Shown here: piece by piece, positions 1-64,000 of the stretch | How positions within the stretch are numbered: position 1 is the first letter of the stretch | Layout of the letters: every line of letters begins with the position of its first letter | Assembly: GCA_963804645.1 (NCBI GenBank) | Contig: CAWDRG010000001.1 | Span: forward strand, 96,001 to 160,000 | Source: an uncultured Bacillota bacterium | GTDB lineage: Bacteria > Sysuimicrobiota > Sysuimicrobiia > Sysuimicrobiales > Segetimicrobiaceae | DNA length: 64,000 bases | Direction: 5' to 3' | Translations under genes and position numbers: made by a program | The notes under the pieces: model-generated | What the model saw: the letters and a program-made list of their open reading frames with translations, nothing else | Database searches by the model: none | Told to the model about the DNA's origin: nothing

Positions 1-213
1 CGCGAGGCCGGCCACGGCCCAGGTCAGGGGCAGTTCGATGACCCGATCGTCGGTGTGAATGCGCACGGCGCCCGACGGTCCCGGACGCACGATTTTCTGC
101 GCTTCCTCCATCGCGGCGCCGAAGTGCCCGAGAGCCCGCTGGACTCGCTCGATGTCGATCTCCAAAGAAACCACCTCCAGCGACTGGCCGCCGTTTGGAG
201 CGGGATCGGTCAC
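1..213 (-). CDS. Hypothetical protein, partial (runs off window start)
   Basis: Open frame from GTG at 213 (MTDPAPNGGQSLEVVSLEIDIERVQRALGHF...) to the window edge, with GC3-rich codons; no recognisable motif. Confidence 0.35.
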   Translation of the reverse strand, partial: MTDPAPNGGQSLEVVSLEIDIERVQRALGHFGAAMEEAQKIVRPGPSGAVRIHTDDRVIELPLTWAVAGLA

Positions 214-444
214 TCCCAAACGGTCCGCGTCTACAAGATTACCCCGACGGCACGGCTCCGGCAACAGGCAACGTCGGCCTGGCGCCAACGGCACCGTGAT
301 CGGCCTCGACGGCCGCAGACCGGTGCAGCGCCGCGATCGCCCATGGCGTCAAGGGTGACGGGCGCTGGAGATTGACCGTCTCTGCGCACCCCGCCGTGCG
401 GACCCGTCGCGACACCCGCTCGGTTGTCATCTCGCGCTGCTGTC

Positions 445-1738
445 GGTAGTGTCAAGTGTTTTGTGTAAATTCCCGTGAGAGAGAGCGCCTCGCCTGCCGG
501 ACATTCAGAGCCTGAACGATCGCATAGATAATCCGATCACAGCTGGCCACGTTCGTGAAGCACGTCATGGGGCGCGTGCGCCGGCGGACTTCGCGAAACA
601 CCCGTTCAATCGCGTTCGTCGTGCGCACCCGGCGCCAGTCCGCCTCGTTGACGGCATAGAAGCTGAGCAGAGCGTCCTCCTCGCGCGTCAGACAGGCGAC
701 CGCCGCGGGGGCGGTGGCCTGCCAGGCCTGGACCCACTGGCGCAGGAGGCGGCGCGCGGCGTGGGCGGTCGGCGCCTGATAGATTCGGCGCGCCATGCGC
801 AGACACGCGTCCCGGTCCTTGACCCGCAGCCGATTGGCCACGTTGCGGAGGACATGGACCCAGCACGCTTGGCGCGGGACGTCCGAATAGACCAAATCGA
901 GGGCGGCATGGAGGCCCCGCTGGCCGTCCGTCGTAATCAGCTGCAACTGCTTCCCGACTAACCCGCGGCAGGCCAGCGTCGTGAGAAAGGCTTCCCAGGT
1001 GGTTTGGGTCTCGTAGCGGGCCAGCCGGAAGTCGATCAGGTCCCGCTGCCCGGTCGGCCGAATGCCGTAGGCCACGAGAATCAAGCGGCGCTTGCTCCCC
1101 GCGAGCCCTTTCACCCGGAGGCTGACGGCGTCGAGGAACAGATACTGATAGTGATCGTCCAGCGTCCGGTGGTGGAAGGCCGCCGCGGCTTGATCCAAGG
1201 CCCGGGTGATCGTCGAGACGGTCGTGGGGCTCACGACATCGTCGAGGAGCTTGGCGAGGACGGGCCCGACCTGGCGGGTGGAGAGGCCGCCGAGGAAGAC
1301 CGCGCGGACGAGCGCGTTGACGTCACTGGTGCGGCGCTGATAGCGGCCGAGCACCGAGGGCTGGAACCCACTCTGGCGGGCCCGGGGAATATGGAGATCG
1401 GGGATGGTGCCCCACGTCGTCACCAAGCGGCGGCGGTAGACGCCATTCCGATACCCCTGCCGGTCCGGATTCCGAGTGTACCGGCCGGCATTCAGATGGT
1501 TGATCAACTCGTCATGCATCCGGTTCTCCAGCAAGAGCTTGACCGTGCGGAGCGTCTCTCGGGAGACATCCCCCCACAGGGTCGCTTCATCCTTGACCTC
1601 CTTCCAGAGATCGGCTACGGTGAGATCGGTCAGTGGTCGCACACTGGCCATGGGCGTATCCCTCCTTATGGTTGGTCAGGTCGGGGTACGCCCTCTCTTT
1701 TCGGGCTCCTGCTTTTACACACAATACCGTACACTACC
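445..1738 (-). mobile_element. IS256-family insertion sequence, copy 1 (1294 bp, intact)
   Basis: Imperfect terminal IRs: GGTAGTGTCAAGTGTTTTGTGTAAA from 445, and the reverse complement of GGTAGTGTACGGTATTGTGTGTAAA ending 1738. Flanks CTGCTGTC (437-444) and ATGCTGTC (1739-1746) form an 8-bp target duplication with one mismatch. Single Mutator-type transposase. Confidence 0.93.
452..1651 (-). CDS. IS256-family (Mutator) DDE transposase, 399 aa
   Basis: Motifs GYRNG, YLFLDA, ITTDGQRGL, QACWVH and RTTNAIERVFREVRRR; stop codon lies inside the right IR. Confidence 0.95.
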   Translation of the reverse strand: MASVRPLTDLTVADLWKEVKDEATLWGDVSRETLRTVKLLLENRMHDELINHLNAGRYTRNPDRQGYRNGVYRRRLVTTWGTIPDLHIPRARQSGFQPSVLGRYQRRTSDVNALVRAVFLGGLSTRQVGPVLAKLLDDVVSPTTVSTITRALDQAAAAFHHRTLDDHYQYLFLDAVSLRVKGLAGSKRRLILVAYGIRPTGQRDLIDFRLARYETQTTWEAFLTTLACRGLVGKQLQLITTDGQRGLHAALDLVYSDVPRQACWVHVLRNVANRLRVKDRDACLRMARRIYQAPTAHAARRLLRQWVQAWQATAPAAVACLTREEDALLSFYAVNEADWRRVRTTNAIERVFREVRRRTRPMTCFTNVASCDRIIYAIVQALNVRQARRSLSREFTQNT

Positions 1739-1843
1739 ATGCTGTCCGAACGGTCGCCGAGAGATGGTATATGGTATATGATAGAAGAGGCGCCACGACA
1801 GAGGGGCGCCCCGCACCCATGTCCTCACACCAGAGGTCGCGAC

Positions 1844-2524
1844 ATGGCCAGCGCTACGGCACCTGCGTTCGATCTCAGACCATTTCTCGCAAAGACCGGA
1901 CCCGGACGAACCGTGGTCACGTTCCGAAAGGGAGATACGCTGTTCTCGCAAGGAGAACCGGCCGCCACCGTGTTCTACCTGCTCAGCGGCAAGGTCAAGC
2001 TGATGGTGGTCTCCCAGCAGGGAAAGGAAGCCGTGATCGCGATGCTGGGGCCCGACGACTTCCTCGGCGAGGGCACCCTCGCGGGCCAGCCCCTTCGTAT
2101 GGCGACGGCCACCGCGATGAGCGATGGCTCCGTGTTGAAAATCGAGAAGAAGACGATCGTCCGCCTGTTACATGAGCAGCCCAAATTCTCAGAACTGTTT
2201 ATGGCGTATCTGCTGGCCCGCAATGTTCGGATTGAGGAGGACTTGGTCGACCAGCTCTTCAATTCGAGTGAAAAGCGCTTGGCGCGGATTCTCCTGCTGC
2301 TCTCGCGCGTCGCCACCGTTGACAGCACGACGATGCCCGTACCCAAGATCAGTCAAGAAACGCTGGCGGAGATGATCGGCACCACTCGAGAACGCGTGAA
2401 TTTCTTCATGAACAAGTTCAGAAAACTCGGGTTCATCAAGTATAACGGTGGGCTGAGCGTCCACAGTTCGCTCGTCAATGTCGTGCTCTACGACAAGTTC
2501 CCCAAACCTCGTTTACGCGAGTAG
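1844..2524 (+). CDS. Crp/Fnr family transcriptional regulator
   Basis: cNMP-binding domain (LFSQGEPA...GPDDFLGE) and C-terminal HTH (ISQETLAEMIGTTRERVNFFMNKFRKLGFI). The longer ORF from 1004 is an antisense extension into the IS. Confidence 0.92.
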   Translation: MASATAPAFDLRPFLAKTGPGRTVVTFRKGDTLFSQGEPAATVFYLLSGKVKLMVVSQQGKEAVIAMLGPDDFLGEGTLAGQPLRMATATAMSDGSVLKIEKKTIVRLLHEQPKFSELFMAYLLARNVRIEEDLVDQLFNSSEKRLARILLLLSRVATVDSTTMPVPKISQETLAEMIGTTRERVNFFMNKFRKLGFIKYNGGLSVHSSLVNVVLYDKFPKPRLRE

Positions 2525-2663
2525 GGCGCGGCACTACGACGGACCGTCATCGGCGCGGTGCCGCTGGCGGCCTGTATCATTTCGCACAGTCCTCGTGCCC
2601 GGGCTGTGCTACGCTTTTGTGAAGGATCGTTCGTACAAGTCTCGCGACGAGGAGGACAACCCA

Positions 2664-2900
2664 ATGAGATTCTTGCGGAAGACGACGGTCGTGATGCTCG
2701 GTGCCCTGATGATCTCGGCAGCCTGCATGGGGGCGGCGTCGGCCCAGCAGTATGCAAACGTCACGAACCTGACTCCGTTTACGGCACAGGCGGACTTCAT
2801 GTCGCTGGCCGGTTATCTGCGGTACGTCTCGTACGAGCAGACCAATCTCTGGATCACTCACACCGAAGCCCTACGGATCGTCCAACAGGAAGGCAAGTAA
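2664..2900 (+). CDS. Small secreted hypothetical protein (78 aa)
   Basis: GGAGGA RBS and Sec-type signal peptide (MRFLRKTTVVMLGALMISAACMGAASA), followed by a strong hairpin. Confidence 0.75.
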   Translation: MRFLRKTTVVMLGALMISAACMGAASAQQYANVTNLTPFTAQADFMSLAGYLRYVSYEQTNLWITHTEALRIVQQEGK

Positions 2901-2913
2901 CCGCAGGATGGCA

Positions 2914-2951
2914 CAGACTAGGCTTCGCGGCATGACGCGGAGCCTAGTCTG
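2914..2951. terminator. Strong hairpin, probable terminator
   Basis: CAGACTAGGCTTCGCG-N6-CGCGGAGCCTAGTCTG, just after the stop at 2900. Confidence 0.55.
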
Positions 2952-3267
2952 CGGACCCACTCCCCCCCTACGCCACCCGGTCGAGCCTTCGCGCGATTGC
3001 GCCGTCAGACCATCCGGTGGCGCACGGGTAGCTTCCCAAGCGCTCCGCTCGCGATTCAGCCGTGTTCCGCGCCGCCTCCGGGGACAACCCGCCGGAACGA
3101 CCCATCCCCGCCGCGCCTCATGCGCAGCCGGAAACGTCCGTGTGGGCCCGGAATGACGAGACCGGGGCGGCGTGCCGGACGCCGCCCCGATGCTTACGGT
3201 CACCGACCAATGCGCACAAGAGGTCTCGAAGTTAGCTTCGCGGTGCGAACTGATCGCTGCCGGAGTA

Positions 3268-3537
3268 CTAGATCACTCCGCCGTACCGCCTCCCGCCGAT
3301 CTGTCGTGCCAACCAGAGCACGACCACGGCGCCGACAAACGCCACGATGATGGACCCGAGATTCACGCCCGTGACGCCGGCGTGTCCAAAGTAGCCGAAG
3401 AACCAGCCGCCCACAATCGCGCCGACAATACCAATCAGCATATCGCCAAGCAACCCCGCGGGACCCGCACCCGGAATCATCATTTTCGCCAGCCAGCCCG
3501 CGACCACTCCAACCACAATCCATGACAGGATAGTCAT
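3268..3537 (-). CDS. GlsB/YeaQ/YmgE (transglycosylase-associated) membrane protein
   Basis: ILSWIVVGVVAGWLAKMMIPG...GIVGAIVGG...AFVGAVVVL pattern; AGGAGA RBS. Confidence 0.9.
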   Translation of the reverse strand: MTILSWIVVGVVAGWLAKMMIPGAGPAGLLGDMLIGIVGAIVGGWFFGYFGHAGVTGVNLGSIIVAFVGAVVVLWLARQIGGRRYGGVI

Positions 3538-4263
3538 CGCCCGATCTCCTCTCTGCGCTCGGTGCGCGCGTGCCACCGATGCGTTGACACGTCGATCGTG
3601 GAATCGCTCGCGTCGTCCCGCGCGTCCACCAGTGCACACGCCGAGTCCGCGCGCGCATCACTCACACGTCCCGTTGCGTCCGCGTTCAATTCGGTGCTGA
3701 CTGAGCGTATCAGGACGCGGGCGTCGGGACTGTGCCATTCGTCACACCGTCACCGACGTACGGATGCCGTGGTGCCGTGCGCGTGCGGGTCACCGAGGGC
3801 GTGCGGCCGATGCCGATGATCGCGCATCACGTGAGCGCGGAGATATGCCGAGCATCGCGGCACGTGCGACAACACTCCACGATGGGGACGAGCGAGATGT
3901 ACCAAATTGCACTGTATCGTCGCGGTGTCCATGACATAATGCAAGTGTGCGGAAGCGATGTTCTGCGGAACAACGGGATGCAGCAACCCTCGCCAGCGTG
4001 AAGCGAGAAATGGCGGAACCTCGTATGTCCCTCTCTGCCCGAATGGAGCCGGCCGCCGAGCGGGCGGCCACCCTCGGTAGTCTGGGGCGTCTCGGCACAC
4101 CACTTCTCGACCCTGCGTCCGCTCGAGTGGGCCGCCCCCGTCTTCGTGCCGACCGTGCGCGGCGGAAGAGTACTCGAGTCGCGAGGCATCGGTAAGCGTC
4201 ACTCCGCGGGTCGATCAAACCTGCGCCGCGGCCGAAGCGCCGACTGAACCCGACGGGCGACCG

Positions 4264-5040
4264 CTACAGAGGCTCACGCAAACGACCGATCACCAACGGG
4301 GCCTTCAGCTTCGCGTCCAGATGGTACTCGAGATGCGTCTGGACAAGGCGCGACACGTCACGCCGCGACGTCAACGGGAGGCGCAGACGCGCGGCCTGCC
4401 CGGTCGCGGTCCGCAGGAGGAACCCGCAGGTCGCGAGCACACCGGGCGTGACGCGAGACGCGGCCGCATCACCGGCCGCGCACTCTGGGCACAGGGCACC
4501 GCCGAGCGCCGGATTGAAGCCCCACGCGCGGACCGGTCCAGCAGCATCTTGGGGCAGCGCGCGCCCGCACGCAACGCACGCCTCCACCTCGGGCCGGTAG
4601 CCAAGATCCGAGGCCAGCCGCAGCGCGAACCACAGCGTCTGGACTTCCACCTCATCCTCTCCAGAGTGTTCCAGCGCGCCAAGGACGTCGAGGATCAGCG
4701 CGAAGACGTCGTCCTGCCGGTCGCGTTCAGGCAGAAACCGGTCCACGAGCTCGGCGACGTAGGACGCGTACGCCGACCGGAGGAGCTCGCTGCGCAGCCC
4801 GGAGAACGACCGGATCACTTCGACCTGGGCGATCACATCGAGCGAGCGCCCCCGCGCGAGCAGAAACCGCGCGTAGGTAAACGGCTCGACCCGGCCGCCG
4901 AGCCGGCTCGCGGTCCGGCGCGTTCCGCGGGCGACCGCCCGGAGTTTTCCGTACTCGCGGGTGAACAGCGTGATCGTCCGGTCCGCCTCGCCGATCGCGT
5001 AGCGGCGCAACACGATTCCCTCGGCCTTATAGACCGGCAC
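4264..5040 (-). CDS. recO: DNA repair protein RecO
   Basis: EGIVLRR..GEADRTITLFTREYGKLRAVARG OB-fold; Zn finger CVACG...CPEC. Confidence 0.96.
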   Translation of the reverse strand: MPVYKAEGIVLRRYAIGEADRTITLFTREYGKLRAVARGTRRTASRLGGRVEPFTYARFLLARGRSLDVIAQVEVIRSFSGLRSELLRSAYASYVAELVDRFLPERDRQDDVFALILDVLGALEHSGEDEVEVQTLWFALRLASDLGYRPEVEACVACGRALPQDAAGPVRAWGFNPALGGALCPECAAGDAAASRVTPGVLATCGFLLRTATGQAARLRLPLTSRRDVSRLVQTHLEYHLDAKLKAPLVIGRLREPL

Positions 5041-5485
5041 GCCGAGCCTTCCGGGCGCGCTCGCGACGCGCGCGCGTCATGAACGGGCGCGGGAGGAGCT
5101 CCCGCAGGGCCACGGACTCCGGAGCCGCGCCCGACGCGGCCAAGATCACCGTCTCCACCCCGAACTCGTCCATCACCTGCCGGCACGCCCCGCACGGGGT
5201 GATGCCGGATGGTCCGGCGACCGCCAGCGCCCGGAGCCGGCGGCGGCCGGCGGCCACCGCCGCGTGGACCGCGACGCGCTCGGCGCACACGGTCAAGCCG
5301 TACGACGCGTTCTCCACGTTGCACCCGGCATAGATCGTCCCGTCCGTGGCCAGCACCGCCGCCCCGACGGCAAACCGGGAGTACGGAGCGTACGCGCGCC
5401 GCCGGGCGGCGCGCGCCGCGCGCACGAGGCGCGCCCGGGCGAGCTCTGTGACACCGGTCGAGACGCCGTTCATGCTCCTCACCAT
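5027..5485 (-). CDS. cdd: Cytidine deaminase
   Basis: AYAPYSRFAVGAA, GCNVENASYGLTVCAER and PCGACRQ motifs; start could also be 5473. Confidence 0.95.
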   Translation of the reverse strand: MVRSMNGVSTGVTELARARLVRAARAARRRAYAPYSRFAVGAAVLATDGTIYAGCNVENASYGLTVCAERVAVHAAVAAGRRRLRALAVAGPSGITPCGACRQVMDEFGVETVILAASGAAPESVALRELLPRPFMTRARRERARKARRAGL

Positions 5486-5520
5486 CCCCCTCTCCCGCGA
5501 CCCTCGTCGACGCGCCCGCA

Positions 5521-6102
5521 CTAGGACGAACCGGCGCCGCGTGCCTCGACCAAGCGGTGGACATCCGCCACCTGCGCTTGGATCTGCTGAAGCGTCTCGT
5601 GAAGATGGCGCATCCGCTCCTCCGCGGTCGTGCTCGGCACCACGCTGATCACGCCACCCGTTTCCAGCACCGCTTCCGCCACCTGCCCCACCGTGGCCAG
5701 CCCCTGCTTGCGAACCGCCTCCATCAGCTGCCCCTCGCTGATCGCTTCTTTGGCGAGGTTCCGTCGGAGCACCTTGCCGTCCTTGATCAGCAGGGTCGGC
5801 CCGCCCTCTACCAACCGGTCAAGCCGGGGACGGACGTACAGCAAGCGTACCACGACGTAGTTCACGAGCAGGAGGGCGCTGACGCCGATGAGGCCGCCGA
5901 CCAGCGAGTTATCGTTCCCGATCGTCGCGTTTTGGACGGTATTCGCCAGCATCATGAGCACGACAAGATCGAACGAGTTGAGCTGGGCGAGCTCCCGCCG
6001 GCCCGCCAGACGCAGGACCAAGACCAGGAAGAGGTACACCAGGATCGGCCGAATAATCTTCTCGGCCACCGAAAGTTCCGGAACGAACATGTTATGCCAC
6101 AC
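5521..6102 (-). CDS. DUF421/YetF family membrane protein
   Basis: RLAGRRELAQLNSFDLVV, EGGPTLLIKDGKV and AVLETGGVISV; GGAGGG RBS before GTG at 6102. Confidence 0.88.
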   Translation of the reverse strand: MWHNMFVPELSVAEKIIRPILVYLFLVLVLRLAGRRELAQLNSFDLVVLMMLANTVQNATIGNDNSLVGGLIGVSALLLVNYVVVRLLYVRPRLDRLVEGGPTLLIKDGKVLRRNLAKEAISEGQLMEAVRKQGLATVGQVAEAVLETGGVISVVPSTTAEERMRHLHETLQQIQAQVADVHRLVEARGAGSS

Positions 6103-6302
6103 GTGACGCCCCCTCCCTAATGAGGACTGACTCGGGAGCGCGAGCGTGCGGCTCCCCCGACGTGCTTTCCCCGAACGCGTTCCCCCCGCACGATAAACGC
6201 CCGGCTTCCGGCGTCCGTACCCGCCGCGGGAACCTCTCACGACGGGCGCGAACGCCTTCGAGAGACGCCCGAGACCCCGCGGGCAGTCTGGAGGCATCCA
6301 CG

Positions 6303-7394
6303 ATGAGCATAGACGCCGGTCCACGAACCGGCCACCCGTATTTCATGCACGATGCGATCCTCGGACAGCCCGAGGCGTTCGCGCGCGTCATCGACCGCGT
6401 CGAGGCCTCCGCGGATGCGATCACGGAGCGGCTGGCCGGGGCCGCGCGGGTGTTCCTCGTCGGAATCGGAACGTCCTATCACGCCGCGCAGATCGGCGAG
6501 TATCTCATGCGGGCCTATGCGGGAGGCGTTCCGGTTCAAGCGATCCATGCGTTCGAGTTCGCGCTGTACGGGCCGCCGATCGGCCCACGGGACGCGGTCG
6601 TCGGCGTGAGCCACCGGGGCACCAAACGCTACACCGGCGCCGCGCTCGCGCGCGCCCGCGAGGCGGGATGCGCCACCGCGCTGATCACCGGCGAGGCCGG
6701 CACCGCGGCCGTCCCCGAGGTGGACCAGCTCCTGCGCACCGTACCGCAGGAGCGGTCGTCCGCGCACACGATCAGCTACACGGGCTCCGTGGCGGCGCTT
6801 GCGGCGCTCGCGGACCGGGTCGGCGGACGCCGCCAGGGCCGCCGACCGCTCGGGCCCGCATACCTTCGAACTGACATCCCCACCGCCTTGCGCGCGGCGC
6901 TCGCCACGGAGCCCGGCGTCGAGGCACTCGCGCGGACGCTCGCCGGGCGCCGACGCGTCTGGTTGGTCGGCGGAGGGCCGGGCGCGGTCGTCGCCAGCGA
7001 GATCGCGCTCAAGATCAAGGAGACCTCGTACCTGCAGGCCGAGGGGCTGAGCGTCGAAGCGATGTTGCACGGACCGTTCCAGTGTGTCGATCCCGAGGAC
7101 CTCTTCGTCTTGATCGCCCAAGAGGGCCCGTCCGCGGGGCGCGTCGCCGAACTCGCGGCCCAGGTGCGGACGATCGGCGCGGGGCTGCTCGTCGTCGGCG
7201 ACGACACCGCGCGGCGGATCGACGATGCCGCGTGCCTCGTCCCTCACGTGCCCGAACCGTTCGCCGGGCTCACGTGTGCGGTGCCACTGCAGCTGTTTGC
7301 GTATCATCTGGCGCTCGTGCGCGGCACGAACCCCGACGGCTTTCGGCTCGACGACCCGCGCTTCGCGCGCGCGTACAAACAGGCCACCCTGTAG
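6303..7394 (+). CDS. Two-SIS-domain sugar-phosphate isomerase/deaminase (GlmS isomerase-like, no glutaminase domain)
   Basis: MHDAILGQP, GIGTSYHAA, VSHRG and EIALKIKETSY...EAMLHGP. Confidence 0.85.
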   Translation: MSIDAGPRTGHPYFMHDAILGQPEAFARVIDRVEASADAITERLAGAARVFLVGIGTSYHAAQIGEYLMRAYAGGVPVQAIHAFEFALYGPPIGPRDAVVGVSHRGTKRYTGAALARAREAGCATALITGEAGTAAVPEVDQLLRTVPQERSSAHTISYTGSVAALAALADRVGGRRQGRRPLGPAYLRTDIPTALRAALATEPGVEALARTLAGRRRVWLVGGGPGAVVASEIALKIKETSYLQAEGLSVEAMLHGPFQCVDPEDLFVLIAQEGPSAGRVAELAAQVRTIGAGLLVVGDDTARRIDDAACLVPHVPEPFAGLTCAVPLQLFAYHLALVRGTNPDGFRLDDPRFARAYKQATL

Positions 7395-7440
7395 CGCCCG
7401 CGTGCCGCACCCCCGCGCCGACCCGCCGCGTGGACAGCCC

Positions 7441-8682
7441 GTGCGCCGGACGCACGGACAGGGCGCCGGCCCAACGCGTACGCGCGGTTCCCGCGCGGCC
7501 CGGGCACCCGTCGGCGCGCCGTCGGATCGAGCGGACGACCGGCACACGCGCGAGCTGCGCATTCTGAACGCGATCGCCGAAGCCCTCAACAGCGCTCCCG
7601 ACGTCCAGCGCGCGCTCGAGCGCACACTCGCGATGGTGGCGGAGCTTCTCGGACTGCGCACGGGGTGGGTCTGGCTCCGAGACCCCGACTCCGGACGCTT
7701 CTACAACGCGGCGGCGCAGGATCTGCCGCCGTACCTGCAGGCGCCCGTGCGGATGACGGGACGCTCGTGCTGGTGCCTCGACGAGTTCCAGGCGGGCGAA
7801 CTCGCCCCGCAAAACATCGATGTGATGGAGTGCAGCCGTCTGCGGCCAGCGGTGAAGCGCCAGGCCATCGAACTGACCCAAGGCCTCGCGTACCACGCGA
7901 GCATTCCGCTGTATTTCCGCGACACCCCGCTCGGCGTCATGAACGTGACGGGACCGTCGTGGCGGCAGCTGACCGCGGACGAGCTGCGGCTGCTCTCGAC
8001 GATCGCCTACCAGGTGGGCATCGCGATCGAGCGCGCGCGCCTCGCCGAGGAAACGGCCCGCCTGGCGCGGGCCGAGGAGCGCGCGCGCCTCGCCCGGGAA
8101 ATTCACGACACGCTTGCGCAGGCGCTCACCGCGATTGCGCTCCACCTGGAAGCGGCTGTCGGCCAGCTCGAACGCGATCCGGCGCGCAGCCGCCAGCGGA
8201 TCCTGCGGGCGCTGGACGTCACCCGCGCCAGCCTGGAGGAGGCCCGGGGCTCCGTGCTGAATCTGCGCGCCTCCCCGCTTGCCGGACGGCCGCTGCCGGA
8301 AGCACTCGCCGCGCTGGCCCGGACGGTGACCGCGGAAAGCGGGATCCGCGTGCGGGTCGACGCGTCCGGCGTCCCGCGGCTCCCCGCGCGAACCGAGTCC
8401 GAGCTGTTCCGCATCGCGCAGGAGGCCCTCACCAATGTGCGCCGGCACGCGGAGGCGACCGAGGCGACGATCACGCTCGGGGCGAGCGCGTGCCGCGTCC
8501 GCCTGATCGTCCGCGACAACGGCCGCGGCTTCGCACCCGGCCGCATCGGGGAAGGCCATCTTGGGCTCGTGGGGATGCGCGAGCGGGCCCAGCTCCTGCG
8601 AGGCACGCTGCGGGTACGCAGCACCCCGGGCCGCGGGACAGTCATCACCGCGTCGTGCCCGCACGCCGACGCGTCCCGATGA
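7441..8682 (+). CDS. GAF-domain sensor histidine kinase (NarX-like, HisKA_3)
   Basis: GAF domain, EERARLAREIHDTLAQ H-box, QEALTNVRRHA, DNGRGF and GLVGMRERA; start uncertain. Confidence 0.9.
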   Translation: MRRTHGQGAGPTRTRGSRAARAPVGAPSDRADDRHTRELRILNAIAEALNSAPDVQRALERTLAMVAELLGLRTGWVWLRDPDSGRFYNAAAQDLPPYLQAPVRMTGRSCWCLDEFQAGELAPQNIDVMECSRLRPAVKRQAIELTQGLAYHASIPLYFRDTPLGVMNVTGPSWRQLTADELRLLSTIAYQVGIAIERARLAEETARLARAEERARLAREIHDTLAQALTAIALHLEAAVGQLERDPARSRQRILRALDVTRASLEEARGSVLNLRASPLAGRPLPEALAALARTVTAESGIRVRVDASGVPRLPARTESELFRIAQEALTNVRRHAEATEATITLGASACRVRLIVRDNGRGFAPGRIGEGHLGLVGMRERAQLLRGTLRVRSTPGRGTVITASCPHADASR

Positions 8683-9299
8683 TCCGCATTCTCGTCGTCG
8701 ACGATCATCCCGTGGTCCGCGAAGGCCTCGTCGCGATCCTCGAGGACGAGCGGGACTTTCAGGTCATGGCGGCCGTGGGGTCCGCCGAAGCGGCGGTCGA
8801 AGCGGCCGGGCGCGGCCGGCCCGACATCATCCTCCTCGACCTCGAACTCCCGCACGTCGACGGCGTCGACGCGATCCCCCGCCTCGCCGCGGTCTCCCCA
8901 GGCGCGCGCGTCGTCGTGCTCACCGCGTACGACACGGAAGAGCGCGTCCTCGGCGCGCTCCGCGCCGGGGCCTGCGGCTACCTCTTGAAGGGCGCCACCG
9001 CTGAGGAGATCGGACGGGCGATTCGGGCGGTCCACGCCGGGGGGTCATACCTGAGCGCGCGGATCGCCGCGACGGTGCTGACGCAGGTGCGCGATCCGGC
9101 GCGCACCACGGTGCTCACCCGGCGAGAACGGATGGTGCTGCGCCTCGTCGCCGACGGGTTGTCGAGCAAAGCGATCGCCCGGCGGCTCGAGATCACGGAG
9201 CGGACGGTGAAGTTCCACGTCGGCTCGATCCTAAACAAGCTCGGCGCTGGCACCCGCGCGCAGGCCGTCGCGGAGGCCGCGCGGCGCGGACTGCTCTAG
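8679..9299 (+). CDS. NarL/FixJ family response regulator
   Basis: MIRILVVDDHPVVREG receiver domain and LuxR HTH (LTRRE...TVKFHVGSILNKL); ATGA overlap with the kinase. Confidence 0.95.
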   Translation: MIRILVVDDHPVVREGLVAILEDERDFQVMAAVGSAEAAVEAAGRGRPDIILLDLELPHVDGVDAIPRLAAVSPGARVVVLTAYDTEERVLGALRAGACGYLLKGATAEEIGRAIRAVHAGGSYLSARIAATVLTQVRDPARTTVLTRRERMVLRLVADGLSSKAIARRLEITERTVKFHVGSILNKLGAGTRAQAVAEAARRGLL

Positions 9300-9564
9300 C
9301 ACCGACTCGGGCCCCCGCTACCTCCCGCGATCCCGCGTCAGCGCCTCCGGGAACCTGTGGTACAACATACGTTCGTGTAGGCCGATCCGTCTGGGCCTCA
9401 CCCATACGGGGCACACCACAAGCGGGCGTGGTTGCGTTCGGCACTGACGCACCCGCCGGAGTCTGGCGATCAAGATGCAGCCACACACTGCGGTCCGGCG
9501 TCGCGTCGGGCCGACGCTGGACCTGACCCGCCGATCATGACGCGGTCCCCCCGGTGATCGCCCC

Positions 9565-10518
9565 ATGATCCACGCGTTTCTCCTCGCCGCCATAGAGTTC
9601 GCGCGGAACTTTGCGGAAGTCGCACTCGTCGGATTTTTTCTGGCCGGCGTGCTCAACGCCGTGGTCAACAAGCCGGCGCTCGCCCGTCACCTCGGCGGCA
9701 GTGTCGTGCGTGCCAACGCCGTCGCCTCGACCTGGGGGTTTCTGACGCCGCTCTGCTGCTGCTCGGGTGTGCCCACCGCGGTTACCCTCTACCGGTCCGG
9801 CAGCCGTCGGGGACCGGCCTGCGCGTTCCTGATCGCGGTCCCCTGGTTCAATTGGTACGGTCTTACGGCGCTGGTCATCTTCCTGGGCTGGCGCGCGGGG
9901 CTCGCGGTGTCGCTGTCAGCCGTGGGCGTCGCGTTCATCACGGGCGCGGTCATCGATACGCTCGATGCGCGCTGGCCGGCGCCCGTTCGCACGCTCGCGC
10001 CCCACGGACACCACCCGCTGCACGGCGCGGCCCTGGCACATCGCTGCGGCGGTGAGCCGGACCCCGCCCTCGATCCGGGCGGCCCGCTGCTCGACCTCTC
10101 GAACCCGTGGGAGAAAGCGGTCGCAGGTGTCCGATTCGCACTGCAATTGGCCGCAGAGATCGCGCCCTGGATCGCGGCCGGCATCCTGCTCGGCGCGGCC
10201 GCGGAAACGTTCATTCCGTCCGGCTTTCTCTCCGGGCCGCTCGGGAAGACCAGCGTCGCGGGGCTGCTCGTCGCGGTCGCGGTGGCCGGCGTGTCGTACA
10301 CGGAAAGCCTGGCCTCCCTGCCTTGGGTGCGCGCCCTGCTCAATAAGGGCGCCGGCATCGGCAGCGGAATGGTGCTGCTCGTGGGAGGCGTGGCCACCAA
10401 TCTGTCAACGCTCGGGCCGATCGCCCGCGTGATGGGCGCGCGCACGGCCATCGTCTACGCGACGAGCGTCGTCCTTCTTGCCACCGCGCTCGGGTACTGG
10501 CTGAACCAATTCCTGTAA
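9565..10518 (+). CDS. ArsP/DUF318-like permease
   Basis: Two repeated TM halves, TPLCCCSGVP motif and His-rich central loop (HGHHPLH). Confidence 0.75.
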   Translation: MIHAFLLAAIEFARNFAEVALVGFFLAGVLNAVVNKPALARHLGGSVVRANAVASTWGFLTPLCCCSGVPTAVTLYRSGSRRGPACAFLIAVPWFNWYGLTALVIFLGWRAGLAVSLSAVGVAFITGAVIDTLDARWPAPVRTLAPHGHHPLHGAALAHRCGGEPDPALDPGGPLLDLSNPWEKAVAGVRFALQLAAEIAPWIAAGILLGAAAETFIPSGFLSGPLGKTSVAGLLVAVAVAGVSYTESLASLPWVRALLNKGAGIGSGMVLLVGGVATNLSTLGPIARVMGARTAIVYATSVVLLATALGYWLNQFL

Positions 10519-10652
10519 GATCCGCCGTCCCGTAACCCGCACGCCACCCCGCACACCCCAGGACCTACAGGCATCATCGGCCCGACAGGGGCCTCGCGCC
10601 GCCCACACCCGGGGCTCGCGCACCAATGCGCACGGGTTTAACGCGCCGTTGC

Positions 10653-10682
10653 TTGACAATCCCCTCCGGAGCATGCTAGCGT
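10653..10682 (+). promoter_or_regulatory. Sigma70-type promoter of the porin-znu operon
   Basis: TTGACA (10653-10658), 18-nt spacer, TGnTAGCGT extended -10 (hexamer 10677-10682). Confidence 0.6.
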
Positions 10683-10692
10683 AACGAACTAG

Positions 10693-10715
10693 TAGTTGTA
10701 AGTAATTTACAATTA
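10693..10715. promoter_or_regulatory. Fur/Zur-type operator
   Basis: AT-rich palindrome TAGTTGTAAGT-A-ATTTACAATTA (9 of 11 arm pairs match; 7-1-7 core) just downstream of the promoter of an operon ending in a Fur-family gene. Confidence 0.7.
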
Positions 10716-10781
10716 GAGATCGCTGTCGTCTAAGGCGCTGTGTGCAATCATCCTGGCGATGAGTGGACGGGGGGGCGCTTG

Positions 10782-12731
10782 GTGAGGGCATGCGTTCGAT
10801 GGATCGTGCTCGGGCTACTTCTGATTGCGTGGAACGTCCCGGCGATTGCGCAGCCATTTAGGGACTCGTCCGCCGTGCCGGCATGGGCCTACGCCGCCGT
10901 GGAGGAGCTCGCGGCGGCGGGCTTGGTGCAGGGCTATCCCGATGGGACGTTTCGCGGCGACCGCGCGATGACCAGGGACGAAATGGCCGTGATCGTGGCC
11001 CGCGTCCTCGCAAAAGTCGAGACCATCGAAAGTCAATTGCCCGCCCCGCAGCGCCCGCAGGCGGGGCCCCGTGCGGGGACGCCGCCCCCTCCCCCGGGGC
11101 CGCAGGTGACGCAGGCGGATATCGACCTGCTCCTCCGGCTAGTCAACGAACTGCAGGATGAACTCGCGGACCTTGCCATACGCGTGCCCGCGGCCGAACA
11201 GGAACTACGGGCCATCGCACCGAGCATCGACCACGTACGGGTAACGGGCACGATGCGATTCCGTGAAAGCGTGGCCCGGAGCACCCAGGGCGCGGTGGGC
11301 GCGGGCAGCCCCACGGGCATAAACGGCAATCCCTTGACCACCGACCAGAGCTCCGAGACCGCCCCACTCGTGAACGGCACGCAGTACGAGTTCAAGCTCA
11401 ACTTCGACGGCGCCGTGGTGGCCCAAACCGGGCCGATCACCGTCGCCACCGGATTACCATTTATCGCCAACAATCTGCACTTCATCGCGGCAGTCATGAC
11501 GCAAGGGGACAACTTGCAGGTCTTCAACAGCGGCAACAGCGGCACCGCGACCAACCCGCCCGCGTTCGGCAGCCAACCCGCCAACGCCGCGTTCGGGAAC
11601 GGCGCGTTCGGCAGCCTCGACAGCGCGTTCCTCGACTGGACGCGCCAGTGGGGCACCTCGGTCGCGCCGAAGACGCTCGAGACGTGGCTCGGACGGTTCG
11701 GCGCCAACCCGCAGCCCAACTGCATGGCCGACTGCTACCCGGTCCAGTTCGGCCCCTTCGGGCTGTTGATGAACGACACCGGGGCCACCTGGAGCGACTC
11801 CACCGCCGACAGCGGCGTAAACGTCATGGACGGCCTGCGGGTCGCCCTGCATCTGCCCGACGCGCTGGACCTGCAAGCCCAGGCCCTGATCACGCGCGTG
11901 CAAGGAGCCACCGGGAGTACCACCGACGAGCCCGGCGTGCCCCTCCCGAGCGACGCGTATATCTTTGGGGAAGACGCCTACGGCTTCGACGTCAACATCC
12001 AGGCCAACTACTGGACCCGGATCGGCGTCTACTACGTGGGGAACACGATCACGGCCGCGAACAGCACTCCCGGGCCCGGGGGCTTCGGCAACGCCGGGCA
12101 GTGGCACGTGTACGGACCGGGCGGCGGCTCGATGAACCCCGGCAACCTGAACACGCTCACCTCCGGGAGCTACCACTGCGCCTCGGTGGCGGGCACGGGG
12201 ATCACGTGCCCGGCGGCCGGGAACGGCTGGGGCGCGTACCTCGACTCGGATATCCTCCGCTACGTCCACCTGGACGGGGAGTATGCGGAGTGGAACGACG
12301 CGGTGTTCGGCACGAGCGACAGCGGCTATCAGCTCAACGTGATCTGGGACCTCGGAGACATGACGAAAATCAATCCTCCAGACAACTACAACTGGAGCCT
12401 GCAGACAGGCTACCTGAACTACGGGCAGAACTTCTACCCGCCGTACGGCTCGGCCGAGGCCGACGCGCCGATGAACGACACGATTTACCCGGGGAACGCC
12501 CAAGGGATCACGGCGACCATGAGTATCCAACCCACGCAGAAGCTGACGTTGTACGCGACCTACTTCGGCGGCGAGAACCAGTCCAACGGCCAGCCGATCG
12601 CCGAGGGGGAGATCGGCTTCCAGTACGCCTTCTCCACCCAAGCGCAGTTTTGGGTCCTCGCGCGGTCGCTCAACATCAATGGGGTCAACCAGCTGCAGTT
12701 GTACCGCGCGCAGATCGACTACTACTTCTGA
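10782..12731 (+). CDS. SLH-domain outer-membrane porin (OmpM/SlpA/cyanobacterial porin-like)
   Basis: Signal peptide, SLH domain (WAYAAVEELAAAGLVQGYPDGTFRGDRAMTRDEMA), coiled-coil stalk, beta-rich C-terminal region ending YRAQIDYYF (beta-signal-like). Confidence 0.8.
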   Translation: MRACVRWIVLGLLLIAWNVPAIAQPFRDSSAVPAWAYAAVEELAAAGLVQGYPDGTFRGDRAMTRDEMAVIVARVLAKVETIESQLPAPQRPQAGPRAGTPPPPPGPQVTQADIDLLLRLVNELQDELADLAIRVPAAEQELRAIAPSIDHVRVTGTMRFRESVARSTQGAVGAGSPTGINGNPLTTDQSSETAPLVNGTQYEFKLNFDGAVVAQTGPITVATGLPFIANNLHFIAAVMTQGDNLQVFNSGNSGTATNPPAFGSQPANAAFGNGAFGSLDSAFLDWTRQWGTSVAPKTLETWLGRFGANPQPNCMADCYPVQFGPFGLLMNDTGATWSDSTADSGVNVMDGLRVALHLPDALDLQAQALITRVQGATGSTTDEPGVPLPSDAYIFGEDAYGFDVNIQANYWTRIGVYYVGNTITAANSTPGPGGFGNAGQWHVYGPGGGSMNPGNLNTLTSGSYHCASVAGTGITCPAAGNGWGAYLDSDILRYVHLDGEYAEWNDAVFGTSDSGYQLNVIWDLGDMTKINPPDNYNWSLQTGYLNYGQNFYPPYGSAEADAPMNDTIYPGNAQGITATMSIQPTQKLTLYATYFGGENQSNGQPIAEGEIGFQYAFSTQAQFWVLARSLNINGVNQLQLYRAQIDYYF

Positions 12732-12794
12732 ACGACCGGGCGGCCAGCCCCGCACCGCGCCGTACGCGGCGCGAGAGAGGGAGCGTGATCGACG

Positions 12795-13709
12795 ATGAGA
12801 GGACGAACACAGACGACCGCGATCATCGTGGCGGCGTTCGTAGCCGTGTGGCTGGCGTCCGCGGGGGTCCGCGGCGGCGCGGCCGCGGCCGCGCCGCCCG
12901 CCGCCAAGCCGGTCATCGTCGCGGGGGAAAACTTCTACGGCGACGTGACGTCCCAGATCGCCGGAAACCACGTGACGGTCATCAGCATCATCAGCGACCC
13001 GAACGCCGACCCGCACGAGTACGAGAGTAGCGCGAACGACGCGGGGGAAATCGCGCGCGCCAGCCTGGTGATCATGAACGGCCTGGGGTATGATGACTTC
13101 GTGCCGCGGATGATGAACGCCTCGCCGAATCCGACCCGGAAGGTCATCAACGTCCAGTTGCTGATGGGGCACAAGACCGGCGACAACGTGCACCTCTGGT
13201 ACGATCCGGCGACGATGCCCAAGGTGGCGCAGACGATCACCGACGATCTGGTCCAGATCGATCCGGCCAACGCGCAGTACTACCACGACTGGCTCGGTCA
13301 GTTCCTGACGTCGCTCGGCCCGCTGCATCAGAAGATCGCGGAGATGCACGCCAAGTACGGGGGGGTGCCGGTCGCGTTCACGGAGCCCGTCTTTGGCTAC
13401 ATGGCCGAGGCAATCGGGTTCAACGTGCTCACGCCGGAACCATTTGTCAAAGCGATCGAAGACGGCACCGAGCCGCCGGCCTCGGCGATCGCGCAGAACG
13501 ATGATCAGTACCGGACCCACCAGATCAAGATCCTGCTCTACAACGTGCAGACCGTCACCCCGATCACGACGAACGTGCAGAAGCGCGCCAAGGAGCTCGG
13601 CATCCCGGTGGTCGGGGTCTCGGAAACCGAGCCGATCGGCCAGAGCTTCCAGCAGTGGCAGCTCACCCAGCTGAACGAGATCGACGCGGCGCTCAGCGGA
13701 GTGAAGTGA
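12795..13709 (+). CDS. Zn/Mn ABC transporter substrate-binding protein (ZnuA-like)
   Basis: DPHEYE, NGLGYD and NVHLWYDP motifs of cluster A-I binding proteins. Confidence 0.92.
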   Translation: MRGRTQTTAIIVAAFVAVWLASAGVRGGAAAAAPPAAKPVIVAGENFYGDVTSQIAGNHVTVISIISDPNADPHEYESSANDAGEIARASLVIMNGLGYDDFVPRMMNASPNPTRKVINVQLLMGHKTGDNVHLWYDPATMPKVAQTITDDLVQIDPANAQYYHDWLGQFLTSLGPLHQKIAEMHAKYGGVPVAFTEPVFGYMAEAIGFNVLTPEPFVKAIEDGTEPPASAIAQNDDQYRTHQIKILLYNVQTVTPITTNVQKRAKELGIPVVGVSETEPIGQSFQQWQLTQLNEIDAALSGVK

Positions 13710-14524
13710 GCGTGGGGCAGACCGCCGCGGTCGGGTTGGAGCACGCGACCGTCCATGCCGGAGGGCGGCCGATCTGGACCGACCTGTCCTTCACGATGAA
13801 CGCCGGCGAGTTCGTCGCGGTGATGGGGCCGAACGGCGCGGGCAAGACGACGCTGCTGCGGGTCCTCCTTGGGCTGCAGCGCCTCGAGTCCGGCACCGCG
13901 CTGGTCTCGGGCCAGCCCCCGCGCCCGGGCAACCCCGCGATCGGCTACGTCCCGCAGCACCGGGGGTTCGATCCGGACCTGGCCGTGCGCGCCCGGGACC
14001 TCGTTGCGTGGGGGCTCGACGGCCACCGCTGGGGTGTCGCACTGCGGCGCGGCGCGACAACGCGGCGGGTCGATGAGATGCTGGACCTCGTCGGAGCCCG
14101 CACGTATGCCGATGCGCCCGTCGGCCAGTTGTCGGGAGGAGAGCAGCAGCGGGTCCGGGTCGCCCAGGCGCTGATCGGCGACCCCGATCTGCTGCTGTGC
14201 GACGAGCCGCTCCACAGCCTCGATCTCCACTATCAGCAGCGGATCGTCGAGCTGATCGCCGACTGGAACCGCCGGCGGGGCGCCACCGTACTGTTCGTCA
14301 CGCACGACATCAACCCGGTCCTCACCGAGGTCAACCGCGTGCTGCTCCTCGCGGGCGCCCGATGGACGGCGGGCACGCCGGCCGAAGTGCTGACCTCGGA
14401 GACGCTGACGCGGCTGTACGGCACGCCGGTCGACGTGCTGCAGCACCGCGGGCGGGTCGTGATTCTGGGGGCCGACTTGGGCAGCCACGCGGCCCTGCCC
14501 GACTACGCGCCGGTGCCCGAATGA
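13706..14524 (+). CDS. Zn/Mn ABC transporter ATPase (ZnuC-like)
   Basis: GPNGAGKTT, IGYVPQ, LSGGEQQR, LLCDEP and VTHD. Confidence 0.93.
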   Translation: MSVGQTAAVGLEHATVHAGGRPIWTDLSFTMNAGEFVAVMGPNGAGKTTLLRVLLGLQRLESGTALVSGQPPRPGNPAIGYVPQHRGFDPDLAVRARDLVAWGLDGHRWGVALRRGATTRRVDEMLDLVGARTYADAPVGQLSGGEQQRVRVAQALIGDPDLLLCDEPLHSLDLHYQQRIVELIADWNRRRGATVLFVTHDINPVLTEVNRVLLLAGARWTAGTPAEVLTSETLTRLYGTPVDVLQHRGRVVILGADLGSHAALPDYAPVPE

Positions 14525-15402
14525 ACACGGACCTGTGGCAGTACCCGTTTGTGCACCAGGCCCTCATGGCGGGCGTGATCACCGCGATCATGACGGGCGT
14601 GGTCGGTCCGTTCGTGGTGATGCGCAACATGGGGTTCGCGGTCCACGGGCTCGCGGAAGTCGGGTTCACCGGGGCGGCCGGCGCGGTGCTGGCCGACGCC
14701 TCGCCGGAGGTCGGCGTCCTCGTCGCCGCCCTGGTGACGGCGCTCGCGATCGGCGTCCTCGGCGTGCGCCTGCGTGAGCGCGACATCGCGATCGGAGCGG
14801 TCCTCGCATTCGGGCTCGGGCTCGGCGTCCTGTTCCTGACCCTCTATACCCGGTACGCGACCGAGGCGTTCAGCATCCTGTTCGGGACGATCCTGGCCGT
14901 GAGCCTCGGCGACGTGGTCCGGTCCGCGGTCGTGGCGGTCGTGGCGCTCGCGGCCCTCGCCGTGATCTATCGCCCGCTCAGGTTCGCGAGCGTCGATCCT
15001 GAGGTCGCGGCGGCCCGCGGCGTACCGATCGGCCTCCTGTCGGCCGTGTTTTTGGTGATCCTGGCGCTCGCGGTCACGGAGGCTGTCGAGGTGGTGGGCG
15101 TCCTCCTGATCGTGACGCTCCTGATCACCCCGGCCGGGGCGGCGCAGCGCCTCACCGCCAACCCCGCGGTGGCGACGCTGCTGAGCGTCGTGATCTGCCT
15201 GGTGGTCACGCTCGGCGGCATCACGGCGGCGATTTACACGTCGTGGCCGGTCAGCTTTTTCGTCGCCACCTTCAGCTTTGCGATCTACCTGGGCGCGCGC
15301 CTCGTCGGGCCTCGGCTTCGAGCGCCCAGGGCACTCCCGGCGTCCGCCCCCACCCTGTCGGCGCGCGTGCCAGACCACGACACTGGCGCCCATCGACACT
15401 GA
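14521..15402 (+). CDS. Zn/Mn ABC transporter permease (ZnuB-like)
   Basis: ABC-3 permease pattern (GPFVVMRNMGFAVHGLAE, LFGTILAV, VGVLLIVTLLITPAGAA). Confidence 0.92.
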   Translation: MNTDLWQYPFVHQALMAGVITAIMTGVVGPFVVMRNMGFAVHGLAEVGFTGAAGAVLADASPEVGVLVAALVTALAIGVLGVRLRERDIAIGAVLAFGLGLGVLFLTLYTRYATEAFSILFGTILAVSLGDVVRSAVVAVVALAALAVIYRPLRFASVDPEVAAARGVPIGLLSAVFLVILALAVTEAVEVVGVLLIVTLLITPAGAAQRLTANPAVATLLSVVICLVVTLGGITAAIYTSWPVSFFVATFSFAIYLGARLVGPRLRAPRALPASAPTLSARVPDHDTGAHRH

Positions 15403-15410
15403 CGGACCCC

Positions 15411-15866
15411 GTGCCCACGCGCGCCCGCCACGCGGACCCACGGGACGCCAAGCACCTGGCGACGCTGCACCGGAGTACACTGCGCGTCACGCCGCAGCGC
15501 ATCGCCATCCTGCGCGCGCTCGCGGCCGGCCCGCACGTTGCGACCTGCCACGAAATCTGGGAGCGCGCGCGCGCCGGCACGGCGGGGCTTGGACAGGTAA
15601 CGGTGTACCGCATTCTGGAGCGCTTTGAGGCCGCCGGGATCGTCGAGCGCCTCGACGTGAACGGAACCTCCCGGTTCGGCCTTGCCACCCGCCACCACGA
15701 CCACACGATCTGCGAGCAGTGCGGTGCGGTGAACGCCACGGATGCGTGTCTTCTCGAGGCGCTCGCCGGCGTCTCCCGCGGCCCGCAGGGGTTCCTCGTC
15801 AAGCGCCATCGGGTCGACCTCATCGGCCTGTGCGGCGTGTGCCAGCGCGCCGAACGCACCCCGTAG
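15411..15866 (+). CDS. Fur-family transcriptional repressor (probable Zur)
   Basis: LRVTPQRIAIL, TVYRIL and HHDHTICEQCG...GLCGVC; last gene of the znu-like operon. Confidence 0.88.
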   Translation: MPTRARHADPRDAKHLATLHRSTLRVTPQRIAILRALAAGPHVATCHEIWERARAGTAGLGQVTVYRILERFEAAGIVERLDVNGTSRFGLATRHHDHTICEQCGAVNATDACLLEALAGVSRGPQGFLVKRHRVDLIGLCGVCQRAERTP

Positions 15867-16026
15867 CGCCGCGAGGATCCGCAGACGGGCAGCGTGAAGT
15901 CCACGGGGGCCCGCGCAACGATTTCACGCTCGTCCGAACGGCAGGCTCGGGTGAACCTGGACCGGTGTCGATCGAGACCGCGGTCCCGGCGCGCTGTGCG
16001 GGCGGCGCACCGAACGGGAGGTGGGC

Positions 16027-16839
16027 ATGGAGCCGACTGAGCGGGGCGGGCCGGACGCGGCGCAACAGGAACGTGTGGTGCCGCCGGCCGTGACACACGA
16101 TTTCCTCAATCCCGCCCGTGAGTGGCGGCGGATCTTCGCGGAAGCCTGGGGCACGTTTCTGCTGGTGCTGGTCGCCGCCGGCGCCCACGTCGTTGCGGCC
16201 GTGAGCGGCGGCCGGGTGACCCTCGGCATGATCGTGGTGGCACCCGGACTCATGGTAATGGCGATCATCTACTTCATGGGTGCCGTGAGCGGAGCGCATT
16301 TGAATCCGGCTGTCACGCTGGCGTTTGCGGTGCGGCGCAACTTCCCTTGGAAGAGAGTCCCGGGCTACATCGTCGGACAAGTGATCGGAGGCATCGGTGC
16401 CGCGCTGTTCCTGCGGAGCATGTTCGGGACGGCCGGCGCGCTCGGTGCGACGGTGCCGGGCGCGGGGTTCACCAGCGGGACGGCCCTGGCGGTGGAGGTG
16501 GTGCTGACGGCGGGGCTGGTCAACACGGTCCTGGGCACGGCCTCCGGCGCGCGGAACATCGGCACAAACGGCGCCATCGCCGTGGGCGGGTATATTGCGC
16601 TGGCAGGACTGTGGGCGGAGCCGGTGAGCGGCGCCTCCATGAACCCCGTGCGTTCGCTCGCGCCGGATCTCGCGCGCGGCGACCTCCAGACGACCTGGAT
16701 CTACGTCGTCGGGCCAGGACTGGGCGCCTTGATCGGCGTGGCCTTCGAGTGGATCCTCAAAGGCAGGCCCACCGCAGCGGGGCGCATCGCCGCGGAGGGA
16801 ACGCTTGATGTTGACGATCAGGCCGCGCCGGATGCGTGA
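16027..16839 (+). CDS. MIP family channel (aquaporin)
   Basis: SGAHLNPAVT and GASMNPVRS (NPA/NPV) motifs. Confidence 0.93.
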   Translation: MEPTERGGPDAAQQERVVPPAVTHDFLNPAREWRRIFAEAWGTFLLVLVAAGAHVVAAVSGGRVTLGMIVVAPGLMVMAIIYFMGAVSGAHLNPAVTLAFAVRRNFPWKRVPGYIVGQVIGGIGAALFLRSMFGTAGALGATVPGAGFTSGTALAVEVVLTAGLVNTVLGTASGARNIGTNGAIAVGGYIALAGLWAEPVSGASMNPVRSLAPDLARGDLQTTWIYVVGPGLGALIGVAFEWILKGRPTAAGRIAAEGTLDVDDQAAPDA

Positions 16840-17066
16840 GCCCCGCGACGGGGCCGCGGTCCGGCCAGCCGAGCGGTCGTCGAACCCGCCGAGACGCTCA
16901 GAACCACGGGCACCACAGCGAACGCGGCCCGTACCGCCCTGTCCGTCCGGCCAGGACGGCGGCCTGGCCGGACGTCACGTCGGCGCCCCCGTCCTCCGCA
17001 CGGCGCGCGGATCCGCGCAAGACGCGATACTCGATGCGCGGGGAAAGTTCCTGAGGAGGCGCACCA

Positions 17067-17810
17067 ATGCTCTTGCGTGAGTCGGTCGTCCTGATCACCG
17101 GCGCGTCGCGTGGGCTCGGCCTGGAGGTCGCGCGCGCCTACGCACGGCGCGGGGCCCGCTTGATTATCACGGCGCGCGACCGCGCCGCGCTGACCGGCGC
17201 CGCACGCACGCTCGGTGCGGAGACGGACGCCGGCTCCATCGTCGCACTCCCGGGCAACGTCGCCGATCCCGATCACAGCGCTGCGCTCGTCCGCGCGGGA
17301 GTCGAGCGGTTCGGCCGCATCGACGTCCTCGTCAACAACGCGTCGACCTTGGGGCCGAGCCCGCTTCCGCCTCTCGACGCGCTGTCGACGGATGCGCTGC
17401 TGGACATTCTCCGCACCAACGTCGCGGCGCCGCAGGCGCTGATCCGGGCGGTCCTACCGGGCATGAAGGCGAGGCGGTCCGGCGTCATCATTAACGTGAC
17501 CTCGGACGCCGGCGTCGAGGCGTATCCGACCTGGGGCGGGTACGGCATCAGCAAGGCGGCGCTCGAGCAACTCTCGCGGGTGCTGGCCGCGGAACTTGAG
17601 GGGAGCGGCATCCGCGTCTATGTCGTCGATCCCGGTGACATGCGCACGCGCATGCACGAGGAGGCGGAGCCCGGCGTCGACTTGTCCCACCTCCCTCCGC
17701 CGTCCGTGTCGGCGCCCGCGTTCGTCACCCTGGTCGAGAACGAGACCGCGGCGTTCGGACGGTTTCACGCGCAGCGGATGACCGCCGTAGCCGGGAGCCC
17801 GCGACCGTGA
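17067..17810 (+). CDS. SDR family oxidoreductase
   Basis: TGASRGLG, NNAS and YGISK; GAGGAGG RBS. Confidence 0.93.
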   Translation: MLLRESVVLITGASRGLGLEVARAYARRGARLIITARDRAALTGAARTLGAETDAGSIVALPGNVADPDHSAALVRAGVERFGRIDVLVNNASTLGPSPLPPLDALSTDALLDILRTNVAAPQALIRAVLPGMKARRSGVIINVTSDAGVEAYPTWGGYGISKAALEQLSRVLAAELEGSGIRVYVVDPGDMRTRMHEEAEPGVDLSHLPPPSVSAPAFVTLVENETAAFGRFHAQRMTAVAGSPRP

Positions 17811-18877
17811 CCGCGACCGCCTCAGCAGTGGCGAGATGCCCGGCGTGTGGGGAGACGCGGCGACGGGTGCCGGCCGGCCCGCTCGAGTTCACGCTGCCGC
17901 CCGAACTGGAGGCGCGCGTCCCGCCGGAGGCCCGCGGCCTGCGACGGGACGAGGTCCGGCTCTTGGTGACCGACCGGGCCACGGACCGGATCGCGCACGC
18001 GACGTTTGCGGCGCTGCCGGAGTTCCTCGCGCCCGACGATCTGCTCGTCGTGAACGACTCCGCAACGCTGCCCGCCGCGCTGTTGGCGCGGCGGACCGCC
18101 GGTCAGGCGGTGCCGCTGCACCTCTCCACCCACCTGCCCAGCGGCCTGTGGGTCGTCGAGCCGCGTGGGATCCGGGTCGAGCCGGACGAGCGTCTGTGGC
18201 TGCCCGCGGGCGGATCCGCCCGGCTCGTGACCGGTTACCGCGGCTCGACACGTCTGTGGATCGCGAGCCTCGACCTGCCCGAGGCGCCGCTTGCGTACCT
18301 GGCGCACCACGGCCGGCCGATCGCCTACCCCTATGCGCGCGGCGAGTGGCCGCTCGAGACGTACCAGACGGTGTACGCGCGGGTCCCGGGGTCGGCCGAG
18401 ATGCCCTCGGCGGGACGGGCGTTCACGGCCGAGGTGCTCGCACGCGCGGCCGCACGCGGGATCGGCTTCGCGCGGCTGACGCTGCATGCCGGGGTGGCCA
18501 GCCCGGAGCGCGACGAGCCCCCGATCGAAGAGTGGTACGGGGTGCCGGCGGACACGGCGCACGCCGTCTCGGCCGCACGCCGCCGGGGCGGCCGGATCGT
18601 CGCGGTCGGCACGACCGTCGTCCGCGCGCTCGAGAGCGCGTGGAATCCGGCGGGCCGGGTGGTCGCCTCCGAGGGCTGGACCGATCTCATCGTCACGCCC
18701 GAGCGTCCCGTCCGGACGGCGGACATGCTGCTGACGGGGTTCCACGAGCCGCGCGCGTCACATCTGGCGCTGTTGGAGGCGTTCGCGGGGCGCCCGCATC
18801 TCGCCCTGGCCTATCGGGCAGCGCTCGACGCCGGCTATCTCTGGCACGAGTTCGGGGACCTGCACCTCATCCGCTGA
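17807..18877 (+). CDS. QueA-like protein (SAM:tRNA ribosyltransferase-isomerase family)
   Basis: DLLVVNDS, YQTVYA..PGSAEMPSAG, AVGTTVVRALES, LLTGFHEP and YLWHEFGD. Diverges from canonical QueA (AAPTAGLHF, TNFHLP, YRFYSYGD). Confidence 0.85.
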   Translation: MTATASAVARCPACGETRRRVPAGPLEFTLPPELEARVPPEARGLRRDEVRLLVTDRATDRIAHATFAALPEFLAPDDLLVVNDSATLPAALLARRTAGQAVPLHLSTHLPSGLWVVEPRGIRVEPDERLWLPAGGSARLVTGYRGSTRLWIASLDLPEAPLAYLAHHGRPIAYPYARGEWPLETYQTVYARVPGSAEMPSAGRAFTAEVLARAAARGIGFARLTLHAGVASPERDEPPIEEWYGVPADTAHAVSAARRRGGRIVAVGTTVVRALESAWNPAGRVVASEGWTDLIVTPERPVRTADMLLTGFHEPRASHLALLEAFAGRPHLALAYRAALDAGYLWHEFGDLHLIR

Positions 18878-18909
18878 CCGGCGGCGCCCAACGGCTCCGC
18901 GCGCGTCGG

Positions 18910-20199
18910 TTACGAGGTCGCCGCCTGGGTCTTGGGCTCGAGGCGCGAGACGCGGACCTTCACGATGCGCTGGCCGACCGTGCGCTCGACGCGCAGTTCG
19001 ACGCCGTTGACCGTGATGGTCTCGCCCTGCTGCGGCACGCGCCCGAGGTGCTGATAGATCAGTCCGGCCAGCGTGTCGACGTCGACCGCGTCGTCGGGCA
19101 ATGAGAGGTCGAGCGCTTCGTTGACCTCGTGAATGTGGGTCCGGCCGTTGACGACCGCCGTGCGATCGTCGACGATCTGGATCGGCTTCTCCTCGAGGTC
19201 GTGCTCGTCCTGGATCTCGCCGACGATCTCCTCGAGGATGTCTTCCATCGTGACCAGCCCCGCGGTGCCGCCGTACTCGTCCAGCACGATCGCCATCGAG
19301 ACCTTCTTCTGCTGCATCTCCCGGAAGAGCTCGTCGACCTTCTTCGTCTCCGGGACGAAAAACGCCGGGCGCAGGACCTTGAGCACGGGCGTATCGCGCC
19401 GCCCTTCGCGCAGGGCCGGAAGGACATCGCGCACGTACACGACCCCGACGATGTGGTCGACGCTCCCTTCATAGAGGGGCAGCCGCGTATGTCCGTACTC
19501 GATCATGAGTCCGAGCGCCTCGTCGATCGTCGCCGACGACGGCAGCCCGATGATGTCGATGCGCGGCCGCATCACCTCGCGCACGAGCGTGTCCCCCATC
19601 TCGAAGATGGAGTGAATCATCTCGCGCTCTTCCTCTTCGATCACGCCTTCTTCCTCACCGACCTGGACGAGAAAGCGCAGCTGCTCTTCCGTCACGAGCG
19701 GCGGCCGCGTCGTGATCGGCGCGCCGAACGGCCGGATCAACGTGGTCGCGATTAGGGACAGCACACGGATCAGCGGCCCGAGCACCCGCCCGATCGCGCG
19801 GATCGGCTCCGCGACCCGCAGCGCCATGCGATCGGCGCGGCGGGCGGCGAGCGTCTTCGGTGCGATCTCCGAGAAAATCAGCACGACCAGCGTCACGCCG
19901 ACAAACGCCACCCACTCGCCGTGTCCTCGGCCGATCAGCCGAATCGCGATCGACGTCGCGAGCACCGACGCGCCGATATCGGCGATCGTGTTGCCGACGA
20001 GCAGCGTCGTCAACAGTTCCCCGGGGTCTTGAAGCAGTTGGTGCGCCACGCGCGCGCGGCGGTCGCCGTCGTCGCTCAGCCGCCGCAGCGTCAGCCGGTT
20101 GGAGGAGAAGAGCGCGGTTTCCGACGCGCTGAAGAACCCGCCGAGCACGATCAGCGCCGCCAGGACCACAATCCACGGGGCAAGGTCCGACGTGATCAA
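18910..20199 (-). CDS. Hemolysin/CNNM family protein (DUF21-CBS-CorC/HlyC)
   Basis: [14 protein letters not shown], tandem CBS domains and [28 protein letters not shown]. Confidence 0.94.
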
Positions 20200-20310
20200 T
20201 CGGGGTCGCCATCCCTTGTCGCGGCGGAACGAGGATCGCGGGCGGTCTCGGTCGTTGCGGTCGTCACGATAGTACTATACCACGCATCGCGTCGGGCTAG
20301 CCGCGCGCGC

Positions 20311-20829
20311 TCAGCGGGCCCGCGCCGCAGCGGCCAGCAGCGCGGCCAGGCAGGCGGCCGCCAGCACGAGCGGCACGGTGCGCGACGCGACGAAAAAATC
20401 GAAGTGCGGGGCGAACACGAATACGGCCACGCACACCGCGAGGACGACGGACACGAGGACCGCGGCGGCCGCGACGTCCTTGACGACCGCCGCGACCGGC
20501 CCCGCGTCCGGATGCACGTAGTCGGTGACGTTCTCCAGCGCCGTGTTCAGCAGTTCCGCGACGAGGACCAGCCCGATCGTCAGCGCGAGCACCGCGAGTT
20601 CCACGCCGCCGAGCCCCGTGAGGCCGCCGGCGATCAGCACCCCCGCGGCGAGCACGAGATGAACCCGCACGTTCCGCTGGGTGCCGACGGCGTAGACCAG
20701 CCCCCGGACCGCGGATCCGAGCGAGGCGGCGAACGAACGGGGACGGCGCGGCCGGGACGGCGTCGCGGGCAGGACGGTGTGCGAGTGGGGCGCCGTGCGC
20801 CCGCTACCGAACGTTCCGGGCCTCCGCAC
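20311..20829 (-). CDS. dgkA: Diacylglycerol/undecaprenol kinase family protein
   Basis: QRNVRVH, AELLNTALE and KDVAAAAVL; start codon uncertain. Confidence 0.82.
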   Translation of the reverse strand: MRRPGTFGSGRTAPHSHTVLPATPSRPRRPRSFAASLGSAVRGLVYAVGTQRNVRVHLVLAAGVLIAGGLTGLGGVELAVLALTIGLVLVAELLNTALENVTDYVHPDAGPVAAVVKDVAAAAVLVSVVLAVCVAVFVFAPHFDFFVASRTVPLVLAAACLAALLAAAARAR

Positions 20830-21259
20830 CGAGGATCTTCTCGAGCAGCGTTTTCTGCTTCGACCACATCGCCGCCGCGCCCGCGTCGGTCTCATCCTCG
20901 TACCCGAGCAGGTGCAGCAGACCGTGCACCGCAAGGACCGCGACCTCGCGCCGCAGCGGATGCTTGAACTGACGCGCCTGTTCACGCGCGCGTTCGACCG
21001 AGATCACGATGTCGCCGAGCGCCGCGTCCGCGAACGCGCCGTCGTCCGGCTCCATCGGAAACGCCAGCACGTCGGTCGGCTGGTCGATGCCGCGGTACTC
21101 GCGGTTCAGCACTTGGATGTAGGCGTTATCCACGAGGGCGACGCTGACGTCGGGGGCATTCCGGCGTCCTTCGAGGCGCAGCACCTCGACGACGATCTCC
21201 CGGATGAAACTCGACTCGATGGAGACCTTGTTTTGCAGGTTCGTGATCCAGACATCCAT
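20804..21259 (-). CDS. ybeY: rRNA maturation endoribonuclease YbeY
   Basis: LNREYRGIDQPTDVLAFP, LGDIVIS and HGLLHLLGY. Confidence 0.95.
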   Translation of the reverse strand: MDVWITNLQNKVSIESSFIREIVVEVLRLEGRRNAPDVSVALVDNAYIQVLNREYRGIDQPTDVLAFPMEPDDGAFADAALGDIVISVERAREQARQFKHPLRREVAVLAVHGLLHLLGYEDETDAGAAAMWSKQKTLLEKILGAEARNVR

Positions 21260-21489
21260 GCGCGCTTCGCCTCGTCCCGGTGTCCGAGCGATCGCGTGCG
21301 TCCGACAACTTCGGACGTGCTCCAGGTCTGGGCGGCGACACGCCCCGCACCGACAATGGGGTTCGTCCTCCCGGCGGCGGACCCCTCTTCCGTCTTCGGA
21401 CGCGGGATCGCGAGGCGCGGATGTCATCGGGACCCACGCGAGCGCACGACGCACCGACCCGGCGCGGTGCCGAACGCACGACGGTCGGC

Positions 21490-22467
21490 TCAGGCCGGCG
21501 CGGCGACCCGCGTGATGCAGCGGAATCCGATGTGGCTCATGCCGGTGTCGATCATCTGCGGCTGGCGTGCCGCCGGGCGGTAGCGCAGGCAGTAGTTCGG
21601 CGCGCACAGATGCGAACCGCCCTTCACGACTTTTCGCGGAATGCGCACCTTCGGCTGCCCGGGATCATAACTCTTCTCGGGCGAGAGGATGCGGGGATTC
21701 ACGGCTGGACCGCAGCAGGCCGCGGTGACCTCGTCGGCATGGCGCTGGACGTACCAGTCGCTGGTCCACTCCCAGACGTTGCCCGCCATGTCGTACAAGC
21801 CGTACCCGTTCGGCGGGAACGATCCGACCGGGCACGCGCCCTCAAACCCGTCGAGCAGCAGGTTCTCCCACGGAAACTCGCCCTGCCACGTGTTGGCCGG
21901 CATCGTGCCGCCCGGGAAGTGCTCGTCACCCCAGGTGAACTCGCACCCGTCCAGGCCGCCGCGCGCGGCGAACTCCCACTCCGCTTCGCTCGGCAGCTCC
22001 ATGCCGGCCCACTGCGCGTACGCCGCCGCATCCTCGTAGGCGAGGTGCACGACCGGGTGCCGCTCCATCCCGGCAAGCGAGCTGCTCGGCCCCCGCGGAT
22101 GGCGCCACGAGGTGCCGGGGATCCAGGCCCACCAGTTGGCGTAGTTCCCGAGGTTGACCGGGCCGAGCGTCCGCTGAAACACCAACGCCCCCGGCACCAG
22201 ATTCTCGGGCGGCGCGCCCGGGTAATCCTCGGGGTTCAGCGGCCGCTCGGCGACCGTGAGGTAGCCGGTCGCCTCGACGAACCGCGTGAACATCTCATTG
22301 GTCACGGCGTAGCGGTCCATCCAGAAGCCGGCGACCGTCACCTCGTGCACCGGCCGCTCCTCGGGATAAAACCGCTCCGAGCCCATGCGGAACGTGCCGC
22401 CCGGAATCCACAGCATGTCCGCGGCCGGCTCGCCGGCGCGGATCTCGGACTCCGTCATCTCGTCCAC
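21490..22467 (-). CDS. Formylglycine-generating enzyme (FGE/SUMF1 family)
   Basis: LPSEAEWEFAARGG, NGYGLYDMAGNVWEW and KGGSHLCAPNYCLRYRPAAR with both catalytic Cys. Confidence 0.92.
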   Translation of the reverse strand: MDEMTESEIRAGEPAADMLWIPGGTFRMGSERFYPEERPVHEVTVAGFWMDRYAVTNEMFTRFVEATGYLTVAERPLNPEDYPGAPPENLVPGALVFQRTLGPVNLGNYANWWAWIPGTSWRHPRGPSSSLAGMERHPVVHLAYEDAAAYAQWAGMELPSEAEWEFAARGGLDGCEFTWGDEHFPGGTMPANTWQGEFPWENLLLDGFEGACPVGSFPPNGYGLYDMAGNVWEWTSDWYVQRHADEVTAACCGPAVNPRILSPEKSYDPGQPKVRIPRKVVKGGSHLCAPNYCLRYRPAARQPQMIDTGMSHIGFRCITRVAAPA

Positions 22468-22479
22468 CCTCCCCTCGCG

Positions 22480-22995
22480 CTACGGCGCGCGCCCTTCCAT
22501 CAAATTGCGCAGCCGACCGAGCACGCGATCGCGCACGGCGCGCCGCCGCGGCACGACGAGGATGGTATCGTCCCCGGCGACCGTGCCGACGACATCGTCC
22601 CACTGCATCTCGTCGATCGCGGCCGCCACCGCGTTCGCCCGGCCGGTGAGCGTGTGGATCACGACGAGCTCCTCCCCCGTGTCCGCCGAGAGCACGTACT
22701 CCGTGGTGGCGTGCTGGAGGCGCCGCAGCACGTCGACCGGCGACGGCTTCTCGGGCGCCACGTAGTGCGACCGCCCGTCCGTCCACGGCACCTTAACCAG
22801 GCCCATACGCTTGATGTCGCGCGACACGGTCGCCTGCGTGACGGCGAGCCCCTGCTCCCGCAGCCGCTCGACCAGATCTTCTTGGGTCTCGACGGGATGG
22901 TGCGCGAGGATCTCCCGAATCCGGCGCTCGCGATCCGCGCGGGTCGACTCGCGTCCCGGAAGCGCGGCGGGCAGGCGCCGCGCGTCGTCGCTCAC
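22480..22995 (-). CDS. argR: Arginine repressor
   Basis: TQATVSRDIK and GTVAGDDTIL. Confidence 0.95.
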   Translation of the reverse strand: MSDDARRLPAALPGRESTRADRERRIREILAHHPVETQEDLVERLREQGLAVTQATVSRDIKRMGLVKVPWTDGRSHYVAPEKPSPVDVLRRLQHATTEYVLSADTGEELVVIHTLTGRANAVAAAIDEMQWDDVVGTVAGDDTILVVPRRRAVRDRVLGRLRNLMEGRAP

Positions 22996-22999
22996 CGAG

Positions 23000-24505
23000 T
23001 CACCGTGGGGCCCCGGGCGCATGCCTCGGCGCCGCGGACGCATTCGCGTCCCGCTCGACCGGGACGGCGGGGAGGGCGGCGAGCCAGGACAGGTGCTCCG
23101 CGATCGCCGCGCGCGCGGTCGCCAGCTGCTCGCGAACGCGCTCGGGGGCGGTCCCGCCGGCCGACCGCTTGCCCGCGACGGCGCCGGCCGGGGTCGTCGC
23201 CTCGAGCGCCGCCGCGTCCAGCAGCGGGGAGAACCGCTGCACCTCGTCGGGCGTGAGCTCCCACAGTTCGCGGCCGTGCTCCTGCGCGTACAGCACGATG
23301 CGGCCGACGAGCTCGTGCGCCTCGCGAAACGGCATGCCGCGCCGGGCGAGCGCGTCGGCCAGTTCGGTCGCGCCCATCAAGCCCCCGCGCAGGTGCGACG
23401 CGATGCGCTCCGTGTTGAGCCGCAGGCCGTCGAGCACGAGCCCCATCGCCTGCAGGCTCGCGTGGGCGGTGTCGACGGCGTCGAACACCGCCTCCTTGTC
23501 CTCCTGCATGTCGCTGTTGTAGGCGAGCGGCAGCCCGCGCAGCATCCCCAACAGGGTGACGAGATCGCCGACCACCCGGGAGGCCTTGCCGCGAATCAAC
23601 TCGGCCGCGTCCGGGTTCTTCTTCTGCGGCATGATGGAGCTGCCGCTGCTGATCGTGTCCGACAGTTCGACGAACCCAAACTCCGCGGTGGCCCAGAGCA
23701 CGATCTCGCCCCCAAGCCGCGACAGGTGGACCATGAGGAGCGCGGCGGCGGCGGTCGTCTCGACGGCGAAGTCGCGGTCGGCCGTGGCGTCCAGGCTGTT
23801 CTCGGCCACGCGCGCGAACCCCAGGAGCGACGCCACGAGCGCGCTGTCGATCGGGTACGAGGTGCCCGCGAGGGCGGCGGCGCCGAGGGGCAGCACGTCG
23901 GCGCGGGCAAACGCGTCGCGAAACCGGCCGACGTCCCGCGCCAGCATCCACAGATACGCGAGCAGGTGGTGCGCGAGCAGCACGGGCTGCGCGCGCTGCA
24001 GGTGCGTGTAGCCCGGGATGATCACCGACGGGTGCGTTTCGGCGAGCGCGAGCAGCACCTGCTCGAGGGCCACGGTCCGTCCCACGATCTTGACGATCTC
24101 GCCCTTCAAATAGTAGCGCAGGTCGGTCGCGACCTGATCGTTGCGGGACCGGGCGGTGTGCAGCCGGCCGGCGGGCTCCCCGATGCGGGCGCGCAGGGCG
24201 GCCTCGACGAACGTGTGGATGTCCTCCGCGCCGGCGATCCGGAGCACCCCGGCGTCGATCTCCGCGAGAATCTCCCGGAGCCCGCGGACCATCTCCACGG
24301 CCTCGGCGGCCGGCACGATCCCGCACCGTCCGAGCATCGTGGCGTGCGCGATGCTGCCCAGGATGTCCGCGCGGTACAGCCGGCGGTCGAACGGCAGCGA
24401 CGTGGTGAACGCCGCGATCGTCGGATCGAGATCGCCGCGAAACCGCCCGCCCCACAGCCGCGCCGCGGCCGGCTCGTCCGGGCGCCCGCGCTTCGCCTCC
24501 GTCAC
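23000..24505 (-). CDS. argH: Argininosuccinate lyase
   Basis: LWGGRF, HTARSRNDQ, PGYTHLQ and GSSIMPQKKNPD. Confidence 0.97.
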   Translation of the reverse strand: MTEAKRGRPDEPAAARLWGGRFRGDLDPTIAAFTTSLPFDRRLYRADILGSIAHATMLGRCGIVPAAEAVEMVRGLREILAEIDAGVLRIAGAEDIHTFVEAALRARIGEPAGRLHTARSRNDQVATDLRYYLKGEIVKIVGRTVALEQVLLALAETHPSVIIPGYTHLQRAQPVLLAHHLLAYLWMLARDVGRFRDAFARADVLPLGAAALAGTSYPIDSALVASLLGFARVAENSLDATADRDFAVETTAAAALLMVHLSRLGGEIVLWATAEFGFVELSDTISSGSSIMPQKKNPDAAELIRGKASRVVGDLVTLLGMLRGLPLAYNSDMQEDKEAVFDAVDTAHASLQAMGLVLDGLRLNTERIASHLRGGLMGATELADALARRGMPFREAHELVGRIVLYAQEHGRELWELTPDEVQRFSPLLDAAALEATTPAGAVAGKRSAGGTAPERVREQLATARAAIAEHLSWLAALPAVPVERDANASAAPRHAPGAPR

Positions 24506-24514
24506 GGTCGCGCC

Positions 24515-25785
24515 CTAGCCGCGCGGGGCGCGCGGGCCGACCGGCGCCTGCACCGGCAGGGGCGACGCGTCGCGCGTCAGTTCCGGGTTCACGGCGGCAA
24601 ACACCTTCGTCGGCAGGCCGAACAGCCGGATGAACGCCTCGGAATCCTTGTGGTCGTAGCCCTCGCCGCGCCCAAACGTCGCGAGCCCGGTGTCATACAG
24701 CGACCGGTCGCTCCGGCGGCCGACGACGGTGCACACCCCTTGAACAGCCGCACGCGCACGGCGCCCGTCACCGTCTCCTGCGTGACGGACACGAACGCGT
24801 CGATCGCACGGCGCAGCGGCGAGTACCAGACCCCGTTGTACACGAGCTCGGCGTACCGGACGGCCAGCAGCGCCTTGTAGTGCTGCGTGTCGCGGTCGAG
24901 CGTCAGCGTCTGCAGGTGGTGATGCGCATCCATCAGGACGGTGCCGCCCGGGGTTTCGTACACGCCGCGGCTCTTCATCCCGACGAGGCGGTTCTCGACG
25001 ATATCGACGCGGCCGACCCCGTGCGCGCCGGCGCGGCGGTTCAGCGTTTCCACGAGGGCCACGGGATCGAGGGCGCGCCCGTCGAGCGAGACCGGGACGC
25101 CGCGCTCGAAGCCGAGCTCGAGATACTCGGGCGTGTCGGGCGCCGCCGCGGGGTCCACCGTCAACCGAAACATGTCCGCGGGGGGCTCGGCCCACGGGTC
25201 CTCGAGGATCCCGCTCTCGAAGCTGAGGTGCCAGAGGTTCTGGTCCATGGAATACGGCTTCTCCCGGGTCACCGGCACGGGCACGCCGTGCGCGCGCGCG
25301 TAGTCGATCTCCTCCTCGCGCGACCCGAGCGACCACTCGCGCCACGGCGCGATCACCGCGAGCTGCGGGGCGAGGGCCTGGTAGGCGAGCTCGAACCGCA
25401 CCTGGTCGTTGCCCTTCCCGGTGCAGCCGTGGGCCAGCGCGTCGCAGCCCTCGGCGAGGGCGACCTCCACCTGCACCCGCGCGATCAGCGGGCGCGCGAG
25501 CGCGGTGCCGAGCAGGTAGCGTCCTTCGTAGATCGCGTCCGCCCGCAGCGCGGGATAGAGATACTCCGTGACGAACAGACGGCGGACGTCGACGACGTGC
25601 ACCGCGTCGGCGCCGCTTGCGCGGGCCTTGGCCCGCACCTCGTCAAAATCGTCTCCCTGGCCGACGTCAGCCACGACGGCGACCACGCGCGAGCCGGGGT
25701 ACCGCTCCTTGAGCCACGGGATGATCACGGAGGTGTCGAGCCCTCCGCTGTAGGCCAGGGCAATGTTGCGGGGCTGCTGGGGCAT
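24515..25785 (-). CDS. argG: Argininosuccinate synthase (1-nt deletion at the C4 run 24736-24739, probably assembly error)
   Basis: [23 protein letters not shown] and [16 protein letters not shown]; the C-terminus ([10 protein letters not shown]...FIRLFGL) continues in another frame. Confidence 0.93.
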
Positions 25786-25795
25786 CGCGCTCACC

Positions 25796-27031
25796 TCACC
25801 GTCCCGCCGTCTTCGCGGCGGCCTTCGCGGGCGCCTCCGCCAGCACGGTCCCGAGGATCGCGACGGCCTCGTCGACATCGGCGCGGCTGGCGATCAGCGG
25901 CGGCACCAGCCGGATCGCGGTCGGGCGGACGTTGTTCACGAGCAGCCCGTGAGCCAGGCACGACGCCGTCACCGCGTCCGACGGCACCGACAGTTCCACG
26001 GCCAACATCAGCCCGCGCCCGCGGACCTCGGTGATCGCCGGCGTGGTCTTGGCGAGCGCGCGCAGCCGGTCGGCGAGGTACGCCCCGGTGGCCGCCGCGT
26101 TCTCGACGAGGTGTTCGTCTTGGATCACCTTCACCACGGCCGTCGCGGCCGCGCACGCGAGCGGGTTGCCGCCGAACGTGGTGCCGTGGGTCCCGGGCTG
26201 GAACACGGCGGCGATGTGCTTGCGGGCGACGATGGCACCGATCGGGAACCCGCCCCCGAGGCCCTTCGCGAGGGTGACCACGTCGGGGGTGATGCCGGCG
26301 TGCTGATACGCGAACCACTTCCCGGTCCGTCCGAACCCGCATTGAATCTCATCGAGCACGAGCAGCAGCTTCCGCTCGTCACACAGGCGGCGGAGGCCGC
26401 GCAGATACTCGTCGCTCGCCGGGTGAATCCCGCCCTCACCCTGCACGGTTTCGATCATGATCGCCGCCGTCCGGGGCGTCAGCGCGCGCTCCACGGCCCC
26501 GAAATCGTTGAACGGCACCTCGATGAAGCCGGGCACCAGCGGCTCGAACCCCTCGTGGTACTTGGGATTCGTGGTCGCGGAGAGCGCCCCCATCGTGCGG
26601 CCGTGGAAGCTGTGGCTGGCGACGATGATCTCGTAGACGTCCTCATGACGGAGCGCGCGCCCCGCCTTGCGCGCGAGCTTGATCGCCGCCTCGCACGCCT
26701 CGGCGCCGCTGTTCATGAACATCGCGCGGCCGTCCGGGATGCCGGTGACCTCGACCAGGAGGCGTCCGAGCTCCGCCTGCTCTGGGATCTGGAACAGGTT
26801 CGAGACGTGGATGATCCGCGCAGCCTGCTCCTGGATCGCCCGGACGTGCGCGGGGTGGCAGTGCCCGAGGACATCGACGGCGATCCCGGCGAGGAAATCC
26901 AGGTAGGACTTTCCCTCCAAGTCCCAGAGACGCATCCCGCGGCCTTCCCGGAACGCCACCGGGGCCCGCCGGTAGTTCTCCATCAAGTACTGCTCGCTCA
27001 ATGCCACGACCTCACGTGTGGTCACGCTCAC
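25796..27031 (-). CDS. argD: Acetylornithine aminotransferase
   Basis: [36 protein letters not shown] and HGTTFGGNP. Confidence 0.95.
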
Positions 27032-27079
27032 GTTCCACCCCCACCCCAGAATCTCGCCGTGCCTCGCCACGGACACGCA

Positions 27080-27954
27080 TCACGGCACCAGCATCGTGCC
27101 GACCCCGCGCTCGGTGAATAACTCGACGAGCAGCCCGCGCGCCACCGTGCCGTCGATGATGTGGGCGCTCGGCACCCCGCCGGCGATCGCCGAGAGACAC
27201 GCCTCCACCTTCGGGATCATGCCGCGGCTGATCGACCCATCCCGGATCATCGCCCGCGCCTCGTCCGCGCGCAGCTCGGAGATCAGCGCGCGGTCCCCGT
27301 GATAGTCGCGGTATACCCCCGCCACGTCGGTCAGCAGAATGAACTTGCTGGCCCCGAGCGCGACCGCGAGCGCGCCGGCCGCGGTGTCGGCGTTCAGATT
27401 GTAGCCCGTCCCGTCCTCACCGATCCCGAGCGACGCGACGACCGGAATGTACCCGTCGGCGCTGAGGCGCTGCAGCAGCTCGGGGTGCACGGCCTCGACT
27501 TCCCCGACCTGGCCGAGATCCACGTCGCCCCGGTACTTGCGGGCGACGAGCGTCCGGCCGTCCACGCCGCTGATCCCGACGGCCTGCCCCCCGCCTGGAG
27601 AATCGAGCCGACGAGGGCCTTGTTGGCCCGGCCGCCGAGGACCATCTCGACGACCTCCATCGTCTCGGGATCGGTGACCCGCAGGCCCTTGACGAAGGTC
27701 GAGGCCTTCCCCATCCGCTCGAGCACGCGCGTGATCTCCGGCCCGCCCCCGTGCACGAGCACCGGGTGCACGCCGGCGCCCTTCAACAGCACGAGGTCCT
27801 GCGCGAGCGTGCCGCCCTGGTTCATCTCGAGCACGCTGCCGCCGAACTTGACGACCGCGGTCTTCCCCTTCCACGCGTTGACGTACCCCAGCCCCCGCGC
27901 AATCACATCGCCCTGGGCCTCGACCGCCGCGAGGTTAGGAGATATATCCGGCAT
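27080..27954 (-). CDS. argB: Acetylglutamate kinase (1-nt deletion at the C6 run 27587-27592, probably assembly error)
   Basis: VVKFGG, VHGGGPEI and GLRVTD in one frame; AVGISGVDG, NLNAD and GMIPKV in the next. Confidence 0.93.
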
Positions 27955-29152
27955 TTTCCTTCACGTAGTTCTCCGTCAGATCGCAGGTCCACACCGTCGC
28001 CGTCCCCTTGCCGAGCCCGAGGTCGACGACGATCTGCACATCATCCCGGGCAAGATAGCGCACCACCTCGTCGAGGGTGGAGCGGTCGCCGACCGCTCCG
28101 CCCCGCTCCGCGACCAGCACCGGCCCGATGCGCACCATCGCGCGGTCCGGCTGCATCTCCGCGCCGGAGTACCCGACCGCGGCCAAGATCCGTCCCCAGT
28201 TCGGGGAGCGCCCGTAGATCGCGGTCTTGACGAGCGCGGACTGCGCGACCGCCATCGCCGCGCGGGCCGCATCCTCGTCGCTCTGCGCGCCTCGGACGAG
28301 AATCTCGATCAGCTTCGTGGCACCCTCGCCGTCACGCACGATCATCTTCGCCAGCGCCACCGAGACCGCGGTGAGCCCGGCCTGAAACGCGTCGAGCGCC
28401 TCCCCGGGCCCGGTGATCTCCGGGGCCCCCGCCTCACCGTTCGCGAAGAGCAGCATCGTATCGTTGGTGCTCCGGTCGCCGTCGACGGTGATGCGATGAT
28501 ACGACAGGTCCGCCGCCCGCCGCAGCGCCGCCTGCAGCACCGGGGCCGCGACCGTGGCGTCAGTCGTCAGCACGGCGAGCGTCGTGGCCATCTGGGGATG
28601 GATCATCGCGGCCCCTTTCGTCATGCCGCCGATCGTCACGACCTGGCCGCCGACCTCGATCTGCACCGCCGCGGTCTTCGGCACCGTGTCGGTCGTCATG
28701 ATCGCCTCGGCCGCCGCGGCGCCGTCCGGCCCGAGGGCCTTGACCGCCTCCGGGATGCCCCGGCGCAGCGCGTCCATCGGCAGCGGGTGCCCGATCACAC
28801 CGGTGCTGCACACATAGACGAGTTCCTCGGAGATCTCCAGCCCCTGCGCCGCGAGCAGCGCCATCTCGCGCGCGTCGCGCAGCCCCTGCTCACCGGTGCA
28901 CGCGTTGGCGTTGCCGGCGTTCAGCACGACGGCCTGCCCCCGCCCCGACCGGATGCGCTCCATGTCCACGAGCACGGGAGCGGCCTTGACCTTGTTGGTG
29001 GTAAACACCCCCGCCGCCGCCGCCGGCACGCGTGAGAATACAAGCGCGATGTCCTTCTTCTGCGGCTTCACGCCGCCGTGGACACCGGCGGCCAGAAACC
29101 CCTGCGCCGAGGTCACGCCGCCGACGATCAGCTTCGTCACCGGATCCGCCAT
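27935..29152 (-). CDS. argJ: Ornithine acetyltransferase / N-acetylglutamate synthase
   Basis: GNANACTG, STGVIG, KGAAMIHPQMATTL, DGEGATK and NWGRI. Confidence 0.97.
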   Translation of the reverse strand: MADPVTKLIVGGVTSAQGFLAAGVHGGVKPQKKDIALVFSRVPAAAAGVFTTNKVKAAPVLVDMERIRSGRGQAVVLNAGNANACTGEQGLRDAREMALLAAQGLEISEELVYVCSTGVIGHPLPMDALRRGIPEAVKALGPDGAAAAEAIMTTDTVPKTAAVQIEVGGQVVTIGGMTKGAAMIHPQMATTLAVLTTDATVAAPVLQAALRRAADLSYHRITVDGDRSTNDTMLLFANGEAGAPEITGPGEALDAFQAGLTAVSVALAKMIVRDGEGATKLIEILVRGAQSDEDAARAAMAVAQSALVKTAIYGRSPNWGRILAAVGYSGAEMQPDRAMVRIGPVLVAERGGAVGDRSTLDEVVRYLARDDVQIVVDLGLGKGTATVWTCDLTENYVKENAGYIS

Positions 29153-29171
29153 CAGGTCCCCCCTCGGTCCG

Positions 29172-30218
29172 CTACGGATACAACCCGGGCGTCCGCAGCC
29201 CGAGCGTCTCCTCCCACCCGCACATCACGTTCAAGTTCTGGACCGCCTGCCCGGCCGCGCCCTTCCCGAGATTGTCGAGCGCGGCGATCGCGATCGCGGT
29301 ACCGGTGCGCGCGTTCACACGCACCGCGACGTCGCAGTAGTTGCTGCCCATCGTGGCCTTCGTATGCGGCAGGGCACCCGCGGGCAGGACCCGCACGAAC
29401 GGCGCCCCCGCGTACGCCTCGGCGTACAGCGAGGCCGCCGCGGCCGGGTCGAGCGAGCGTGCGAGCCGCGCGTATCCCGTCACCAGGATCCCGCGGGTCA
29501 TCGGCACCAGGTGCGGCACGAACGTCACGCGCACGTCGCCGCCCGCCAGCGCCGACAGTTCCTGCTCGATCTCGGCGGTGTGGTTGTGGCTCGGCACGCT
29601 GTACGCGTGCACGTCCTCGTTGGTCTCGGAGTACCCGAACCCCCCGCTCGCCCCGCCGCGACCGGCCCCGGACACCCCTGACTTCGCATCGATGATGATG
29701 CCCTCCCGCGCGACGGCGCCCGCCCGGAGGAGCGGCGCCAGGGCGAGCAGCGCCGCCGCCGGATAGCAGCCGGGGTCGGCGACGAGGCGGGCGCCGCGGA
29801 TTTCGCCGCGGTGCCACTCGGTCAGTCCATACGCCGCCTCGGCCAGATAGCGCGGCGCGCCGTGCTCGAACTTGTACCACACCGGGTACAGCGAGGCATC
29901 CCGCAGGCGAAAGTCGGCTCCGACGTCGATGACGCGCGCCCCCCGCTCAAGCAGCTCCGGCACGAACGCCGCGGACTTGCCGCTCGGAAGGGAGACGATC
30001 ACGACCTCGGAGTCCTTCCCGATCACTCCCGCGTCGGCCGCCTCCGTCTCGAGATCGACGAACCCGCGGAGGTTCGGGTAGAGATCGGCGAGGGCCTGCC
30101 CGCGCTGGGTGTCCGCGGTCACGTGGACCAGCCGCACCTCGGGATGGGTGGCGAGCAGCCGCACCGCCTCCGCGCCGCCGTACCCCGATGCTCCGATCAC
30201 GCTGACCCGAACCGCCAT
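29172..30218 (-). CDS. argC: N-acetyl-gamma-glutamyl-phosphate reductase
   Basis: GASGYGG, PGCYP, KSGVSGAGR and DNLGKGAAGQAVQN. Confidence 0.97.
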   Translation of the reverse strand: MAVRVSVIGASGYGGAEAVRLLATHPEVRLVHVTADTQRGQALADLYPNLRGFVDLETEAADAGVIGKDSEVVIVSLPSGKSAAFVPELLERGARVIDVGADFRLRDASLYPVWYKFEHGAPRYLAEAAYGLTEWHRGEIRGARLVADPGCYPAAALLALAPLLRAGAVAREGIIIDAKSGVSGAGRGGASGGFGYSETNEDVHAYSVPSHNHTAEIEQELSALAGGDVRVTFVPHLVPMTRGILVTGYARLARSLDPAAAASLYAEAYAGAPFVRVLPAGALPHTKATMGSNYCDVAVRVNARTGTAIAIAALDNLGKGAAGQAVQNLNVMCGWEETLGLRTPGLYP

Positions 30219-30235
30219 GCCCGCCTCCCTCGCCG

Positions 30236-30273
30236 TGCGAATAATTATACCCAGTGTTGAATAAAGTTGCAAA
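30236..30273 (-). promoter_or_regulatory. argC promoter overlapped by tandem ARG boxes
   Basis: Minus strand TTGCAA (30272-30267)-N17-TATAAT (30249-30244); ARG-box-like CGAATAATTATACC and TGAATAAAGTTGCA, 20 bp apart. Confidence 0.85.
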
Positions 30274-30390
30274 TCCTCAGACACCCGGGCACGGGGCCGC
30301 GCGGCGCCCCCGGCACGACGCGTGCTATGATCGACGCAGCATGGGGCGCACGAACGCAGTCCTCGACCGGACGCCCGCGGCCCGGGCGGC

Positions 30391-31251
30391 ATGAACATCG
30401 TCATCGTCGGCGCGGGCGGCCAGCTCGCGAGCGATCTCGTTCCGGCGCTGGCCGGGCACCGTGTCGTCCCGCTGCCCCATGCCGACCTGGACGTCTGCGA
30501 CGCGCCGGCGGTCCGCGCACGGCTCACCCGCGAGCGTCCGGACATCGTAATCAACACCGCCGCGTTCCACCGCGTCGACGAGTGCGAGCGGTCTCCCGAC
30601 GTCCCGTTCCGCGTCAACGCGATCGCCGCGCGCGATCTGGCCCGGGTGTGCGCGGATCTCGATAGCACGCTCGTGTCCTTCAGCACGGACTACGTCTTCG
30701 ACGGCCGGCAGCGCCGGCCGTATACCGAGGACGACGCGCCGAACCCCTTGAACGTCTACGGCGTCACGAAGCTCGCCGGCGAAAGCTTCATCCGGGCGCT
30801 GTGTCCCAAACACTTCGTGGTGCGCACGACCGGGCTGTACGGCGTCACCGGGGCGAGCAAGGACGGCGGCAACTTTGTGGAGACGATGATCCGCCTCGCA
30901 CGGGCCGGCACGCCGATCCGGGTCGTCACCGATCAGATCCTGACGCCGACCTACACGCGGGATGTGGCGCAAACCGTGGCCGAACTGGTGCGGACCGACT
31001 CCTACGGGCTGTACCACGTGACGAACGGCGGCGCGTGCTCGTGGTACGAATTCGCGGACGCCGTCTTCACGGCCCTCCGGCTGACTCCCGACCTGACCCC
31101 GACCACCGCCGCGGCCTACGGCCGCGCCGCCCGGCGTCCCGCCTACTCCGTCCTCGCCCATCACCGGCTGCGCGCGATCGGCCTGGAGGATCTCCGCCCC
31201 TGGACGGACGCGCTGACCGCCTATCTGCGCGAAAAGGGTCATCTGACCTGA
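30391..31251 (+). CDS. rfbD: dTDP-4-dehydrorhamnose reductase
   Basis: GAGGQLA, STDYVFDG, PLNVYGVTKLAGE, DQILTPT and RPAYSVL. Confidence 0.93.
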   Translation: MNIVIVGAGGQLASDLVPALAGHRVVPLPHADLDVCDAPAVRARLTRERPDIVINTAAFHRVDECERSPDVPFRVNAIAARDLARVCADLDSTLVSFSTDYVFDGRQRRPYTEDDAPNPLNVYGVTKLAGESFIRALCPKHFVVRTTGLYGVTGASKDGGNFVETMIRLARAGTPIRVVTDQILTPTYTRDVAQTVAELVRTDSYGLYHVTNGGACSWYEFADAVFTALRLTPDLTPTTAAAYGRAARRPAYSVLAHHRLRAIGLEDLRPWTDALTAYLREKGHLT

Positions 31252-31298
31252 CGGCGCGGCGGGACGACGCGGCTCGCGCCGCGCCGGATGGACGCGAC

Positions 31299-31342
31299 AC
31301 ACGACGCGAAGCGGTGGGGGTTCCCACCGCTTCGCGTCGTGT
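31299..31342. terminator. Perfect 20-bp hairpin between convergent genes
   Basis: ACACGACGCGAAGCGGTGGG-GGTT-CCCACCGCTTCGCGTCGTGT. Confidence 0.7.
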
Positions 31343-31381
31343 CTCCTGCGTAATCCCGGGTCGAGCGGGTTTTGGGTCCGA

Positions 31382-31957
31382 TCAGGCGTGCGCGGCCCCG
31401 GACGGTCCGGCCACCCGGCCGGCCACGGTCGCGAGCATGATCCACGCCCATCCGCGGAAGATCAGGTTGATCCCGACCGCCAGCCCGATGAAGTACAGTC
31501 CCGAGAACGGCCACTGGTACCACAGCAGAACACCCAGCAGCGCGGTGACGATGCCCGCGAGGATCGGCCACACCATGTGCGGCGGCTTCAGCCGAATCGT
31601 GCCGAAAATCTCAAAGAGCCCCGCCACGAGGAAGAACGCTCCGAGAAAGAGCGTGAGCGAGGCGGCGCCGACCAGGGGATTGGCGAGGAACAGGACGCCG
31701 ACCACAAGGTACAGCAGGGCGGCAAGGAGATGGAGGAAAAACCCGCCCCAGCGGTGTGTTTGGAAGCCGTGCACGATCTCAACCACGCCGGCGATGACCA
31801 GCAGCCATCCGAAGACCAGGACGGACACCACCGTGGTGAAGACGTCGTAACTGATCGCGAGGACCCCAAGAATCAACAGGACGATCCCCAGCACCAAAAA
31901 CCACCCGCGATGCTCCCGCACGGCCTCAGCATTGACCATCCCTAGATTGGAGATCAT
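31382..31957 (-). CDS. HdeD/DUF308 family membrane protein
   Basis: GWFLVLGIVLLILG, FGWLLVIAGVVEIVHGF and GLAVGINLIFRG. Confidence 0.9.
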   Translation of the reverse strand: MISNLGMVNAEAVREHRGWFLVLGIVLLILGVLAISYDVFTTVVSVLVFGWLLVIAGVVEIVHGFQTHRWGGFFLHLLAALLYLVVGVLFLANPLVGAASLTLFLGAFFLVAGLFEIFGTIRLKPPHMVWPILAGIVTALLGVLLWYQWPFSGLYFIGLAVGINLIFRGWAWIMLATVAGRVAGPSGAAHA

Positions 31958-32098
31958 CCCTCACCCCCCGGTCTAATCCGCTGGCCCGGAGCACATCACG
32001 CCCCGGATCCAGCGCGTCCCACCGCCCGTCGCGCCCGCATCCGGCCGTCGCCGACCACAGCCTGCGGGACACAAGTCTATCTTACACCTTTCTGCCGC

Positions 32099-32548
32099 TT
32101 AGTGAACGTTCCAGTGCGAGGCCGGCATCGCCTTGTCCAGCCCGCGCACCAGGTTCGACGCCCACTGACTTGCGAGCTGAAGGGCATCGGCCATCTGCCC
32201 CATCGCGTCCGCCGGCGTGACGGTGACCACCAGGTACGTGGGGCCCCCCGTGAGGTCTCCAACGGTGATCACCGCGCTCGAGCCCATGGCGGTCGCGTTG
32301 ACGAAGACGGTCTTGCTGCTGTTGAACCGTTGGATGCTGAGGATGTTGACGATCCGCTTCCGCACAAACACGATCCGCTGCGCCGCGGTAAATCCGCCGG
32401 CCCCGTGTGTGATCCGGGCCCAGACCACATCGCCGAGGATGAGATCACTGGGATCCGCAACCGCCGGCTGCCAGAGCCCCGCGACCAACGGAACCGCCAC
32501 CAACGCCACCACGAGCACCATGCCAAACCATTTGCGAAGGCCTTGCAT
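32099..32548 (-). CDS. Secreted hypothetical protein
   Basis: GGAGGG RBS, N-terminal signal peptide, plausible globular mature part. Confidence 0.7.
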   Translation of the reverse strand: MQGLRKWFGMVLVVALVAVPLVAGLWQPAVADPSDLILGDVVWARITHGAGGFTAAQRIVFVRKRIVNILSIQRFNSSKTVFVNATAMGSSAVITVGDLTGGPTYLVVTVTPADAMGQMADALQLASQWASNLVRGLDKAMPASHWNVH

Positions 32549-32825
32549 CAGTATTCCCTCCCTCGCTTGCGGCGGTGGTGCGACGCACAAATCCGCTGCG
32601 TGCACCTGCCATTCGGCAATGCCGCTCTGACGCTCCCATGCTACTCCATCGAGGCGGTGCTGCGCGCCTAACCAAAGTATAAAGTGGGGTATGACGAGGA
32701 TGCCGGCCTCGAACAGGGCTGACCGGCGCGATACCCGGCCGGCCCCGGGTCGGGATCACCCGCGGGCCGCTCGCACCCGATCTGCTGTTCGACTCCACCC
32801 GGTGGCGCGCCCGGCCGGATCGGGA

Positions 32826-32862
32826 ATTAACGGCGAAACGGCGGGGAACCCGCCGCTTCGCC
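32826..32862 (-). terminator. Terminator hairpin after the exporter operon
   Basis: GGCGAAACGGCGGG-GAA-CCCGCCGCTTCGCC, followed on the minus strand by GTTAATT. Confidence 0.55.
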
Positions 32863-32884
32863 CTGCGGTTCCGGTCGACCGCCC

Positions 32885-34102
32885 CTACTCGTACCGCAGC
32901 GCGACGATGGGATCGAGCGCCGCCGCCCGCTCCGCGGGGTAGAACCCGAACACCACGCCCACCACGAGCGATGACACAAACCCCAAGACGATCGAGAACC
33001 CGGACACGAGCACCGGCCAGTGTGCGAGGGCGGATGTCGTCTCGGCGGTGGCGAGCCCCATCGCGATGCCGATCAGCCCGCCGAGACACGCGAGGGTCAG
33101 CGCCTCGACTAGAAACTGCAGCAGGATGTCGCGACCCCGGGCGCCGACGGCCATGCGCAGGCCGATCTCGCGGGTGCGCTCGGTGACGGACACCAGCATG
33201 ATGTTCATGATGCCGATCCCGCCGACGACCAGCGAGACGACGGCGATGCCGGCGAGCAGCAGCGCCTGCGTCGCCGACGTGGCGAGCCGGACCTGCTGGA
33301 CGTCCGCGATGTTCCGGACGGAAAAGTCATCCGGCTGCGCCGCGGCCAGATGATGCCGGAGCCGCAGCAGGCGCTCCGTCGCGTCCGCGACCCCCGCGAC
33401 GCCCTCCGAGGTGGCCGCCGAGACGAAAATGGTGTTGACCCAGCTCTGCCCCGTCAACCGGTCCTGCAGCGTCGTGATCGGCACCATCACGACGTCGTCC
33501 TGGTCCTGGCCGAACCCGGACTGCCCTTTCGCGGCGAGGACGCCCACGACGCGGAAGGGCACGTTCTTGATGATGACGGTCGAGCCGACGGCGCCGCCCC
33601 CGGGAAACAGGTTGGTGTTCACGGTGTCGCCGAGCACGGCGACCTTCGCCCGCTGGTCGACCTCGGACTGGGTGAAGAACCGTCCCTGCGCGACCGGCCA
33701 ACTCCGCACGATCGTGTACGAGGGGGTCGTGCCCCCGATCCGGGTGTACCAGTTCAGCCCGGCGGAGACGACCTGGGCGCTCGTCGACGAGTACGGGGCC
33801 GCCCCGGCCACGTCCGGGACGATCTGCGCGATCGCCGTCACGTCGGGCAGCGTCAGCGTCGTGCGGCTGCCGGTGCCGAGGCTGACCCCGCCGCTCGAGA
33901 TCGCGCCGGGGATGACGACGATCAGGTTCGCCCCGAGGCTCTCGATCTGCGCCAGCACCGCGGCCTGCGCCCCGGCGCCGATGGCCATGGACGTGATCAC
34001 CGCGCCGACGCCGATGATGATGCCGAGCATTGTCAGAATCGATCGGGTGACGTTGCGGCGGAGCGCCTGCCAGGCGATCCGCATCAGGCCCATCAGATTC
34101 AT
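32885..34102 (-). CDS. MacB/FtsX-like ABC exporter permease
   Basis: RSILTMLGIIIGV, VGGIGIMNIMLVSVTERTREIGLR and LDPIVALRYE. Confidence 0.94.
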   Translation of the reverse strand: MNLMGLMRIAWQALRRNVTRSILTMLGIIIGVGAVITSMAIGAGAQAAVLAQIESLGANLIVVIPGAISSGGVSLGTGSRTTLTLPDVTAIAQIVPDVAGAAPYSSTSAQVVSAGLNWYTRIGGTTPSYTIVRSWPVAQGRFFTQSEVDQRAKVAVLGDTVNTNLFPGGGAVGSTVIIKNVPFRVVGVLAAKGQSGFGQDQDDVVMVPITTLQDRLTGQSWVNTIFVSAATSEGVAGVADATERLLRLRHHLAAAQPDDFSVRNIADVQQVRLATSATQALLLAGIAVVSLVVGGIGIMNIMLVSVTERTREIGLRMAVGARGRDILLQFLVEALTLACLGGLIGIAMGLATAETTSALAHWPVLVSGFSIVLGFVSSLVVGVVFGFYPAERAAALDPIVALRYE

Positions 34103-34926
34103 GCGCGCACCTCCGGCGCACTGACTTCGGCCAGCGCTGCGGTCCGCACCGCCGCCGGGATGACCTCCGCGGACGGGCGGTCGTCGATGATCAGGCCATC
34201 CTTGAACGTGACCACCCGCTTGGTCCACGCGGCCACGGTGATGTCGTGGGTCACCACGACGACCGTGATGCCGTGGTCGCGGTTGAGCCCGCGGAACAGC
34301 GCCATGATGTCGGCGCTGCTCGCGCTGTCGAGGTTGCCGGTCGGCTCGTCCGCCATGAGCAGCGGGGCGTTGTTCGCGAGGGCGCGGCCGATCGCAACGC
34401 GCTGCTGCTGGCCCCCCGACAGTTCGCTCGGCAGGTGATCGAGCCGGTTCCCGAGCCCCACCTGCTGGAGCACCTCCACCGCGCGGCGCTTCCGCTCCTG
34501 CGCGGGCACACCGGCGTACACCATCGGCAACTCCACGTTCTCCTCCGCGCTCGTGCGCGCCAGCAGGTTGAAGCTCTGGAACACAAATCCGATCCGCTTG
34601 TTGCGGACAATCGCGAGCTCGTCGCGGCCGAGCCGGGAGACCTCCTGCCCGGCCAGCGCATACGTGCCCGACGTCGGGTGATCGAGGCACCCGAGCAGGT
34701 GCATGAACGTGGACTTGCCGGACCCCGACGGTCCCATGATCGCGACGAACTCACCCGTCCGAATGGTCAGGCTCACGCCGCGCAGCGCGTGGACGGCCAT
34801 GTCGCCGGTCCCGTAGACCTTCGTCATGTCGTGGACCTCGATCAGGACCTCGGCCGCGGCCCCGCCGTTTCCCGGCGCGCGTGCGCCGGCCTCCGCCGTG
34901 GCGCCGATCGGCGTGCGCGCGTTCAT
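34099..34926 (-). CDS. MacB/LolD-like ABC ATPase
   Basis: GPSGSGKST, IGFVFQSFNL, LSGGQQQR and ADEPTGNLD. Confidence 0.95.
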   Translation of the reverse strand: MNARTPIGATAEAGARAPGNGGAAAEVLIEVHDMTKVYGTGDMAVHALRGVSLTIRTGEFVAIMGPSGSGKSTFMHLLGCLDHPTSGTYALAGQEVSRLGRDELAIVRNKRIGFVFQSFNLLARTSAEENVELPMVYAGVPAQERKRRAVEVLQQVGLGNRLDHLPSELSGGQQQRVAIGRALANNAPLLMADEPTGNLDSASSADIMALFRGLNRDHGITVVVVTHDITVAAWTKRVVTFKDGLIIDDRPSAEVIPAAVRTAALAEVSAPEVRA

Positions 34927-36425
34927 CGCCCGGCACCTCCGCCGCCCGCTCCACCGGCACCACCGCCGCCCGCCCCGCCGGCACTTCCGCCGCCGGTTGA
35001 CCCGCGCGGCGCGGCGCCGACCCGCTGCGCGATGATCACGTCAGTACCTTCCGACAGCTGACCGCTGAGGATCTGGATGTTTTGATTGTCGGACGCCCCG
35101 ATCACGATCCGCACGGCGGCCGGCCGCCCGGCGCGGAGGACCCAGACCGTCACGGTCGACCCGGGAGCGCCGGCCACCGGCGCGCTCGGGCCTCCCTGGG
35201 TCGTGCCGCTCTGCACGAGACCGCCGGCGGCCGAGGCGCCGCCCGCCGCGCCGCGCGAGAAGGTCGGGCGATACAAGACCGCCGCGATCGGGACGGTCAA
35301 CACGTGCTTGGCGCTCCCGGTGTCAATCGTGACCTGCGCAGTCATCCCGGGGAACAATCGGGCCGACGTATCGTGCACGGCCACGACCGCATCGTACGTG
35401 ACCACGTTCTGCACGATGGTCGGGTTGATGCGGACCTGCTGCACGGTCCCCTGGAACGTCACGTTCGGATACGCGGTCACGGTGATCTGCGCCGCGTCGC
35501 CCATTTTCACGCTGCCGATATCGGCCTCGTCGACCGACGTATCCACCTGCATGTCCGCCAGGTTCGTCGCGATGGTGAACAGGGTCGGCGTCGAGAGCGA
35601 CGCGGCGACGGTCTGCCCGACCGTGACGTTCCGGGCCATCACGATCCCGTCCACCGGACTCTTGATGATCGTCTGGCTGAGGTTGTACTGCGCCTGATGC
35701 AGCTGCGCGGCGGTCGCCGCGACCTGGTGGACGGACGCGCTCGCCTGAGACGACGACGTCCCCACCTGCTCGCGCGCGGCCTGCAGTTGGGACGCGGCCG
35801 CCTGCACCTGCGCCTGCGCGACCTGCACTGCCGACTGGGTGGCGCGGACGTTCGACGTGTCGGTCGACACCGCCGTCTGGTCGGCGTCCATCTGATTCTG
35901 GGGAATGTAGCCCTGCTTCAGCAGCTCGGCGTCGCGCTGCACGGTCGTGTTCGCGAGCTTGAGCGTCGCCTGCGACCCGGCCGCATTCGCCTGCGCGCTG
36001 CGGAGCGACGCCTGGGCCTGGGCGAGGGTGGCCGTCGCCGTCTGCACGGCCGCCTGGGACTGCGAGATGCCGTTCTGAGTCGCCGCGGCGGTGGACTGCG
36101 CCGCTTCCATGTTCGCGCTGTCCTGCGCGACCGACGCCTGGAACTGCGTCGGATCCAGGGTCGCCAAGACCTCGCCCGGGGTAACCTTGGAGTTGTAGTC
36201 GACGTTCAGCGTCGCGATCGTACCCGACACCTGCGTCCCGATCTGAATCTCGTTCACCGGGTTGACCGTGCCGGTCTCGCTGACCGTCGACGTCACGTCC
36301 GCGTACGCGACCTTGGCCGTGACGTAATTCACCCGGGTGCGGCGGCCGGTCAGCTGCCGGTAGCCGTAGACCGCGCCGCCGACCACGACGACCGCGATCA
36401 GCACCATCACGATGATGCGACGCAT
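34923..36425 (-). CDS. MacA-like periplasmic adaptor (membrane fusion protein)
   Basis: N-terminal TM, GTQVSGTIATLNVDYNS, long Ala/Gln hairpin, SPVDGIV and GQTVAASL; alternative start at 36446. Confidence 0.93.
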   Translation of the reverse strand: MRRIIVMVLIAVVVVGGAVYGYRQLTGRRTRVNYVTAKVAYADVTSTVSETGTVNPVNEIQIGTQVSGTIATLNVDYNSKVTPGEVLATLDPTQFQASVAQDSANMEAAQSTAAATQNGISQSQAAVQTATATLAQAQASLRSAQANAAGSQATLKLANTTVQRDAELLKQGYIPQNQMDADQTAVSTDTSNVRATQSAVQVAQAQVQAAASQLQAAREQVGTSSSQASASVHQVAATAAQLHQAQYNLSQTIIKSPVDGIVMARNVTVGQTVAASLSTPTLFTIATNLADMQVDTSVDEADIGSVKMGDAAQITVTAYPNVTFQGTVQQVRINPTIVQNVVTYDAVVAVHDTSARLFPGMTAQVTIDTGSAKHVLTVPIAAVLYRPTFSRGAAGGASAAGGLVQSGTTQGGPSAPVAGAPGSTVTVWVLRAGRPAAVRIVIGASDNQNIQILSGQLSEGTDVIIAQRVGAAPRGSTGGGSAGGAGGGGAGGAGGGGAGR

Positions 36426-36442
36426 GCGTGCTCCTCCGCCTG

Positions 36443-37867
36443 TCATGACGTGCCTCCCACCGTGCTGCTCAGGATTGGCAGCCCTTGCGAGTTCTGCAGG
36501 GCCGCGAGCGCGCTTTCGTACGTGTACAGTGCGGTCACCGCGGCCACGTCGGCCTGGGCCGCGGTCGTCTGGGCGGTCGTCACCTGGAGAAACGTCGTCA
36601 CCCCGGCGCGGTACTGTCCCTCCGCCACCTGCAGCGCCTGGTCGGCCGCCTGCGCGGCCGCCTGGGTCGCCGTCACGTTCGCCGCGTCCTGCACGGCGGT
36701 CAGATACGCCTGGTACGCGTTCTGGCGGATGGCCAGCTGCGTCGAGCTGAGCTGCGCCTGGGCCTGCTGCAGGCTCGCCTGGGCCTGCTGAATCTCCGCC
36801 TTACCCTTGCCGGCGTCGTACAGGGGAAGGCTCACGGTCCCAGCCAGCCCGTACGACGCGGAGTTGTTGGAAAACTGGTTCGAGCTGTACGGCGTGTAGC
36901 CGGCGTTCAGCGAGACGCTGATCTGCGGGCCCGCAGTGACCTGCGCCTGCTGGACCCCGGCCTGGGCACTGGCCACCTGCGCCTGCGCCACCGCGATCTC
37001 CGGCCGGTTGGCCAGCGCCTGCTGAATCACCGTGGTCGAGGTCACCGACACCTGCGTCGGGGGCGCCGGCGGCTGCTGCACCGCCACGTCCGCGGTCACA
37101 TCGGCGCCGAGCACACCCTGCAGCGTCGACTTGTTCGTGGCGATCTGCGACTCCGCGCTCAAGAGATTGACCTGCGCCTGCGCGACCTGCGACTGCGCCT
37201 GAATGACGGCCGATTGCGCGGCGACCCCCGCGGCGACCTGCGCCTGGACCAGCGCCAGCTCGTCCTGCGCCTGCTTCAGCGCCGCCTGCTGCACGGTCGT
37301 CTGCTGCTCGGCGCTCAGGACGCTGAAGAAGGCCGTCGCGGTCTGAAGCTCGATGCTCTGCTCGGTCTGCCGGAGCGCCGCCTGGGCGTTTGCGAGCGTC
37401 GCCTGGGCCGAGGCGACCGCCGCCTGGGTCTTGCCGCCGTCGTAGAGCGGCAGGCTGCCGACGATCCCCACCGAGCCGCTGCTCTGCGCGGCCGGCAGGA
37501 CCGTGCTCACCCCGTTGACGTTTTGCGTGGTCGTGGTCCCCTCCCCGCCGGTCCCCTGGACCGAGATCGTCGGCGCCAGTCCGGTGCGTGCGACCGCCAC
37601 GCCCTGGGTGGCCGCGGTCACCGCCGCCTGGGCGGCGACGACCTGCGGGTTGTCGGCGAGCGCGGTCTTGATCGCCTGGTCGAGCGTCAGCACCGGTCCG
37701 CCGGGCGCCGGGGACGCAGGGGCCGGGGCGGGCGCGGGATAGGGTGCGGCTTGGGCAGAGACACCGCCCGAGCCGGGCGCGGCGGCGAAGGCCGCGGCGC
37801 CCGGCCCCGCCAGCTCAACTATCACGGCCAGGGCCGATACGATCGCGACGAACGCGGCGCGTTTCAT
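36443..37867 (-). CDS. TolC family outer-membrane efflux protein
   Basis: LTLDQAIKTALADNP, two SLPLYD(G/A)G repeats, signal peptide. Confidence 0.92.
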   Translation of the reverse strand: MKRAAFVAIVSALAVIVELAGPGAAAFAAAPGSGGVSAQAAPYPAPAPAPASPAPGGPVLTLDQAIKTALADNPQVVAAQAAVTAATQGVAVARTGLAPTISVQGTGGEGTTTTQNVNGVSTVLPAAQSSGSVGIVGSLPLYDGGKTQAAVASAQATLANAQAALRQTEQSIELQTATAFFSVLSAEQQTTVQQAALKQAQDELALVQAQVAAGVAAQSAVIQAQSQVAQAQVNLLSAESQIATNKSTLQGVLGADVTADVAVQQPPAPPTQVSVTSTTVIQQALANRPEIAVAQAQVASAQAGVQQAQVTAGPQISVSLNAGYTPYSSNQFSNNSASYGLAGTVSLPLYDAGKGKAEIQQAQASLQQAQAQLSSTQLAIRQNAYQAYLTAVQDAANVTATQAAAQAADQALQVAEGQYRAGVTTFLQVTTAQTTAAQADVAAVTALYTYESALAALQNSQGLPILSSTVGGTS

Positions 37868-39018
37868 GTGCCCTCCTGAAGGCGCATTGGCAGTCGAACG
37901 GTGAACGTGCTGCCGGCACCGGGCGTGCTCTCCACGGTCACCCGGCCGTGATGGGCTTCGACCAACGACTTGACGATCGCGAGCCCGAGGCCCGTGCCCC
38001 CGCTGGCCCGGGCGCGCGACGGATCGGCCCGATAGAAGTGCTCGAAGATGTGCGGCAGGTCGGCCGCGCCGATGCCCCGGCCGGTGTCGGCGACCTGGAA
38101 CCGCAGCCCCCCGTCCTCCGCCCGCAGCGTGATCTGCACCGTGCCGCCCGCCGGCGTATACCGGAGCGCGTTTTCCACGAGATTCTGCACGATCTGACGC
38201 AGGCGGTCCGGATCCGCTTCCACGGGCGGCAGATCGGAGGGAATGGCCGTCCGCACGGAGATGCCGCGGTCCTGGAACGACGGGGTGAACGCTTCCACGG
38301 TCTCGGTGACGATCGCGGCGGCGTCGGTCGTCGTCGGATGCAGCTCCAGCTGGCCCGCCTGCGCGAGCGACAGATCGCGCAGATCCGTGATCAGCCGGCG
38401 CAGCAGGAGCGTCTGGCTGTGCAGCGCGGCGATCCGGTCCGGGGTCGCATCCACCACGTGATCGAGCATGCCTTCGAGCGTCCCCTGGATCACGGAAAGC
38501 GGCGTCCGCAGCTCGTGCGTGATCCCCGCGAACAACTGCCGGCGCTGCTGTTCATCCAGCTCGAGCTGGGTGGCCATGCGGTTGAACGCCCGCCCCAGAT
38601 CCGCGATCTCGTCGGGACCGGCGACCGGCACGGGGACCGGCGACCGGCCCTGGGCGATCGCCCGGGCGCCCCGGGTGAGCTCGGTCACCGGACGCACGAT
38701 CCGCCGAGCGAGCCAGAGCGCGACGAGTGCCCCAAGGCCCGCGGCCAGGGCCGTGCCGCCCCAGATCGCGAGCGTGATGCGCCACTGGAACGTGCGCTCC
38801 CGGGCCCCGAACCGGCCGCGCGGCCGTCCCGGCGCGGTCAAGACCGCCGGCGGGGTCGGCGCGCTGATCCCGGGTGCGCCCTGGGGCTCCGCCGGGCGCT
38901 CGACGTACTGGCGAAACGTCGAGCGCGCGGTGTAGGTGGCGAAGGTGGCGGCCAGCACGGTCGCGAGCACCGCGATCCCGATGAACGCCGTGATCAGCTG
39001 GACGCGCAGGCTACGCAC
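37864..39018 (-). CDS. HAMP-domain sensor histidine kinase (BaeS-like)
   Basis: DEIADLGRAFNRMA, HELRTPL, NLVENALRY and GGTGLGLAI. Confidence 0.94.
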   Translation of the reverse strand: MRSLRVQLITAFIGIAVLATVLAATFATYTARSTFRQYVERPAEPQGAPGISAPTPPAVLTAPGRPRGRFGARERTFQWRITLAIWGGTALAAGLGALVALWLARRIVRPVTELTRGARAIAQGRSPVPVPVAGPDEIADLGRAFNRMATQLELDEQQRRQLFAGITHELRTPLSVIQGTLEGMLDHVVDATPDRIAALHSQTLLLRRLITDLRDLSLAQAGQLELHPTTTDAAAIVTETVEAFTPSFQDRGISVRTAIPSDLPPVEADPDRLRQIVQNLVENALRYTPAGGTVQITLRAEDGGLRFQVADTGRGIGAADLPHIFEHFYRADPSRARASGGTGLGLAIVKSLVEAHHGRVTVESTPGAGSTFTVRLPMRLQEGT

Positions 39019-39700
39019 GGCGATCCTCGCCGCCGGCGAACTTGTAGCCGACGCCGTACACGGTCACGATGTACCGGGGCATCCGCGGGTCCGGCTCGAC
39101 CTTGCTGCGCAGATTCTTGATGTGCGCGTCCACCGTCCGCTCGTACCCTTCAAACGCGTGCCCCTGGACGCGATCGATCAGCTGCATCCGGGTGAACACT
39201 TGATTTGGGTGGCTCGCGAGCGTCTCGAGCAGCCGGAACTCCGTCGGCGTGAGGTCGACGAGCCGGTCGGCCAGCGTGACCTCATGCCCCCGCAGATCGA
39301 TGGTGAGGTCGCCCGCGTGAATGACGGTCGCGCCCTCGCGGGACCCCCGGCGCAGCACGGCGCGCACCCGGGCGACGACCTCCCGGGGGCTGAACGGCTT
39401 GGTGATGTAGTCGTCGGCGCCGAGCTCGAGCCCGAGCAACTTGTCGGTCTCCTCGTCGCGCGCGGTCAGCATGATGATCGGCGTCGTTCCCTCGGCGCGG
39501 ATCCGCTTGCACACCTCGCGTCCGTCGAGCCGCGGCAGCATCACGTCCAGCAGCACCAGGTCGGGGGGTTGATGCCGCAGCGCCTCCAGCGCCGCCTCCC
39601 CATCGGGGGCATGCTTCACCGTGAAGCCGTCTCGCTCCAGGTACGAGCGCAGCAGGTCCACGATCTGAGGCTCATCGTCGACAACAAGAATCGTGGGCAT
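39011..39700 (-). CDS. OmpR/PhoB family response regulator
   Basis: ILVVDDEP, GADDYITKPFS, RTVDAHIKNLR and TVYGVGYKF. Confidence 0.95.
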   Translation of the reverse strand: MPTILVVDDEPQIVDLLRSYLERDGFTVKHAPDGEAALEALRHQPPDLVLLDVMLPRLDGREVCKRIRAEGTTPIIMLTARDEETDKLLGLELGADDYITKPFSPREVVARVRAVLRRGSREGATVIHAGDLTIDLRGHEVTLADRLVDLTPTEFRLLETLASHPNQVFTRMQLIDRVQGHAFEGYERTVDAHIKNLRSKVEPDPRMPRYIVTVYGVGYKFAGGEDRRA

Positions 39701-39890
39701 GGTCGCGACCCCCCCAGGCGAGAGCTGCCGAACGCGTACGGTATTCGTTTGACTCAGCATCGTCGAACTCCCCTCTCGCATCGCCCTACCGGAGCGCCGC
39801 GGCCGCGCTCAAAGCCGTCTTCCCCGACCGGTCCCGCACCTCGATCTCTCCGTCGGACGCCGCGCGCCCGTGCCGAACTCGGTCGCCCTC

Positions 39891-39933
39891 AGTGTAGGAA
39901 TCGCGTGAGAAGAACTAATGAACGGGGGGTGAA
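39891..39933 (-). promoter_or_regulatory. Four 11-bp-phased TTC repeats plus -10 TACACT (probable OmpR-family binding sites)
   Basis: Minus strand TTCACCCCCCG-TTCATTAGTTC-TTCTCACGCGA-TTCCTACACT, upstream of the response regulator. Confidence 0.55.
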
Positions 39934-39948
39934 TTGGTCGTGAAACGG

Positions 39949-40131
39949 CTAGCGGGCGTCCCGACGGCGCGGCCGGGGCACGAGCTCGCCCCCGCAGTTC
40001 GGGCACACCTGGGACAGCTCCGCGGCGCACGTCAGGCAGAAGGTGCACTCGAAGCTGCAGATCAAGGCGTCGCCGTCGCCCGGCAGCGCGCGCCCGCACC
40101 GCTCGCAGACGGAACGCATCTCCAGGGCCAT
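39949..40131 (-). CDS. DUF1272 family Cys-rich small protein
   Basis: MALEMRSVCERC...ICSFECTFC..C...CPNCGGELVPRPRR. Confidence 0.9.
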   Translation of the reverse strand: MALEMRSVCERCGRALPGDGDALICSFECTFCLTCAAELSQVCPNCGGELVPRPRRRDAR

Positions 40132-40133
40132 CG

Positions 40134-43100
40134 CTACAGCGGGGACACTTCCATCGCGGCCTGCGGCGCGGGAATGTGTCCCTCGTCGATCGCGACGAGG
40201 ACGTCCAGGAACGCCGCGGCGGTGTCGAGGGAGGTGAAACACGGCAGGTGCCGCTCGAACGCGGCCCGCCGCATCGAGAAACCGGTGCGTCCGGGCGTCC
40301 GCCCCCGCGTCGGCGTGTTGATGACCAGGGCCACGGCGTGCTCCCGGATCAGGCGCAGTGCCGTCTGCGTGGCGCCGTTCTTTGAGACGTGGGTCGCGCG
40401 CACCCCGTGGTTCCCCAGGAACCGCGCCGTTTCGTCGGTCGCGTACACGGTGAACCCCAGGGCGGCGAACCGCCGGATCAGCGCGAGGGCCTCCGGCTTG
40501 TCCCGGTCCGCCACGCTCACGAGCAGGGCCCGCACTTTGGGCATCACGACCCCGGCGCCGACGAGCGCCCGGTACAGGGCTCCGGGCAGCGTCACGTCCT
40601 GCCCCATCACCTCGCCGGTCGAGGTCATCTCGGGACCGAGCAGGACGTCGAGCTGCGCGAGCTTCTCGCTGCTGAACACCGGCGCCTTCACCGACACGCG
40701 CGCCGGCGGAGGCAGGACGGTCACGCCCGGATAGCCGAGGTCGGCCAGCGACGCGCCGAGCATCACGCGGATCGCGAGCGGCACGAGCGGCGCGCCGGCG
40801 GCCTTGCTGACGAACGGGATCGTCCGGCTGCTCCGCAGATTTGCCTCGAGGACGTACACCACGCCGTCTTTGACGACGAACTGGATGTTGAGGAACCCCC
40901 GGACCTGCAGCGCCCGGGCGATCGCGACCGTGTGCGCGACCACCTGGTCGTGCGCCTCCGGCGCCAGGCCCGGCGCGGGGAACACGGCCACGCTGTCGCC
41001 CGAGTGCACGCCTGCGCGCTCGATGTGCCGCATGATCCCGGGCAAGTACACGGCGTCGCCGTCGCTGATCGCATCCACCTCGATCTCCGTCCCTTCGAGG
41101 TACACATCGATCAGGACCGGGTGATCCCCATCGGAGGCGAACGCGTCCTTGAGATAGCGCACGAGTTCCGTCTGCGTCGCGACGATCTCCATCCCGCGTC
41201 CGCCGAGCACGTACGAGGGGCGGACCAGCAGCGGGTATCCAAGGCGGTCCGCGACGGCAATCCCGTCGGCCAGGGTGCGCACCGCGTCGCCATTGGGATG
41301 CGCGATGCCGAGCCGGTTCAGCAGCGCCCCGAACTTGCCGCGGTCCTCGGAGACGTCCAGGCTCTCGACGGACGTGCCGAGCACCCGGACGCCGGCCTCG
41401 TCCAGCGGCCCGGCGAGATTCAGCCCGGTCTGCCCGCCGACCTGGACGATGACCCCGTCCGCGCCCTCCGCTTCGACCACGTGCAGCACGTCCTCCAGCG
41501 TCAGCGGGTCCACGTACAGCCGGCTCGCGACGTCGAAGTCCGTGCTGACGGTCTCGGGATTGTTGTTGATGAGCACGGCGTCCAGGCCGTCCGCGCGCAG
41601 GGCCTTCACGGCGTGCACGCTGGAATAGTCGAACTCGATCCCCTGCCCGATTCGGATCGGCCCGGAGCCGAGCACGACGACGCGCCGCCGTGGGCTCGAC
41701 GGCACCTCGCTCTCCTCCGCGTACGTCGAGTAGAAATACGGCGTCTCTGCCGGAAACTCGCCGGCGCACGTGTCCACGACCTTGAACACCGGCCGGATCC
41801 CCGCGTCCCGGCGCGCTGCGCGCACCGCGGCCACGTCGGTGTCCCACAGCCGCGCGATCGTGGAGTCCGCGAACCCCCGCCGCTTCGCCGTCCGCAGCGT
41901 CTCGGGATCCCGCCGGCTGCGCAGCAGGGCTTCGATCCCGACGATGTTGGCGATCTTCTGCACGAAGAACAGATCGATGCGGGACAGATCCGCGACCTCC
42001 TGCGGCAGCATGCCGCGCCGGAGGCCCTCGGCGAGCGCGAGCAGCCGCTCGTCGCACGGCTCCACAATCCTGCGGCGCAGCTCGTCCCGCGACCACTGCC
42101 CCGCCGGCGCATACTGGAGGCCGTCGAGCTTGGCGTCGAGGGACCGCACGGCCTTCTGCAGCGCTTCCTCGACCGAGCGGCCGATCGCCATCGCCTCCCC
42201 GGTCGCCTGCATTTGGGTGCCGAGCCGCCGGTCGGCCTGCGGAAACTTGTCGAACGGCCACCGGGGGATCTTGACGACGCAGTAGTCGAGGGCCGGCTCG
42301 AATGCCGCGGAGGTCTTCCCCGTCACCGCGTTGCGGATCTCATCGAGCCGCTTGCCGAGCGCGATCTTCGCCGCCACCCGCGCGATCGGATACCCGGTGG
42401 CCTTGCTCGCGAGCGCGCTGCTGCGGCTGACGCGGGGATTCACCTCGATCACATAGTAGCGCTCGCTCGTGGGATCCAGCGCGAACTGGATGTTGCACCC
42501 GCCCTCGATCCCGAGCCCGCGGATGATCCGGAGGCTGGCGGAGCGCAGCATCTGGTACTCACGGTCGGTGAGCGTCTGGCTCGGCGCGATCACGATGCTG
42601 TCGCCGGTATGCACGCCCATCGGGTCGAGGTTTTCCATGTTGCAGACGGTGATGCACGTGTCCGCACGGTCGCGCATCACCTCGTACTCGATCTCCTTCC
42701 ACCCCGCGACCGACCGCTCGACCAGGACCTGCCCGATCCGGCTCACCGACAGCCCGAGCGACGCGATCTCGTCGAGCGCACGCTGGTCCCGGGCGATCCC
42801 CCCACCCGTCCCGCCGAGCGTGTACGCCGGCCGCACGACGACCGGGTACCCGACCCGCGCGGCGAACGCGCGGGCTTCATCGAGGGACGTCGCGACCGCG
42901 CTGTCCGGCACCGGCTCCCCGAACCGCAGCATCGCGTCCTTGAACTGCTGGCGATCCTCGGCCATACGGATCGCCTCGAGCGGCGTGCCGAGCAGGCGCA
43001 CGTCGTACTTCTCCAGCACCCCGGCTTCGGCGAGGCCCACCGCGAGGTTGAGGCCGGTCTGGCCGCCGAGCGTCGCCAGCAGGCCCTGCGGCCGCTCCTT

Positions 43101-43334
43101 GGCGATGACGCGCTCGACGAACTCCACGGTCAGGGGCTCGATGTACACGCGGTCCGCGGTCTCGACGTCGGTCATGATCGTAGCGGGGTTGCTGTTGATC
43201 AGCACGACCTCGACGCCCTCTTCCGAGAGGGACCGGCACGCCTGACTCCCGGAATAGTCGAACTCCGCGGCCTGCCCGATCACGATCGGACCGGACCCGA
43301 CCACTAGGACCTTGCGGAGGTCGCGCGGCGGCAC
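40134..43334 (-). CDS. carB: Carbamoyl-phosphate synthase large subunit
   Basis: [17 protein letters not shown], duplicated ATP-grasp halves ([15 protein letters not shown]) and C-terminal MGS domain. Confidence 0.97.
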
Positions 43335-43339
43335 AGCGG

Positions 43340-44461
43340 CTATCCGCGGGTCCCCGACGGCTCCGCCGCGTGGGCCGGACGGACGACCGGCGTGCCGCCG
43401 ATCGTGTTCAGCCACTCATCGAACAGATAGGTGGAGTCCTGGGGCCCGGGGCGTCCCTCGGGATGGTACTGGATCGACATGATCGGCAGGCGCCAGTGGC
43501 GCAGCCCCTCCACGGTGCCGTCGTTCAGGTTGCGGTGGGTCACCCGCATCTCCGCACGATCCAGCGACGTTTCATCGACGGCGTACCCGTGGTTCTGGGT
43601 CGTCACGCACACGCGCCCGGTGTCCAGATCCTGCACGGGCTGGTTGCTGCCCCGGTGGCCGTACGGCAGCTTGAACGTCTCCGCGCCGGCCGCGCGTCCG
43701 ATGATCTGATGCCCGAGACAGATCCCGAAGATGGGGAAGCGCTCCCACAGCGCACGCACCTGCGCCACCTCGCGCGACAGCCGCTGCGGATCGCCCGGGC
43801 CCGGACTCAGCACCAGGCCGGCGGGCTCGAGCGCGGCGACCTCCGCGGCCGTGGTGTGGTGCGGAAGCACCCACACATCACATCCCCGCTGCCGGAGGTT
43901 GTCGACGATCCCGCGCTTGACCCCGTAGTCGAGCACCGCGATGCGCGGTCCCGGCCCCGGGTGGTGCAGCACCGAGTCCGTGGAGACCTCCGCGACGAGG
44001 TCCATCGTCCCGATCTCCGGGAGCGCCGCGGCGCACGCGACGAGCGTCGCCTCCGAGACTTCCTCGGTGGACACCACGCCGCGCTTGAGGCCGTGCGTGC
44101 GCAGGTGCCGGACGAGCCGGCGGGTGTCGACGTCGGAGATCCCCACGACCCCGCCCTGCGTCAGCGCGGAGGACAGGGTGCGCTCCGACTGCCAGTGGTG
44201 CGGCACCTCCGCGGCCTCGCCCACGACGAACGCCCGGACCTGCGGACGGCGCGACTCCCAGGCCTCCCCGCTCACCCCATAGTTGCCGATCAGCGGATAG
44301 GCCATCGTTACGACCTGCCCCCGGTAGGACGGGTCGGAGAGCACCTCTTCATATCCGGTCATCGCGGTCGTGAACACGACCTCGCCGCCCGCCGAGCCCC
44401 GGGCACCGATTCCCCGGCCCGAGAACACCGTCCCATCCTCAAGGACCAACCGCGCCTGCAT
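43340..44461 (-). CDS. carA: Carbamoyl-phosphate synthase small subunit
   Basis: [35 protein letters not shown] and QYHPE. Confidence 0.97.
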
Positions 44462-44483
44462 CGCATCCCTCCCGACTCGGTTG

Positions 44484-44519
44484 TGCATAATTATACAATA
44501 CGAATTTATAAAGATGCAA
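44484..44519 (-). promoter_or_regulatory. carA promoter overlapped by tandem ARG boxes
   Basis: TGCATAATTATACA (44484-44497) and TTTATAAAGATGCA (44505-44518); minus strand TTGCAT-N18-TATAAT. Confidence 0.85.
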
Positions 44520-44559
44520 CCGGGGACATGCCGCGGCGCCGGACCGGGCGCGACCGGAC

Positions 44560-44586
44560 AAACGAAAGGGAGCCCGGGGGGCTCCC
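44560..44586 (-). terminator. Intrinsic terminator
   Basis: Minus strand GGGAGCCC-CCC-GGGCTCCC-TTTCGTTT. Confidence 0.7.
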
Positions 44587-44668
44587 ACACGTGCAGCCGT
44601 ACCAACTCGGCGCACCATTGATCCCTCCCGGAGATCGTTAATGGTCCGCGCAACTGACTAGCGCACCA
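44560..44668 (-). ncRNA. Candidate ~110-nt sRNA or attenuator leader upstream of carA
   Basis: Bracketed by TAGGCA-N17-TACAAT (44703-44675) and an intrinsic terminator; internal long hairpin GCGC/ACCATT/GATCTC...GGGATC/AATGGT/GCGC. Confidence 0.4.
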
Positions 44669-44764
44669 AGAGATATTGTATCTCGTCGCGACCCGTTTGC
44701 CTAGTCTCGCCTCTTGCTCAAACGGCGAACGCCGTCACGCGGGCACGACGAACCCCGCGAGGAA

Positions 44765-45691
44765 TCACGAGGCCGGCGCCTGCAGCACGACCGCCCGCCA
44801 TTCTCCCTCGGCGACCGTCCGCCGGTGACGCAGGCCCGCCGCGTCCGCGGCACGCAGCACGTCGGCCACACGGTCCACGACGAGTCCCGACCCGATGCAC
44901 ACGCCGCCGGGCTCGAGATGCGCGCGCAGATCCGGCAGCATCGGAATGATCACGTCGGCCACGATGTTCGCGACGATCACATCCGCGCGGGACGCCGTCC
45001 GGCGGAGGCCGTCGCCGCGGGCGACCCGCACGCGGGACGCGACGCCGTTCCGGCGCACGTTTTCGCGAGCGACGGCCACCGCGACCGGATCCTCGTCCAC
45101 CGCGAGGACGCGGCCGGCGCCGAGGCGCGCCGCGGCGATGGCCAGGATCCCCGACCCGGTCCCCACGTCGAACACCACCCCCGCGGCGGGGACGGCCGTC
45201 AGCAGCGCGCGAAGGCAAAGGCGCGTCGACGGGTGCAGGCCCGTCCCGAACGCCATCCCGGGGTCGATCTCAATCACGAGGCTGCGCGCCGGCGCGGGCG
45301 TCCGCACCCAGCTCGGCCGCACGAACAGGCGCCCGACGCGCACCGGGCGCACGTGACGCCGCCACGCGGTCGCCCACCGCCGGGCCGCCACGGCGCGGTG
45401 CGAGACCCGGACGCGTCCCGGCTCCAACCCGAACGCGCGGAGGCCGCGCACGCGGGCGCGGAGGCCGCGCAGCGTCACCGCGAGCACCCGGGACGGCGGA
45501 AGATAGCAACGGAAGCGGCAACGGTCCGTCGCGGGGCGCTCCTCGATGAAGCCGCCGGAGCGCAGCTCCTGTAAAATCGCGCTGACGGCCTCGGCGACCC
45601 TCGCGGAGGCGTCGACGGTGATCTCGACCCACGTCCTCCCCGTCGCGCGGGCCCCGGCCGCTGCGCCGGCGCCGCGCGTCTTCGGGGTCAC
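44765..45691 (-). CDS. prmA: Ribosomal protein L11 methyltransferase
   Basis: IDPGMAFGTGLHPST, DVGTGSGILAI and VIVANI. Confidence 0.95.
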   Translation of the reverse strand: MTPKTRGAGAAAGARATGRTWVEITVDASARVAEAVSAILQELRSGGFIEERPATDRCRFRCYLPPSRVLAVTLRGLRARVRGLRAFGLEPGRVRVSHRAVAARRWATAWRRHVRPVRVGRLFVRPSWVRTPAPARSLVIEIDPGMAFGTGLHPSTRLCLRALLTAVPAAGVVFDVGTGSGILAIAAARLGAGRVLAVDEDPVAVAVARENVRRNGVASRVRVARGDGLRRTASRADVIVANIVADVIIPMLPDLRAHLEPGGVCIGSGLVVDRVADVLRAADAAGLRHRRTVAEGEWRAVVLQAPAS

Positions 45692-46794
45692 GCGAGGTGC
45701 GTGCGCATTTTGTCGAGGAGCGTCTTCTTCGCGGGCTTGATGTCCTCGCCGCGCAGCTTCGCGAACTGCGCGAGCGCCTTCACCTGGTCTTTGGTAAGGT
45801 CTCTCGGCACGGTCACCGCGAGGTGCACGGCGAGATCACCCCGACCGCCCCGGAGGCCCGGCATCCCCTTGCCCCGCAGGGTCACCACGGTCCCGGGCTG
45901 CGTGCCGGGCTGGACCGTGAGCGTGGTCCGCCCGTCGAGGGTCGGCGCCTCGATCTCCGCGCCGAGCGCCGCCTGCACCATCGAGATCGAGACGCCGCAG
46001 TGCAGGTCGTGCCCTTCCCGCGTGAACACCGCATGCTCCGCGATGCGCAGATCGACGTAGAGGTCGCCCCGGACCCCGCCCCGCATCCCCGCCTCGCCCT
46101 CACTCTGGATCCGCAGGCGTGTGCCATCCTCGACGCCCGGGGGGACTTTGACGTTGATCTCACGCTGCGCACGGACGCGGCCGCTGCCCCGGCAGTCGCG
46201 GCACGGCTTGCGGATGATCTTCCCCGCCCCGTGACACTGAGGACACGTGGCGATCTGCGCGAACTGGCCGATCGGGGTGCGGCGGCTGTACCGGACCTGG
46301 CCGGCGCCGTGGCAGGTGGGGCAGGATTCGGGGGCGCTCCCTTTCTCCGCGCCGGTCCCGAAGCACACGGAGCAGGTCTCCTCGCGCACGATCGAAATTG
46401 TCCGCTCGGTGCCGTGCGCGGCGTCCTCGAGCGTCACCTCCACCACGACCCGGAGATCGCTCCCGCGCTCGGGCCCGGGCTCCCCGCCCCGCTGCCCCTG
46501 GTGACCGAAAAACATGTCGAAGATGTCGTCGAAGGCCGTACCGCCGCCGAACGGCCGGCCGGCCAAGCCGTCCGCCTCACCGCGGTCATAGCGGGCGCGC
46601 CGCTCGGGATCGCCGAGCACCTGATACGCGGCGTTGATCTCCTTGAAGCGTTCGGCGAAGCGTTCGGCCGCCTGCGGGTCCTGGTTCACGTCCGGATGGT
46701 GCTCGCGGGCGAGCTGGCGGAACGCCCGCTTGATCTCGTCCTGGCTTGCCGTCCGGGGCACGCCCAGCGTGTCGTAAAAGTCTCGACCGGCCAT
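45688..46794 (-). CDS. dnaJ: Chaperone DnaJ
   Basis: J-domain HPD and four CxxCxGxG repeats. Confidence 0.97.
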   Translation of the reverse strand: MAGRDFYDTLGVPRTASQDEIKRAFRQLAREHHPDVNQDPQAAERFAERFKEINAAYQVLGDPERRARYDRGEADGLAGRPFGGGTAFDDIFDMFFGHQGQRGGEPGPERGSDLRVVVEVTLEDAAHGTERTISIVREETCSVCFGTGAEKGSAPESCPTCHGAGQVRYSRRTPIGQFAQIATCPQCHGAGKIIRKPCRDCRGSGRVRAQREINVKVPPGVEDGTRLRIQSEGEAGMRGGVRGDLYVDLRIAEHAVFTREGHDLHCGVSISMVQAALGAEIEAPTLDGRTTLTVQPGTQPGTVVTLRGKGMPGLRGGRGDLAVHLAVTVPRDLTKDQVKALAQFAKLRGEDIKPAKKTLLDKMRTHLA

Positions 46795-46805
46795 CGGGAT
46801 TGACC

Positions 46806-47828
46806 CTAGCGCTGCTCGAGCGTGTTGCCGAGGCTGTCGGCCAGAAACCGCACCAAGCTGATCACCCGTCCGTACCGCATGCGGGTCGGCCCGACGATGC
46901 CGAGCACGCCGGCGGGACGGTCGGCCACGTAATACGTTGCGGCCACCACACTGCAGTCGCGCATCTCCTCGCGCCGATTTTCCGCGCCGATCGTCACGCG
47001 CACGCCGGACGGTCCCTGGTCCTCCCCGAGCAGGTCTTCCACAAGATCCTCCCGCTCGAGCGCCGAGAGCACCGGCTGCGCGCGCCTGGCGTCCTGAAAC
47101 TCCGGCTGCTTCAGGATGTTGGCCTGCCCTTCAGCGTAAATCCGGCCCGACGGACGGTGGAACCGCTCCCGCAGCAGTGTGCCGACCTGGTCCAGCACCC
47201 TCTGGTAGTGCGCCGCCTCGCCGATCACCGTCGCGAGGACCCGATCGCTCAGATCGCTGAGCGACCGGCCGGCGATCCGGCGGCTGATCTCCTGGGACAG
47301 ACGGTCGCACTCCTCGGCCGACACCGGCTCCGCGAACTCCACCGTCTTGCCCTCGAACACCTCGGCATCGGTCACGATCACGGCCATCGCGCGCTGCGGG
47401 GTCAACGGAATCAGGTGAAAGTGCCGCACCACCTGTTCCCGCAGCGTCGGCGCCGCCACGACGGACGCGCACTCCGTCGCCACGGCCAGCGCGCGCGCCG
47501 CCTGCTCGACGGCCTGGTCAAACTCCGTCGCGGCGAGCGACCGGCGGATCCGGAGGCGGTCGGCGGGCGGAACCTGCTCTTCCGCCATCATCGAATCCAC
47601 GTACACCCGGTAGCCTTGGTCGGTCGGGACCCGTCCGGCGGAATGATGCGGCTGATGCAGGTAGCCCAATTCCTCGAGCGCGGCCATCTCGTTCCGCACG
47701 GTCGCGGAACTCACCTCGAGCCCATGACGCTGCCGCGCCGCTTCGCTACCGACCGGCTCAGCGGTCACGATATAGTCGTCGATCACGACCCTGAGGATCT
47801 CACGCCGTCGGCCCTCAAGCTGACCCAT
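46806..47828 (-). CDS. hrcA: Heat-inducible transcription repressor HrcA
   Basis: EPVGS, SSATVRNEMA, SAGRVPTDQGYR and GPTRMRY. Confidence 0.97.
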   Translation of the reverse strand: MGQLEGRRREILRVVIDDYIVTAEPVGSEAARQRHGLEVSSATVRNEMAALEELGYLHQPHHSAGRVPTDQGYRVYVDSMMAEEQVPPADRLRIRRSLAATEFDQAVEQAARALAVATECASVVAAPTLREQVVRHFHLIPLTPQRAMAVIVTDAEVFEGKTVEFAEPVSAEECDRLSQEISRRIAGRSLSDLSDRVLATVIGEAAHYQRVLDQVGTLLRERFHRPSGRIYAEGQANILKQPEFQDARRAQPVLSALEREDLVEDLLGEDQGPSGVRVTIGAENRREEMRDCSVVAATYYVADRPAGVLGIVGPTRMRYGRVISLVRFLADSLGNTLEQR

Positions 47829-47843
47829 CGCGAGCTCCTTTGA

Positions 47844-47870
47844 TTAGCACTCCATTCCCTCGAGTGCTAA
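47844..47870. promoter_or_regulatory. CIRCE element
   Basis: Perfect TTAGCACTC-N9-GAGTGCTAA just upstream of hrcA; minus strand promoter TTGCCA-N17-TAGGCT at 47912-47884. Confidence 0.97.
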
Positions 47871-48035
47871 GTCGTTAGGCAACAGCCTATCACCTGTTCG
47901 ATAACCTGGCAAGGGCTCGAGTCTTGCTACCTCACACCTCAACGGAAATTGGATCGTCACGTCAAAAACCCTGTTATCCCGACGCGGCGCACCACGCCTT
48001 CGCGGGCCTCGGCGCGCGAGTTTGCACGGCGGGTC

Positions 48036-49657
48036 TCACGGCGGGGCCGGGCGCGCCGCGCCGCCAGGGACGGGCACCCGCACCACGACTGTATACGCGC
48101 CCATCTTTAATATCCGCACCGGCCCGCCCAGCGTACGCGCCGCGGCCGCGACGGTCATACCCCGCTCGAGCGCCACCGCCGGATCCCCCGTGAACACCAC
48201 AAACTGAGGTGGCATCGTGTACCAGCGGGCGCTCGACAGCTGGAGCCAGCGCGTCAGCCGCCCCTGCTCTTCGACGACCGGGCGCACGGCGACGCGTCCG
48301 GCGGTCTCGACCGTCATGATCGACGCGTCCCAATAGGCGCCGTACCCGTACGACAGCCGGTGCTCCTGGAGCCAGCGCGCAACCGGCAGCTCCGGTTGGG
48401 GAGCCGGCGGCACGAGAAAGTGCAGCAGGAACGCCGGGATCGAGACCACCGCCGCCAGAGCGAGGGCGGCGTAGCCGACGCGCGCGCGGCGATCGGTCGG
48501 TCCCGCGGCGAGGGCGGCGCCGGCCCGCCGGCCCGCGAGGATCGCGCCGCAGAAGAATGCGGGCACCACGTACCGCGACTGGCTCCCCTGCGTGCTGAGC
48601 ACCATCTCGGCGGCGCTCACGACGACGGCCGCGGCGAGCACGGCGTCGAGCCAGCCGCCTCGACGACGACGCCGGATCCAGGTCGTAAGCTCGACGCCGA
48701 CGCACCACAGCACGACCGCACACAGCACGCTCCGCCCCAGCACCAGGACCGTCTGCGGGGCGGCCGGCAGCCCGACGACGTCGCCCCCGCCGAGTGCAAA
48801 CCACCACCGCACGAGCTGGAGGAGATTGGGACCGGTCTGGCCGGGTGCGGTCAGCACCACGTCGCTGTGGACATCGACGAAGCCGCCCGTGGACGCCGCA
48901 AGGGACAGCAGCGCGCCCGCCAGGACCAGCGATGCCGCGAGCCAGACCACCACCGCGCCCGCCTGGCGCCGCGCGGGCCCCACGGCATCAAGGGCGACCA
49001 CGAGGGCGCAGGGCACCCACACCATCCAGCCGGCGATCGGGTCTCCCGCGATGGCGCAGCCGAACAGAACCGCGGCCGCGCCGAACCGCACCGGGTGCGG
49101 ACCGACTGGCGGCGCGGCCGCCGTTTCGTCCCCGGGATCCACGAGCAGCAGCGCGGCCAGCACCAGCAGCATCGTGCCCAGGTGGATCGCGGGGCGCAGC
49201 GCGATCGCCGCGAGGGCAAAGTTCCCGCCCCACAAGGCCGGCGGCAGCCCGATCACGAGAAACGTGAGGGTCGCCGAGGACGCCGCCGCCCATGCGCGGT
49301 ACGGGCGCGCGGCGAGCGCGCACGATGCCGCCACGAGCAGCGCGTAGACCAGCGAGGGGAGCTGAAAGAGGAGCGCCAGCACGGGTCCGGCCCTCGCCAC
49401 CGCGGGCACGTACCAGAGCGCCTCGCTCGGCCAAAAGTTGTCCGAGGTCAGCACCCAGCCCCGCAGGTTCCAGTTGCCGCGCAGCAGGTCCTGCGCTTCG
49501 AGCACGATGCGGGCGTCGTCGGACGTTCGGATGAACCGATGGGCCACCTGGAGGTACGCCGCGTCCAGCGCGGCAACGCCCGCGAGCAGAAGGACCGCCG
49601 CACCCGCCGCGCCCCACGGCCGAGGAGGGAGCGCGGCATCGTGTCGGGCGGAGGCAC
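48036..49657 (-). CDS. Multi-pass membrane protein, GT-C glycosyltransferase-like (5' end uncertain, possible frameshift near 49620)
   Basis: SDD..IVLEAQDLLRGNWNLRGW, many TM helices, RYVVP and GYGAYWDAS. The best RBS (GGAGG + GTG at 49657) is in a different frame from the main ORF. Confidence 0.65.
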
Positions 49658-49708
49658 GGCGCCTCCGGCGTGCGCTCAGGCGTCAGTCTCCGGCAGCGGA
49701 CGCGGCAG

Positions 49709-50434
49709 TCACGCGTGCGGCACCGGGCATGTGGTCGGCTGGTTGTTGAGCCCTTCGGCGTCGCGCACAAACACGGTGGACACCTTTCCGTCGAGTTGGG
49801 CGACCCGGACGACGAAGAGACTGTCAAATTCGCTCCCCGGCCACGCCGGCACGCTGGCGGGATCCCCGCCGCCCAGCGCGATCAGATGCCGCACCAGCAT
49901 GGTGAGCAGAGTATGCTCCCACGCGACAAAGATGAGCGCATGGGCGTTCGCGGGCGTGAGCAACGCCTGCTGCAGGGCATCAATCTGCTCGGCACCAAAC
50001 TGCGTGTTCACGGGCATGCCCAGTTGGATGGCGGTCGGCTCGATCGTCGCGAGGGCCCGAATATAGTTGTACGCGACCCCGTTGTCGACCATTTGATGCC
50101 CCGGGTCGGGAGCGAAGATCTCGTCGGGTCGGCCAAATTTGGCGAGCAGGGCGCGGGGCAGCGCCAACGAACGATTCAGTCCCTGACAGTCGAGTTGGCC
50201 GAGGCCTTGTGCCGGCTTCTCTCCGTGTCTCATGAAGACAATCGTTTCCTGCGCGCCGCCGGGCGCCGCGGCATACCCCGGTGACGCGAGCAGCACAGAG
50301 CCCAGCACCACCGACAGGATCTCCCGACTCCCGCCGATCAGCCGCGCGACGCGAACGGCGAGCCCCGCTCGAACGACTCGCGGGAGATCCCCCTCACGGC
50401 CCCGCGCCCACGTCTTCCGATCACGCCTGTGCAT
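49709..50434 (-). CDS. Secreted histidine-phosphatase superfamily protein
   Basis: ETIVFMRHGEKP (RHG motif), AWEH, signal-like hydrophobic segment. Confidence 0.75.
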   Translation of the reverse strand: MHRRDRKTWARGREGDLPRVVRAGLAVRVARLIGGSREILSVVLGSVLLASPGYAAAPGGAQETIVFMRHGEKPAQGLGQLDCQGLNRSLALPRALLAKFGRPDEIFAPDPGHQMVDNGVAYNYIRALATIEPTAIQLGMPVNTQFGAEQIDALQQALLTPANAHALIFVAWEHTLLTMLVRHLIALGGGDPASVPAWPGSEFDSLFVVRVAQLDGKVSTVFVRDAEGLNNQPTTCPVPHA

Positions 50435-50505
50435 TCGCGTCCCCTCCCCGGCCGGATGCGTGTGCGCGGATCCAGGCGCGCACTGGCCGCGCACAGCGTC
50501 CCGGC

Positions 50506-52116
50506 CTACGCGCGCCCCCCGCGGCCGAACGCGCGGAGCAGCTCGATCTCCCGGACCCCGAGCGCGGCGCAAACGGCCAGATACACCGCGCCGCCGAGCA
50601 ACAGGGCCGTCCCAAGCTGCACCACGGCGCCGCCCAGGTGCGCGGCGCTGACGAACCTCCCCAGCACACGCAGCGTGATCAGCATCGTCACGGCGAGCGC
50701 GGCGGACGCGATCGCGGTGCGGACCGCCGTCAGGGCAATGTCCCGACCGCCGAGCCGGCCGAGGCGCCCGCGCAGCAGCCACAAGAGGACGCCCACGTTC
50801 ACGATCGAGACGACCGAGGTGCAGAGCGAGATGCCCAGGTACCCGAACCACCGGAGCAGCAGCCAGTTCCCGGCCGCGTTCAGGGCGATCATGAAGACCC
50901 CTACCCGCACCGGCGTGCGCATGTCGTGGAGGGCGTAGTACGTGCGCGTCACGATATAGTAGGCGGCGTACGGCACGGTGCCGACGGCGAACGCCGCCAG
51001 CGCTCCGGCGACGGCCTGCGTCGCCGCCGGCTCGAACATCCCCCGCTGGAACAGCACCCGGACCATGAGGTGGCTCGCCGCGAACGTCGCCGCCATCACC
51101 GGCATCATCGTGAACAGCACGCCCCGGAGCCCGAGCGACGTCGTGTCCCGCAGCTCGTCCCTCCCGCTGCCCGCGGCGTGCCGCGACATCGTGGGGAACA
51201 GCGCGGTGGCGAGCGACAGCGCGAAGATCGCGACCGGCGCCTGGATCAGCTGAAACGCGTAGTCGAGCACGGCCACGTAATCGACACCCGGCGGGCCGAC
51301 CAGGAACGAGGCGAAAAAGCGGTTGACGTTCGAGTTGATCTCGATCACGGCGAGGCCGAGCATCGCCGGCAGCGCCAGCCGCCCCATGTCCCGGATCACG
51401 GGATGCGCCAAGTCGATGCGCGGCGTCCAGCGCAGGCCGGCCGCGCGCGCGGACGGCAGCTGGACCAGGAACTGCGCCACCCATCCCGCGAGAAAGCTCA
51501 GGGCGATGCCGAGGATCCCGATCCGGGGCGCGAGCAGGAACACGCCCCCGATGATGACGACGTTGAAGACGCTCGGCGCGACCGCCGCCATCGTGAACTG
51601 CCGGTGCGCGTTGAGGTAGCCGGTCGCGAACGCCGACAGCGCGAGGAACACCATCGACACGAACATCACACGGGTCAGGACGATCGCCTGCGCGATGACG
51701 CCGGGATTGTGGATCAGGTATCCCGGCGCGGCGATCGGCACCAGCACCGGCGCCGCGACCACGCCGATGACCACCATCGCCAGGCCGATCAGAATGACCA
51801 GGTTGAGCGTGCTCGTGACGACCCGCTCGGTCTCTTCCGGGTCTCCCCGCAGCAGCACGCGGGTCAGCGTGGGGATGAAGACGATGCTGAGGGTGCCGCC
51901 GAGGAAGAGACGCTGGACGAAGAACGGAAGGGAGTACGCGATCACGAACGCGGCTCTGACCGACGTCGCGCCGAACATCGCGGCGATCACGACGTCCCGG
52001 ACCAGACCGAGGACTCGGCTCGCGATCGTCGCGACGGCGATCACGCTGGCCGCTCGAGCCAACCCACGGGCCGAGGTCGCGGGACGAGCCGTGGCCCCGG
52101 GTTTGACGCTCTCCAT
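50506..52116 (-). CDS. murJ: Lipid II flippase MurJ (MviN)
   Basis: SRVLGLVRDVVIAAMFG, ATALFPTMSR, LFQRGMF and YYALHDMRTP; extended -10 TGCTATAAT at 52135-52127. Confidence 0.95.
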   Translation of the reverse strand: MESVKPGATARPATSARGLARAASVIAVATIASRVLGLVRDVVIAAMFGATSVRAAFVIAYSLPFFVQRLFLGGTLSIVFIPTLTRVLLRGDPEETERVVTSTLNLVILIGLAMVVIGVVAAPVLVPIAAPGYLIHNPGVIAQAIVLTRVMFVSMVFLALSAFATGYLNAHRQFTMAAVAPSVFNVVIIGGVFLLAPRIGILGIALSFLAGWVAQFLVQLPSARAAGLRWTPRIDLAHPVIRDMGRLALPAMLGLAVIEINSNVNRFFASFLVGPPGVDYVAVLDYAFQLIQAPVAIFALSLATALFPTMSRHAAGSGRDELRDTTSLGLRGVLFTMMPVMAATFAASHLMVRVLFQRGMFEPAATQAVAGALAAFAVGTVPYAAYYIVTRTYYALHDMRTPVRVGVFMIALNAAGNWLLLRWFGYLGISLCTSVVSIVNVGVLLWLLRGRLGRLGGRDIALTAVRTAIASAALAVTMLITLRVLGRFVSAAHLGGAVVQLGTALLLGGAVYLAVCAALGVREIELLRAFGRGGRA

Positions 52117-52260
52117 AGTCGCCGACATTATAGCACAGGCCTCACGCGGACCATCGCGATGGGAAGCACACGGTAGTGTACGGTGTTGTGTGTAAAAGCA
52201 GGGACCCCAAGAGAGAGGGCGTACCCCCGACCTGACCAACCGAAAGGAGGGATACGCCCG

Positions 52261-53619
52261 ATGGCCAGTGTAGCCGCACTGACCGATCTCACCGTAGCCG
52301 ATTTGTGGAGGGAGGTCAAGGATGAAGCGACCTTGTGGGGCGACGTGTCTCGGGAGACGCTCCGCACGGTCAAGCTCTTGTTGGAGAACCGGATGCACGA
52401 TGAGTTGATCAACCATCTGAATGCTGGCCGGTATACTCGGAATCCGGACCGGCAGGGGTATCGGAATGGCGTCTACCGCCGCCGCTTGGTGACGACGTGG
52501 GGCACCATTCCCGATCTCCATATCCCCCGGGCCCGCCAGAGCGGGTTCCAGCCCTCGGTGCTCGGCCGCTACCAGCGCCGCACCAGCGACGTCAACGCGC
52601 TCGTCCGCGCCGTCTTCCTCGGCGGCCTCTCGACCCGCCAGGTCGGGCCCGTCCTCGCCAAGCTGCTCGACGACGTGGTGAGTCCCACGACCGTCTCGAC
52701 GATCACCCGGGCCTTAGATCAGGCCGCGGCGGCCTTCCACCACCGGACGCTGGGCGATGACTATCAATATCTGTTCCTCGACGCCGTCAGTCTCCGGGTG
52801 AAAGGGCTCGCGGGGAGCAAGCGCCGCTTGATTCTCGTGGCCTACGGCATTCGGCCGACCGGGCAGCGGGACCTGATCGATTTCCGGCTGGCCCGCTACG
52901 AGACCCAAGCCACCTGGGAAGCCTTTCTCACGACGCTGGCCTGCCGCGGGTTGGTGGGGAAACAGTTGCAGCTGATTACGACGGACGGCCAGCGGGGCCT
53001 CCATGCCGCCCTCGATTTGGTCTATTCGGACGTCCCGCGCCAAGCGTGCTGGGTCCATGTCCTCCGCAACGTGGCGAATCGGCTGCGGGTCAAGGACCGG
53101 GAGGCGTGTCTGCGGATGGCGCGCCGGATCTATCAGGCGCCGACCGTCCACGCCGCGAGCCGCCTCCTGCGGCAGTGGGTCCAGGCCTGGCAGGCCACGG
53201 CCCCGGCGGCGGTCGCCTGTCTGACGCGCGAGGAAGACGCCCTGCTCAGCTTCTATGCCGTCGCCGAGGCGGACTGGCGACGGGTGCGCACGACGAACGC
53301 GATCGAACGGGTGTTTCGCGAAGTCCGCCGGCGCACGCGCCCCATGACGTGCTTCACGAACGTGGCCAGCTGTGATCGGATTATCTATGCGATCGTGTAT
53401 GCTCTGAACGTCCGGCAGGCGAGGCGCTCTCTCTCAAGGGAATCTACACATAACTCTAGTATGAGAGTCAACGGTCGGGTGAAAAGGATCTGGACCGTCC
53501 CCCCGGTACCGGTGAGTGGGGCCCGTGATGCCCACTACCCTCCCGGAGGAGGCGATCCAGATGCAGATGACGATCGGAGTGCGCCGGCGTATCGCGAAAC
53601 AGACCCAACGCCGAGCTGA
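52261..53619 (+). CDS. IS256-family transposase with 53-aa read-through extension
   Basis: About 14 substitutions in 399 aa versus copy 1 (counted by eye); the native TGA was displaced by the IS110 insertion. Confidence 0.92.
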   Translation: MASVAALTDLTVADLWREVKDEATLWGDVSRETLRTVKLLLENRMHDELINHLNAGRYTRNPDRQGYRNGVYRRRLVTTWGTIPDLHIPRARQSGFQPSVLGRYQRRTSDVNALVRAVFLGGLSTRQVGPVLAKLLDDVVSPTTVSTITRALDQAAAAFHHRTLGDDYQYLFLDAVSLRVKGLAGSKRRLILVAYGIRPTGQRDLIDFRLARYETQATWEAFLTTLACRGLVGKQLQLITTDGQRGLHAALDLVYSDVPRQACWVHVLRNVANRLRVKDREACLRMARRIYQAPTVHAASRLLRQWVQAWQATAPAAVACLTREEDALLSFYAVAEADWRRVRTTNAIERVFREVRRRTRPMTCFTNVASCDRIIYAIVYALNVRQARRSLSRESTHNSSMRVNGRVKRIWTVPPVPVSGARDAHYPPGGGDPDADDDRSAPAYRETDPTPS

Positions 53620-54856
53620 ACTGACACCGGAGACGTTGATTGTGGCCTTGGATCTGGGCAAACACCAGCACGCCGTATGGGTGACTGATTCGACACGCAT
53701 TCCCCTGGATACCTGGGTGATGCCGACCAGTCCCGAAGGGTTTGCCACTCTCTTCGATCGAACCGCGCGCCTGCAAGAGCGATTCGGGCGCCCCCAGTTG
53801 CTGTTCGCCATGGAACCGACCAGTCACTTTTGGAAGCTGGCCGCACAGCAGATCACAGACCGCGGCGCGCGCTATCGCCTGGTGCAACCGTTGTCCGTGC
53901 GGCGAGCGCGAGAAGAACAGCGGTACACCTGGGCGAAAGGCGACCGGATCGACGCAGAACTGATCGCCACCCTGATTGCAAACGGGACATGGCTGGAGAA
54001 GCAGCTGGAAACGGGACCGTGGGGCACTTGGGAACAACTGGCGCGCACGCGGCTTCACTTGGTGCAGCAGCGGGCCGATATCTTGCGAGAACTGCTGGCA
54101 CTGGTCGAGCTGTGGTTTCCAAATTATCCCTACTTGCCCCACGGAGTGACGCAACCGGGCTCGGTCGCGGTGTTGCGCAGTTGCCCCACGCCGGCGGAGA
54201 TTCAACGCCTGAGCGCCGAGGCGTTTCTGACCCGCGTGCGTGCCCACTATACCGGAGCGCGGTTCCTCCCACGCCGTATCTTGCGGGTCTATCACGCGGC
54301 CAAGCACACCTGGGGCCTGCGAACTGATCGGTTGACCGCCGGCTTGCGCATTCGCATGGCGGTCCGCCGCTACGCATTACTGACCGAGCAGATTGCGACA
54401 ACGGAACGTCACCTCGCCCGATTCTATCGCGCCAGCGGCGCGCGGGCCCTGTTGGAGACCATTCCAGGCTTGGGCGCTGCGGTGGCCAGTACGCTCGTTG
54501 CGCTGATGGGCCCGGTCAATCGCTACGATCGTAGTCGTTGCGTCGTGCGGCTCGCCGGGGCGGAACCGACCGAAAATGCGTCTGGCACATTTCAAGGGCA
54601 CACTCCGGCGAGTCATCGCGGGCGCGGGGCGCTGCGATTGGTGGCCTACCAGGCAGTCCTCGGCCTCATTCGCTGTAATCCCGAGTTTCGAGCCAGGTAC
54701 GATTGGCTAACCACACGACCGAAGCGGCCGCTCCATCAGATCGCGGCCCGCGTCGCGCTGGCCAATAAACTATTGCGTACCATTTATACGATACTTGTCA
54801 CACACTGTCCGTACGATGCTTCCGTGGCGCGCGGGGAGGGGCGGAACTCGCAGTGA
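53561..54856 (+). CDS. IS110-family DEDD recombinase/transposase
   Basis: VALDLGK, AMEPTSHFW and KGDRIDA (DEDD); TIPGLG, AGAEPTENASG (catalytic Ser region) and ALANKLLR; GGAGGAGG RBS before ATG at 53561. Confidence 0.95.
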   Translation: MQMTIGVRRRIAKQTQRRAELTPETLIVALDLGKHQHAVWVTDSTRIPLDTWVMPTSPEGFATLFDRTARLQERFGRPQLLFAMEPTSHFWKLAAQQITDRGARYRLVQPLSVRRAREEQRYTWAKGDRIDAELIATLIANGTWLEKQLETGPWGTWEQLARTRLHLVQQRADILRELLALVELWFPNYPYLPHGVTQPGSVAVLRSCPTPAEIQRLSAEAFLTRVRAHYTGARFLPRRILRVYHAAKHTWGLRTDRLTAGLRIRMAVRRYALLTEQIATTERHLARFYRASGARALLETIPGLGAAVASTLVALMGPVNRYDRSRCVVRLAGAEPTENASGTFQGHTPASHRGRGALRLVAYQAVLGLIRCNPEFRARYDWLTTRPKRPLHQIAARVALANKLLRTIYTILVTHCPYDASVARGEGRNSQ

Positions 54857-55115
54857 TCAGTACCGTCCTGCTAGGGCAGCCCGGCACCGCATCTCTTGGG
54901 CACAACCCGATGTCAAGCATGGGCACGCCCTCCCGCGTACCCCGGATGGCGGCTGGTGGGAACACCCCGTATCGCCACTAGAGTGGGATGGGAGGACGAG
55001 ACTCAAGTGGGACGCGTACAGAAACTGTTTCTCAATACTAGGTTATAGCTCACTAAGCAGGCGGCGAGAAAAAACGGCCCCCTGCGCACGGGGAGACATG
55101 TGTCACCGAGGGGAC
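54857..55115 (+). ncRNA. Putative bridge RNA / seekRNA
   Basis: Target-loop-like unit at 54879-54924: stem GCCCG/TGGGC enclosing ...CATCTCT, hairpin TGGG-CACAA-CCCG and TGTCAAG (reverse complement of target CTTGACA). Donor-complementary ACTAG(AGT) at 54977 and ATACTAG at 55035. Boundaries unknown. Confidence 0.7.
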
Positions 55116-55246
55116 TTGACAAGACTCTCATAGGCTGCTTGACACTACCGAAGCACACCGGCTTAATGCCGTTTTTCCGAGTTCCAGCGCGCGACGTGAA
55201 GAGCAACTGATGGTCGAGCAATTTCCCGGACCGGTATCCTGCATCC

Positions 55247-55624
55247 ATGAAGCGGACGACGATGCCTTGTACCATTTGTGCCACCTCGCTGAATCCCAAC
55301 GGGGTCGCGGTGGGGACTCCGTACCAGGTCAGTAGTGGCAACTGGAACTTTGATATCAAACCGGGGCCCAAGCTTGGAAACGGCGAAAGCAGTTACGACA
55401 CTGTCCTGATCGTCACCTATAAGGATGGGAAGAAGCAATGCCTCATCATGCGCCCCCTTGGGACGGTGGTCTACAACCCGGCCGGAACGGCCGTGATCCT
55501 GACAATTGTGTTCGACGAAGGGGGATCCGTGAAGACGCATCGGGAGGTCTCGTTGACCAATTGGCTTCCGCGGCCCACGGTCACGACGCCCTCTCCGACG
55601 CCCAATCAACCGGGCGGTGACTAG
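55247..55624 (+). CDS. Hypothetical protein or gene remnant, lower GC than host
   Basis: 125-codon ORF with beta-rich composition, no clear RBS and no recognised family. Confidence 0.4.
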   Translation: MKRTTMPCTICATSLNPNGVAVGTPYQVSSGNWNFDIKPGPKLGNGESSYDTVLIVTYKDGKKQCLIMRPLGTVVYNPAGTAVILTIVFDEGGSVKTHREVSLTNWLPRPTVTTPSPTPNQPGGD

Positions 55625-55786
55625 GTACCCGCGGCGTCCGAGCGGCCCCGCCGTTCGGGATGAGCCGTGTGGGGCGTATCGCTCGCACGGCCGCATGTGC
55701 TACAATGAGCGGCGCGCCCGGAACGCTCGCCACCGGCAGGTGCCGGCCCGGTCGAGCGCGCGGGCAGTGGCGTCGGAGGTGTCGGG

Positions 55787-56047
55787 GTGGCCAAGCGGAC
55801 AAAGTCGGGCTTGAAGCGTAAGCGGCAGACCGTCAAGCGTACCGCCCGCAATCAGGCGGTGCGGACGGAGTTGAAGACCCTGATCAAGAAAGCGCGCGAG
55901 GCCGGGGCGTCCGGCCCGGATGAACTCCGCGCGGCCGTGCGGGCGCTCGACTCCGCCGCGCACAAGGGCATCGTGCACCGGAACACCGCGGCGCGCAAGA
56001 AGTCGCGCCTGATGAAGCGGTTCGCCCACGCGGGCGCACCGGCCTAA
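55787..56047 (+). CDS. rpsT: 30S ribosomal protein S20
   Basis: KSGLKRKRQ...RNQAVRTELKT...KGIVHRNTAARKKSRL; GGAGG RBS; extended -10 TGCTACAAT at 55698-55706. Confidence 0.97.
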   Translation: MAKRTKSGLKRKRQTVKRTARNQAVRTELKTLIKKAREAGASGPDELRAAVRALDSAAHKGIVHRNTAARKKSRLMKRFAHAGAPA

Positions 56048-56069
56048 CGTCCGGCACGCCGGCTGCGCC

Positions 56070-57149
56070 TTACGGAGCCGCCGGTCCGGATTTTCCGGAT
56101 CCGCACAACCGCACGATCAATGTCTCGAGCACGAGCCGCGGTGCCATCGCGCCGGTCTTGATCGTCGCGTCCGCCTCGAGCAGGACCGCCAGCATCTCGG
56201 CTGGCGGCACCCGGTCGAACGCCCGGAGTTGATCCCGGTAGCGCCTGAACAGCCACGCGCGGTTGCCCAAGACCTCGCGGACCTGCTCGCTCGGACGCTC
56301 GGCCCGCTCGCCGCGGTCGAGCAGCACCTGGGCGCGGAGCAGCATCCGGATCTGGTCCTCGAGAAGATACAGCACGCGCAGCGGCGGCTCGCCCGCCTCG
56401 ATCAGCGTCTGCAGCAGTTCGAGCGCACGCCCCGCCTGATGGCGCCCGACGGCGTCCGTCAGGTCGAACACCCCGGCTTCCGCCACGTGGCTCGCGATCG
56501 CGCGCACGTCGTCCGCCGTAATCTCCCGTCGGTCCCCGACGTACGCGGCCAGCTTCGCGATCTCCAGCCCGAGCTCTCGCAGCCCGCCGCCTACCAGCAG
56601 CACGAGCGTGCGCGCCGCCTCGGGCTGGACGGTCTTGCCCTCCTGCTCGGCGCGCACGCGGATCCACGCCGGGAGATCCTGGACGTCGAGCGGGCCGCAC
56701 GCGATCACCCGCCCGGTCCGTTGGGCCACGCCGTACAGGCGGCGGCGCTGGTCCAGCTTCTCCGCGGCGAGGATCAGCGTCGACGGCGGCGCGGCGGGCT
56801 CGAGGTACGCGGCGAGCGCGTCCTGATCGGCCGGACGCAGCGCCTCCGAACGGCGGACCAGCACGACCCGGCGCGCGCCGAAGAACGGCAGCGTCTCGCA
56901 GCGCGCGATGATGTCCGCGGCCGGCGTGTCGCCCGCATCGAGCGTGTCCAGGTTGAGGGCGCGCTCGGCGGCGGGCACCAGCTCGTCGAGCAGCGTCGCC
57001 AGCGCCTGCTCGGCCAGCACGTCCTCTCCGCCGAGCAGCAGATAGACGTGCGGCGGCCCCCCGGCACGGGGGCGTCCCGCGGCGGCGCCCGCGCTCGGCG
57101 CGCGCCCGCGGGGCGGCGCCGCCGGACGCTCCGCGCGGGACCGGGTCAC
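56070..57149 (-). CDS. holA: DNA polymerase III delta subunit
   Basis: [28 protein letters not shown] and VFDLTDAV; adjacent to rpsT. Confidence 0.93.
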
Positions 57150-57172
57150 GCGCGCCGCCCCCGCAGCGCATC

Positions 57173-57832
57173 ATGACCGCGCCGCGGCACCGGCCCGCCC
57201 GAGCAGACGCGGTCCGCCGCGGCGGGGCCGCCTCGCGCGCCGTCCTGCTGGCGGCCGCGCTGCTCGCGGTCCTCGGGCGGTTCGCTCTGCCGGCCGCATC
57301 CGCGCCCGACAGCTTGCTGCCCACGGGCACGTTCGAGATCGCGCGCGACACCTCGTCGGCCGTGTTCTTCGTGCCGGACAACCGCGGCGGATTCTCCGGG
57401 CGCACCACACAGCTGAGCGGACAGATCGTCGTCGCGCAGACTGCCGCCGAGGACTACACGGCCCAGGTCAGCGCGACGATCGACGCGGGGACGCTCACGA
57501 CCCAGAACGGCATTCGAGACGCCGCGATGCGCGCAGTGTACCTGCGGACCGCGCAGTTTCCAGCGATCACCTTCGTCGGCACCGCCAGCGCTCGCCCCGG
57601 GCTGGGGGTCGCGCCATTTCCCGCCGAGATCCGGGGACGGCTCACGCTGCGGGATGTCACGCGGGACGAACAGTTCACCGCCACGATCACGGCGCTGTCG
57701 CGCACCTACGTGGCCGACGCGACGGCCACGCTCCGCATGGCGGACTACGGCATCCCGTATCCGCGCGCGTTCATTTTCGTCGCGCGCGATCCGGTCACGG
57801 TCACCCTGCACCTCGTCGCGCGCCAGCCCTGA
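57173..57832 (+). CDS. YceI family lipid/polyisoprenoid-binding protein
   Basis: Signal peptide, [24 protein letters not shown] and DYGI. Confidence 0.88.
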
Positions 57833-57861
57833 GCGCGTGACCGGCGGCGCGCCGGCGCCCC

Positions 57862-59795
57862 TCACGACCCGTCGCGGCTGCGCGTGGCGTTCTCCTGGAC
57901 GACGCGCGCCACAAACGCCTCGAGCGGCATCGCGCCCTCGTCGCCCTTGGCGCGGCTGCGCACCGCGACGGCGCCCGCCTCCTGCTCCCGGTCCCCCACA
58001 ACCAGCATGTACGGCACCTTGAACAGCTGCGCCGCACGAATCTTGTGCCCGGTGCGCTCGCTCGTCGCGTCGACCTCGACCCGCAGCTGGTGGGCGGCGA
58101 GCGCCGCCTGGACGGTCGCGGCGTACCCGAGATGCCGGTCCGCGATTGGGATCACGCGCACCTGCTCCGGCGCCAGCCAGAGCGGAAACGCCCCGGCGTA
58201 CTCCTCGATCAAGAACGCCGTGATGCGCTCGAGCGTGCTGATCACACCCCGGTGAATCATCACCGGCTGGTGGGGCTGGCTGTCTTCCCCGATGTACTCC
58301 AGCCCGAAGCGCTCGGGCAGGTAGAAGTCGATCTGCACGGTGGAGATCGTCTCGTCCTTCCCGAGGACGTTCGGGACCTGGACGTCGAGCTTCGGCCCGT
58401 AAAACGACGCCTCGCCCTTCGCCTCCTGGTACGGCACGTCGAGCTGCCGCATGGCCTGGCGCAGCTGATCCTCGGCGAGATTCCACATCGCGTCGTTCTG
58501 CACGTACTTCGTCCGATCGTTGGGATCGCGCAGCGACAAGCCGGTACCAGAACTGCCGAAGTCCGAGGTCTTGGTACGCCCGCTGGATCAGGCGGACCAC
58601 CCCGATGAACTCGTCCGTCAGCTGGTCCGGCCGGCAGAAGATGTGCGCGTCGTTGAGCGTCATCGCCCGCACGCGCGACAGGCCGGACAGCGTCCCCGAC
58701 CGCTCGTACCGATACATCGTCCCGAGCTCGGCGATCCGGATCGGCAGCTCGCGGTAGCTGTGCCGCCCGTGCTTGAAGATCATGATGTGGTGCGGGCAGT
58801 TCATGGGACGCAGCACCAGCTCCTCGTTGTCGACCTTCATCGGCGGATACATATTGTCGCGGTAGTGGTCCCAGTGTCCGCTGATCTTGTACAGTTCGAT
58901 GCTCGCCAGGTCGGGCGTGTGCGACGTGCTGGTAGCCGAGGCTCAGTTCCAGGTCGGTGATGTAGCGGTCGAGCACGCGGCGCACCGTCGCCCCGCGCGG
59001 CAGCCACAGCGGGAGCCCCTGTCCGACCTCCGGCACCGAGACGAACAGCTCGAGCTCGCGCCCGAGCTTGCGGTGGTCGCGCCGCTTCGCCTCCTCGAGC
59101 CGCTCGAGGTAGCCGTCGAGCTCCGACTGCGTCGGGAACGAGATCCCGTAGATCCGCTGCAGCATCTCGCGGTGCTCGTCGCCGCGCCAGTACGCGCCGG
59201 ACGTACTGAGGAGCTTCACGGCCTTGATCCGCCCGGTGGACGGCAGATGCGGTCCCCGGCACATATCCTGGAACCCGTTCTGGCGGTAGACGCTCACCGG
59301 GTCGTCGGGGATCCCCTCCAGCAACTCCAACTTGTAACGGTCGCCCGCGGCGGTGAAGAGGCGCGCGGCCTCGGCCCGGGGCAGCTGGACGCGCTCGATC
59401 GGCTCGTCCCGCTTGGCCAGGTCCCGCATGCGGGCCTCGATCCGGTCGAGGTCTTCGGGCGTGAACGGCCGCCCGATGTCGAAGTCGTAGTAGAACCCGT
59501 CCTCGATCGGCGGCCCGATCGCGAGCTTGGCCTCCGGGAACAGCTCCCGCACCGCCTGCGCCAGCAGGTGGGCCGTGCTGTGCCAATAGATGGTCTTCCC
59601 GGCGAGGTCCGCGAACGTCAGCCATTCGACAGCCGCATCGCCCTCGAGCCGCGCCGAGAGATCCCGCTCGACGCCGTCAACCTTGGCCGCGAGGGCGTCG
59701 ACCGCTGCGCGGTCACGCGCCACGTCCGCCAGCGTCGTGCCGCGCTCGTACGCCTTGATCGTGCCGTCAGGAAACCGTACTGTCGCCTGCGCCAT
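57862..59795 (-). CDS. thrS: Threonyl-tRNA synthetase (two +1 frameshifts near 58922 and 58539, probably assembly errors)
   Basis: [37 protein letters not shown] and the anticodon domain, spread over three frames. Confidence 0.94.
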
Positions 59796-59811
59796 CGTCG
59801 TCCCCCCTGGC

Positions 59812-60070
59812 ATGCAAAAATCGCCCCGTCCGTTGGGACGGAGGCGATCCGCGGTTCCACCCACGCTTCCCCGCGCGACGCCGCCGCCGGAGAAACGCAC
59901 CGCCGGCCCGCCGCTCTACGAGGCACTCGTCACGCTGTCACGGGCGCACCCGGCCGGGCTTCCGCCCGCCGCTCGGGAGGGGTGTTCCGCCGCCGGCCGG
60001 GCGGGGCTTGCAGCCGAGGCCCCGCCTCTCTTCCGGCCGTCTACCGGCGTACTCGTCTCCGTCATCGCCG
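59812..60070 (-). promoter_or_regulatory. T-box riboswitch (Thr specifier) in the thrS leader
   Basis: Minus strand: GA motif, AGTA, AGAGAG, GGCTG, specifier GAAC-ACC (ACC at 59983-59981), T-box GGTGGAACCGCG and terminator ATCGCCTCCGTCC-CAAC-GGACGGGGCGAT-TTTT; extended -10 TGGTATAAT at 60109-60101. Confidence 0.95.
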
Positions 60071-60341
60071 TCTCGCCGCCGCAGCGGTCGACACGCGACG
60101 ATTATACCATGCCGGGCCGCGGCCCCGGGACGCCCCTTGACCCCGGGGTCCGAAGGGACCGCGACTGAGACCCGCGGGGAGCGCGCGGCCGCTCGGGGCG
60201 CCGCGTTCGTCGGCCCGCCGTAGGCCGGCCGGCGTTCGGGCGTCCGAAGAACGGGGTGCACGGCAGAGGACTGCCGCCCGGACTGCCGAATAGTGGTCGG
60301 CTTAATCGGTACATTCACGTTACAACAGGGGAGGGAAACGC

Positions 60342-61943
60342 ATGGGCAACCCGTTTTCACATGCACGGGGTGCAATCAGCGCGCTCATCATCGCGTCGAT
60401 GCTGGTCCTGGGTCTCGTCGTCGTCCCCGGCTCCGTCACCGGCTGGGCCGCGACGCCGACGACCTTCATCTGGGGCAAGTCGGGTGACGCGGACACGCTC
60501 GACAACAACGTCAGCTCGAACGGCGAGACCTCCGAGGTAACCACGCAGATCTTCAACCTGCTCGTCCGGGCGAAGCCCGGCCAGACCGACGTGGAGCCGG
60601 ATCTCGCCACGAGCTGGTCGGTCTCTCCCGATGGCCTGACCTGGACGTTCCAACTGCGGCAGGGCGTGACGTTCCAGGACGGCACGCCGTGGAACGCCGC
60701 CGCGGCGAAGTTCAACTTCGACCGCTGGGCCGACCCCAAGAATCCGTACCACGCGGTCAAGGGGTTTGACTACGAGTACTGGTCCGACTTCATGGCCGAT
60801 TCGTACAAGGAGGCCCGAGTCGCCGCCCCGTACACGCTGCAGCTCGTGCTGAGCAAGCCGAACTCGCCGCTTCTCTACAACCTCTCGATCATCGCGTTCG
60901 AGTTCAACAGCCCGGCCTCCCTGAAACAGTACGGCGCCCAGGGCGTCGGTCAGCATCCGGTGGGGACCGGCCCGTACAAGCTCGTCGAGTGGGTGCGGGC
61001 CGACCACGTGACGCTGCAGGCGAACCCGTCGTTCTTCCGCAAAGGACTCCCGAAGACGCAGCGGGTCATCATGCGCGTGATCACGGACAATGCGGCGCGG
61101 TTCCTCGCGCTCAAGTCGGGCGACATCCAGGCGATGGAAGCGCCGAACCCCGACGACGTGAAGGTCGCGATGTCCGACCCGAATCTGAAGCTCGGCTACC
61201 GGCCCGCGTTCAACACCGGGTGGCTCCGCTTCAACATGAACAACGACATCTTCAAGGACAAACGCATCCGCGAAGCGGTCGCGTACGCGATCAACCGCAA
61301 GGCGATCGTCGACGCGCTGTACGGGGGCTACGGGACGGTCGCGGATCAGCACATGCCCCCGCTGATGTGGGGCCGCGCGAACGTGACCGGCTACGCGTAC
61401 GATCCGGCAAAGGCGAAGCAGCTGCTCGCCGAGGCCCAGTACCCGAACGGGTTCTCGTTCGACTTCTGGTACATCCCGGTCAGCCGGCCGTACTTCCCGA
61501 ACGGGAAGGACATCGGCACCGCGGTCGCCAGCGACCTGGCCCAGGTCGGGATCCGGGCCCACCTGCAGACCGAGGATTGGTCCACCTACCTGCAGGACCG
61601 CAAGACCAACAAGTTCGCGATGTTCATGATCGGGTGGATCGGCGACAACGGCGATCCCGACGACTGGCTGGGGTACTTCTTCCCGAAGTACGATGCGCAG
61701 AACGCGTACTTGTCGTACAACAACCCCGCGGTCTTTGACCTGATCAACAAGGCCAAGGTCACCTCCGACCAGGCGCAGCGGGCGAGCATGTACGCCCAGG
61801 CCGAGACCATGATCATCAACGACTACCGCGACATCCCGCTGGCCCACGCGAAGGTCCCGCTCCTGATGAGCAAGAAAGTCCAGGGCCTCGTCGGCCAGCC
61901 CGACGCGAACGAGTACATGGAACTGGTGTCCGTGCAGCCGTAG
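60342..61943 (+). CDS. Peptide ABC transporter substrate-binding protein (DppA-like, family 5)
   Basis: EPDLATSWSVSPDGLTWTFQLRQGVTFQDG, PVGTGPY and GWIGDNGDPD. Confidence 0.95.
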   Translation: MGNPFSHARGAISALIIASMLVLGLVVVPGSVTGWAATPTTFIWGKSGDADTLDNNVSSNGETSEVTTQIFNLLVRAKPGQTDVEPDLATSWSVSPDGLTWTFQLRQGVTFQDGTPWNAAAAKFNFDRWADPKNPYHAVKGFDYEYWSDFMADSYKEARVAAPYTLQLVLSKPNSPLLYNLSIIAFEFNSPASLKQYGAQGVGQHPVGTGPYKLVEWVRADHVTLQANPSFFRKGLPKTQRVIMRVITDNAARFLALKSGDIQAMEAPNPDDVKVAMSDPNLKLGYRPAFNTGWLRFNMNNDIFKDKRIREAVAYAINRKAIVDALYGGYGTVADQHMPPLMWGRANVTGYAYDPAKAKQLLAEAQYPNGFSFDFWYIPVSRPYFPNGKDIGTAVASDLAQVGIRAHLQTEDWSTYLQDRKTNKFAMFMIGWIGDNGDPDDWLGYFFPKYDAQNAYLSYNNPAVFDLINKAKVTSDQAQRASMYAQAETMIINDYRDIPLAHAKVPLLMSKKVQGLVGQPDANEYMELVSVQP

Positions 61944-62256
61944 CGACACTGGCGGGCGGTACTCGGCGGGGACGCGGCGACATGCCGCGTCCCCGCTCCG
62001 TTTTGCGGAGCGGCGGCCGTCCGCGGCTCCTGCGCTGGTCCAGCAGGGTCCGGCCGGCTGAGGGAATCCTCACGAGCGTGCGCCCGTTCACGTCCTCCCG
62101 AGCGACCAGCCCGCGAGCATTCGCATCTTCCCACGCCGGGAGCCTGGGGCATGACGTGCGCCAGGCCTCCATCACCTCGTCGTAACCGCGGTCGCCCGCT
62201 GCCACCCGCTCAAGCAGGTCGAAGATCAGCGCTTCGACCACCGGATCGATCACCAC
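61816..62256 (-). CDS. Small conserved-looking hypothetical protein (3' part probably read-through)
   Basis: EALIFDLLE...YDEVMEAWRTSCPRLPAWEDA core of about 75 aa; GGAGG RBS; the rest of the ORF runs through the terminator into the convergent gene. Confidence 0.6.
   Translation of the reverse strand: MVIDPVVEALIFDLLERVAAGDRGYDEVMEAWRTSCPRLPAWEDANARGLVAREDVNGRTLVRIPSAGRTLLDQRRSRGRPPLRKTERGRGMSPRPRRVPPASVATAARTPVPCTRSRRAGRRGPGLSCSSGAGPSRGPAGCRGSR
61964..62004 (+). terminator. Intrinsic terminator
   Basis: GCGGGGACGCGGC-GACAT-GCCGCGTCCCCGC followed by TCCGTTTT. Confidence 0.7.
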
Positions 62257-62463
62257 GTATCCTCCCCGTGCGCGTGCTCACGGCGATCGCCCGCACAGGC
62301 TCGGGCCGAGCGTTCGGACCGGCGCGAGGCTTCGCCCTGCGCCGGCGGCCTTCCCGTCGCCCGGATCCGGAGACGCGAAGGCCCCGCGCGCAAGGGAGTC
62401 CCGAACGAAGCGCGAATACCCCTCCAACCTCCGGCGGGCTGCCGGACTTCTCGGGGGTACCTC

Positions 62464-64000
62464 ATGCGCAGACACATGGGTATCGGCGCTACCGTCGCGA
62501 CCCTGGCGATCACGACCATGCTGGTCGGCGGCCTCATCGCCGTCCCGGGCTCCGTCACCGGGTGGGCGGCGGCACCGGCCACGTTCATCTGGGGGAAATC
62601 CGGAGAGGCGGATACCCTTGACAGCCCGATCAGCACGAGCGGTGAGACCTACGCGGTCACGACCCAAATCTTCAACGCGCTCGTGCGCATGAAGCCCGGG
62701 GGCACCGACATCGAGCCCGACTTGGCCACGAGCTGGTCGGTGTCGTCAGACGGCCTCACGTGGACGTTCAAACTGCGCCAGGGTGTGACCTTCCAGGACG
62801 GCACCCCGTGGAACGCCGCGGCGGCGAAGTTCAACGTCGACCGGTGGGCCGACGCCAAGAACCCGCTCCACACCGTCCCCCAGGGCTTCGTGTATGAGTA
62901 CTGGAACGACTTCATGGCGCCCTCGTTCCAGGAGGCGCGGGTCGTCGACCCGTACACGCTGCAGTTCGTCCTGACGAAGCCGAACGCCCCCCTGATCTAC
63001 AATCTCTCGATCATCGCGTTCTCCTTCACCAGCCCCGCGGCGCTGCAACAGTACGGTGCGGTGGGAAGCGGCCAGCACCCGGTGGGCACCGGCCCCTTCA
63101 AGTTCGTCGAGTGGGCGCACAACGACCACATCACGCTGGAAGCGAATCCGTCGTTTTTCCGCACGGGCCTGCCAAAGCTCCAGCGCGTGATCATGCGCGT
63201 GATGCCTGACAATGCGGCGCGGTTCCTCGCGCTCAAGGCGGGCGAGATCCAGGCGATGGAGCTGCCGAACCCCGACGACGTCAAGGCCGCGGCGGCCGAC
63301 CCGAACCTCGCGGTCATCTACCGACCGCCGTTCAACACCGGCTGGCTCCGGTTCAACATGAACGACACCCAGTGGCAGGACAAGCGCGTGCGCGAGGCCG
63401 TGGCGCTCGCGATCAACCGGAAGGCGATCGTGGATGCGCTCTACGGCGGCTACGGCGTCGTCGCGGACCAGCACATGCCCCCGGGCATGTGGGGCCGCGC
63501 GAACGTGTCGGGCTATCCCTACAACCCGGCCATGGCCAAGCAGCTGCTCGCCGAGGCCGGGTATCCGAACGGGTTCTCGTTTGACTTCTGGTACCTGCCG
63601 ATCGCCCGCGCGTATTTCCCGAACGGCAAAGACATCGGGACCGCGATCGCGAACGACCTCGGCCGGGTCGGCATTAAGGCCCAGCTGATGACCGAGGACT
63701 GGACGACCTACGGCCACGACCGGAATACCAACAAGTTCCAGCTGTTCATGATCGGCTGGAGCGGCGACGACGGCGACCCCGACGATTGGCTCGGCTTCTT
63801 TTTCCCGCGGTACGATGCGACCAACGCCTACCTCTCCTACAACAACCCGGCCGTGTTCGACCTCGTCAACAAGGCGAAGGTCGTCTCCGGGCAGGCCGCG
63901 CGGGCGCAGCTGTATGCGCAGGCCGAAACGATGATCCTCAACGATTATCGGGACGTGCCGATCGCGCACTCGCGGGTGCCGCTGCTGCTCCGGAAGAACG
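62464..64000 (+). CDS. Second peptide ABC transporter substrate-binding protein (partial, runs off window)
   Basis: Close paralogue of 60342-61943 (TFIWGKSG, EPDLATSWSVS, GWSGDDGDPD); open to the window end. Confidence 0.93.
   Translation, partial: MRRHMGIGATVATLAITTMLVGGLIAVPGSVTGWAAAPATFIWGKSGEADTLDSPISTSGETYAVTTQIFNALVRMKPGGTDIEPDLATSWSVSSDGLTWTFKLRQGVTFQDGTPWNAAAAKFNVDRWADAKNPLHTVPQGFVYEYWNDFMAPSFQEARVVDPYTLQFVLTKPNAPLIYNLSIIAFSFTSPAALQQYGAVGSGQHPVGTGPFKFVEWAHNDHITLEANPSFFRTGLPKLQRVIMRVMPDNAARFLALKAGEIQAMELPNPDDVKAAAADPNLAVIYRPPFNTGWLRFNMNDTQWQDKRVREAVALAINRKAIVDALYGGYGVVADQHMPPGMWGRANVSGYPYNPAMAKQLLAEAGYPNGFSFDFWYLPIARAYFPNGKDIGTAIANDLGRVGIKAQLMTEDWTTYGHDRNTNKFQLFMIGWSGDDGDPDDWLGFFFPRYDATNAYLSYNNPAVFDLVNKAKVVSGQAARAQLYAQAETMILNDYRDVPIAHSRVPLLLRKN

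Follow-up and report, generated by a model that had tools for sequence, protein, structure and literature searches.

An IS110-family element inserted precisely in the terminal inverted repeat of an IS256-family insertion sequence

The window analyzed here comprises 64,000 nucleotides from an uncultured bacterium of the Segetimicrobiaceae (assembly GCA_963804645.1, contig CAWDRG010000001.1, positions 96,001 to 160,000). Within it, a 1682-bp insert separates an IS256-family element from the last 10 bp of its right end, and the whole nested unit is enclosed by a 9-bp duplication, GAAGCACAC (Table 1). Members of the IS256 family encode a Mutator-type DDE transposase, carry imperfect terminal repeats of approximately 25–30 bp, and are associated with 8–9-bp duplications. 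The outer element showed all of these features, with a gene that starts with an ATG at 52261 and encodes a mutator-type transposase (Transposase_mut/IS256 family; Pfam PF00872, 1.6e-83; NCBIfam NF033543, 299 bits), repeats of about 27 nt, and the 9-bp duplication. Duplications of 8–9 bp were also found around the other IS256 copies of this genome.

Table 1. Features of the nested unit, in window positions.
Feature	Position	Strand	Remark
Left copy, 9-bp target duplication of the IS256-family element	52163..52171		
IS256-family element: left inverted repeat (~52172–52198), transposase gene, inner part of right repeat	52172..53457	+	
CT core, left junction	53456..53457	+	same dinucleotide precedes right junction
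IS110-family insert, 1682 bp counting one CT	53458..55139	+	
Left subterminal inverted repeat, TATGAGAGTC	53460..53469	+	
DEDD recombinase gene, 431 aa	53561..54856	+	Pfam PF01548 5.7e-19, PF02371 8.7e-17
3' non-coding region, candidate bridge/seek RNA gene, 283 nt	54857..55139	+	
Structured core of 3' region, conserved	54861..55018	+	RNAalifold, window and L019
Candidate left target guide, same sense as left target and CT	54888..54896	+	against IS256 repeat
Small hairpin between candidate guides	54897..54910	+	stem kept, loop different in L019
Candidate right target guide, complementary to CT and TGACA of IS256 tip	54911..54917	+	7 contiguous nt
TTGACA, predicted -35 box of a promoter complete only in the circular form	55116..55121	+	
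Right subterminal inverted repeat, GACTCTCATA	55123..55132	+	
CT core, right junction	55138..55139	+	
Displaced 10-bp tip of IS256 right inverted repeat, TGACACTACC	55140..55149	+	
Right copy, 9-bp target duplication of the IS256-family element	55150..55158		

When the two parts of the outer element were joined in silico by a script, a 1296-bp IS256 element was obtained with 94.4 % identity to another copy in the window (445–1738, 1294 bp). Its right end aligned with its left end across approximately 27 nt, which places the insertion point between positions 10 and 11 of the right inverted repeat. The restored open reading frame has 399 codons, and its TGA stops 7 nt short of the tip, just as in the other copy; in the interrupted state, the frame runs on for 53 extra codons to 53619, and annotation thus yields a falsely lengthened transposase of 452 codons. 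The empty site is represented by six IS256 copies of this genome that carry no insert and read ...CT|TGACACTACC with a single CT, and the copy at C2:163725 is identical to it along the full length. With the repeat, the stop codon, and the duplication all recovered exactly, chance is no issue. An initial sequence-only reading had proposed this arrangement, and its coordinates, the 1296-bp restoration, the right repeat, the stop codon, the 9-bp duplication, and the CT at both junctions were all reproduced.

The insert itself is an intact IS110-family element in the wide sense used by ISfinder. The start codon of its recombinase gene was placed from homologues of 431–433 aa, and a ribosome-binding site, GGAGGAGG, is located at 53545–53552. 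The protein has a RuvC-like DEDD domain at its N-terminus (PF01548) and the PF02371 domain with the conserved Ser-Gly at its C-terminus; it scored 171 bits against NF033542 (cut-off 140), and the catalytic residues D31, E85, D128, D131, S341, and G342 were all invariant in 11 of 11 sequences. Typical of the IS110 family is also the single CT of the empty site, which appears at both junctions without any further duplication, and the stretch G-A-E-P-T-E-N-A-S-G agrees with the IS110-type motif G--P----SG. The first description as IS110/IS1111-type therefore stood for the IS110 family (PF01548 together with PF02371, NF033542), but several traits of the IS1111 group in the strict sense (Partridge & Hall; Siddiquee et al. 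2024) were lacking. Shared with that group are the subterminal repeats, here perfect over 10 bp, and a long stretch of non-coding DNA downstream of the gene (283 nt, compared with 103 nt upstream); such repeats usually measure 11–13 bp, or 7–17 bp as given in PMC11208160. The IS1111 elements described in PMC11187229 have extensions of 7 (or 6) bp on the left and 3 bp on the right, transposases of 330–350 aa with the motif GL-P----S/TG, and a seekRNA in which the segment matching the top strand lies 5' of the one matching the bottom strand. The insert differs in its extensions, which measure 2 bp at the left end and 5 bp at the right (4 and 7 bp if CT is counted) and thus have the longer one on the opposite side, as well as in transposase size and motif; its candidate guide segments have the opposite order, a difference that depends on our guide assignment. 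The insert is thus not a canonical IS1111 member. It combines an IS1111-like layout with IS110-like protein features, which makes it somewhat useful to those who survey the diversity of bridge recombinases.

The insert is a single-copy element, as no second copy was present in the source genome. Ten relatives of the recombinase were found at 70–88 % identity, all on short metagenome contigs, while the next matches reached at most 39 % and the best plasmid-borne relative 29 %. No match to the recombinase was found in the 60 relatives searched (E <= 1e-20), in the other 93 searched genomes of the phylum (E <= 1e-40), in the 3 genomes reached through the loci, or in 401 searched genomes in the phylum of locus L027 (E <= 1e-50). 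Scans of genome contigs gave matches of only 28–30 %, and scans of viral contigs gave nothing. Sampling of the lineage to which this recombinase belongs is poor.

The left boundary of the insert is common to the relatives L016 to L020, and contig L016 begins exactly at its first base. In L018/L019, a relative of 81–82 % identity occupies the homologous repeat position of a different IS256-family element, the transposase of which is just 31 % identical to that in the window. There, a 15-nt repeat arm stops exactly at the junction, the 10-nt tip is visible at the other end of the host, and the insert in L019 has the same orientation relative to the tip as in the window. The flank of L017 resembles the repeat of this second host in 12 of 16 positions by hand alignment, with no IS256 transposase within 821 bp, and the flank of L020 is not recognizable as an IS256 end. 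These two flanks have a stretch in common, AGAACTTA, and a gapped alignment of 70 %; a reading of both as parts of a MITE was considered, and no convincing terminal repeat was found for it. Taking the insert together with its 79–88 % relatives, two of four independent contexts are at the same repeat position in two different IS256-family elements; of the other two, one flank resembles an IS256-type repeat and one does not. The right junction ...CT|TGACA was verified only in the window and in L015, as the contigs of the relatives end before their right flank. Site-specific placement in an IS256 terminal repeat, as proposed at the outset, is supported, and L018/L019 show a second such case. The accompanying prediction concerned the flanks of all copies, of which this genome has just one; among the relatives, the flank of L020 does not agree with it.

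The non-coding region behind the gene may encode a guide RNA. A consensus fold of window and L019 by RNAalifold contained 53 pairs, three of them with compensatory changes. Folded alone, the region was not distinctive (z = -1.07), the two Rfam matches were at chance level (E 3.2 and 8.8) and included no bridge-RNA family, and an overlapping 112-aa open reading frame had no Pfam match. Two candidate guides flank a hairpin within a stem-loop common to window and L019. The left candidate agrees with the IS256 repeat in six of nine Watson–Crick positions plus one wobble, in L019 as well as in the window, and CTCTTG at 54893–54898 is a contiguous match. The right candidate is identical in L018/L019, where it would pair over 8 nt with a tip whose sequence is deduced from the opposite repeat of that IS256 element. 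Differences in the left candidate do not follow the target differences between window and L019, hence no guide–target covariation is seen.

For a numerical assessment, a loop was defined by two matches that both cover the CT and lie 5–40 nt apart, the first in the same sense (at least 6 nt) and the second complementary (at least 7 nt). Dinucleotide shuffling of the region produced such a loop in 22 of 20000 sequences, and 0 of 430 further 283-nt segments from the window contained one, both counts to be read with the fact that the test was designed after the matches had been seen. As a positive control, a second, unrelated IS110-family element of the genome with a known empty site was inspected, and its non-coding end carries core-covering matches of 7 and 8 nt on either side of a hairpin. 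Among candidates for a donor-binding loop, namely CTGCTAG in the same sense at 54868–74, GGCGGCT at 54948–54 with CACTAG at 54976–81 (UACUAG in L019), and ATACTAG at 55035–41 in a stretch not conserved in L019, none was preferable.

In the integrated state, no promoter-like site was found upstream of the recombinase gene. Across the computed joint of the two ends, a sigma-70 promoter is predicted with TTGACA, a 17-nt spacer, and TAGTAT, and promoters created by joined ends are described for the IS110 family (PMC11187229; PMC11208160). The contigs of four runs listed neither a precise-excision joint of 53458–55139 nor a circle junction, and contigs drop rare forms.

Considering these data, the most likely history, which we hold with good confidence, is that the IS256-family element inserted first, producing the 9-bp duplication, and that the IS110-family element later entered its right terminal repeat by conservative site-specific recombination at the CT. 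By analogy to IS621 and the seekRNA elements, the DEDD recombinase would excise the insert as a circle joined at the CT, and the promoter formed at this joint would transcribe the recombinase gene together with the 3' region. The latter may fold as a guide RNA with one internal loop that pairs, around the CT, to the two strands of the IS256 repeat: the 5' guide to the left target and CT on the bottom strand, and the 3' guide to the top strand of CT and TGACA. Strand exchange at the CT would then insert the element without a duplication and leave a CT on either side. With its target at the tip that IS256-family repeats conserve, the element would arrive at a site that is multicopy, dispensable, and passed on horizontally. 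The host IS256 element may be inactivated and immobilized by the insert, as the initial reading suggested. In this account, anatomy, precise insertion, family membership, and the second case in an IS256-family repeat are shown by the sequences; expression of the RNA, the choice of guides, the circle, and the loss of host activity are inferred.

A more far-reaching idea, put forward tentatively and with the balance against it, is that an entire clade of IS110-family recombinases directed by RNA (~431 aa in length, with the guide RNA encoded after the gene and <40 % identity outside the clade) acts as a dedicated hyperparasite of IS256 elements, with a right guide fixed on CT and TGACA, a left guide drifting with the host, and a reversible switching-off of the host. 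If this holds true, the split repeat and the extended transposase would constitute a natural reversible off-switch for IS256, carried along between genomes.

Of the other explanations, a wrong joining of repeats during assembly has to be considered for a repeat-rich, metagenome-derived genome of 22 contigs. Logan contigs of two runs from two studies (X1 and X2) match 53428–54961 and 53428–53976 with zero differences, although they extend just 30 nt into IS256, one short of the bridging rule. The independent metagenome contig L015 spans both junctions (53457/53458 and 55139/55140) at 99 % identity; together with the exact left boundary common to the relatives, this makes an artefact extremely improbable. 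Hardly more probable is a single composite transposon of 2978 bp, an IS256 derivative with an IS110-type passenger gene that moves as a whole. Such a unit would be consistent with the 9-bp duplication enclosing it and with L015, which carries the same unit and differs on the left only. Yet the unit is present once in the genome, and the left 110 nt of L015 come from inside another element with six copies, which is in line with a join made through IS256 copies during assembly. Moreover, repeat and stop codon are recovered exactly once the insert is taken out, and the insert possesses ends, repeats, and CT cores of its own and lies in other flanks in L017, L019, and L020.

The remaining alternative, still improbable in our view but to be taken more seriously than the former two, accepts the insertion and disputes the specialization. 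Here, the element would recognize a short motif, roughly CT and TGACA with a few bases to the left, anywhere, and IS256 repeats would be struck only as a many-copy source of this motif. The imperfect left-guide match in both contexts and the flank of L020 point in this direction, and a free chromosomal site outside any insertion sequence (C9:~350248) matches the guides about equally well; TTGACA is furthermore a common -35 hexamer, and CTTGACA occurs 168 times in the genome. Against this stand the two of four contexts at one repeat position in hosts with such dissimilar transposases, the similar third flank, and a complementary guide that is invariant between elements differing by about 20 % in DNA. 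Entry of an IS110-family element into an existing IS256 repeat remains our preferred reading of the locus, which offers a worked natural example with target, core, ends, and candidate guide loop all readable in one place.

IS256-family terminal repeats join REP elements, attC sites, the repeats of Tn21-type transposons, and IS3 transposase genes as natural targets of RNA-guided IS110-type recombinases. The suggestion that targeting of IS256 ends is undescribed agrees with our search of openly accessible papers, which found no report of an IS110-family element there; the supplementary tables of PMC11208160 and PMC11187229 give targets for hundreds of elements and may include such a case. Targeting of one transposable element by another is known from ISEc21 and IS4321/IS5075, so the novelty appears to lie in the target, IS256 ends, and not in parasitism of transposons on transposons. 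Since transposon-in-transposon targeting by the IS110 family is already documented, no long-standing question is opened.

The closest parallel is provided by IS4321/IS5075, which are reportedly inserted in Tn21-type terminal repeats at one fixed position and orientation. They too are insertion sequences with a DEDD recombinase, subterminal repeats, and a 3' non-coding region, located inside the terminal repeat of another transposon. Their host is a Tn3-family transposon, whereas here it is an IS256-family insertion sequence; their recombinase has 330–350 aa compared with 431 aa, guide order and terminal extensions of the present element depart from the IS1111 pattern, and the sequence relation is remote, given the low identity of the best plasmid-borne relative.

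For ISEc21, another IS110-family element, the target is a conserved segment within the transposase genes of IS3-family elements (PMC11187229). As described there, its RNA specifies a target within another insertion sequence, and the segment matching the bottom strand precedes the one matching the top strand, as in our candidate loop. The ISEc21 target is coding sequence and not a terminal repeat, the non-coding region is upstream of the gene, and the transposase has 358 aa. The IS1111 seekRNA elements ISEc11, ISKpn4, ISPst6, and ISPa11 resemble the insert in their downstream non-coding region, in their subterminal repeats, and in a folded RNA with a pair of short segments that match the target, as represented here by the candidate segments; according to the same source, they differ by a 5' top-strand match, extensions of 7 and 3 bp, proteins of 330–350 aa, and the motif GL-P----S/TG. 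IS621 has a CT core, a promoter formed by circularization, and a loop in which the 5' side pairs with 8–9 nt of the bottom strand and the 3' side with 4–7 nt of the top strand, core included (PMC11208160). The present element shares the core; a comparable promoter is predicted for its joined ends, and its candidate loop has the same strand order. IS621 encodes its RNA in the left end and is directed to REP elements; our element is known from sequence alone. Of the recombinase, the C-terminal domain alone aligned with bridge recombinase structures, at E 3.7e-07 for IS621 (8wt6) and 2.7e-07 for ISCro4 (9t56).

When the two IS256 segments flanking the insert were joined by script, a 1296-bp element was obtained that is 94.4% identical to the intact window copy at 445-1738 (1294 bp). 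Its transposase ORF comprises 399 codons, and the TGA is created by the join and stops 7 nt short of the tip, with identical placement in the intact copy, while the interrupted ORF runs on for 53 extra codons up to 53619. Since the right end of the restored element can be aligned to its left end across ~27 nt, the insert lies between repeat positions 10 and 11. The sequence-only reading had proposed an IS110-type insertion precisely in the terminal repeat of an IS256, and this was borne out, as excision in silico restores repeat, ORF and stop codon; as an observation, the window sequence reads as described. Seven full-length copies of this IS256 (94-100% identity) occur in the source genome, together with one more copy split by another insert and one 72% relative. 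Six uninterrupted right ends read ...CT followed directly by TGACACTACC, and that at C2:163725 matches the restored window site without a difference along its entire length. The IS256 copy at C2:163724-167121 carries a 2124-bp insert near its position 590, coding for a DDE_Tnp_1_4 / DDE_Tnp_1 transposase (1.9e-79), and its right end is an empty site identical to that occupied in the window. The main features are collected in the following table.

Features of the split IS256 element, the IS110-family insert and the candidate guide loop (window positions)
Feature	Position	Remarks
9-bp duplication GAAGCACAC	52163-52171 and 55150-55158	flanks the whole IS256 and insert unit
Left 1286 bp of IS256-family element	52172-53457	Transposase_mut 1.6e-83; NF033543
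IS110-family insert	53458-55139	1682 bp, one CT counted
Recombinase start	ATG 53561	GGAGGAGG site just upstream
Candidate left guide	54888-54896	same sense as left target and CT; 6/9 and 1 wobble; CTCTTG contiguous
14-nt hairpin	54897-54910	between candidate guides
Candidate right guide	54911-54917	complementary to CT and TGACA, 7 contiguous
Predicted junction promoter, -35	TTGACA 55116-55121	then 17 nt and TAGTAT, ends joined in silico
Final 10 bp of IS256-family element	55140-55149	

The insert junctions are not an assembly accident. An independent metagenome contig, L015, contains the IS256 part, the insert, the tip and the right flank at 99% identity and hence supports both sides, and two public runs of separate studies yielded contigs that match the window over 53428-54961 and 53428-53976 with zero differences, extending just 30 nt into the IS256. 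The left flank of the unit in this metagenome contig (L015:1-110) differs from that in the window and is an interior piece of a six-copy IS110-family element of the source genome (6 hits, 100%), which points either to sequences joined during assembly via IS256 copies or to a related strain with a different arrangement. The public runs holding the sequence of this genome best are peat and soil metagenomes.

The insert codes for one protein with PF01548 and PF02371, both domains of IS110-family recombinases, which reaches 171 bits against the NCBI IS110 model (cut-off 140). Ten close homologues (70-88% identity) are 431-433 aa long, and the recombinase start was assigned from these lengths; 11 of 11 sequences agree in the DEDD residues and in the Ser-Gly. 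Another protein from the homologue search, P0045 (302 aa, cluster of 23 sequences), follows a close relative's recombinase for its first ~74 residues and continues in frame into a Phage_integrase domain (1.3e-25); a tyrosine-recombinase gene appears to have disrupted, or recombined with, a copy of the element. CT flanks the insert at both junctions and occurs once in the empty site, which, by analogy with IS621, is the trace of recombination at a two-base core, as described in PMC11208160. Perfect 10-bp inverted repeats are set back 2 bp from the left end and 5 bp (plus CT) from the right end, and the non-coding regions measure 103 nt 5' and 283 nt 3' of the gene. After joining of the insert ends in silico, a predicted sigma-70-type promoter spans the joint, and no promoter-like site was found upstream of the recombinase gene in the integrated state; junction promoters are known in the family from PMC11187229 and PMC11208160. 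Within the 3' region, 55020-55113 is variable: one contig of public run X1 joins 55019 to 55114 with 94 nt omitted, one of run X2 diverges from the window past 55041, and the related metagenome contig L019 aligns poorly across this part. The minus strand carries a hairpin and T run resembling a terminator at 55095-55078.

Because the insert is single-copy in its genome and a search of the other 93 genomes of the host phylum (a set of 94, all from a single order) yielded no relative, the test of IS256 ends as the true target rests on metagenome contigs. These provide four independent contexts, namely the window (with L015), L018/L019 (one locus in two metagenomes, counted as one), L017 and L020. 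In L018/L019, the element directly follows ...ACACCCCTCT, the end of a 15-nt arm with a perfect inverted copy 1312 nt away, before which lies the 10-nt tip GGTAATGTCA. A Transposase_mut gene (5.1e-33) between the arms, apparently with an in-frame stop, is 31% identical to the window transposase. Arm, tip and transposase together thus indicate a different IS256-family element, entered with repeat position and orientation to the tip both as in the window, and the unchanged right guide would pair with the inferred tip over 8 nt. The L017 flank resembles the L018/L019 repeat at 12 of 16 positions in an alignment by hand, and its available 821 bp contain no IS256 transposase, while the L020 flank has no recognisable IS256 likeness. 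As the relatives' contigs stop before the right junction, the proposed targeting of IS256 ends stands at two verified contexts (window, L018/L019), one suggestive (L017) and one against (L020). An AT-rich AGAACTTA stretch, ~50 nt from the junction, is present in both left flanks, L017:715-824 and L020:1685-1790, which can be aligned with each other at 70%, gaps included; it may represent a shared short repeat or a MITE.

Both candidate guides lie in the internal loop of a stem-loop common to the window and L019, for which RNAalifold, from these two sequences only, gave 53 pairs, 3 with compensatory changes. The guide test required 6 nt or more of same-sense match and, 5-40 nt further on, 7 nt or more of complementary match, each over CT; this combination, set post hoc once the matches were known, occurred in 22 of 20000 dinucleotide shuffles of the 3' region and in 0 of 430 other 283-nt window stretches. 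As a method control, the procedure was applied to another IS110-family element of the genome, unrelated to the insert and with a known empty site; it showed 7-nt and 8-nt matches over its core with a hairpin between them in its non-coding end, in reversed guide order relative to the insert. The left guide match is imperfect, its changes between window and L019 did not track changes in their targets, and a search of the 3' region against Rfam returned no matching model. A donor-binding loop was also sought, and none could be singled out. At C9:~350248 the chromosome has a free, unoccupied site (...TCTCT followed by TGACAT...) whose fit to the candidate guides is about equal to that of the IS256 end. 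In our judgement the most likely mechanism, and a quite probable one, is recombination at CT directed by an RNA whose guide loop would be fitted to the IS256 repeat tip; the exact assignment of the candidate guides is moderately probable. The insert cuts the terminal 10 bp of the right IS256 repeat off from the remainder and lengthens the transposase by 53 residues, and it is a reasonable inference that the host IS256 would be immobile until the insert excises.

IS110-type elements nested in other IS seem to be common in this genome, which has 23 PF01548 (DEDD) matches. Of the copies of the six-copy IS110-family element, five host a second IS110-family element, always at the same site. Copies of the six-copy element lie at C6:106376-109300, C19:112825-116032, C21:520-4897, C17:852727-855713 and C16:28-1519, the one in C16 being uninterrupted. 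The second element measures 1432 bp (C6:107740-109171), is a 77% variant in C21 and has 7-nt and 8-nt target matches with a hairpin between them in its 5' non-coding end.

With regard to known systems, IS4321/IS5075 reportedly use Tn21-type repeats as target. Our literature search retrieved nothing on IS256 ends as target, with ISfinder, TnPedia, subscription journals and supplementary target tables outside its scope. Another mobile element is targeted by ISEc21, namely IS3 transposase genes (PMC11187229). The insert is an IS110-family element in the wide sense. Compared with the IS1111 family as characterised in PMC11187229, it is alike in its subterminal repeats and downstream non-coding region, but unlike in extension lengths, GL-P motif and guide order, and its transposase has 431 aa instead of 330-350 aa. 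The core of the earlier interpretation, an IS110-type element in an IS256 repeat, holds; the IS1111 assignment fails in part. Since a downstream non-coding region is present in some IS110-type elements according to PMC11187229, the insert represents a poorly described branch and not a new kind of element.

Follow-up and report, generated by a model that had tools for sequence, protein, structure and literature searches.

Positions 54861-55018 of the DNA analysed here very probably encode the guide RNA (bridge RNA or seekRNA) of an IS110-family insertion sequence, which is itself nested in an IS256-family element, within the right terminal repeat of the latter. The window, by which we mean the whole stretch of 64,000 nucleotides that was analysed and to which all positions refer, came with an original prediction that had proposed a guide RNA of the bridge/seek type for an IS110-family recombinase, with guides matching the IS256 terminal repeat. 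Both proposals have largely held up: the first through a covariance model, paired helices and guide-flank covariation in a group of relatives that we call family C, and the second through uninterrupted IS256-family copies, from which the target is seen to be the right terminal repeat of that family. The features on which the argument turns are collected in Table 1.

Table 1. Positions of the two nested elements, the downstream RNA and its proposed guides in the window
Feature	Position	Strand	Basis or remark
Host IS256-family element	52172..55149	+	Transposase_mut ORF 52183-53619 (Mutator/IS256-type), Pfam PF00872, E 2.9e-83
IS110-family insertion sequence, 1682 bp	53458..55139	+	Comparison with uninterrupted IS256-family ends
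Left subterminal inverted repeat TATGAGAGTC	53460..53469	+	Perfect reverse complement of 55123-55132
Recombinase/transposase ORF, 446 aa from GTG	53516..54856	+	PF01548 and PF02371
Predicted structured bridge/seek RNA	54861..55018	+	RNAalifold, covariance model R1, compensatory pairs
Cover by a single 219-nt contig, metatranscriptomic run X14	54874..55092		No differences from the window
Left target guide (LTG) CGCATCTCT	54888..54896	+	Homologous to the variable 10-nt block of family C
Target-loop hairpin UGGG-CACAA-CCCG	54897..54909	+	Three G-C pairs invariant in 22/22 sequences
Right target guide (RTG) TGTCAAG (54911-17) with handshake-like CA (54918-19)	54911..54919	+	TGTCAAGCA
Candidate left donor guide (LDG) GGCTGGT	54951..54957	+	Against donor GGCTG-CT, one mismatch, in the core; assignment weak
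Right donor guide (RDG) ACTAG (54977-81) with handshake AGT (54982-84), ACTAGAGT	54977..54984	+	Aligned to family C
ATACTAG, complementary to core and right donor	55035..55041	+	Probably a chance match
Right end with TTGACA (55116-21) and 17-nt spacer	55116..55139	+	Read from the sequence
Right subterminal inverted repeat GACTCTCATA	55123..55132	+	Read from the sequence

An IS110-family element inside an IS256-family terminal repeat

The genome contains about 8 copies of the host IS256-family element. The copy in the window lies within a 9-bp target-site duplication (GAAGCACAC) at 52163-71 and 55150-58, and the IS110-family element interrupts its right terminal repeat. Uninterrupted copies in the same genome have the ends ...ACACATAACTCTTGACACTACC (locus L010) or close variants of them. 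When the uninterrupted end (...CATAACTCTTGACACTACC) is set against the interrupted one (...CATAACT-CT|AGTATG...GGCTG-CT|TGACAC), the comparison places the bounds of the nested element at 53458 and 55139 and gives the target as CATAACT-CT-TGACAC, with a CT core that is not duplicated. One CT stands at 53456-57 (the target copy) and the other at 55138-39 (the element copy), and a target duplication is absent. A mark of membership in the bridge/seek class is accordingly present, i.e. duplication-free, site-specific insertion with a core dinucleotide common to element and target.

The target, CATAACT-CT-TGACACTACC, lies within the right terminal repeat, in a 24-bp segment that reads AATCTACACATAACTCTTGACACT. 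Since the left terminal repeat of the host does not contain CTTGACA, the right repeat is the only target. The resulting junction strings are ACTCTAGT on the left (53453-60) and TGCTTGACA on the right (55136-44). Two DNA runs, X2 and X12, show empty IS256 ends as well as an empty site without the IS256 copy. In a soil study (X6) there is a variant in the same 24-bp target with different outer flanks; where its contigs provide cover, it departs from the window at 11 positions.

The IS110-family element occurs once in its own genome, which therefore offers no second insertion to confirm target choice. At a threshold of E 1e-30, no further copy was found in 22 other genomes from the same family, and at E 1e-60 the same was true of 93 others from the class; viral contigs yielded neither copies nor relatives. 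Relatives were collected from scans of species-representative genomes and metagenome contigs; the species representatives yielded only relatives with about 40% identity, and the close ones came solely from the metagenome scan. Two groups were used for comparison. Element B (loci L026, L028 and L029) has 77-83% protein identity to the window recombinase. Family C (L014-L021 and L031-L050) has about 40% protein identity, and its 3' non-coding regions align with that of the window. For L025 and L027, the non-coding region is absent from their contigs.

The recombinase gene has possible alternative starts at ATG 53561 or 53567, after GGAGGAGG, from which the protein would be about 430 aa long. Its product matches DEDD_Tnp_IS110 (PF01548, the N-terminal RuvC-like domain) with E 5.7e-19 and Transposase_20 (PF02371, the C-terminal domain) with E 8.7e-17, and it scores 171 bits against the NCBIfam model NF033542, ‘IS110 family RNA-guided transposase’, for which the cut-off is 140. 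The motif residues are D46, E100, D143, D146 and S356-G357, the last pair closing the motif G-x-x-P-x-x-x-x-S-G as GAEPTENASG at 348-357. In phmmer comparisons with the ISCro4 and IS621 transposases (9t56, 8wt6), only the C-terminal domain aligns, with E about 3e-7 (4e-7 for IS621). Most of the non-coding DNA of the element is downstream of this gene, where 54857-55139 amounts to 283 bp; upstream of the ORF there are only 58 bp.

Predicted structure and proposed guides of the downstream RNA

For 54879-54924, a layout of stem, left guide, hairpin, right guide and stem had been proposed, and RNAalifold recovers this layout both from 22 homologues and from the window with element B. The latter alignment gives 53 pairs, of which 3 are compensatory and 0 broken. 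In the predicted structure, an outer stem (54861-72 with 55006-18) encloses a target-loop domain at 54873-54931 and a donor-loop domain at 54932-54992. Covariance model R1, although built from family C alone, finds 54864-55001 as its best match in 72 kb (26.2 bits, E 7.3e-5), the next-best match in the window having 10 bits, and it also finds the corresponding region of element B (26 bits, E about 7e-5). In the helices on either side of the loops, pairing across 22 sequences is 95.5%, compared with 38-61% in slid controls, and compensatory changes occur in 8 of the 35 helix pairs, a level that 0 of 500 shuffles reach. The folding energy of the whole non-coding region is no better than that of shuffles (z -0.37). 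An Rfam scan of 53000-55600 with E up to 1 matched no family, and no sigma-70-like promoter upstream of the RNA was found on the + strand within 53300-55300.

A recount by hand found each string named in the original prediction, i.e. CGCATCTCT, TGTCAAG, TGTCAAGCA, GGCTGGT, ACTAGAGT and ATACTAG, in its place. The right target guide TGTCAAG is the complement of the core and TGACA, as had been claimed, and with the adjoining CA it forms 9 nt complementary to the right junction TGCTTGACA. Element B keeps a 9-nt match of this kind to its own right junction, GCTTGACAT. A second mark of class membership is thereby present, namely an internal loop in which the 3' strand complements the core and right target, in a loop layout conserved in 22 sequences. 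The bases at 54918-19 would pair with the last bases of the element itself, such that the whole 3' strand of the loop would match the right junction as it stands after recombination, in the manner of a handshake.

The 5' strand of the same loop, with the left target guide, has top-strand sense. It is read in parallel with the left target and core of the top strand (CATAACTCT), and our count agrees with the earlier one of 6 matches in 9 positions, with the 4 proximal nucleotides contiguous. By hand comparison in the window and element B, other registers (shifts of 1-2 nt, or a 14-nt 5' strand) never gave more than 6 of 9-10. This guide is the one block that differs sharply between the two elements: GCATCTCT in the window and ATGCCCCT in element B have 3 of 8 positions in common, and the adjoining stems are identical.

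The original prediction had suggested covariation between guides and targets across homologues as a check, and the outcome was positive in family C. In the window/B clade, which comprises two RNAs counted by hand, each left target guide matches its own left flank at 6 of 10 positions and the flank of the other at 6 of 10 as well. Own and cross matches being equal, it is from family C only that programming of the left target guide is deduced. In family C, a 10-nt block lies 5' of the conserved hairpin and ends in the core. Over 22 distinct insertions, its distal 7 nt match the left flank of their own insertion at 82 of 154 positions where 56.4 are expected, a value reached in 1 of 20000 shuffles. 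The match to the left flank ranges from 4 to 10 of 10, with 10/10 at L038 and 9/10 at L021 and L044. For the right target guide, 99 of 126 positions match the right flank against 89.8 expected (21 insertions; 23 of 20000 shuffles), and at L021 an A-to-C change in the 3' strand is matched in the right flank. Most of family C has AT as its core dinucleotide, L044/L050 have GT, and the window and element B have CT; each time the core is mirrored in the left target guide, the right target guide and the right donor guide. Guide-flank covariation was observed in these relatives, which lie outside the window's own clade. In the window itself, the weakly matched left target guide may still contribute to targeting. 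The original prediction had also proposed an ideal target near CGCATCT-CT-TGACA, with promoters as conceivable secondary targets; in view of the equal own and cross matches, this ideal target is a candidate only.

When the two target guides are joined into an ‘ideal’ 13-mer, GCATCTCTTGACA, and the window's own genome is searched for sites with up to 3 mismatches, there are 0 sites within 1 mismatch, 26 at 2 mismatches and 538 in all. A ‘right-half’ match may account for the present insertion. IS621 has been described as inserting at half-matched sites, which is proposed as a route to off-target insertion (bioRxiv 10.64898/2026.08.31.748434).

Short complementary strings are expected to occur by chance, and their frequency was estimated from 4000 dinucleotide-preserving shuffles of a 254-nt non-coding stretch. 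An antisense match of at least 8 nt across the core of the left junction appeared in 43 of the 4000 and one of at least 9 nt across the core of the right junction in 34; the two appeared jointly in 1. The same-sense matches of the left target and left donor guides (4-5 contiguous nt) are singly not above chance. The caution issued with the original prediction, that individual matches of 7-9 nt can arise by chance, was well placed, with a rate of about 1% each in the shuffles. These figures, together with the unexceptional folding energy, would suit an account in which the conserved 3' region has no guide function and is instead a protein-binding or cis-regulatory RNA or DNA (e.g. an mRNA 3' structure or end-recognition sites), the junction matches being accidental. 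We consider such an account very improbable, given how rarely the two antisense junction matches coincide in the shuffles, the guide-flank covariation in the homologous family C, the change of the core in step in three guides, and the experimental demonstration of RNA guidance for this protein family (PMC11208160, PMC11187229).

In the donor loop, ACTAGAGT complements the left junction at 53453-60, as had been noticed at the outset, and alignment now puts it at the position of the donor guide and handshake of the relatives. ACTAG is the complement of the core and AGT, and the following AGT is the complement of ACT in the left target; in the mechanism that we propose, ACTAG would pair with the core and the left end of the element, and AGT with the last bases of the left target. 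The string aligns with TCCTAT-GTG of family C, which complements the core AT and AGGA, and with CCTAC in L044, where the core is GT. At this position, three lineages thus have a guide complementary to core and left end (TCCTAT/ATAGGA, CCTAC/GTAGG and ACTAG/CTAGT).

A left donor guide is harder to assign, as the original prediction had conceded. GGCTGGT is a possible but imperfect candidate, which mismatches the donor in the core. It aligns with GGGCTGA of family C, for which the donor is GGGATGA and the match again has one mismatch, and no covariation with the donor was seen between the window and family C. The homologous GGGCUG of family C can also pair into a local hairpin, CAGCUCG...CGGGCUG, in the structure of model R1. 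In the window and element B, a covarying helix of 54948-51 with 54973-76 puts GGCTGGT and ACTAGAGT in different sub-loops, and the donor loop is therefore not a simple internal loop of the IS621 type.

The string ATACTAG had been put forward as complementary to core and right donor. It is present, and we reject it as a guide: it is missing from element B, whose donor ends are identical, and the right donor guide homologous to that of the relatives is ACTAG at 54977-81. Matches of at least 7 nt to the left junction, with the core set one base off, occurred in 137 of 3000 shuffles, which makes a 7-mer such as this one weak. The break at ATACTAG in L030 was considered as a recombination product of the IS110-family element and turned out to be an insertion of an IS630-family element (DDE_3, HTH) at TA, with a second copy after it.

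The weakness of the left donor guide, imperfect and without covariation, bears on a narrower reading, in which the RNA consists of the target loop (54873-54931) only. The protein would then read the donor ends through the 10-bp subterminal repeats, which are clear in this element, and ACTAGAGT and GGCTGGT would be incidental or structural. The abundant seekRNAs that co-purify with the IS1111 and ISEc21 proteins are short (74-96 nt) and are described by two target matches (PMC11187229), in keeping with such a reading. We nevertheless think it unlikely: the right donor guide complements core and left end in three lineages with differing cores and ends, its 8-nt left-junction match is infrequent in the shuffles, and between the window and family C the donor domain has kept both its sequence and its structure. 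A guide RNA with both a target and a donor domain is the reading that we carry forward.

Predicted circle junction and proposed recombination

Circularisation of the element would join the right end, with its TTGACA, to the core T and AGTAT (53458-62), which would give a junction promoter of the form TTGACA-N17-TAGTAT. Element B has the same geometry, as do all 13 distinct right ends listed for family C. Of these 13, 9 have TTGACA unchanged as their first hexamer and 4 deviate from it at one position; the second hexamer reads TAGGAT in 11 cases and TAGGGT in 1, and for the remaining one the contig lacks a left end. Junction promoters have been reported for ISEc11 and ISEc21 (PMC11187229).

Because the right end carries the -35 element of this junction promoter, CTTGACA occurs twice, at 55115-21 and again at the right junction. 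It is conceivable on this ground that TGTCAAG (54911-17) is kept for pairing with the internal CTTGACA, where an antisense or long-range contact of the RNA would regulate the recombinase, and is not a target guide; both strings are common to the window and element B. We give this hardly any credence. Family C keeps TTGACA in the same place, yet the 3' strand of its loop is of the CUGAUCA type and matches its own right junction, and a -35 box kept alongside a different right guide argues against 54911-17 existing to pair with the internal copy. Furthermore, the CA at 54918-19 extends the match at the junction (TG-CTTGACA) but not at the internal copy (GA-CTTGACA).

Of 24 RNA or DNA runs listed, four were compared over 53300-55300. 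Among them X14 is the one metatranscriptomic run that contains part of the element. Its contig in Table 1 reveals neither the strand nor the ends of its template and could stem from DNA carry-over, and as such is a mere hint of expression. In the same run, the recombinase ORF, the IS256 part and the flanks within 53300-55300 are uncovered, and these uncovered parts are uninformative. No circle-junction or excision joints were seen in the four runs over this range.

With target and donor guides in one RNA, the proposed course of events is as follows. The IS110-family element has entered the right terminal repeat of the IS256-family element through the common CT core, without duplication. Its guide RNA would fold into two internal-loop domains inside the outer stem, and the recombinase, a putative DEDD/serine enzyme (D46, E100, D143, D146, S356), would bind this RNA and use it to synapse the circularised element with the target. 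The circle junction would read ...GGCTG-CT-AGTATG..., strand exchange would take place at CT, and the promoter assembled by circularisation would drive the recombinase gene.

Comparison with known systems

The window RNA is very probably a real bridge/seek RNA; it belongs to a known type of system and represents no new class of mechanism. Bridge RNAs have already been predicted in most IS110 and IS1111 elements (PMC11208160), and some elements of the IS110 group have their non-coding region downstream (PMC11187229). What the window adds is a natural example that can be read from the genome, with a recognisable donor, target and empty site as well as a guide RNA and its handshake bases. Its layout is mixed, being IS1111-like in the position of the RNA and in the repeats, and IS110-like in the order of the guides and the length of the protein.

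One system for comparison is IS621 of the IS110 group, in which the bottom strand is bound by the 5' strand of the loop and the top strand by its 3' strand, the core being part of both pairings (Durrant et al. 2024, PMC11208160). The window element resembles it in having a DEDD RuvC-like domain and a Tnp domain with a catalytic serine, and in a duplication-free CT core common to donor and target (PMC11208160). It also shares the two loop domains, with a 5' strand of top-strand sense and a 3' strand antisense to core and right flank. As described for IS621 (Hiraizumi et al. 2024, PMC11208158), the 3' strands include handshake bases, through which they complement the junctions that follow strand exchange. 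In contrast to IS621, where the RNA is in the left end, the window RNA follows the recombinase gene and is in the right end. At about 446 aa, the recombinase of the window is longer than the IS621 chain, which has 328 aa. Further differences from IS621 are the 10-bp subterminal repeats, the extra helix in the donor domain, the unclear left donor guide and the poor match of the left target guide (6/9). In most natural IS110 elements, the left target guide has 0-2 mismatches to the left target and core (PMC11208160). The weak match seen here bears on the half-match route to off-target insertion (bioRxiv 10.64898/2026.08.31.748434).

ISEc21, also of the IS110 family, has the same guide order, with the match to the bottom strand 5' of the match to the top strand (Siddiquee et al. 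2024, PMC11187229). Its target also lies inside another insertion sequence, in this case the transposase genes of the IS3 family, and its circular intermediate creates a promoter, as is predicted for the window (PMC11187229). It differs in that its non-coding region is upstream, its transposase has 358 aa and its target is a coding segment rather than a terminal repeat (PMC11187229).

The IS1111 elements ISEc11, ISKpn4 and ISPa11 are similar to the window element in their downstream non-coding region, their subterminal repeats and a right-end extension that is longer than the left (PMC11187229). Subterminal repeats in that group are 7-17 bp long, a range into which the 10 bp of the window falls, and a long downstream non-coding region is common to both (PMC11208160, PMC11187229). 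The proteins are different in size, with 330-350 aa for IS1111 transposases and 446 aa in the window (PMC11187229). The guide order is also reversed: in IS1111 seekRNAs the top-strand match is 5', whereas in the window the top-sense guide at 54888-96 is 5' and the antisense guide at 54911-17 is 3' (PMC11187229).

By inserting in a terminal repeat that belongs to an IS256-family element, one mobile element here disables or marks another. IS4321 and IS5075 reportedly behave alike in this respect, work by Partridge and Hall in 2003 being said to show that they target the terminal repeats of Tn21-family transposons; with the window element they have in common a target that is the terminal repeat of another transposon. 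That an IS110-family element can be directed at another mobile element was already known from ISEc21 and the IS3-family genes (PMC11187229).

Finally, we put forward tentatively, as a possibility that we hold somewhat less probable than its opposite, that the window element and family C form a distinct lineage of the IS110 family. Such a lineage would combine an IS1111-like architecture (a 3' guide RNA, subterminal repeats and a right-end extension) with an IS110/IS621-like guide order and recombinases of about 430-446 aa, and it would tolerate poor pairing of the left guide in a ‘half-match’ targeting led by the right guide and the handshake. If this is true, the lineage would be a test case for how much of the bridge RNA target choice really requires, and a natural intermediate between the two subgroups described so far.

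Polymorphism and interruption of IS256-family copies

A 9-bp target-site duplication, GAAGCACAC, bounds the IS256-family copy into which the nested IS110-family element is inserted (see table). In DNA sequencing run X2, we found a contig in which sequence of the 52131-52162 type is fused straight to 55150 onward. This contig is an empty site without the IS256-family copy, and the insertion is therefore polymorphic in the environment.

The same genome contains a further IS256-family copy that is broken at approximately its position 760; about 2.1 kb of other DNA separates the two parts. Another short X2 DNA contig (contig 8; window 53414-53459) tracks the IS256 end as far as ...CATAACTCTAG, beyond which it runs into unrelated AT-rich sequence (GCAAAAATATTTG...). 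The switch may be due to some other element inserted at this target position, or to an assembly artefact.

Features of the IS256-family copies and of the nested element
Feature	Location	Strand	Detail
Target-site duplication of the IS256-family host copy	window 52163-52171 and 55150-55158		9 bp, GAAGCACAC
Terminator-like hairpin, then T-run	window 55078-55095	minus	within the nested element's right non-coding part
IS630-family element in L030	L030:417-1696	minus (ORF)	373-aa ORF; DDE_3 and HTH domains
Parts of the split IS256-family copy	G000:C2:163724-164414 and 166539-167122		L010, L011

Insertion sites of distant relatives

The IS110-family relatives of approximately 40% identity (family C; L014-L021, L031-L050) are inserted at gene boundaries, with the genes on the opposite strand. 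On a minus-strand reading, ATG starts the left flank in 20 of 22 distinct sites and TGA ends the right flank in 17 of 19, with long open frames in most. From these flanks, the target looks like a CTGATG stop/start overlap. Read on the strand of the flanking genes, the element's left end is GAGGAGCTGATCCT-ATG; in this arrangement the displaced start codon would have a Shine-Dalgarno-like GGAG 8 nt upstream of it.

Non-coding part of the nested element

A 100%-identical copy of the nested element, on contig L030, carries an IS630-family insertion that is absent from the window itself. The insertion point is the TA of ...CAATAC-TA-GG (equal to window 55039-40), the ends of the inserted element are GTGTCCTGAGTC.../...GACTCAGGACAC, and a second IS630-family copy begins directly after the first.

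The terminator-like minus-strand hairpin could act as a stop for transcription arriving from outside the element. Element B, a relative of 77-83% identity, has a comparable G+C-rich hairpin at the corresponding place.
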